NCBI GenBank assembly: GCA_037142615.1
Contig: JBAXAI010000055.1
Location: forward strand, 1 to 19,734
Length of the DNA stretch: 19,734 nt
Source: Spirochaetales bacterium
GTDB lineage: Bacteria > Spirochaetota > Spirochaetia > JABEVK01
Reading direction: 5' to 3'
The number at the start of each line of letters is the position of its first letter. The first letter of the stretch is position 1. A program made the translations under genes and the position numbers. Below, piece by piece: positions 1-19,734 of the stretch. The notes beneath the pieces are model-generated. The model saw only the letters and a program-made list of their open reading frames with translations, made no database searches and was not told the origin of the DNA.

Positions 1-184
1 TTGCTAGTTTCTCACCCTGGTGAACCGGCGGTAGTTCCCGGGGCTGAAGCTGCAGCTTGTGCACGAGCGGAAGCCCGACGGCCTCAAAGTTGGCGTTGAT
101 CAGGCTTTCCAGCAAAGGGAGTCCTTCGGGCTCGCCGAAAACGTGCAGGAAGACGGAATCATGGGTAAGCGGGGAATACGGCAT
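1..184 (-). CDS. Rpn-family PD-(D/E)XK nuclease (putative transposase family), 5' part only; runs off the window edge
   Basis: Manual translation from ATG at 184: MPYSPLTHDSVFLHVFGEPEGLPLLESLINANFEAVGLPLVHKLQLQPRELPPVHQGEKLA, nearly identical to the N-terminus of the 2390-3184 paralog. Confidence 0.85.
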   Translation of the reverse strand, partial: MPYSPLTHDSVFLHVFGEPEGLPLLESLINANFEAVGLPLVHKLQLQPRELPPVHQGEKLA

Positions 185-185
185 A

Positions 186-207
186 TCTTGTACCTCGAGG
201 TACAAGA
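186..207. promoter_or_regulatory. Perfect 22-bp palindrome covering the putative RBS of the Rpn gene
   Basis: tcttgtacctc|gaggtacaaga. Degenerate versions precede the other two Rpn starts (1141-1158, ~3188-3203). Confidence 0.6.
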
Positions 208-267
208 CGGGGGAATTGGGCGGTTTGCTTGCAGTTGGGGCAAGAAAACTTGCGGATTTTGTCAGAC

Positions 268-347
268 GGGGCGCCTGCCCCTCGCTCCATAAAAAAGGCC
301 GACCCTTGGCGGGCCGACCTTTTGTTATTGCGCTACCCCCTCTGGGT
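268..347. repeat. ~80-bp dispersed repeat, copy 1 (GGGGC/GCCCC mini-hairpin, terminator, Rpn stop region)
   Basis: ggggcgcctgcccctcgctccataaaaaaggccgacccttggcgggccgaccttttgttattgcgctaccccctctgggt recurs at 1190, 2075 and 19596. Confidence 0.95.
291..323 (-). terminator. Intrinsic terminator downstream of the Rpn gene
   Basis: Minus-strand RNA AAAAGGUCGGCCC-GCCAA-GGGUCGGCCUUUUUU: 9-bp stem with two G-U pairs and a U tract, 10 nt after the TAG at 333-335. Confidence 0.8.
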
Positions 348-587
348 GGTCTTCCTCTGGCTTTGGAGTTTCTCCACTTCGGGCAATTGAAGTCCAGTCA
401 GCTCGGCAACTTTGGCAACGCTCATGCCCTCATCGAGGAGCGCGACCGCGACTTCGGCTTTTCCCTTCTCGATGCCACGAACCTCGCCGACGGCCTCGCC
501 CTCGCGGTAGCCCTCGCCCCTGACGCTGACATAGTCATGGTGCTCCATGGACTCGTGGATCTCTCTGTAGACTTCAGGTTCCAGCAT
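333..587 (-). CDS. Putative internally initiated small C-terminal protein (RpnS-like antitoxin), 84 aa
   Basis: GGAGG (596-600, minus strand) lies 8 nt upstream of an in-frame ATG (MLEPEVYREIHESME...). Same arrangement in the paralog. Confidence 0.55.
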   Translation of the reverse strand: MLEPEVYREIHESMEHHDYVSVRGEGYREGEAVGEVRGIEKGKAEVAVALLDEGMSVAKVAELTGLQLPEVEKLQSQRKTTQRG

Positions 588-1138
588 CAGGTACGCCTCC
601 ATCCGTTGCTTTGCGGCGCCGAGCAGAGCAACCAAATCGGCAGGGCCGTTGGCTGGGCTCGTCTCGGGCTTCTCTAGGAATCTGCCCCAAATGGCCGCTT
701 TTTTCAACAGGGAACGGCTGCCCGACGCGCGAAGCAGTTTGGGCAGTTCCACGAAGATGAAACCCAGATGAGCTGTTTGCGGCAGCCGAAAGTGATGCAG
801 CCACGGCCCCTTCCTCGAGATTTCATACTCGAGAAAGTTCAGCGAAATAACCGGCTTCAGGGTCGTATAGTCCTCGCCTTTTGGGAGCTGGCGCGCAAAC
901 AATCGAGCCCAGTAGAACAGGGTGCGTTCGAAGAAGGCGGGCTTGCGGGTGGTCTGCACCTCGACGTTAATCATTCGGCCGGTTTCATCTTCGGCCAGAA
1001 TATCGAGGATGGCCAACTTCTCGCCGTTGTGTTCCGGAGGCAACTCTCGAGGTTGGAGTTGCAGTTTGTGGACGAGCGGAAGGCCTTCCGGCTCTCCAAA
1101 AACGTGCAGGAATCATGGGTAAGCGGGGAATACGGCAT
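333..1138 (-). pseudogene. Rpn-family nuclease, frameshifted near the 5' end; downstream ORF (333-1043) is open
   Basis: ATG at 1138 matches the paralog starts. Versus the 1-184 copy it has a 7-nt deletion (GTCTTCC, ~1110) and a 48-nt deletion (LPLLESLINANFEAVG, ~1080). The LDILAEDETGRMINVEVQ nuclease motif is retained. Confidence 0.8.
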
Positions 1139-1189
1139 GTTTGTACCTCGAAGTACAAGACGGGGGAGTTGGGCGGTTTGCTTGCGGTT

Positions 1190-1269
1190 GGGGCGCCTGC
1201 CCCTCACTCCATAAAAAAGGCCGACCCTTGGCGGGCCGGCCTTTTGTTATTGCGCTACCCCCTCTGGGT
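1190..1269. repeat. ~80-bp dispersed repeat, copy 2 (terminator 1213-1245)
   Basis: Near-identical to 268-347, but lies downstream of the DUF2442 gene rather than an Rpn gene. Confidence 0.95.
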
Positions 1270-1280
1270 CTTCGGTGGAG

Positions 1281-1520
1281 TCACTTGACAGGCACCGACA
1301 GCTCGTACAAATCCTCGGGGTCGAGATCGAGGCCATTGGCCCACTCCACCGTCCCGTACGCGACGCTCGTCTGTGAAAACACCGACCAATCCTGCAACTG
1401 CGCGAACAGTCCCCTCGTCAGGAAGGGGGTCACGTCGAAAATCTTGGTTTCCAGAGTGTCGAACCTGAGCCAGAGGCGGTGTTCCGGCATGGGTTTCACT
1501 TCCACCACGTGATGAATCAT
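1281..1520 (-). CDS. DUF2442-family protein (putative antitoxin)
   Basis: 79 aa with V..V.P...HRLWLRF...E.K.FD and GTVEWANGLDLDPEDLY, typical of DUF2442; directly follows a DUF4160 gene. Confidence 0.8.
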   Translation of the reverse strand: MIHHVVEVKPMPEHRLWLRFDTLETKIFDVTPFLTRGLFAQLQDWSVFSQTSVAYGTVEWANGLDLDPEDLYELSVPVK

Positions 1521-1529
1521 GCCTCGAAT

Positions 1530-1796
1530 CTACTGGAGCGGAGCGATTTTTTCCAGCGCTTCACCGCGCCGGGCAAGATCCCAGTCGGCAAGAAGCTCCT
1601 CACGGCGGAGTTCGATCCAAGCCTCGACCAGCCGCCGTTTGCCAACCGGCAGGGTGCCGTTCAGCAGCGAACAATCGTGGATGGCAAAACTCGCCTCGAC
1701 GCCTTGGTACAGAACATGGATATGGGGCGGGTCGTGTTCGCGCGAACCGGTGTACATTCGAATCAAGATCCCGTGAAATGCAGAAATCGTTGGCAT
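1530..1796 (-). CDS. DUF4160-family protein (putative toxin partner of DUF2442)
   Basis: Start reassigned to ATG 1796 (MPTISAFHGILIRMY...EHDPPHIHV...VEAWIELRREELLADW...KIAPL), with GGGAG upstream. Confidence 0.85.
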   Translation of the reverse strand: MPTISAFHGILIRMYTGSREHDPPHIHVLYQGVEASFAIHDCSLLNGTLPVGKRRLVEAWIELRREELLADWDLARRGEALEKIAPLQ

Positions 1797-1922
1797 TTTT
1801 GTCTCCCATGGGGGAGAGACGCCGAAAACTGGTGTTCTGCTTGTGTTTTTTTGAGGGGAATGTGCTCGAACTGGGCACATTCGACGACCACCCCAAGGGG
1901 GACGCCCCCTTTACTTGGGCTC

Positions 1923-2060
1923 CTATAACCCGTTGTCGAAGTTGCGGCTTTCGATGTCGCGGAAGTACCGCACAGTGCCGACTTTGAGCTCGTCGATGGC
2001 GTGGTGCAGGGCGCGGGCTTTGTTGTGGCCGCTGACCAGGATGATCACCTCGCGGCTGTC
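1923..2060 (-). pseudogene. nagB: Glucosamine-6-phosphate deaminase C-terminal remnant with internal deletion
   Basis: Manual translation DSREVIILVSGHNKARALHHAID|ELKVGTVRYFRDIESRNFDNGL* matches two non-adjacent NagB C-terminal segments as I recall them; no start codon. Hairpin aaggggg-acg-ccccctt at 1895-1911 follows. Confidence 0.75.
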
Positions 2061-2074
2061 CCGGCTGACCTGAA

Positions 2075-2149
2075 GGGGCGCCTGCCCCTCGCTGCATAAA
2101 AAAGGCCGTACCTGATCGGGCCGACATTTTGTTATTCCGCTACCCCCTC
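2075..2149. repeat. ~80-bp dispersed repeat, copy 3 (diverged)
   Basis: ggggcgcctgcccctcgctgcataaaaaaggccgtacctgatcgggccgacattttgttattccgctaccccctc. Confidence 0.85.
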
Positions 2150-2285
2150 GAGGTTTTCGCTGGAGGTCTGACTCCGACCCCCGGTGGAATCACCTCCCGG
2201 AGCAGGCGTGGCCCGGTGCTGATTGCCCGAAAAGCCCACGGGACCGTCAGTGCCACTCTGTTCAGGGTGTGTCCCCAAGTGAGTT

Positions 2286-2365
2286 CAGACGGGGGAAAGG
2301 GGTGTTTTGCTTGCGGTTGGGGCACGAAATCTTCAGAAATCTTTCGGTGCAGTTCGCCGCGGTCT
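2286..2365. repeat. Orphan copy of the Rpn upstream module
   Basis: cagacgggggaaag...tttgcttgcggttggggca.gaaa matches 205-248 and 1158-1194; cgaaatc...gaaatctt.cggt.c.gttcgccg.ggtct matches 3242-3281. No Rpn start follows it. Confidence 0.7.
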
Positions 2366-2389
2366 TTCGCTACCCCCTCTTTCTGGGTC

Positions 2390-2578
2390 CTATAGCTTCT
2401 CGACCTCGGCCAAGGGCAGCCCCGTGATCTCGGCAATCTCGCCGGCGGGAACGTGGCGGTCTTTGAGGCGCTGGGCAATTCTGCGCTGTTCCATGCGACT
2501 AGCCTCGGCCTTGACGCTGAAGTAATCCATGCGCTCCATCGACTCGTGGATTTCTCGGTAGACTTCAGGTTCCAGCAT
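2390..2578 (-). CDS. Putative internally initiated small C-terminal protein (RpnS-like antitoxin), 62 aa
   Basis: GGAGG (2587-2591, minus strand) lies 8 nt before the in-frame ATG at 2578. Confidence 0.55.
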   Translation of the reverse strand: MLEPEVYREIHESMERMDYFSVKAEASRMEQRRIAQRLKDRHVPAGEIAEITGLPLAEVEKL

Positions 2579-3184
2579 CAGGTAGGCCTCCATTCGTTTC
2601 TTCGCGACATCAAGCAGTGCCACGAGGTCGGCGGGGCTGCCTGGTTGGTTCGCCTCGGGCTTCTCAAGGAATTTGCCCCAAATGGCGGCTTTTTTCAACA
2701 GGGATCGGTTGCCGGGCGAGCGAAGCAGTTTGGGGAGTTCGACAAAGATGAACCCGAGATGGGAAGTATGCGGCAACCGGAAATGGTGCAGCCACGGACC
2801 CTTCTTGGTGATTTCGTACTCGAGGAAGTTGAGGGAAATAACCGGCTGTAGCTTCGTGTAGTCTTCGCCTTGGGGAAGCTGTCGGGCAAAGAGCCGTGCC
2901 CAGTAGAACAGGGCTCGCTCAAAGTAGGCGGGCTTGCGGGTCGTCTGGACCTCGACATTGACCGTCCGGCCAGTTTCATCTTGGGCTAGGATATCGACGA
3001 TCGCGAGCTTTTCACCGCTGTGGACTGGTGACAACTCACGGGGCTGCAGCTGCAGCTTATGCACCAGCGGCAAGCCAACGGCTTCGAAATTGGCGTTGAT
3101 CAGGCTTTCGAGCAAGGGCAAGCCTTCGGGCTCGCCGAAGACGTGGAGAAAGACGCTGTTGTGCGTCATGGGGGAACTTGGCAT
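2390..3184 (-). CDS. Rpn-family PD-(D/E)XK nuclease (putative transposase family), intact, 264 aa
   Basis: Start reassigned to ATG 3184 by paralog comparison. VDILAQDETGRTVNVEVQ motif, ERALFYWARLF, FIFVELPK and a C-terminal IAEITGL HTH-like tail. Confidence 0.88.
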   Translation of the reverse strand: MPSSPMTHNSVFLHVFGEPEGLPLLESLINANFEAVGLPLVHKLQLQPRELSPVHSGEKLAIVDILAQDETGRTVNVEVQTTRKPAYFERALFYWARLFARQLPQGEDYTKLQPVISLNFLEYEITKKGPWLHHFRLPHTSHLGFIFVELPKLLRSPGNRSLLKKAAIWGKFLEKPEANQPGSPADLVALLDVAKKRMEAYLMLEPEVYREIHESMERMDYFSVKAEASRMEQRRIAQRLKDRHVPAGEIAEITGLPLAEVEKL

Positions 3185-3302
3185 TGGGTACCTCTGCGGT
3201 ACCAGACGGGGGAAAGAGTCGTTCTGCTTCAAAGAGAATACCGAAATCGTGGAAATCTTCCGGTACGGTTCGCCGAGGTCTGTCCAAAGGTGAGGAGAAA
3301 GA

Positions 3303-3435
3303 AACCACCGCCGTCGTTCGCCGGGGCTACCAGAAGACGGTGGTTCCACAAACCGCAAGGTCGACCTTGCGCGAAGCGTGCCGGTTCTGCGACGGATCAG
3401 GTTCCGGTCGCAGGGCTGCCCCCAGACTTCTGGGG
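3303..3435 (-). other. Hairpin-rich segment 3' of TR (candidate DGR spacer RNA)
   Basis: Inverted repeats at 3420-3435 (ccccaga/tctgggg), 3387-3413 (ctgcgac/gtcgcag), 3354-3371 (perfect 18-bp palindrome) and 3303-3345 (aaccaccg/cggtggtt). Confidence 0.55.
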
Positions 3436-4554
3436 CGGGCGAACAACCCGAAAGCCGATGTTGTTGTTCTGGTTGTTCGGGTTGTTGTTGTTCCGGTTGG
3501 ACACGGTCGCGTTGGACGCATTGTTGTTCCAACTGCCGCCGCGTAACACGCGGTTCGAGCCCGAGGCCGCTTCACGCCAGAGTCTAGCACGGAAGGCACC
3601 GCATCGGGCCAACAGGACGGCTGCATTGACGCTGACCGCCCGTTCGGATGCGATGTCTTCGGTTATGGTGCCTTCGCGAAGGTCTTGCTGGATGGCCTGT
3701 GCACGTCGGCGCATACGCTTGCGGGCCTTTTGAAGCAAGTAGATGCCGTCGCGGCGAATCAAGAAGCCCAAGAACGCAAGGCCTTGGCTGCTAGTCCCCA
3801 CCACGGCCGGCTTAAGGGTCAATTTGAGATCGACCAGGGCGAGGGCCTGGACGGCTGCCAAAGCGGCAGTGCGATCTTCGACTGCGTCAAACCACAGTAC
3901 AAAGTCGTCCATGTAGCGTACGTAGGCGCGGGGGCGGATCTGCTCCAGAATGTGATGGTCAAAACCTGATAGGTAGTAGTTGGCGAAAAACTGGCTGGTC
4001 AGGTTGCCAATGGGAAGGCCTTTGCCCGGACAGGTGCCGTAGCTGTCGATCAGCGAATCGAGGAGCAACAGAATCTGGTGGTCTTTGACCAGACGTCGGA
4101 GTAGGGTCTTGAGCACCAAGTGGTCGATGGAGTCGAAATATTTGCGAACATCGAGTTGCAGGTACAGGTTGTGGCCTTTGCCGTTGTGAAAGGCCTGCAT
4201 CACGGCGGCGTGCGTGCCCCGACCCTTGCGACAAGCGTAGCTGTGGTCTACTAGATGGCGCTCAAACAGCGGCTCGAGCACGTTCATCAGGGCATGGTGC
4301 ATCACCCGCTGGTCGAAGTCGGCCGAGCTGATAGTGCGCTGTTTGGGGTCGCTGACGACAAAACTACGATAGTGGCCCCAGTCAGGCTGGCCGCTGGCCA
4401 AGCGCGCACCAACCGCTGCCAGATTGGCGGTCAGTTGACGTGAAAAGAACACCGCCGGTGCGCTGTGCCGCTTGCCGCGAACCGCCTTGAGCCACGCCAG
4501 GCGCAGGTTTTGGTAGTCGACCACAGCATCAAGAAGTCGGCTGGCTCTTTTCAT
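3397..4554 (-). CDS. DGR reverse transcriptase, 385 aa including an in-frame TR-encoded tail
   Basis: Motifs [46 protein letters not shown] (DGR-type SQ), [12 protein letters not shown]. No group II maturase or HNH domain. Confidence 0.96.
3437..3571 (-). repeat. DGR template repeat (TR)
   Basis: 135 bp aligning without gaps to 5139-5273. Holds 36 coding-strand adenines, 30 of them in 15 Asn codons (14 AAC, 1 AAT). Confidence 0.97.
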
Positions 4555-5014
4555 CGACTTGAGGAGAAAGCTGGGCGAAGAACTTCAGAAACTGCTCACC
4601 AAACTGTTTGGTCCGGGCCTCTCCAACGCCGGGGAAGGCGGCGATGTCCTTGAGCGTGGCTGGGATTTTTTTGACCATGGCAGCCAACTGGTCGTTGGTG
4701 AAAACCGAGTACACGGGCACCGAACCTTTCTCGGCCACCGTCTTGCGCAGTTCGCGGAGTTTCTCGAACACGGCAAACTCTTGTTCTGTGAGCACTTCAC
4801 GGTAGTCGGTGCGCGGCTGGTTGGCGGAGGCGCTGCGGGTTTCGGTGCCGTATTCGACCAAGAACAACCAGCCCGTTCCCCGCTCGCCATCGACCAAACG
4901 TTTATCGACGTTGACGATGCGGTGCGAGCGTAAGAACGAATTGAGCTCATCGCACACAGTCGGCTCACCGAACGGGCTGACAAAAAAAGACGCATACTGC
5001 GTCAGCAAAGCCAT
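4529..5014 (-). CDS. HRDC-domain DGR accessory protein, 161 aa
   Basis: ATG 5014 preceded by [37 protein letters not shown]...[15 protein letters not shown] is HRDC-like. 3' end overlaps the RT start by 26 bp. Confidence 0.9.
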
Positions 5015-5055
5015 ACTTCCTCCCTTGGCGCGCTCGCGGGCGCCCGATTCCCTCT

Positions 5056-5103
5056 CTCCGCCGGGCTTCGGCCGCCCTTTGGCGGCACGGCCCGGCTCCG
5101 GAG
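5056..5103. promoter_or_regulatory. GC-rich stem-loop downstream of VR (candidate DGR target-recognition hairpin)
   Basis: gccgcc-cttt-ggcggc (5071-5086) nested inside gccgggc/gcccggc (5060-5066/5090-5096) and ctcc/ggag, 30-80 bp past the target stop codon. Confidence 0.55.
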
Positions 5104-5134
5104 GGCCTCGTGTGCCCACTCGAAAGACAGGTGA

Positions 5135-7996
5135 TCAGGGGCGAACAACCCGAAAGCCGATGCCGTCGTCCCGGTAGCTCGGGTAGTCGTTGCTCCGGTA
5201 GGACACGGTCGCGACGGACGCACCGTAGTTCCAACTGCCGCCGCGGAACACGCGGTACGAGCCCGAGGCCGCTCCCGTGGGGTCGGTGCTAGGCGATGAG
5301 TCGTAGCTGCCATACCAGTCCCAGTTCCATTCCCAGACGTTGCCGCTCAGGTCGTAGAGTCCCAGCTCGTTGGGTGACTTCTTGCCGACTGGTTGGGTAC
5401 CGGTGGGGCTGTTTTCGTAGGTCCAGGCGAAACTGGCAACGGCGTTGCTCCCGTTGTCGCCTGCGAACGCCTTGTTGTAGCCCCCTGTGTTGACGGCCGC
5501 AACAATATCGCCCGCTTTGGCATCGGTGGCCCCACCCATTGCGGCCCACATCCACTCGGCCTCGGTGGGCAGGCGATAACCGGTCCTGGTCATGTCCATG
5601 GTCACGGTCGCCGACGTGATGGGGTACCCACTAGCTGGGGTGCGGCCGGTGATCGTGTAGACGTCCTGCAGCCCTGCCAGGTCGCTGAGCTTGTTGCAGA
5701 ACTCGACGGCATCGTACCAGGTGACGCTCTCGACAGGGTTCTGGGCTTTGCCACTGGAGGCGCTCGGGCTGCTGCCCGTCACATCGCGGTAGAGGCCCTG
5801 CGTCACCTCGTAGGTCAACATCTGGAAGCTGCTCACCGACACGTTGGCGGTGCCATTGAAGAAGGTTCCACCCGCGACCGGGACGGTCTCAAAGGCGACG
5901 ACAGCGGCCGAGTAGCCCAATGCGTCATTGAAAGCCGCCACAGAGTATTGCGATCCGGCCGCATGATCTAGCCCGTTCGAGCTCGTAATCGCTGTTCCCG
6001 AATCCACGGCGACACCGTTGATGTACACGAAGTACTTCGTCGCTAAAGGCACCGCGTTCCAACTCAAGCTGGCGGTGCTTCCAGTTATAGTCAAGTTTAG
6101 CAACCCCGCCGGAGCCGCCATTGCCGGGAATGTGAAGTCCGCCGCTGTGCTCGTCCCCAGCGCCGTGTTGAACGTCGCCACCCGCAGACCACGCCCCGTC
6201 GGCACAATCACATCAACCAAAGAGGTGGCGGTTGTCGTCGTAACCGCTGTGCCATCGGTGTAGGTCAGCCGGTAGTTCTCGGCAACCGTAACGGCGGTCC
6301 AGCTGACATCCACCTTGCCGTTGCTCTTGGGGGTCAGCGTCAACCCCGCCGGAGCCGCCATTACCGGCACAGTGAACGGCACCTTGGTGCTGAGCCCCAG
6401 TGCGGAATTGAACGCCGCAATCGAAAGACCTCGACCAGCGGGCAACGCAAAGTCGGTCACCAAACTCGCGGTTGTCGTCAGTATCTTGGTGCCATCGTCG
6501 TAGTACAGGTTCACCGATTGGGCCGTGGTCTCGGGGGTCCAGCTCAGGTCAACTTTGCCGTTGCTCTTGGGGGTCAGCACCAAGTTGCCCGGTGCCCGGA
6601 TGCCCGCCGCACCGATGGCGAAGAAGTCCATGTCGTCAACGGCCAAGTAACCCAAGAGCGGAGCGGTGTCGTTTATGTAGAGCCCGGTGGCTGTAAGTGG
6701 ACTGTTGTTGGGCTCGTAGGCTCCCGGTGGTATGTAGGCCGTAAGGTCGGGAGAGTACTGACTGGGACTGCCGATCCAAACCGCGTATTTGGTCTCCGAA
6801 GCGGCCGTGGCCCCGGACAAAGCCAGCGAATATCCGGTGTCCTTCCGTGGCACTACAAGTCCCTGGGAGTTTTGGGGAGGTCCCGGAAAGTGGATCGTCT
6901 TTCGATCTGGGGTGATCAGGGTGGCGTGGCTGGTGTCACCTGCAAGATTCACCGTGAGCTTGTCGTCTTTGTAGAACCGTAGCGTTGTCCGGTCGTGCCA
7001 ACTCGGGCCACCATAGATGTCCAACTGGACGCCCATAGTCACGTCCACATACGCTGTCGTGATCGCAGACACCGTCACTGGGACTGTGATTGTCTGCGTT
7101 GTGCCGGGCTCAAAAGTCGAAAGATTGTTGATCAGGGTTCCGCCCAGAGTTGCCTTGGAGTTGAGTGAACTGAGTGTGTAGGTCGGTGCCATCGATCGGG
7201 CCGAACCCACGTTCTTGATGGTAACGGTGACGTTCTGGGCTGTACCGTCAGCAAAAAGATATGGTACTCCGGCTGGTGCAGCACTGACCTTGAAGTTGTA
7301 CTTCACGGTCGGGTCGGGGATGGTCACGGTGCCCACGTCCTGACCGTCGTCACCGGCCACCACCTCGATCGTTGGGCCGTCTGCGAGGGCGTTCGTCACA
7401 GCGTCGACAATCTTCGGCGTGATTTTGTACACGGCGCCAGCGATGGCGTTGGCGATCTTGTAGCTGCCGTCGATGGCAGTGAACACCGTCTGCATGTCGC
7501 TCGGATTGTCTTTGCTCTGCACCGCGAGCTGCAGGGCCGACATGAAGCTGCGCGGCTCGGCCGAGCGGGCCAGACTCTTGGCCACCACCTGCTGCTCCAC
7601 GGTGCCGTTGAAGGTGGCGCTCCGGTCGGCCTGACGGTACAGGTAAAACGTATCGGTTCCCTGCGTCACCTGAATCATGTCGGCCGAATCGGCGGTCACC
7701 TCGAGGGTGGCACCGGCGGTGGTCAGTTTGGTCACCGTGGCCGAGGTGTAGACATTGCTTCCCATCGGGCTGGTCAACTTGTCGGCGGCCAGATACCAGT
7801 TTTCGACGCGGTCCATTCGCACCCACGGGCCCCAAAGCGACTGGTCGATGGTGACCGCAGCGGGCGTGGTTCCACCGGGGGTTGTCCCACCTGGAGTGCT
7901 TCCGCCACCAGGGTTGACGGTGACCGGCGAGGCGCAGCTGACAAGCGCCAGCAACAAAAAAAGCGCCCCCAAGGGCGCAATCGATGAGATTTTCAT
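5135..7996 (-). CDS. DGR target lipoprotein: lipobox, Ig/FN3-like stalk, C-terminal FGE-sulfatase (CLec-fold) variable domain
   Basis: MKISSIAPLGALFLLLALVS-C signal; PGGxT tether; three ~80-aa AP.xL...LSW repeats; YEVTQ, PVESVTWYDAVEFCN, GYRLPTEAEW, PNELGLYDLSGNVWEW, RGGSW, GFRVVRP. Confidence 0.93.
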   Translation of the reverse strand: MKISSIAPLGALFLLLALVSCASPVTVNPGGGSTPGGTTPGGTTPAAVTIDQSLWGPWVRMDRVENWYLAADKLTSPMGSNVYTSATVTKLTTAGATLEVTADSADMIQVTQGTDTFYLYRQADRSATFNGTVEQQVVAKSLARSAEPRSFMSALQLAVQSKDNPSDMQTVFTAIDGSYKIANAIAGAVYKITPKIVDAVTNALADGPTIEVVAGDDGQDVGTVTIPDPTVKYNFKVSAAPAGVPYLFADGTAQNVTVTIKNVGSARSMAPTYTLSSLNSKATLGGTLINNLSTFEPGTTQTITVPVTVSAITTAYVDVTMGVQLDIYGGPSWHDRTTLRFYKDDKLTVNLAGDTSHATLITPDRKTIHFPGPPQNSQGLVVPRKDTGYSLALSGATAASETKYAVWIGSPSQYSPDLTAYIPPGAYEPNNSPLTATGLYINDTAPLLGYLAVDDMDFFAIGAAGIRAPGNLVLTPKSNGKVDLSWTPETTAQSVNLYYDDGTKILTTTASLVTDFALPAGRGLSIAAFNSALGLSTKVPFTVPVMAAPAGLTLTPKSNGKVDVSWTAVTVAENYRLTYTDGTAVTTTTATSLVDVIVPTGRGLRVATFNTALGTSTAADFTFPAMAAPAGLLNLTITGSTASLSWNAVPLATKYFVYINGVAVDSGTAITSSNGLDHAAGSQYSVAAFNDALGYSAAVVAFETVPVAGGTFFNGTANVSVSSFQMLTYEVTQGLYRDVTGSSPSASSGKAQNPVESVTWYDAVEFCNKLSDLAGLQDVYTITGRTPASGYPITSATVTMDMTRTGYRLPTEAEWMWAAMGGATDAKAGDIVAAVNTGGYNKAFAGDNGSNAVASFAWTYENSPTGTQPVGKKSPNELGLYDLSGNVWEWNWDWYGSYDSSPSTDPTGAASGSYRVFRGGSWNYGASVATVSYRSNDYPSYRDDGIGFRVVRP
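5139..5273 (-). repeat. DGR variable repeat (VR)
   Basis: 18 mismatches to TR, all at TR adenines (11 A>G, 6 A>T, 1 A>C). The 3'-terminal 24 bp are identical (IMH-like region). Confidence 0.97.
6101..6578. repeat. 240-bp-period intragenic repeats (FN3-like modules)
   Basis: caaccccgccggagccgccatt at 6101 and 6341; ttgccgttgctcttgggggtcagc at 6315 and 6555. Confidence 0.85.
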
Positions 7997-8020
7997 AGGT
8001 GACTCCTAAGTTCAGTTACA

Positions 8021-8048
8021 GGGAGGGAGGGAGGGAGGGAGGGAGGGA
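8021..8048 (+). repeat. (GGGA)7 simple sequence repeat / G-quadruplex-forming tract in the target-gene leader
   Basis: Seven perfect GGGA units 25-52 bp upstream of the target ATG, just beyond the AGGAG RBS (8003-8007, minus strand). Confidence 0.9.
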
Positions 8049-8089
8049 AAGGATTCGATAATTGCTGAACGATATCAAGCATATAGAAA

Positions 8090-8118
8090 AGTATAACGCG
8101 GGTTTACGGAAGCGTCTA
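8090..8118 (-). promoter_or_regulatory. Putative sigma70 promoter for the DGR operon
   Basis: TAGACG-N17-TATACT on the minus strand, in an AT-rich intergenic stretch. Confidence 0.55.
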
Positions 8119-8154
8119 GGGTTGGCGCTTGACGGAGTACTTTCGGTCGGTTGA

Positions 8155-8196
8155 GCGTACGTACTTCTTGACATACGTACGCCTCTCGCTTATCCT
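8155..8196 (+). promoter_or_regulatory. Sigma70 promoter with operator inverted repeat for the TA operon
   Basis: TTGACA(8168)-N17-TATCCT(8191); gcgtacgta/tacgtacgc inverted repeat (8155-8163/8174-8182) brackets the -35 box. Confidence 0.75.
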
Positions 8197-8202
8197 TATC
8201 TT

Positions 8203-8442
8203 ATGATGACTTCCCTTGTGAATCCGACCCGCCTCCGCGAGAACCTTTACGGCATCCTCGACGAAGTGCTGACCACGGGAACCCCGGTGTCCATCGAGCG
8301 CAAAGGGCGGTTGCTCACCTTGTCGGCCCAGCCTTCCGGCTCGCGGATGGCGCGCCTGGTAGCCCACCCCGGGTCCATCGTTGGCGATCCTGAGGCGCTG
8401 GTGTCGATCGACTGGTCGTCGGAGTGGAAGCCAGGACTGTAG
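8203..8442 (+). CDS. Phd/YefM-like antitoxin
   Basis: 79 aa, PTRLRENLYGILDEVLTTGTPVSIERKGR fits the Phd fold; lies upstream of a PIN gene. Confidence 0.8.
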   Translation: MMTSLVNPTRLRENLYGILDEVLTTGTPVSIERKGRLLTLSAQPSGSRMARLVAHPGSIVGDPEALVSIDWSSEWKPGL

Positions 8443-8451
8443 GCCCCAGCC

Positions 8452-8826
8452 ATGACTTACCTCGATACGCACGCGCTCCTCTGGCTCTACGAAAACCCGG
8501 CGCTCTTGCCCGCAAGGGCTCACGCCCTGCTGGACTCCGAGGAACTCTGGCTTTCGCCGATGGTGGCCCTGGAGCTGCAGTACCTGCACGAGACCGGTCG
8601 AATCACGGTGGAACCGGGGTTGGTGCTGGAAAACGGCTACACCAACCTGGGGCTCTCGCTGGATGGTCCGGGCGCGGGGCCCGCCATTGTGTGGGCGCGG
8701 AACTTCAGCTGGACGCGTGACCCCTTTGACCGCATCATCACCGCGCAGGCCAGCCTCAACGGCGCGCTGCTGATCACCAAAGACGCCACGATGCGCAGGA
8801 ACTACGAGTGGGCTGTCTGGGACTGA
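8452..8826 (+). CDS. vapC: PIN-domain (VapC-family) toxin
   Basis: YLDTHALLW, LSPMVALE, RDPFDRIITAQA, LITKD acidic PIN motifs. Confidence 0.9.
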   Translation: MTYLDTHALLWLYENPALLPARAHALLDSEELWLSPMVALELQYLHETGRITVEPGLVLENGYTNLGLSLDGPGAGPAIVWARNFSWTRDPFDRIITAQASLNGALLITKDATMRRNYEWAVWD

Positions 8827-8892
8827 CGAAAAGTGTGCCCGTCGCGCAAGCAAAACCTCGCCAACCGTTGTTAGGGAAGGTAGAATGGAGGC

Positions 8893-9507
8893 ATGAGGAA
8901 CATGGGAATCCCCGTACGAAAGTTTGACCAGCACTACACCTACCGCGACTACCGCCAGTGGGGTGACGACGAGCGGTGGGAACTCATCCACGGCGTGGCC
9001 TACAATATGAGTCCGGCGCCGAGGACTCCGCATCAGGGGATCAGCATCGAGATCACGGGGCAGATCCGGGAATTTCTCAAGGGCAAACCCTGCGCCGTGT
9101 TCCATGCGGCCGTCGATGTGTTTTTCCCGCCGCTGCGCGAAATGGACGAGGACGACGTCGATACCGTGGTGCAGCCTGATGTGCTGGTGGTCTGCGACAG
9201 GACCAAGATTCTCGAGAAAGGGATCTGGGGCGCGCCCGACCTCGTGGTCGAGATCTTAAGCAAGTCAACCAGCCGCAAGGACCAGCACGAAAAGTTCGAC
9301 CTGTACGAGCGCGGCGGCGTGCGCGAATACTGGATTGTCGACCCTAACGGACAGTGGATTCAGCAGTACGTCCGAGAGGAAAGTGGCAAATTCGGGGTCG
9401 AGGTGACTTTCGAAAAGACCGGCCGACTGGCCAGTGCGGTCTTGCCCGGCTTCGAGCTCGACGTGGCCGAAGTCTTCGCAGCCGGAGAGTTTTCCGGCCT
9501 CGCGTGA
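8893..9507 (+). CDS. Uma2-family (DUF820) putative restriction-like endonuclease
   Basis: ERWELIHG...MSPAP...HQ, VQPDVLVV, GAPDLVVEILS.ST...D...K..LY...GVREYWIVDP. Confidence 0.92.
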   Translation: MRNMGIPVRKFDQHYTYRDYRQWGDDERWELIHGVAYNMSPAPRTPHQGISIEITGQIREFLKGKPCAVFHAAVDVFFPPLREMDEDDVDTVVQPDVLVVCDRTKILEKGIWGAPDLVVEILSKSTSRKDQHEKFDLYERGGVREYWIVDPNGQWIQQYVREESGKFGVEVTFEKTGRLASAVLPGFELDVAEVFAAGEFSGLA

Positions 9508-9599
9508 GCGGCCTGGAGGAACACCGAAGGTGTGCCACCGGAGGCGCCGCCAGGCGCCGAGGAGGCCGCAGCGAAGCGAAGTCCGGAAGGGCGCGGGGG

Positions 9600-9773
9600 C
9601 ACGTCACTTCGTTCCTTAGTCCCACAGTTTCCGGGCTCCGCCCGAAAACTGTCCTGGGGTGAACCGTTGCGGAACCAGCCGAACGTGCCACACGCCCTAG
9701 GCTTTGAAAGGTGACAATGACTGGAGTTTCGGACAGAGTTCGAAACTCCAGGCCTAAGGAACGAAGTGACGTG
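9600..9773. repeat. Intergenic element with perfect 20-bp inverted repeats and internal hairpins (MITE/REP-like or structured RNA)
   Basis: cacgtcacttcgttccttag (9600-9619) / ctaaggaacgaagtgacgtg (9754-9773); internal 11-bp IRs at 9625-9651 (one mismatch) and 9721-9751 (perfect). Confidence 0.75.
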
Positions 9774-9857
9774 GCCAGGCCCCCCGTCTGGAAGCCTTCG
9801 ACATTCTCTTCGCATGTGTGGCGCCACCCGGCTCTCTGACAGGACCCCCGAAGGGGA

Positions 9858-9886
9858 TTGCCGTTTTTCTCTGTGGGTGTCATCCT
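9858..9886 (+). promoter_or_regulatory. Possible sigma70 promoter of the DRTGG operon
   Basis: TTGCCG-N17-CATCCT with an extended -10 TG; ATG follows 7 nt later with no SD. Confidence 0.4.
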
Positions 9887-9893
9887 CTCGGGC

Positions 9894-10253
9894 ATGATGA
9901 CTTTCCAGCAAGTGCTTGAAACCGTGGGTGGTACGGTGATCGTGAAGGGGTCCCGGTGGGACGTTCAGGAGATTCAGCACGTGATGGCGTGCAGCCTGAT
10001 GAGCGATGTGCTGGTGACCGAAGAAGACGACATTCTGCTCGTGACGAGCCTGGCGAGCGACCAGACGGCGCGTACGGCCGACATGGTGGGCGCGTGCGGC
10101 ATTGTGCTGATGAACGACAAGACCCCGCAAGCTGAACTGGTGGCGCTGTGCCGCGAGCTCGACCTGCCGCTGATGACGAGTTCGCTTCCGGCTTTTGAGT
10201 GTTGCTGGCAACTGGGAAACAGACTCAACGGCCCGGCTACTCCAAAATCATGA
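9894..10253 (+). CDS. DRTGG-domain protein
   Basis: ACSLMSDVL...LLVTSL...QTARTADMVG...IVL...K; start set at ATG 9894 (or 9897). Confidence 0.8.
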   Translation: MMTFQQVLETVGGTVIVKGSRWDVQEIQHVMACSLMSDVLVTEEDDILLVTSLASDQTARTADMVGACGIVLMNDKTPQAELVALCRELDLPLMTSSLPAFECCWQLGNRLNGPATPKS

Positions 10254-11185
10254 TCCCGTTCGAGACGCAGAACTCCCCGTCGATCATCACCGAACTGCTC
10301 TACCGGCTCAAAATCAAAGACATCATGACGCACCCGGTGCGCAGCGCCGACCCGACGACCCGCCTGCGCGAAATCCAGACGACAATGCGTGAAAACAAGG
10401 TGTCGGGCGTGCCCATTGTGGAAGACGACCGGCTCGTGGGCATGATCAGCGTCGACGACATCATCCGCGCCCTCGACCAAGGCTACATCGAGTCGCCCTG
10501 CGGCGTGCACATGAGCCGCAAGCTGGTGGTGCTCGAAGACGACATGCCGGTGAGCATGGGCCTGAGCCACTTCGAAAAATACCACTTTGGCCGGTTCCCG
10601 GTGATCAACCGCGACAAGGAACTCGTGGGCATCGTGACCAGCCGCGACATCACCAGCGCCCTGCTCACCGAGATGAACCGTGCCCTCGAGACGCTCGAGG
10701 CCGAGATCAACAGCCAAGCGGCCCCGGTGGCGGCGGGAGAGGTGAAGCGCGTGTTCGTGGTGCGCCAGTTCGACTACGAAAACGCCGGCCGTGCCAGCAC
10801 CGAGCTTAAAAAGCTGCTGCAGGAACGCGGGGTGAGCCGCAAGACGCAGCGCAACGCGTCGGTGGCCAGCTACGAACTCGAAATGAACATCGTCAACCAC
10901 TCGCTGGGCGGTCGCATGATCTACCAGTTTTCGGCCGACCGCGTGGTGATCGAGGCCTCGGACCGCGGCCCCGGCATTCCCGACCTGGCCAAGGCCATGA
11001 CCGAGGGCTTTTCGACGGCCAACGACTGGATCCGCTCGCTGGGCTTTGGCGCCGGCATGGGCCTGCCCAACACCAAACGCGTGAGCGACGACTTTTCGAT
11101 CGAGTCGACCGTTGGCAAAGGGACGACCGTGAAGGTGACCATCGTGTTCGAAACCGCGCCCACGCCGCAGGAGAAACCAGCATGA
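10250..11185 (+). CDS. CBS-pair plus histidine-kinase-like ATPase (RsbT/anti-sigma Ser/Thr kinase-like) fusion
   Basis: ATGA overlap start. CBS motifs (IKDIMT, SGVPIV, LVGMIS..DI, GRFPVI, LVGIVT..DI), then YELEMNIV.H, DRGPGI, GFSTA, GAGMGLPN, GKGT. Confidence 0.88.
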   Translation: MIPFETQNSPSIITELLYRLKIKDIMTHPVRSADPTTRLREIQTTMRENKVSGVPIVEDDRLVGMISVDDIIRALDQGYIESPCGVHMSRKLVVLEDDMPVSMGLSHFEKYHFGRFPVINRDKELVGIVTSRDITSALLTEMNRALETLEAEINSQAAPVAAGEVKRVFVVRQFDYENAGRASTELKKLLQERGVSRKTQRNASVASYELEMNIVNHSLGGRMIYQFSADRVVIEASDRGPGIPDLAKAMTEGFSTANDWIRSLGFGAGMGLPNTKRVSDDFSIESTVGKGTTVKVTIVFETAPTPQEKPA

Positions 11186-11547
11186 CCATCGCCGACCTCG
11201 AGGCCCGCCTGGGCTACGCATCGCTGGTTGCCTACACCGACGCCGAGCTGGCGGGAGCCTACACCAGCGACCTGCTGAGCGACGTGATTGCCCACGCACC
11301 GGAAAACTCGGTGCTGATCACGCTGCAGGCCCACAAGAACACCGTGGCGTGCGCCAGTCTGGCCGGGGTGCTCGCGCTGGTGCTCACGGGCAAGGCCGAA
11401 GTGCCCGCCGACCTGCTCGACGCCGCCCGCCAGGAGAATCTGGCCGTGTTCCGCACCGCCGACAATCAATTCACCGCCAGCTGGAAAATCGCCGGCCTGC
11501 TTGGTTTGGGGTTGGGCCCCATCCCGGGCTCCAAGGAGAATCTATGA
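11182..11547 (+). CDS. DRTGG-domain protein
   Basis: GAYTSDLLSDVIA...VLITLQAHKNTVACA; ATGA overlaps at both ends. Confidence 0.8.
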   Translation: MTIADLEARLGYASLVAYTDAELAGAYTSDLLSDVIAHAPENSVLITLQAHKNTVACASLAGVLALVLTGKAEVPADLLDAARQENLAVFRTADNQFTASWKIAGLLGLGLGPIPGSKENL

Positions 11548-14027
11548 CCACCATCCAACTTGCCTCGGCGTGGAGCTTCCGCGAACTGGGGACAACCGAA
11601 TGGGCCGGCGCTACGGTGCCCGGAACCGTCCACACCGACCTGATGGAGGCGGGGCGCCTGCCCGACCCCTTCGTCGGCACCAACGAGCGCGACGTACAAT
11701 GGGTCGACAAAAAGGCCTGGGAGTACCGCTCGACGTTCAGTGCGCCGGCCGAGGTGCTGAAACACTCGCACCACGGCCTTCGCTTTTTGGGCCTGGACAC
11801 CTTTGCCAAGGTGTACCTCAACGGCCAACTGGTGCTCGAGGCCGACAACATGTTCCGCACGTGGGAGCTCGAAGCTGCGCTCAAGCCGCTGGGCAACGAG
11901 CTGCGCGTGGTGTTCGATTCGCCCACCGGCCGAGGTCTGACCCTCCAGGCCGCGCACGGGCTCGACCTGCCAGCTTCGAACGATGTCAGCGAGATCGGTG
12001 GGCTGGGCCAAAAGCGGGTCAGCCCGTTCGTGCGCAAGGCGCCCTACCATTTCGGCTGGGACTGGGGCCCGCGCCTGGCCACCAGCGGCGTGTGGAAGCC
12101 CATCGAGCTGTTCGGCTGGAGCGGCGTACGGATCACCGACTTCGCGGTGCGTTTGGCGTCGATGGGCGGCGGGGTCGAGGCGCTGGTCGAGCTCGAGGCC
12201 GACGCTGACGGCGAGGTGAACCTCGATCTGGGGTGGGAAGGCAAGGGCCTGACCAAAAAGGTGCCGGTGAAACGGGGACAGACCTCGGTGAAGTGGAGTT
12301 TCGAGATCCCGTCGCCGCGCCTGTGGTGGTGCCGTGGGCAGGGGGCCCAGGAACTCTATCAGTTTGAGCTGACGGCCCGGGCCGCTGATGGAACGGTGGT
12401 CAAAAAGAACCTCGCCACCGGCCTGAGGCAAGTACGCTTGGTCCGCGAAGCCGACGCCCAAGGACGCAGCTTCTACCTGGAACTCAACGGCCGCGCAGTG
12501 TTTGCCAAGGGCGGCAACCACATCCCCAACGATCTGTTGTTGCCGCGCATCACCGACGACGTCTACCGGCACGAGCTCGAGAGCTGCGCAGCGGCAGGCT
12601 TCAACCTGGTGCGGGTGTGGGGCGGCGGCATCTACGAGAGCGACGTGTTTTACGATTTGTGCGACAAGTTGGGCCTGATGGTGTGGCAGGACTTTCTGTT
12701 CGCCTGCTCGATGTACCCCGGCGACGAGGCCTTTTTGGCCAGCGTCAAGGCCGAGGCCCGCGACAACGTGCGCCGCCTGCGCCGCCATCCCAGCCTCACT
12801 CTGTGGTGCGGCAACAACGAAATGGACATCGCGTGGCAAGCCTACAAACCCGAAGGGGGCTGGGGCTGGAAGCAATTGTTCAGCGACGCCGACCAGAAAC
12901 GCATCTGGGCCGACTACGAGGCGGTGTTCCACCAACTGCTGCCTGCGGTGCTGGCCGACCTGCAGCCCGAGTTGCCGTACTGGCCCAGTTCGCCCATGGC
13001 CGAACCATCGGGTGACGCCACGCAGCACGCGTTCAACAGTTCCCCCGGCGGCGACCAGCACTATTGGGGGGTGTGGCACGCGCGCGAACCGTTCTCGAAC
13101 TACAAATTGGTGCGGGCGCGTTTCATGAGCGAGTTTGGGTTCCAGTCGTTTCCCGAGGCCAAAACGTTGCGCTCGTTTGCCGAGCCCGACCAGTGGACCC
13201 TCGATTCCGACGTGATGAAGCTGCACCAGAAGAGCGCCATCGGAAACCAGGCCATCGACGACTACCTGGTGCGCGACTACCGGCGGCCCGACGATTTTGC
13301 CACCTTCGCTTACCTCAGCCAGGTGTTGCAGGCCGAAGGGATCCGTTTTGCCATGGAAGCCCACCGCCGCGCCCGTCCGTATTGCATGGGCAGCGTGTAC
13401 TGGCAGATCAACGACTGCTGGCCGGGGCCGAGTTGGGCCGGGATCGACAGTTTTGGCCGCTGGAAGGCGCTGCACTACTACCTCAAGGCCAGTTTGGCCG
13501 ACCTCGCCTTGTCGGTGAACCAGGAAGGCGATGCGGTGGAACTGTGGGTGCTCAACGACAGTAATTTCGCCCGCGAGATCACGCTGGGCTGGCAGACCTT
13601 CGGTTTGGCTACGGGCGTTGGCGACCGCGAGTCGCAGGCCTGCACCATCGGCGCAGCAACCTCGCAGAAGGTCGTCACCCTGTCGTGGAAGGCGCTGCTT
13701 GGCGGCGAGGTCACCACGCGGGGCCTTCAGGTGCAACTGGCCGAGAACGGCGCGGTCGCCGATGCGCGCAACGCGTTCGCGCTCCCGATCAGAGACCTGA
13801 AGCTCCCACCACCCTCCCCCGTGTTCCACAAAAAATCGGTCATGGCTGGGGTCGAGGTGACGGCAGAAAGCCCGGTGTTCGTGAAGAACCTTCGGTTGGA
13901 AACCGACAGCGAGGGCTTTTGGGAAGACAACTTCTTCGACCTGCTCCCCGGCATACCGCAGACCGTCTTGTTCCGCAGTTCACACCCCGGCGCGCTCGAT
14001 ATTCGTTGGCAAGCGGTGACGAATTGA
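11544..14027 (+). CDS. Beta-mannosidase (glycoside hydrolase family 2)
   Basis: Start at ATG 11544 after AAGGAG. VPGTVHTDL, GLDTFA, RKAPYHFGWDWGP, RVWGGGIYE, VWQDFLFAC, LWCGNNE (acid/base), RFMSEFGFQS (nucleophile), YWQINDCWP. Confidence 0.93.
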   Translation: MTTIQLASAWSFRELGTTEWAGATVPGTVHTDLMEAGRLPDPFVGTNERDVQWVDKKAWEYRSTFSAPAEVLKHSHHGLRFLGLDTFAKVYLNGQLVLEADNMFRTWELEAALKPLGNELRVVFDSPTGRGLTLQAAHGLDLPASNDVSEIGGLGQKRVSPFVRKAPYHFGWDWGPRLATSGVWKPIELFGWSGVRITDFAVRLASMGGGVEALVELEADADGEVNLDLGWEGKGLTKKVPVKRGQTSVKWSFEIPSPRLWWCRGQGAQELYQFELTARAADGTVVKKNLATGLRQVRLVREADAQGRSFYLELNGRAVFAKGGNHIPNDLLLPRITDDVYRHELESCAAAGFNLVRVWGGGIYESDVFYDLCDKLGLMVWQDFLFACSMYPGDEAFLASVKAEARDNVRRLRRHPSLTLWCGNNEMDIAWQAYKPEGGWGWKQLFSDADQKRIWADYEAVFHQLLPAVLADLQPELPYWPSSPMAEPSGDATQHAFNSSPGGDQHYWGVWHAREPFSNYKLVRARFMSEFGFQSFPEAKTLRSFAEPDQWTLDSDVMKLHQKSAIGNQAIDDYLVRDYRRPDDFATFAYLSQVLQAEGIRFAMEAHRRARPYCMGSVYWQINDCWPGPSWAGIDSFGRWKALHYYLKASLADLALSVNQEGDAVELWVLNDSNFAREITLGWQTFGLATGVGDRESQACTIGAATSQKVVTLSWKALLGGEVTTRGLQVQLAENGAVADARNAFALPIRDLKLPPPSPVFHKKSVMAGVEVTAESPVFVKNLRLETDSEGFWEDNFFDLLPGIPQTVLFRSSHPGALDIRWQAVTN

Positions 14028-15229
14028 GTGAACCCGTGCCTCGCTTTGAGCGGGGCCTGGGCTCGGTGCTGTTCATGCTGTTTCTCGACGTGCTCGGGTT
14101 CAGCCTGTTCATTCCGTTACTGCCCGACTACGTGAAAAGCCTGGGCGGCAACGAGTTCACTTTCGGCCTGGTGACGGCCGCCTACGCGGCGGGGACCTTC
14201 GTTTTCGCCCCGCTGTGGGGGGCGCTGTCGGACCGGTGGGGTCGGCGGCCGGTGCTGCTCTTGGCGGCGGGAGGCGGCTTGGTGGCGTGGCTGGGCCTGG
14301 CGCTGGCACCCAATCTGCTGTGGCTGTTTGTGGCCCGGATTTTTGGCGGCATCATGGCGGCCAAGGCCACGGTGTCGCAAAGCTGGATCATCGATGTCAG
14401 CCCGCCCGAGCACCGCAGCCGCAACATCGGCTATTCCGGGTTGGCGTTCGGGCTCGGTTTCGTGGTGGGACCACCGGCGGGAGGCCTCCTCGGGACGGTA
14501 GGCTTGCCGTTCGCGGCGCTTGTTTCGGCCACGCTGGTAGGCCTTTCGTTGCTGATGGCCCTGTTTTTCGTGCGCGAGTCTCTGCCCCTGCCACGACCGG
14601 TTCGCCCGGGGGTCAGACCTCTCGGCGGCAAACCTCGGGACGGCGCGACCAGAACCCGCCTGTCGCGCGACGTCGTGGGGTTGTTGGCGCTCGGTTTTTT
14701 GATCAACCTCGGGTTCAACTTCTTCCAAACCTTGTTCACCCCGGTGACGCAGAAACAATTGGACTGGACTCCCGCCAATGTGGGCTTTGCCCTGGCCTGG
14801 AGTGGCGTGTTGCTTGGGGCCTTCCAGGGCGGCGGCATGGGCGCGCTCGCCAAACGCTTTCGCGAGGAACACTTATTCGTCGTTGGTCTGGGTGTTCTCG
14901 GTATGGCGCTGCTGGCTTGGGCGTTCACCTTTGCGGGGTGGTTTTTGTACCTCCTCATCGTGCCGCTGACCCTGGGGGCTGCCCTGGCGACCATTTTGCT
15001 CAAGACTCTCTTGGCCAAGGCCGCACCGCCCGAGCAGATCGGCGGCGTGCTCGGCTGGTCGACTTCGCTCGAAAGCCTGACCCGCATCATTGCTCCAGCT
15101 GCGGGCGGCTGGCTGCTGGTTCAGGGTTCGTTTTGGCCCGGAGTCGTAGCGGGCACCCTCTTGCTGCTGGCCTTCGCCGCGTCGTTCTGGCTTACGCCGC
15201 GTGTGCCCTCGGAGCCGGCCAAGGCCTGA
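14024..15229 (+). CDS. MFS transporter (TetA/DHA1-like)
   Basis: Probable TTG start overlapping the upstream TGA. Motif A GALSDRWGRRP, motif C GLGFVVGP..GG, about 12 hydrophobic segments. Confidence 0.88.
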   Translation: MSEPVPRFERGLGSVLFMLFLDVLGFSLFIPLLPDYVKSLGGNEFTFGLVTAAYAAGTFVFAPLWGALSDRWGRRPVLLLAAGGGLVAWLGLALAPNLLWLFVARIFGGIMAAKATVSQSWIIDVSPPEHRSRNIGYSGLAFGLGFVVGPPAGGLLGTVGLPFAALVSATLVGLSLLMALFFVRESLPLPRPVRPGVRPLGGKPRDGATRTRLSRDVVGLLALGFLINLGFNFFQTLFTPVTQKQLDWTPANVGFALAWSGVLLGAFQGGGMGALAKRFREEHLFVVGLGVLGMALLAWAFTFAGWFLYLLIVPLTLGAALATILLKTLLAKAAPPEQIGGVLGWSTSLESLTRIIAPAAGGWLLVQGSFWPGVVAGTLLLLAFAASFWLTPRVPSEPAKA

Positions 15230-15231
15230 CC

Positions 15232-15933
15232 ATGCGCGTGGTGGCCGACTTTCACAACCACAGCTGCCTCTCACCCTGCGGAAGTTTGGAGCTTTCGCCC
15301 ACGGTGCTCGTGGCTGAAGCCGCCGCCAGAGGTGTGCAAGTATTGGCACTGAGCGACCACAACAGCGCGCGCAACACCCCCGCGTTCGAGTCGCTGTGCC
15401 ATGCGGCGGGTCTGCTGCCGCTGTGCGGAATCGAGGTCACCACCGCCGAGGAACTCCATTGCCTGGTTCTGTTTGGCCGTTCCGTCGAGGCGCTGGCTTT
15501 TGGCGAACTGATCGAAGCCCACACGCTCAAGGTGAAACTGCGCCCCGACAAACATGGCGACCAAGTGGTCGTCGACGAAGCCGAAAACGTGACGGGTGAG
15601 GTGGACTTCTGGCTCGGAGCGCCCACCGACCTCGGGCTCACCGATCTCGTGGAGCTGGGGCATATGCACGGAGGACTTGTGATCCCGGCGCACATCGACC
15701 GTCCATCCCAGTCGGTGAAAAGCCAGCTGGGCTACCTGCCCCCTGCCGACTACGACGCCCTCGAAGTGCGCAGCGACGCGGCGGGCCTGGAAGTCGGAGG
15801 CTTGTCGTTGGTCAAAGGGAGCGACGCCCACTACCCCGAGAACGTGGGCAGCCGCACGTGCCTGCTCGAGGTGGAAAGCCTCAGCTTCGAAGGCGTGCGC
15901 TCGGCTCTGCGCAGCGGCAAGGTGGGCCGCTGA
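15232..15933 (+). CDS. PHP-domain metal-dependent phosphoesterase
   Basis: ADFHNHSCLSPC, ALSDHNS, GIEVTT.EELH, PAHIDR, GSDAH. Confidence 0.9.
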   Translation: MRVVADFHNHSCLSPCGSLELSPTVLVAEAAARGVQVLALSDHNSARNTPAFESLCHAAGLLPLCGIEVTTAEELHCLVLFGRSVEALAFGELIEAHTLKVKLRPDKHGDQVVVDEAENVTGEVDFWLGAPTDLGLTDLVELGHMHGGLVIPAHIDRPSQSVKSQLGYLPPADYDALEVRSDAAGLEVGGLSLVKGSDAHYPENVGSRTCLLEVESLSFEGVRSALRSGKVGR

Positions 15934-16808
15934 TGTGGGCCTTCTTGCTGGAGTTCGTGGTGGGACTGTTTGTCGAACTCGTGCCCTTGTGGGGCCAAAG
16001 TTCGGCCGAAGTGCGCGTCGAGTTCCCTTCGGCCGCGCTCGGCAACTCGCGCACCATCACGGTATTGCTTCCACAAAACTGGCAGAACCGCGACATGCTT
16101 CCGGTGCTCGTTGTCAATGACGGCCAAGATGCCGACAAGCTCAAGCTGCGACCCTTGCTCGACAAGGAATGGAAGGCCGGCACCCTGCCCCCCTTCGCGG
16201 TCGTGCTCGTCCCGGCGGGCGACCGTCTGCGCGAATACGGCGTTCCCGGGGTGCCCGACTTCGCTGGTCGTGGCGACCGAGCCGACTTGTACGCCCGTTT
16301 TCTGCTCGAGGAACTGTTGCCCAGCCTCGAGGCCCGCTACCCGCTCGACCCCGCCAACAGGACAATCCTGGGTTCTTCGCTCGGCGGACTTTCGGCGTTT
16401 GGGCTCGCGTGGGCCCACCCCGACGCGTTTCGTCAGGTCGGGGTGCTGTCGGGCAGTTTCTGGTGGCGCGACAAGGACGGTGGCAACGGGCCCGAGGGGG
16501 CCCGCGTGGCGCAGAACAGCCGCATCGTGCTGTGGTGGACCAAGACTTTCCCCGCCCCGGCCGCCAGCCGTTTCTGGTTCCAGGCGGGAACCCGCGACGA
16601 AACCAGCGACCGGAACAACAACGGCATCATCGACGCCATCGAGGACACGCAGGACCTGATGGTCGCGATCGAGGAACAAGGCGTTCCCGCCGACCACGTG
16701 GTGTGGACTTTGGTGAAGAACGGCTATCACGAGCCCGCCACCTGGGCCAAGGTGCTGCCGGAGTTTCTGCACTGGGCGCTGGACGCACCGCTACCACCGC
16801 GCCAATAG
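15933..16808 (+). CDS. Alpha/beta-hydrolase esterase (Fes-like putative esterase family)
   Basis: TGATG overlap start; NDGQD, GSSLGG nucleophile elbow, LSGSFWW, GYH...W. Confidence 0.85.
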   Translation: MWAFLLEFVVGLFVELVPLWGQSSAEVRVEFPSAALGNSRTITVLLPQNWQNRDMLPVLVVNDGQDADKLKLRPLLDKEWKAGTLPPFAVVLVPAGDRLREYGVPGVPDFAGRGDRADLYARFLLEELLPSLEARYPLDPANRTILGSSLGGLSAFGLAWAHPDAFRQVGVLSGSFWWRDKDGGNGPEGARVAQNSRIVLWWTKTFPAPAASRFWFQAGTRDETSDRNNNGIIDAIEDTQDLMVAIEEQGVPADHVVWTLVKNGYHEPATWAKVLPEFLHWALDAPLPPRQ

Positions 16809-17645
16809 CGGGTAATGGTCCGAGGCCCCGGTGACGGGAACTTCGACCCGGACGGTCCCTGCAGGCAGACCACGGGTCAAAATGTGGTCGATCCACGCGG
16901 CGGGCTCGTTGGGAAAGACGCCTTCGTGGACCAGCGGATTGGCCGGATCCCAGGTGACAATTCCTGGCCCCAGGGCCTCTTCAAACCCAGGCAGCGAAAG
17001 CAGTTGCTGGTAGCGGTCCTCGCTGCAGCCGGGGCCTGCGTTGGCATCGCCCGCCAGAATTTCAACCTGCGCTGACGGAACACTTTCGACCATTTGTGCC
17101 AACTGTCGCAGCTGCTCGGCCTCGCCCGCCGCGCTGCCTTGCGCCGCTAGGTGGAAGTCGGTGACGCCAAAAGTCGCACCCGACTCGGGGTCGTGGAGTT
17201 GCACGCGGGCCACGCCCTTTTGCGAAAAGGCCTCCACACCTTCGCGGACCTTCCACGCGGCGAACTCGGAACTGACCAATTGGAGCGGAGCGTTGCCAGG
17301 CTGCGACCGCCAAGCCAGGAGCAGCCCGCTACCTATCCCCGTCCACGAGCGATCCGCGGGCCGGTAGAACTCGTAGCCCAAAGGGCCCAAAGCCGCCTCG
17401 ATCGCGCGGGCGTGGGCGTCGTCCCACACTTCTTGCAGCACGATCACGTCGAGGCTGCTTTCGGTGGCCCACCGTGCCAGAGCGGCGGGAATCTCGGCAG
17501 CGCGCTTCTCCACCCGGGGCACGACGTCGAAGCCCGCCACACGGAGCAGACCGACATTCCAAGTGAGCACCTCAAAAGCGCCCAATGGTGTCGGCACGGC
17601 GCTGAGCAGGGCCACAACCAGAGCCAATCCGGCGCGGTGAGTCAA
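16791..17645 (-). CDS. Secreted endonuclease/exonuclease/phosphatase-family protein (sphingomyelinase-like)
   Basis: Signal peptide; LTWNV, LQEVW, GSGL, KG, HL, AGDAN, IDHIL, SDHYP. Converges on the esterase with an 18-bp overlap. Confidence 0.88.
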   Translation of the reverse strand: MTHRAGLALVVALLSAVPTPLGAFEVLTWNVGLLRVAGFDVVPRVEKRAAEIPAALARWATESSLDVIVLQEVWDDAHARAIEAALGPLGYEFYRPADRSWTGIGSGLLLAWRSQPGNAPLQLVSSEFAAWKVREGVEAFSQKGVARVQLHDPESGATFGVTDFHLAAQGSAAGEAEQLRQLAQMVESVPSAQVEILAGDANAGPGCSEDRYQQLLSLPGFEEALGPGIVTWDPANPLVHEGVFPNEPAAWIDHILTRGLPAGTVRVEVPVTGASDHYPLLARW

Positions 17646-17653
17646 GCGGTGGT

Positions 17654-17875
17654 TCAGGGAGCCTTCCCTTCCGGGAACAGTTCAGCGAAGTCGATCTGAA
17701 AGCCCTCGATCACGCTGCTGACCGCGAGCCCCTGATGCTTGGTCGTCGGCGCCGGGCTCATGTTGTACGCCACACCGTCGATGAGTTCCCAGCGTTCGTC
17801 GTCGGGCCACTGACAATAGTCCCGGTAGGTGTAGCGTTCGTCGTGTTTTTCCAGCGGTAGTCCCAGGTTGCGCAT
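17654..17875 (-). pseudogene. Uma2-family endonuclease with in-frame internal deletion of the catalytic core
   Basis: First ~50 aa match the 8893-9507 protein, then jump to the C-terminal SSVIEGFQIDFAELF segment; 73 aa versus 204 aa. Confidence 0.85.
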
Positions 17876-17963
17876 ACCTCCATTGTACCTTACCTAACCG
17901 AGGGAAGGGCAAGTCTGCTTGAGGTTGTGCCCCCTCGGGCCTAAGTCAGTGGCAAGCCGGGGA

Positions 17964-18377
17964 TCAAGGATTCTCCCGGGCCGACATCGCGTCACGAAAG
18001 CCCAGCAGGAGCGGCGCATAGCGTGACAAAATAGACTGGCGGAGGTCTTCGGCGGTCTCGGAATTGTCAGTGTGCGAGGACAAGTTGCGGCTCTTCACCA
18101 TGTCCATCCAAGTTTGCCCGTCGGTGATAAGGCCCTTGGAAAAGGCCTCACGCGTGGCGTCTTTCGAACCCGTCAGGCCGACCGTTCCTTGGTCGTCAAA
18201 CCAGTCCTTCATCACATTCCAAGCCAATTCATGGGTGAACTCGAAAGACTGGATCAGGCCCTGAACTTCCAGCTCGGAGAGTGGTCGTTGCCGGGCCAGT
18301 TTGACAGCGGCGGCTAAGTTTGCGCAGGCCCGCTTGTAGTTGGCAAGGCGCTGCTTCCAGCGGATGTCAGATTCCAT
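17964..18377 (-). CDS. HI0074-family nucleotidyltransferase substrate-binding (HEPN) protein
   Basis: MESDIRWKQRLANY...GLIQSFEFTHELAWNVMKD...WMDMVKSRNLSSHT; Rx4H motif RNLSSH. Start reassigned to ATG 18377. Confidence 0.9.
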   Translation of the reverse strand: MESDIRWKQRLANYKRACANLAAAVKLARQRPLSELEVQGLIQSFEFTHELAWNVMKDWFDDQGTVGLTGSKDATREAFSKGLITDGQTWMDMVKSRNLSSHTDNSETAEDLRQSILSRYAPLLLGFRDAMSARENP

Positions 18378-18427
18378 AAACCCACAGTAGCGCTTGCCCG
18401 CAGTCGCTCCAACCCTTAAGGTGAGGT

Positions 18428-18943
18428 TTGGGGGTAGCTGTGTCGCAGGGCAATCGTCGTATTGAGGTCGAGTTCGGCGGTGAAGCACCGGCGGTTCTTC
18501 TGGCGAGGCTGGAGGTGGCGGGCGTGGGGCTCAACGACTACGCGCGGGCGCTGCTCGCTTGGCCGGGGTTTGCCCCCTCGCCCCGGCAGACGGCCAAACT
18601 CGAGGTTCTCACGGTGGGCGAACTGGGCTTTGCCGACGGCGCCACGCTGGAGCAACTGTGGCAGCGGGTACGCGAGCTCGGCCTGCAGCTGTGCCCCCTG
18701 GACCTGGCCCCGGCGTGGCGACTGGTGTACCTCGACCAGCCTGAGGAAGTTGAGACAGCGCGCCACAAGGCGCCCCGAGGCTCGATCACCGTGCTTTCAC
18801 CGCCACCTTCCGACGCGGACGAGTTCCCCAAGGGGTTTTACCTGCGACGGATGGACGGCCAACTGTGGCTGCGCGGCTACACCTGCGGGCTCGACGTCGT
18901 TTGGCAGCCCGACGCGGTGCTGGCAGCGCTTATTTCGCCCTGA
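18428..18943 (+). CDS. Conserved hypothetical protein (start uncertain, possibly GTG 18440)
   Basis: Coding-like codon usage; LGL.LCPL.L...RL.YLDQP, AP.GSIT, FPKGFYLR...G.LWLRGY resemble an uncharacterised family I recall from Bacillota. Confidence 0.7.
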   Translation: MGVAVSQGNRRIEVEFGGEAPAVLLARLEVAGVGLNDYARALLAWPGFAPSPRQTAKLEVLTVGELGFADGATLEQLWQRVRELGLQLCPLDLAPAWRLVYLDQPEEVETARHKAPRGSITVLSPPPSDADEFPKGFYLRRMDGQLWLRGYTCGLDVVWQPDAVLAALISP

Positions 18944-19024
18944 GGCGGTTGTTCTTGGCGTTGTTCTCCAGTTCGCACAGGCCGCGTGGTCCGCGCCTGA
19001 GATGGCCAAGATTTGACCTTGGCT

Positions 19025-19054
19025 TAACAATCGCGGCACTTGGCAGGCCGATAA
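19025..19054 (+). promoter_or_regulatory. Possible sigma28 (FliA) promoter
   Basis: Perfect GCCGATAA -10 box at 19047-19054; the -35 match is weak. Confidence 0.5.
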
Positions 19055-19073
19055 TGGAACCAAGGAGATCACC

Positions 19074-19322
19074 ATGATCACCAATGTATCGTCCGAGTCT
19101 TCGCCACAACAACTCGCTCAGGCCAAACCTGCGCCAGCGCCAGCGCCACCACCTGCCGCTGCCGCAGCGGCACCCTTGCTGGCTGCTGCCAAGGCCGACA
19201 CGGCCGAGATTTCCGTAGGGGCTCAGGTCCGGCTGCTTTCCAGCCAGGGCAAGTCCGCCACCGAGATCGCCGCTTCCACGGGTCTGGACCTGGCTACCGT
19301 GAAACGGTACCTGGGTGGTTGA
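19074..19322 (+). CDS. Small protein with Pro/Ala linker and C-terminal HTH-like motif
   Basis: AAGGAG RBS; ADTAEIS..A segment, then GKSATEIAASTGLDLATVKRYL. Confidence 0.75.
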   Translation: MITNVSSESSPQQLAQAKPAPAPAPPPAAAAAAPLLAAAKADTAEISVGAQVRLLSSQGKSATEIAASTGLDLATVKRYLGG

Positions 19323-19526
19323 AAACCATTGACACTATCAATACACACAAACAGTTTGAGTTGTGGAAATCAGTTGGGACGCTGACAAAGAGTTGCTCCT
19401 CCTCGAAACCCGTAAAAGGCCAAAAAGGAGGGTAGAATCTGAGCGACCAGACACCGGAGCTTCGGGAATCACTCCTGAAGGCCGCTGCGAAGCCCCCCAA
19501 GTGAACTCCGACAAAATCTGGTCAGC

Positions 19527-19586
19527 CTGATGCATCTGCAGGCAGCTGACGGTTCCCATGGTGCCCACGCCGACGGTGAGCGCGGT
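19527..19586 (-). pseudogene. nagB: Second nagB remnant (two fused short segments)
   Basis: Manual translation TALTVGVGT|MGTVSCLQMHQ resembles NagB ALTVGVGT and MWT(I/V)SCLQ(L/M)H; short, so less certain. Confidence 0.6.
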
Positions 19587-19595
19587 AGACCAGAA

Positions 19596-19734
19596 GGGGC
19601 GCCTGCCCCTCGTTCCATAAAAAAGGCCGACCCTTGGCGGGCCAGCCTTTTGTTATTGCACTACCCCCTCTGGGTGGTCTTCCTCTGGCTTTGGAGTTTC
19701 TCCACTTCGGGCGGTTGAAGTCCTGTCAGCTCGG
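19596..19734. repeat. ~80-bp dispersed repeat, copy 4, extending into an Rpn 3' end (direct repeat of 268-406)
   Basis: 132 of 139 positions identical to 268-406 by manual alignment; terminator at 19619-19651. Confidence 0.95.
19661..19734 (-). CDS. 3' end of another Rpn-family gene (partial)
   Basis: Encodes ...ELTGLQPPEVEKLQSQRKTTQRG*, like the end of 333-1043. Confidence 0.8.
   Translation of the reverse strand, partial: ELTGLQPPEVEKLQSQRKTTQRG

Follow-up and report, generated by a model that had tools for sequence, protein, structure and literature searches.

A chromosomal DGR, very probably of the HRDC (Treponema-type) class and serving four targets, in an uncultured freshwater spirochaete

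The window, that is the whole stretch of 19,734 nucleotides analysed here (contig JBAXAI010000055.1 of the Spirochaetales assembly GCA_037142615.1), carries on its minus strand a cassette in the order lipoprotein target, HRDC accessory, DGR-clade reverse transcriptase (RT) and template repeat (TR), for which the coordinates are collected in Table 1. The host is an uncultured, free-living spirochaete of fresh water. A preliminary description of this DNA had proposed a complete DGR, and every testable DGR feature is indeed present, including adenine-only differences between TR and variable repeat (VR), a Brt-like RT, a C-terminal VR, an accessory gene and a hairpin after the VR. Its statement that phage genes are absent nearby agrees with our Pfam scan, in which 0 of the 18 window ORFs matched a phage family (14 with a match, 4 without). 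Other points had to be revised: the RT frame contains the TR in its 3' end; the hairpin downstream of the TR had been left outside the limits drawn for the element; the accessory is HRDC and not Avd, as judged by the Pfam match in Table 1; and the single target assumed earlier becomes four, the same TR matching three remote VRs.

Table 1. Features of the DGR locus, in positions of the whole window
Feature	Positions	Strand	Description
Conserved hairpin downstream of TR	3303..3345	-	91 nt 3' of TR; covariance model R2
RT gene	3397..4554	-	385-aa ORF; RVT_1 E 9.5e-18; RT proper about residues 1-327
TR	3437..3571	-	135 nt, 36 adenines, 16 AAY codons
HRDC accessory gene	4529..5014	-	about 161 aa from ATG 5014; Pfam HRDC E 8.4e-17
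GC-rich extended hairpin after VR	5036..5119	-	31 pairs, 4-nt apical loop, begins 20 nt past VR
VR	5139..5273	-	last 45 codons of cis target; ends 1 nt before stop codon
Cis target gene	5135..7996	-	953 aa; C-terminal FGE-sulfatase (PF03781 E 1.6e-40), residues 708-952

The TR and the cis VR align without gaps over 135 nt at 87% identity (repeat family D5), and on the coding (minus) strand all 18 mismatches coincide with adenines of the TR, 11 being A>G, 6 A>T and 1 A>C. The changed sites comprise 18 of the 36 adenines and 0 of the 99 other positions of the TR (hypergeometric P=8.6e-13), and the altered codons give 15 residue changes and 0 stops; the counts in the preliminary description were all reproduced here. 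The edges of homology are sharp, the 40-nt flanks on both sides being unrelated, and the TR starts 8 nt past RT residue 325. No substitution of TR adenines is able to yield a stop codon, and the coding potential of the TR reaches about 10^20.4 peptides. A constant 3' segment of 24 nt is common to the TR and the cis VR, with IMH equal to IMH* in cis, and in the three remote VRs this segment carries one C>T relative to the TR. An IMH-type constant 3' segment together with an inverted repeat that lies 3' of the VR and is lacking at the TR, and a VR at the end of a C-type-lectin (FGE-sulfatase) target ORF, are both found here as in DGRs.

At its N-terminus the cis target has a signal peptide with an L-V-S-C lipobox (read by eye), and its middle part includes a Gly/Thr/Pro linker, a beta-rich N-terminal region and fn3-like repeats (fn3 being weak in Pfam); for residues 45-480 there was no usable Atlas family and no feature match, and the structural rows were all at TM <0.5. 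Among solved structures, T. denticola TvpA is the closest to its last 253 residues (2y3c, E 7.7e-37). The three remote VRs matched by the same TR lie on other contigs and are changed at 14, 15 and 18 of the 36 A-sites and, respectively, at 1, 4 and 1 of the 99 non-A sites. The contigs concerned, named here irrespective of the order of these counts, are C5, C41 and C59. A comparison of the four targets shows concerted evolution of their VRs: identity is 67-84% over the 135 nt that precede the VR, 96-100% in the non-A columns of the VR and only 31-47% in its A columns. The four targets are probably surface or secreted lectin-fold proteins, diversified at their tips.

Natural variation was observed for one of these targets. 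Proteins P0122 and P0123 represent the C5 target from two assemblies, and they agree in all 775 residues that precede the VR and carry 14 differences, all within residues 776-808, the VR. Among these, 13 are at TR codons with adenine and 1 is at an adenine-free codon, and one difference requires an extra T>A relative to the TR of the window. Since the two C5 versions differ only in the VR, writing is at least as recent as the divergence of the strains. The earlier suggestion of recent or ongoing activity is thus supported for the remote C5 target, indirectly and on a strain-level timescale, and the cis VR gains no such support. The cis and C41 targets are known in one version each. Among the sequencing runs that contain this stretch there was no RNA run. 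In a look-up of VR polymorphism in the assembled contigs of 18 runs, of which four were examined, a contig of X1 spanning 3542-5342 bridged the cis VR and showed no difference from the window, and X2, X3 and X6 had no listed contig bridging it; many loose contig ends at 5225-5266 were due to paralogues or other organisms that share the conserved lectin core.

The same pattern could be the record of past retrohoming by an element now inactive in this genome. Signs of decay were noticed: the C59 target is a frameshifted paralogue that has drifted at non-A sites, its VR carrying 3 non-A differences inside the mutagenised region; the C41 VR exceeds the present TR by 6 nt; the usual stop of the RT before the TR has been lost; no polymorphism was seen in the assembled contigs, one of which bridges the cis VR; and a TR codon that is now ATC seems to have been AAC when some of the VRs were made, the residue at this codon being Y (TAC) in the C59 VR, Y in P0123 (protein only) and N in the 88%-identical relative P0002. 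Such an inactive state is nevertheless unlikely, in view of the intact ORFs of the RT, the HRDC gene and three of the four targets, the intact catalytic motifs of the RT, the complete lack of non-A differences in the cis VR, and the two C5 versions with variation in the VR and none across the 775 other residues.

The TR, translated in the VR frame, makes up the last 58 residues of the RT ORF, and the Pfam match of PF03781 at RT residues 327-372 is a spurious FGE-sulfatase match that derives from the TR. Should this fusion frame be functional, a lectin-like C-terminal tail encoded by the TR would join the reaction, and it fits with this idea that the RT frame is open across the whole TR in the VR frame, that the 88%-identical P0002 and about ten more homologues also read on through the TR, and that PF03781 is carried by 7 of the 119 other listed proteins. 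However, in the 49 loci with a TR after the RT, the RT stop is located before the TR in 32, within it in 8 and beyond it in 9; the VR frame is used by only 2 of the last 9; some RT relatives enter the TR in the other two frames; and 58 residues taken from a fold of 250 are not likely to fold independently. A functional tail is accordingly a very improbable explanation, and the read-through of the TR is probably incidental.

The YMDD and IGNLTSQ motifs, already pointed out in the preliminary description, were confirmed in the RT and are both invariant among 18 aligned relatives; [I/L/V]GxxxSQ in motif 4 is the signature of DGR-clade RTs. The best solved relative of the RT is Bordetella Brt (PDB 8ub7) with 148.9 bits, followed by the next best with 63.7 bits, group II RTs giving at most 64, and the identity to BPP-1 Brt is 34% over 285 residues. 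The nearest named relatives are from Treponema, Spirochaetia and Brevinematales MAGs and one Smithella sp. MAG, with the Treponema and Spirochaetia MAG proteins nearest at 54-57% identity, and on the basis of similarity ranking the RT would fall within the Treponema-containing HRDC clade. In public annotations the RT homologues are labelled 'retron-type' or 'maturase family'. For RT relatives on the contigs of the genome an alignment-based scan was employed, a single-protein query having found none. The host genome contains two more DGRs, making three in total, one of them on contig C67 and a separate one on contig C3 with the only Avd-like match of the genome.

That gene conversion between paralogous lectin domains took place beside an unrelated group II intron or retron RT has hardly any probability left: the group II intron model TIGR04416 is the top NCBIfam model of the RT and the public labels point the same way, but the scores stay far below the cut-offs (105 bits against 300 for this model and 45 against 235 for the retron model NF038233), the interval 2900-5400 gave no Rfam family, group II intron RNA included, the TR stands outside any full lectin domain, and gene conversion could not keep all 18 differences on a single base of a single partner. 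The grouping with group II intron or retron RTs, which had been named beforehand as the outcome that would speak against a DGR, did not occur in this comparison by scores, in which Brt was the best solved relative. In the same interval an isrK match in Rfam (20 bits against 50) was under threshold and was taken as chance. We conclude with high confidence that the element of the window is a chromosomal DGR of the HRDC (Treponema-type) class serving four targets.

The accessory domain of a DGR may be Avd, HRDC, MSL or CH1 (Wu et al. 2018). The protein encoded in the window consists of a conserved N-terminal domain and a C-terminal HRDC domain, and there is no Avd in the cassette; for its start the ATG at 5014 was preferred to the GTG at 5119 of the ORF list. 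In a survey of 80 homologous RT loci, 57 carried an A-biased repeat pair of their own under the thresholds employed (50-400 nt, at least 5 mismatches, at least 75% of them on A), leaving 23 without a pair under these settings. The TR is located 7-89 nt past the RT in 49 of the 57 loci, the other 8, with the TR elsewhere, being left out of the VR-hairpin survey, and an HRDC-like ORF is present just upstream of the RT in 47 of the 57 (alignment A4 contains 43 HRDC-like accessory proteins). A predicted complex of RT residues 1-327 with the HRDC protein gave a score of 0.23 (mark 0.32).

The extended hairpin after the cis VR is also present 3' of the three remote VRs, and none is found 3' of the TR. 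In the alignment of the four VR flanks (A3), 14 of the 31 pairs show compensatory changes by RNAalifold and 93.5% of the cells are paired, a level reached by 0 of 500 shuffles and set against 27-41% in slid controls. By blastn, the element was found at the four VRs only, plus a 39-nt partial match to the cis copy on contig C12. We presume that this covarying hairpin is a target-recognition (cruciform) element. HRDC is a structure-specific nucleic-acid-binding domain, and in the survey the structure downstream of the VR was stronger in 40 HRDC loci (median z -3.4) than in 9 HRDC-negative loci (median z -0.7; Mann-Whitney p 0.006), where the loci are phylogenetically non-independent and 'HRDC-negative' means no match with one query.

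The second covarying hairpin, downstream of the TR, is composed of a 10-bp stem, a 2-bp stem, an RGUA/GAA internal loop, which we take to resemble the sarcin-ricin/loop E motif, and a small apical stem. The covariance model R2 was built from a seed of 9 sequences picked by eye from 34 candidates, with the window and L018 left out; the MAFFT alignments A5 and A6 of this hairpin were out of register and were dropped. The R2 match in Table 1 is the best on both strands of the window (21.9 bits, E 0.013, filters off). Across the 80 related loci there are 39 matches, with 94% of the cells paired and 243 double-change cells against 70 in shuffles, and in 32 of 32 loci with both a detected TR and a model match the hairpin starts 73-124 nt past the TR. 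It is not universal, since R2 gave nothing convincing in the second DGR on C67 or in the closest Treponema locus L013 and no match at the BPP-1 locus (best 9.9 bits). Presumably the hairpin belongs to the DGR RNA, where it would serve for docking, for priming or as a 3'-end element. A T-rich tail follows it in 17 of 38 relatives, against a background of 9.6%, and might possibly be a terminator; the tail in the window just reaches the T-rich threshold (5 T in an 8-nt window) and is TC-rich with no clean T-run.

As far as the cited text describes it, the T. denticola DGR (Wu et al. 2018, PMC5758913, and Nimkulrat et al. 2016, PMC4891356) shares with the window element a spirochaete host with no phage genes nearby, an HRDC gene overlapping the start of the RT (47 bp there, 26 nt here), and lipoprotein targets with a C-terminal FGE-sulfatase/C-type-lectin VR, for which TvpA is the best solved match; remote targets number seven there and three here. 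That DGR, the 'Architecture C' of Wu et al. 2018, is described with the order VR-TR-HRDC-RT, whereas in the window VR and HRDC are followed by the RT, whose 3' end the TR overlaps. The prototype order is therefore not that of the window, and VR-HRDC-RT-TR is common to 49 of the 57 related loci; gene order does not define the class, because 14 HRDC DGRs show 11 architectural variants in the part of Wu et al. 2018 (PMC5758913) drawn on here. The two also differ in the lifestyle of the host, an oral pathogen in the case of T. denticola and a free-living freshwater organism here, and the long 31-bp covarying hairpin after each VR sets the window element against the T. denticola DGR.

With BPP-1 the element shares the adenine-specific TR-to-VR signature, the IGxxxSQ and YxDD motifs and a C-terminal VR on a C-type-lectin fold. 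BPP-1 is a phage with the order mtd-avd-TR-brt, whereas the window element is cellular, with HRDC replacing Avd and the TR past the RT. Within what is drawn on from Guo et al. 2011 (PMC3240598), BPP-1 likewise has a hairpin 3' of the VR but not of the TR, of 8 bp with a GRNA loop as compared with 31 pairs here. Avd-type DGRs of the same RT clade occur in the cyanobacteria Nostoc, Calothrix, Scytonema and Planktothrix (L060-L091), with RTs 36-40% identical to ours and the TR 43-55 nt past the RT. They have an Avd-like four-helix protein where the window has HRDC and little excess structure 3' of the VR, but the hairpin family downstream of the TR is common to both, the cyanobacterial members giving the highest R2 scores. 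According to the cited portion of a preprint, an Avd-binding stem-loop lies just past the TR in 207 of 278 Avd-type DGRs (bioRxiv 10.1101/2023.10.23.563531), and the cyanobacterial TR-side hairpin is probably this stem-loop. The likeness to 'group 3' of DiGReF, as outlined in the cited text (Schillinger et al. 2012, PMC3521204), is one of architectural class only, that text making no mention of reading frame, type of accessory or hairpins.

From these features of the DNA we propose the following scheme, in which an RNA intermediate, surface display and a ligand for the diversified face are all inferred. The minus-strand operon would be transcribed as target, HRDC protein and RT with the TR embedded in its 3' end. 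The RT, and probably the HRDC protein with it, would bind the RNA that contains the TR and roughly 135 nt 3' of it, among them the TR-side hairpin. The RT would then copy the TR to cDNA, misincorporating opposite adenines only, and the cDNA would replace the VR of any gene in which the long hairpin tag comes after the common constant segment at the 3' side. This address is carried by four genes, the adjacent lipoprotein and the three on other contigs, and the outcome would be up to about 10^20 variants of a TvpA-like C-type-lectin ligand-binding face, on or outside the cell.

We put forward, as a tentative idea that may well prove wrong, that the two covarying hairpins form an undescribed address system for Avd-less, HRDC-type DGRs. 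The DNA address would be the cruciform-prone tag of about 85 nt with conserved internal loops after each VR, read by the HRDC protein, and the RNA address would be the hairpin of about 46 nt at 73-124 nt past the TR, docking the RT and setting the priming site or the RNA 3' end. Docking of the RT itself is suggested by the presence of this TR-side hairpin in clade members of both accessory types, HRDC and Avd. If this is true, any gene gaining the VR 3' end and the tag becomes a target in trans.

No prokaryotic machinery other than DGRs is known to us that hypermutates proteins in a targeted way, and with over 30,000 DGRs in catalogues a further one is in itself no news. Accessories of the HRDC kind, remote targets and overlap of TR and RT have all been published before, and the locus represents the known Treponema (HRDC) type of DGR in well-built form and is not a novel system. 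As far as we know, HRDC-class DGRs have been little studied and the mechanism has been worked out for none. This locus offers a clean natural case of the class, with one TR, four targets and a sharply bounded covarying DNA tag, together with a TR-side RNA hairpin shared with Avd-type DGRs and a natural variant pair differing only in the VR, and it supplies concrete mutable elements for reconstitution and a hypothesis on HRDC recognition. The presence of three DGRs in a free-living freshwater spirochaete may point to ligand or phage-receptor arms races outside host-associated settings.

The 135-nt gapless repeat that the preliminary description proposed between the template repeat (TR) and the variable repeat (VR) of the cis target proved to be real, and every count given for it was reproduced. 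Every one of the 18 mismatches is at a TR adenine (11 A>G, 6 A>T and 1 A>C; P = 8.6e-13, hypergeometric), with changes at 18 of 36 A sites vs 0 of 99 non-A sites, altering 15 residues and creating no stop, and the likeness of TR and VR breaks off sharply at either end. The reading of the reverse transcriptase (RT) as belonging to a diversity-generating retroelement (DGR), and not to the group II or retron kind, likewise holds by score, group II intron RTs reaching at most 63.7 bits vs 148.9 bits for the best solved relative, 8ub7, a 328-aa reverse transcriptase identical in its aligned residues to BPP-1 Brt (to which the RT is 34% identical). Among the NCBIfam models, group II gave 105 bits (cut-off 300) and retron 45 bits (cut-off 235), and an Rfam search of 2900-5400 returned no family. 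The window is one whole contig (C55; 19,734 nt) of a 4.27-Mb genome in 76 contigs that is 96.7% complete, and the sequencing runs containing the stretch are without exception freshwater or lake metagenomes, which, like the nearest relatives of the RT, fits an uncultured spirochaete.

The element belongs to the Treponema/HRDC kind of DGR, with the difference that the TR has here moved behind the RT. Every relevant cassette gene lies on the minus strand; the spacer between target and accessory gene is 120 nt, and the accessory gene and the RT start share 26 nt. Behind its lipobox, the cis target continues with a linker of Gly, Thr and Pro, a beta-rich N-terminal part without a named family in any library searched, repeats of fn3-like type and, at the C-terminus, an FGE-sulfatase domain. 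The best solved relative of this domain is T. denticola TvpA (2y3c, E 7.7e-37), and its last 45 codons constitute the VR. The coding strand carries seven CCCT units without a mismatch, (CCCT)7 (8020-8048; TRF: AGGG x 7.2), about 25 nt upstream of the ribosome-binding site of the target and downstream of a weak promoter-like site (8118-8090); a shorter tract is found ahead of the paralogue on contig C59. Through slippage, the tract might act as a switch of expression.

Features of the cassette, its remote VRs and the other DGRs of the genome (positions in the window unless a contig is named)
Feature	Position	Strand	Details
TR	3437-3571	minus	
Cis VR	5139-5273	minus	
Cis target gene	5135-7996	minus	953 aa; signal peptide and L-V-S-C lipobox (by eye)
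Accessory gene	4529-5014	minus	about 161 aa; conserved N-terminal domain and C-terminal HRDC (E 8.4e-17)
RT gene	3397-4554	minus	YMDD and IGNLTSQ, each invariant across 18 aligned relatives
RT read-through of TR	3397-3579	minus	no stop ahead of TR; 58 additional residues
TR-side hairpin	3303-3345		91 nt after TR; best match on either strand, 21.9 bits, E 0.013, filters off
Remote VR	C5:81943-82077		815-aa lipoprotein, three fn3 domains; A sites changed 14/36, non-A 1/99
Remote VR	C41:7523-7663 (L097)		454-aa secreted protein; A sites changed 18/36, non-A 1/99
Remote VR	C59:10006-10140		paralogue of cis target; A sites changed 15/36, non-A 4/99
Second DGR, HRDC-type	C67:447-4075 (L099)		gene order as in window; target 447-2420, VR 2268-2412, HRDC about 2517-2969, RT 2956-3978 (46% identical to window RT), TR 3943-4075
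Third DGR	C3:50870-55275 (L011, L108)		classical order target-avd-TR-RT; 839-aa target, VR 52759-52872, Avd-like ORF 52376-52675 (24 bits, below cut-off), TR 52070-52183, RT 50870-52195

The single-target picture of the preliminary description turned out to be too small: the TR has full-length matches at four further places of the genome, and remote VRs lie on contigs C5, C41 and C59, each at the C-terminus of an FGE-sulfatase protein. These three VRs have in common a C>T in the last 5 nt, past the mutagenised region, which accounts for one non-A difference in each. Among the four targets, the 135 nt ahead of the VR are 67-84% identical, the non-A columns of the VR 96-100% and the A columns only 31-47%; this is concerted evolution by one TR, combined with randomisation that is specific to adenines. 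Within the AAC run, the C41 VR exceeds the TR by two codons (6 nt), the extra codons being readable as mutated AAC, and either the TR once contained six AAC codons there or the RT slipped on the repeat; indels opposite AAC are documented in Wu et al. 2018 (PMC5758913). The C59 paralogue (C59:7768-10144, L098) has lost 17 nt from its Gly/Thr/Pro linker, directly behind the lipobox, with a shift of the frame, and its VR carries 3 non-A changes relative to the TR; this copy may be a decaying target, or else an assembly error.

The C5 target is represented in the protein collection by two versions from different assemblies (P0122 and P0123), of which residues 1-775 are identical and all 14 differences fall within 776-808. 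For 12 of these the TR codon contains adenine, and substitutions of adenine suffice to produce the difference; a thirteenth also falls on a codon with adenine (ATC) but requires a T>A in addition, and the last is at a codon without adenine. The comparison documents changes confined to the VR over the time in which strains diverge, and not present-day activity in this cell line. The TR codon ATC is at 3458-3460, where the C59 VR has TAC and P0123 the corresponding Y, and the TR tail of a relative of the RT (P0002, 88% identical) has N at this position. This codon was probably AAC formerly, or is AAC in the other strain. The residues found at this codon suggest that the change from AAC to ATC in the TR is recent and that some VRs have not been rewritten since.

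The TR starts 8 nt past RT residue 325, and since the RT frame stays open through the TR in the VR frame, the annotated RT ends in 58 TR-encoded residues that give a false FGE-sulfatase match. The read-through appears to be incidental. Of 49 related loci with a TR close behind the RT, 32 have the RT stop codon ahead of the TR, 8 have it within the TR and 9 past it; of these 9 only 2 use the VR frame, and other RT homologues enter the TR in the remaining two frames. The double Pfam call of RT plus FGE-sulfatase was found for 7 of the 119 other homologues listed, and read-through RTs of this sort will be mis-described by annotation pipelines. Overlap of TR and RT ORF is an established architectural class, "group 3" of DiGReF (PMC3521204).

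Two hairpins accompany the repeats. The 3' flanks of the TRs of relatives carry a recurring hairpin with stems of 10 bp and 2 bp, an internal loop of RGUA opposite GAA that resembles the sarcin-ricin/loop E motif, and a small apical stem. A covariance model built from 9 relatives as seed, with the window left out and one iteration, matched once in each of 39 among 80 related loci, and 38 of the 39 matches share the strand of the RT. All 15 pairs covary, 94% of cells are paired (slid controls, 33-47%), and double-change cells number 243 vs 70 in shuffles, none of 500 shuffles being as high; the alignment had been fitted to the model, a bias in favour of structure. The distance from TR end to hairpin start is 73-124 nt (median 93.5) in all 32 loci with both a detected TR and a match, and this spacing holds also for five loci in which the TR does not adjoin the RT 3' end (L017, L042, L050, L072 and L077). 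A T-rich tail follows the hairpin in 17 of 38 relatives vs a background of 9.6%; in the window the tail is barely at threshold (5 T in an 8-nt window), being TC-rich with no clean T-run. The hairpin is common to HRDC-type members and to cyanobacterial members, which have an Avd-like gene instead. An "Avd-binding stem-loop just downstream of TR" has been described for 207 of 278 DGRs in a survey of the Avd type only (bioRxiv 10.1101/2023.10.23.563531), and our hairpin is probably the same element. Literature searches on DGR RNA motifs of this type, covering articles without their supplements, yielded nothing beyond that stem-loop.

On the VR side, about 105 nt of similar sequence stand behind each of the four VRs and are missing from the TR flank; the only other trace of it in the genome is on contig C12, where 39 nt match part of the cis copy. 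Starting 20 nt past the VR, this tag forms a hairpin of 31 pairs, interrupted by conserved internal loops and capped by an apical loop of 4 nt; 14 of the 31 pairs show compensatory changes (four copies only), and 93.5% of cells are paired (equalled by 0 of 500 shuffles; slid partner, 27-41%). It is the counterpart of the hairpin/cruciform needed downstream of the VR in BPP-1, for which stems of 7-10 bp, GRNA loops and a distance of 4-34 bp from the VR are reported (PMC3240598), but is about three times longer and its loops are not GRNA. Among relatives, folding is more stable than in shuffles (z < -2) for 30 of 53 VR flanks, mainly at loci with an HRDC gene (28 of 40, vs 1 of 9 without); this association is only a hint because the 9 are mostly related cyanobacteria. 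We suggest that the HRDC protein might be the reader of the long VR-side cruciform.

An A-biased repeat pair of their own is present in 57 of 80 homologous RT loci, which come from many phyla. Among these 57, the TR begins 7-89 nt past the RT in 49, and in 47 the RT is immediately preceded by an HRDC-like ORF, which makes the window a typical member of a large clade. Within its lineage the element occurs sporadically, the RT being absent from all four same-genus genomes examined and present, with distant similarity, in only 3 of 40 relatives. Two more DGRs were identified in the same genome. On contig C67 the RT runs 35 nt into its own TR, in another frame, and the best score of the hairpin model on this contig, 10.0 bits with E 7 (1793-1825, opposite strand), is not convincing. 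In the DGR on contig C3, 22 of 23 mismatches are on TR adenines, and the VR of its target is unlike that of the window, and may be of the Legionella-type VR class.

The surroundings of the cassette are of toxin-antitoxin or defence-island gene content, rather than phage. DUF4160, PIN, Uma2 and HEPN-type NTase_sub_bind genes occur at 1530-1880, 8452-9507 and 17964-18488. Paralogous PD-(D/E)XK "transposase" genes (PDDEXK_2, Rpn-like) flank the DGR at 333-1043 and about 2390-3190, and also at 1-205, and are found again beside the C59 and C3 DGR loci. The repeat-rich island is marked by seven repeat families (D1-D7) and a 31-nt palindrome at 293-323, 1215-1245 and 19621-19651, and the contig ends in these repeats. 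A 173-nt inverted repeat (8870-9042/17726-17898; 77% complementary, arms 8.7 kb apart) overlaps with one arm the start of a Uma2 gene.

HRDC accessories, FGE-sulfatase lipoprotein targets, several remote targets, AAC indels, identical IMH and IMH* (the constant 3' segments of VR and TR) and TR/RT overlap are all in print (PMC5758913, PMC4891356 and PMC3521204). Possibly new are the proposal that the HRDC protein reads the VR-side cruciform and, in quantitative terms, the evidence that a DGR lacking Avd has two structured elements with a putative role as addresses.

Follow-up and report, generated by a model that had tools for sequence, protein, structure and literature searches.

The window, i.e., the whole stretch of 19,734 nucleotides that was analysed, carries a complete HRDC-type DGR on its minus strand, with the gene order target(VR)-HRDC-RT-TR as given by the open reading frame listing and the Pfam matches. 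The cassette and its parts are:

5135..7996, minus strand: DGR target gene, ORF of 953 aa, with PF03781 (FGE-sulfatase/C-lectin-fold) at residues 708-952 (E 1.6e-40)
5139..5273, minus strand: variable repeat (VR), the last 45 target codons, 87% identity to the TR
5061..5095, minus strand: GC-rich hairpin, inner stem GCCGCC, loop AAAG, GGCGGC; DNA fold z only -1.61
4529..5017, minus strand: HRDC accessory gene, 162 aa from the ATG at 5017, with PF00570 at residues 81-145 (E 6e-17)
3397..4554, minus strand: RT ORF, 385 aa, with RVT_1 at residues 71-264 (E 9.5e-18)
4554-3574, minus strand: RT proper, about residues 1-327
RT residues 328-372, minus strand: TR-encoded segment of the RT, followed by a post-TR extension of 12 codons
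3437..3571, minus strand: template repeat (TR), 135 nt, wholly within the RT ORF and in the VR codon phase
3399-3397, minus strand: stop codon (TGA) of the RT ORF, 37 nt (12 codons) past the TR
3301..3436, minus strand: structured 3' flank of the TR, RNA fold z -2.07, with four hairpins in the 135 nt after the TR
3435-3420, 3413-3387 (which holds the RT stop), 3371-3354 and 3347-3301 (long), minus strand: the four TR-flank hairpins

The target stop codon (TGA, 5137-5135) follows right after the VR, and the 3' end of the HRDC gene overlaps the start of the RT by 26 nt. The assignment to the DGRs is based on the adenine-biased TR/VR pair, on the DGR-type RT that adjoins the TR and on the C-terminal VR in an FGE-sulfatase/C-lectin-fold target, and the assignment to the HRDC type on the PF00570 gene that lies in the cassette between target and RT. 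The RT homologs share an invariant P-I-G-N-L-T-S-Q stretch, which fits the DGR RT signature [ILV]GxxxSQ, and the best of these homologs are RTs from loci that bear adenine-biased TR/VR pairs. The 90% cluster of the target protein has a single member.

The DGR is followed immediately downstream by two paralogous PD-(D/E)XK 'transposase' genes (2390-3196 and 333-1043, minus strand), the first of which matches PF12784 PDDEXK_2 (E 7.7e-31), and the start of a third copy is found at the window edge (2-205, minus strand); all copies share near-identical N-terminal peptides. Rpn-like recombination nucleases are one possibility for these genes, and remnants of mobile elements next to the DGR are another. 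An ORF of 380 aa with a TTG start (3532..2390), which overlaps the TR in another frame, was rejected as a gene start, as it is the PDDEXK_2 frame extended upstream and the Pfam domain begins well downstream.

The TR (3571-3437) and the VR (5273-5139) form a direct repeat in which all 18 mismatches are at TR adenines, of which there are 36, and none is found elsewhere in the 135 nt; 17 of the mismatches are on codon positions 1-2 and one is on position 3. Judged from the alignment the homology probably starts 3 nt (one codon) earlier, where GAA of the TR (3574-3572) would pair with GGA of the VR and give a 19th adenine mismatch. The codon phase of the TR within the RT ORF is identical to that of the VR within the target ORF, and there is no stop before or within the TR, which occupies part of the last 58 codons of the RT ORF. 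The first-pass annotation had described an RT ORF (4554..3397) that has no stop before the TR and enters it in the VR frame, and this was confirmed. The same holds for the factual part of its further claim, that the same 135 nt serve as RT coding sequence, as template for retrohoming and as an Asn-rich counterpart of the VR segment. No stop is present in any of the three sense frames of the window TR, so that any abutting ORF would read through it whatever its frame, and the prior for sharing the VR frame, given abutment, is 1 in 3. Of 90 related TRs, 63 are open in the VR frame and 36 and 34 in the other two; in most of those closed in the VR frame the repeat extends beyond the target stop. 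As the ORFs of the RT, HRDC and target are intact and the TR/VR differences are at adenines only, the DGR is, to judge from its sequence, apparently active.

An assembly or sequencing artefact, i.e., a stop lost or a frame shifted near 3575-3600, would be the most trivial explanation for the read-through and had been raised in the first-pass annotation. Logan contigs of run X2, which is from a different study, and of run X3 have 0 differences and no indel across 3250-3558 and 3529/3542-3974, and are thus identical to the window over the junction. Run X4 represents a divergent strain that is roughly 91% identical, with 13-14 differences per 151 nt; these are substitutions only, without any indel, and when they are put into the window the frame is still open and ends at the same stop. 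The nearest database relative of the window RT, P0003, is N-terminally truncated, and its cluster mate P0129 has 385 aa, of which 343/384 are identical to the window RT (89%) in an ungapped alignment, with the same tail and stop. A metatranscriptome contig of 288 nt (run X9) covers 3379-3666 with 0 differences and extends from the 3' part of the RT across the entire TR to beyond the stop, which fits a single RNA with all three, DNA carry-over in the library being possible. The excess contig depth at 3446-3592 stems from 90-95%-alike pieces of other elements or VRs. A sequencing error that removed a stop is excluded by the independent contigs and by the 385-aa homolog, no support for an artefact was found, and the probability left for such an explanation is negligible.

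The RT was modelled with AlphaFold2 (AF2; alignment of 50 rows) at a mean pLDDT of 83.1. In blocks of 10 residues the pLDDT is 81-98 over residues 1-330, except for 69 at residues 101-110, and it is 29-38 over residues 333-385, for which the model has essentially no secondary structure. The tail is predicted to be disordered, with the qualification that a low pLDDT is weak evidence here because few alignment rows cover the tail. RT residues 327-372 give a weak second Pfam match to the C-terminal end of PF03781 (27.2 bits vs a cutoff of 23.3), confined to profile positions 207-255 of 255 (the last 49), while the fold takes up about 245 residues in the target, so that the tail has only the final 45 or so, its last fifth. 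A functional fusion of RT and C-lectin was considered and rejected in view of this partial match, of the pLDDT below 50 over residues 333-385 and of the variable frame and presence of the tail in relatives. The several RT proteins in public databases that have a C-terminal FGE-sulfatase Pfam match are likewise translated TRs and not fusion enzymes, and such a match marks the TR.

The C-termini of related proteins were compared with the RT core alone (residues 1-327, P0001) as query, which kept the tail from influencing the ranking, and those of the 120 best matches were sorted by frame. A full VR-frame tail, ending in ...GFRVVRP, was found in 6 of the best 120 (the window's own protein, P0003, P0004, P0005, P0007, and P0011) and a partial one in a single protein (P0021). 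Entry into the TR in the +1 frame was seen in 50 of the best 120, with 48 ending in ...GERLPALTG and a stop and two reading on (P0068 and P0120), and entry in the +2 frame in 30, where 25 share one short ending and five are long (e.g., P0024, P0112, and P0122); the remaining 33 either extend no more than a few residues past the RT core or were unclassified. The full 385-aa query added the VR-frame proteins P0009, P0016, P0017, P0022, P0025, and P0030, because this query rewarded the tail. In the other VR-frame proteins the extension after the TR ranges from 0, where the ORF ends in ...GFRVVRP and a stop like the target, to about 30 residues, and is of unrelated sequence. On a tree of the RT cores with the tails cut off (FastTree, midpoint root, branch support values uninspected), VR-frame read-through is found in at least seven separate small groups (window with P0003; P0007 with P0009; P0005; P0004; P0025; P0016 with P0017 and P0022; P0011), several of which are nested within clades dominated by another frame. 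P0112, the sister of the window pair on this tree, reads through the TR in the +2 frame.

A census of related loci was made at the DNA level. With a single RT protein as query no relative was found among the genome contigs, and an alignment was used as query instead, which gave 79 loci from genome contigs and 79 from metagenome contigs. The RTs of the fetched loci are 35-56% identical to the window RT, and their sources are Treponema and other Spirochaetota, Saprospiraceae and other Bacteroidota, Planctomycetota and others. A TR/VR pair had to be ungapped with at least 80% adenine mismatches, and the VR frame was taken from the codon position of the mismatches; it disagrees with the ORF-based frame in five loci only, and in four of these the VR is cut by the contig end. 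The TR ends are the ends of the blastn alignments, so that errors of a few nt are to be expected. A qualifying pair is present in 89 of the 160 loci with an RT match, and no pair was found in 71, many of which are short contigs, and 87 loci were counted after the window and a duplicate (L090) had been dropped. Accessory ORFs between VR and RT were found in 80 cases, and 40 of the 43 that were tested contain HRDC; the order VR-HRDC-RT-TR is shared by fetched loci from Spirochaetota, Bacteroidota, Planctomycetota and others.

The TR is located directly 3' of the RT in 80 of the 87 loci, upstream in five and more than 100 nt downstream in two. The abutment of RT and TR is the conserved feature, and the position of the stop and the frame are variable. 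Among the 80 loci the RT stop is found 0-100 nt ahead of the TR in 42, inside the TR in 23 (frames 0/+1/+2 = 1/14/8) and beyond the TR in 7 (frames 0/+1/+2 = 1/2/4), and it straddles the TR start in the other eight (e.g., catAG|GGC and cgtAA|AGG), six of them in the VR frame. The loci with full read-through are L120 in the VR frame, L067 and L089 in the +1 frame, and L026, L046, L080, and L128 in the +2 frame. Only two of the 30 relatives that enter the TR by at least 4 nt do so in the VR frame (binomial P = 0.00065 vs 1/3, which is descriptive only because the loci are related and not independent), and 15 of 17 VR-frame relatives have their stop before or at the TR boundary. Among the HRDC-type homologs there are RTs that stop ahead of the TR, others that stop at its boundary, and others that enter it, in any of the three frames. 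In L015, L017, L047, L058, L032, and L064, all with a VR-frame RT, the stop (TAG/TAA) is exactly on the TR boundary; the last 1-2 bases of these six stops are already within the TR/VR homology, and the spacing between RT and TR is zero.

The same genome (G000) has a second HRDC-type DGR with the same gene order (L163, contig C67, 378-4085), which consists of:

378-2420: target, 680 aa, with the VR at 2268-2412
2523-2972: HRDC
2959-3981: RT, 45% identical to the window RT
3944-4085: TR, forming a TR/VR pair with a 3-nt indel

The census omits gapped TR/VR pairs such as this one. The RT of this second DGR enters its TR in a frame other than that of the VR and stops after 38 nt. A third RT-like ORF, with an open frame of 442 aa and 35-42% identity to parts of the DGR RT, is found on contig C3 of this genome (51080-51985; L003/L004); it may be a group II intron or belong to another RT class.

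The long hairpin in the structured 3' flank of the TR (3347-3301) is GC-rich and followed by a U-rich run, resembles an intrinsic terminator and lies about 50 nt after the RT stop; it is likely the transcript end of the RT-TR unit. By analogy the flank is a candidate counterpart of the non-coding segment that BPP-1 needs downstream of its TR (Handa 2018; PMC6182149). In a fold of 371 nt (3660-3290, z -4.63) a long-range duplex of 11 bp is predicted between 3575-3565 and 3382-3371; its two arms enclose the TR with some 55 nt of the 3' flank, and the 5' arm is made up of the last RT-core codons and the first TR bases. The duplex is reminiscent of Avd-type DGRs, in which duplexes between sequences upstream and downstream of the TR stop reverse transcription (10.1101/2023.10.23.563531). 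Such pairing was looked for in 79 loci of the family with RNAduplex, by pairing 30 nt at the start of the TR with the 160 nt that follow the repeat and comparing each locus with 20 dinucleotide shuffles. At offset -15 the z scores averaged -0.67, at offset 0 they averaged -0.04, and at two control offsets -0.16 and +0.05; z was below -2 in only 6/79 loci, and the Wilcoxon p was 0.007 vs one control. The signal across the 79 loci is too weak for a TR-enclosing duplex to be regarded as conserved in the family. At the other end of the cassette, the GC-rich hairpin at 5061-5095 comes about 45 nt after the VR and target stop. The VR of BPP-1 has a hairpin/cruciform nearby and DGR targets often carry one there, and by this analogy the hairpin is a candidate target-site hairpin. 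No Rfam family was found in the whole window at the gathering threshold.

It is very probable that the read-through tail is an incidental by-product of the compact RT-TR layout. In the HRDC-type family a few codons at most separate the last conserved RT residue from the start of the TR, so that the RT ORF ends at whichever stop comes first. In the lineage of the window the RT frame is the VR frame and there is no stop ahead of the TR, and since a TR is necessarily stop-free in the VR frame the ORF runs through 45 TR codons and 12 more. The outcome is a tail of 57 residues that is probably disordered and non-functional. Among lineages the site of the stop and the frame of TR entry drift, and any RT in the VR frame that is without a boundary stop acquires a tail of at least 45 residues. 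Retrohoming is presumed to be BPP-1-like, i.e., the RT together with HRDC (which would replace Avd) copies the TR RNA and misincorporates at adenines, and the cDNA replaces the VR. We infer that the tail has no function and that the mechanism is as in BPP-1. The first-pass annotation had held a similar reading in reserve, namely that this lineage is simply without a stop before the TR, and the variable frame and stop among the relatives support it. The striking triple use of the 135 nt would be a side effect of the tight packing of RT and TR in HRDC-type DGRs and of little mechanistic import.

It is nevertheless conceivable that the tail or its translation is functional, either through a cis preference of newly made RT for its own mRNA/template or because the transit of ribosomes gates cDNA synthesis. 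The read-through is no fleeting accident, as it is kept together with the same stop in the roughly 91%-identical strain of run X4 and in P0129 (89%), whose RT has diverged by about 11% while the stop stayed in place. Tails in the VR frame have turned up in several lineages, the contig of the X9 metatranscriptome (3379-3666) covers the 3' end of the RT together with TR and stop (with the reservation that it may be carried-over DNA), and a ribosome that reads to 3397 would melt the predicted TR-enclosing duplex. The repeated origin of VR-frame tails implies that they are at least tolerated, and as the TR is constrained as a template, sequence conservation cannot separate selection at the protein level from selection at the RNA level. 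Against a function, neither frame nor stop position is conserved in the family, entry in the VR frame is seen in only 2/30 TR-entering relatives while 15/17 VR-frame relatives stop before or at the boundary, the second DGR of the same genome is without a tail, and the tail itself is predicted to be disordered and comprises about 45 residues of a fold of some 245. Cis-loading or ribosome gating of cDNA synthesis, as proposed in the first-pass annotation, leads to the expectation that frame and read-through are conserved, and among the homologs they are not. A functional tail is therefore considered quite unlikely. A narrower version, in which translation is coupled to the use of the template wherever the RT ORF traverses the TR, so that melting of the duplex gates a switch between mRNA and template or the nascent Asn-rich tail keeps the RT on its own RNA, appears somewhat less likely still. 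If the element were translation-gated, its RNA would reach a fold that is competent for reverse transcription only once translation stops.

The opposite may also be considered, that the read-through is mildly harmful and that the element is heading to decay, because ribosomes on the TR or a destabilised RT lower the activity of the DGR. In-frame entry into the TR indeed looks depleted, and most in-frame relatives keep their stop exactly at the boundary. On the other hand the RT, HRDC and target ORFs are intact in the window, the 18/18 TR/VR differences at adenines are a pattern of recent retrohoming and not of drift, and the same ORF is retained in diverged relatives. A harmful read-through thus seems about as improbable as a functional one, and an incidental by-product of the compact layout remains the preferred explanation for the tail.

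The layout in which RT and TR abut or overlap is already known. Schillinger et al. (2012; DiGReF; PMC3521204) catalogued DGR cassettes with a TR that overlaps the 5' or the 3' end of the RT ORF as 'group 3', and the window, with its TR (3571-3437) entirely within the RT ORF, is similar to these. It differs in that the overlap is total and in the VR frame, whereas the text on group 3 does not say in which frame or how far TR and RT overlap (PMC3521204). In the main-text passages searched, the class of TR/RT overlaps was named only by Schillinger et al. (2012), and nothing on the frame in which TR and RT overlap was found, those of Wu et al. (2018) and of the Roux 2020 preprint included. Wu et al. 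(2018; PMC5758913) describe the RT-TR orders A2 and B2 and an HRDC-containing Architecture C, which is exemplified by a Treponema DGR, and count only 14 HRDC-containing DGRs in 11 layouts. The window resembles Architecture C in having an HRDC gene instead of, or without, avd and a C-lectin-fold/FGE-sulfatase target with a C-terminal VR, and the relatives of its RT, as for Architecture C, are largely from Treponema and other Spirochaetota (PMC5758913).

With the DGR of BPP-1 (avd-TR-spacer-brt; PMC6182149) the window has the adenine-specific transfer from TR to VR in common, and the BPP-1 template needs flanking RNA on both sides of the TR (PMC6182149; 10.1101/2023.10.23.563531). The two differ in the accessory protein, which is Avd in BPP-1 and HRDC in the window, and in the place of the TR, which is upstream of brt and not translated as part of the RT in BPP-1 and 3' of the RT, inside its ORF, in the window. 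The TR has the end of a coding gene as its 5' flank in BPP-1 (avd) as well as in the window (RT). The near-universal abutment of RT and TR (80/87 loci) means that in this family the 5' flank of the template RNA is RT coding sequence, and this is relevant for the reconstitution of HRDC-type DGRs.
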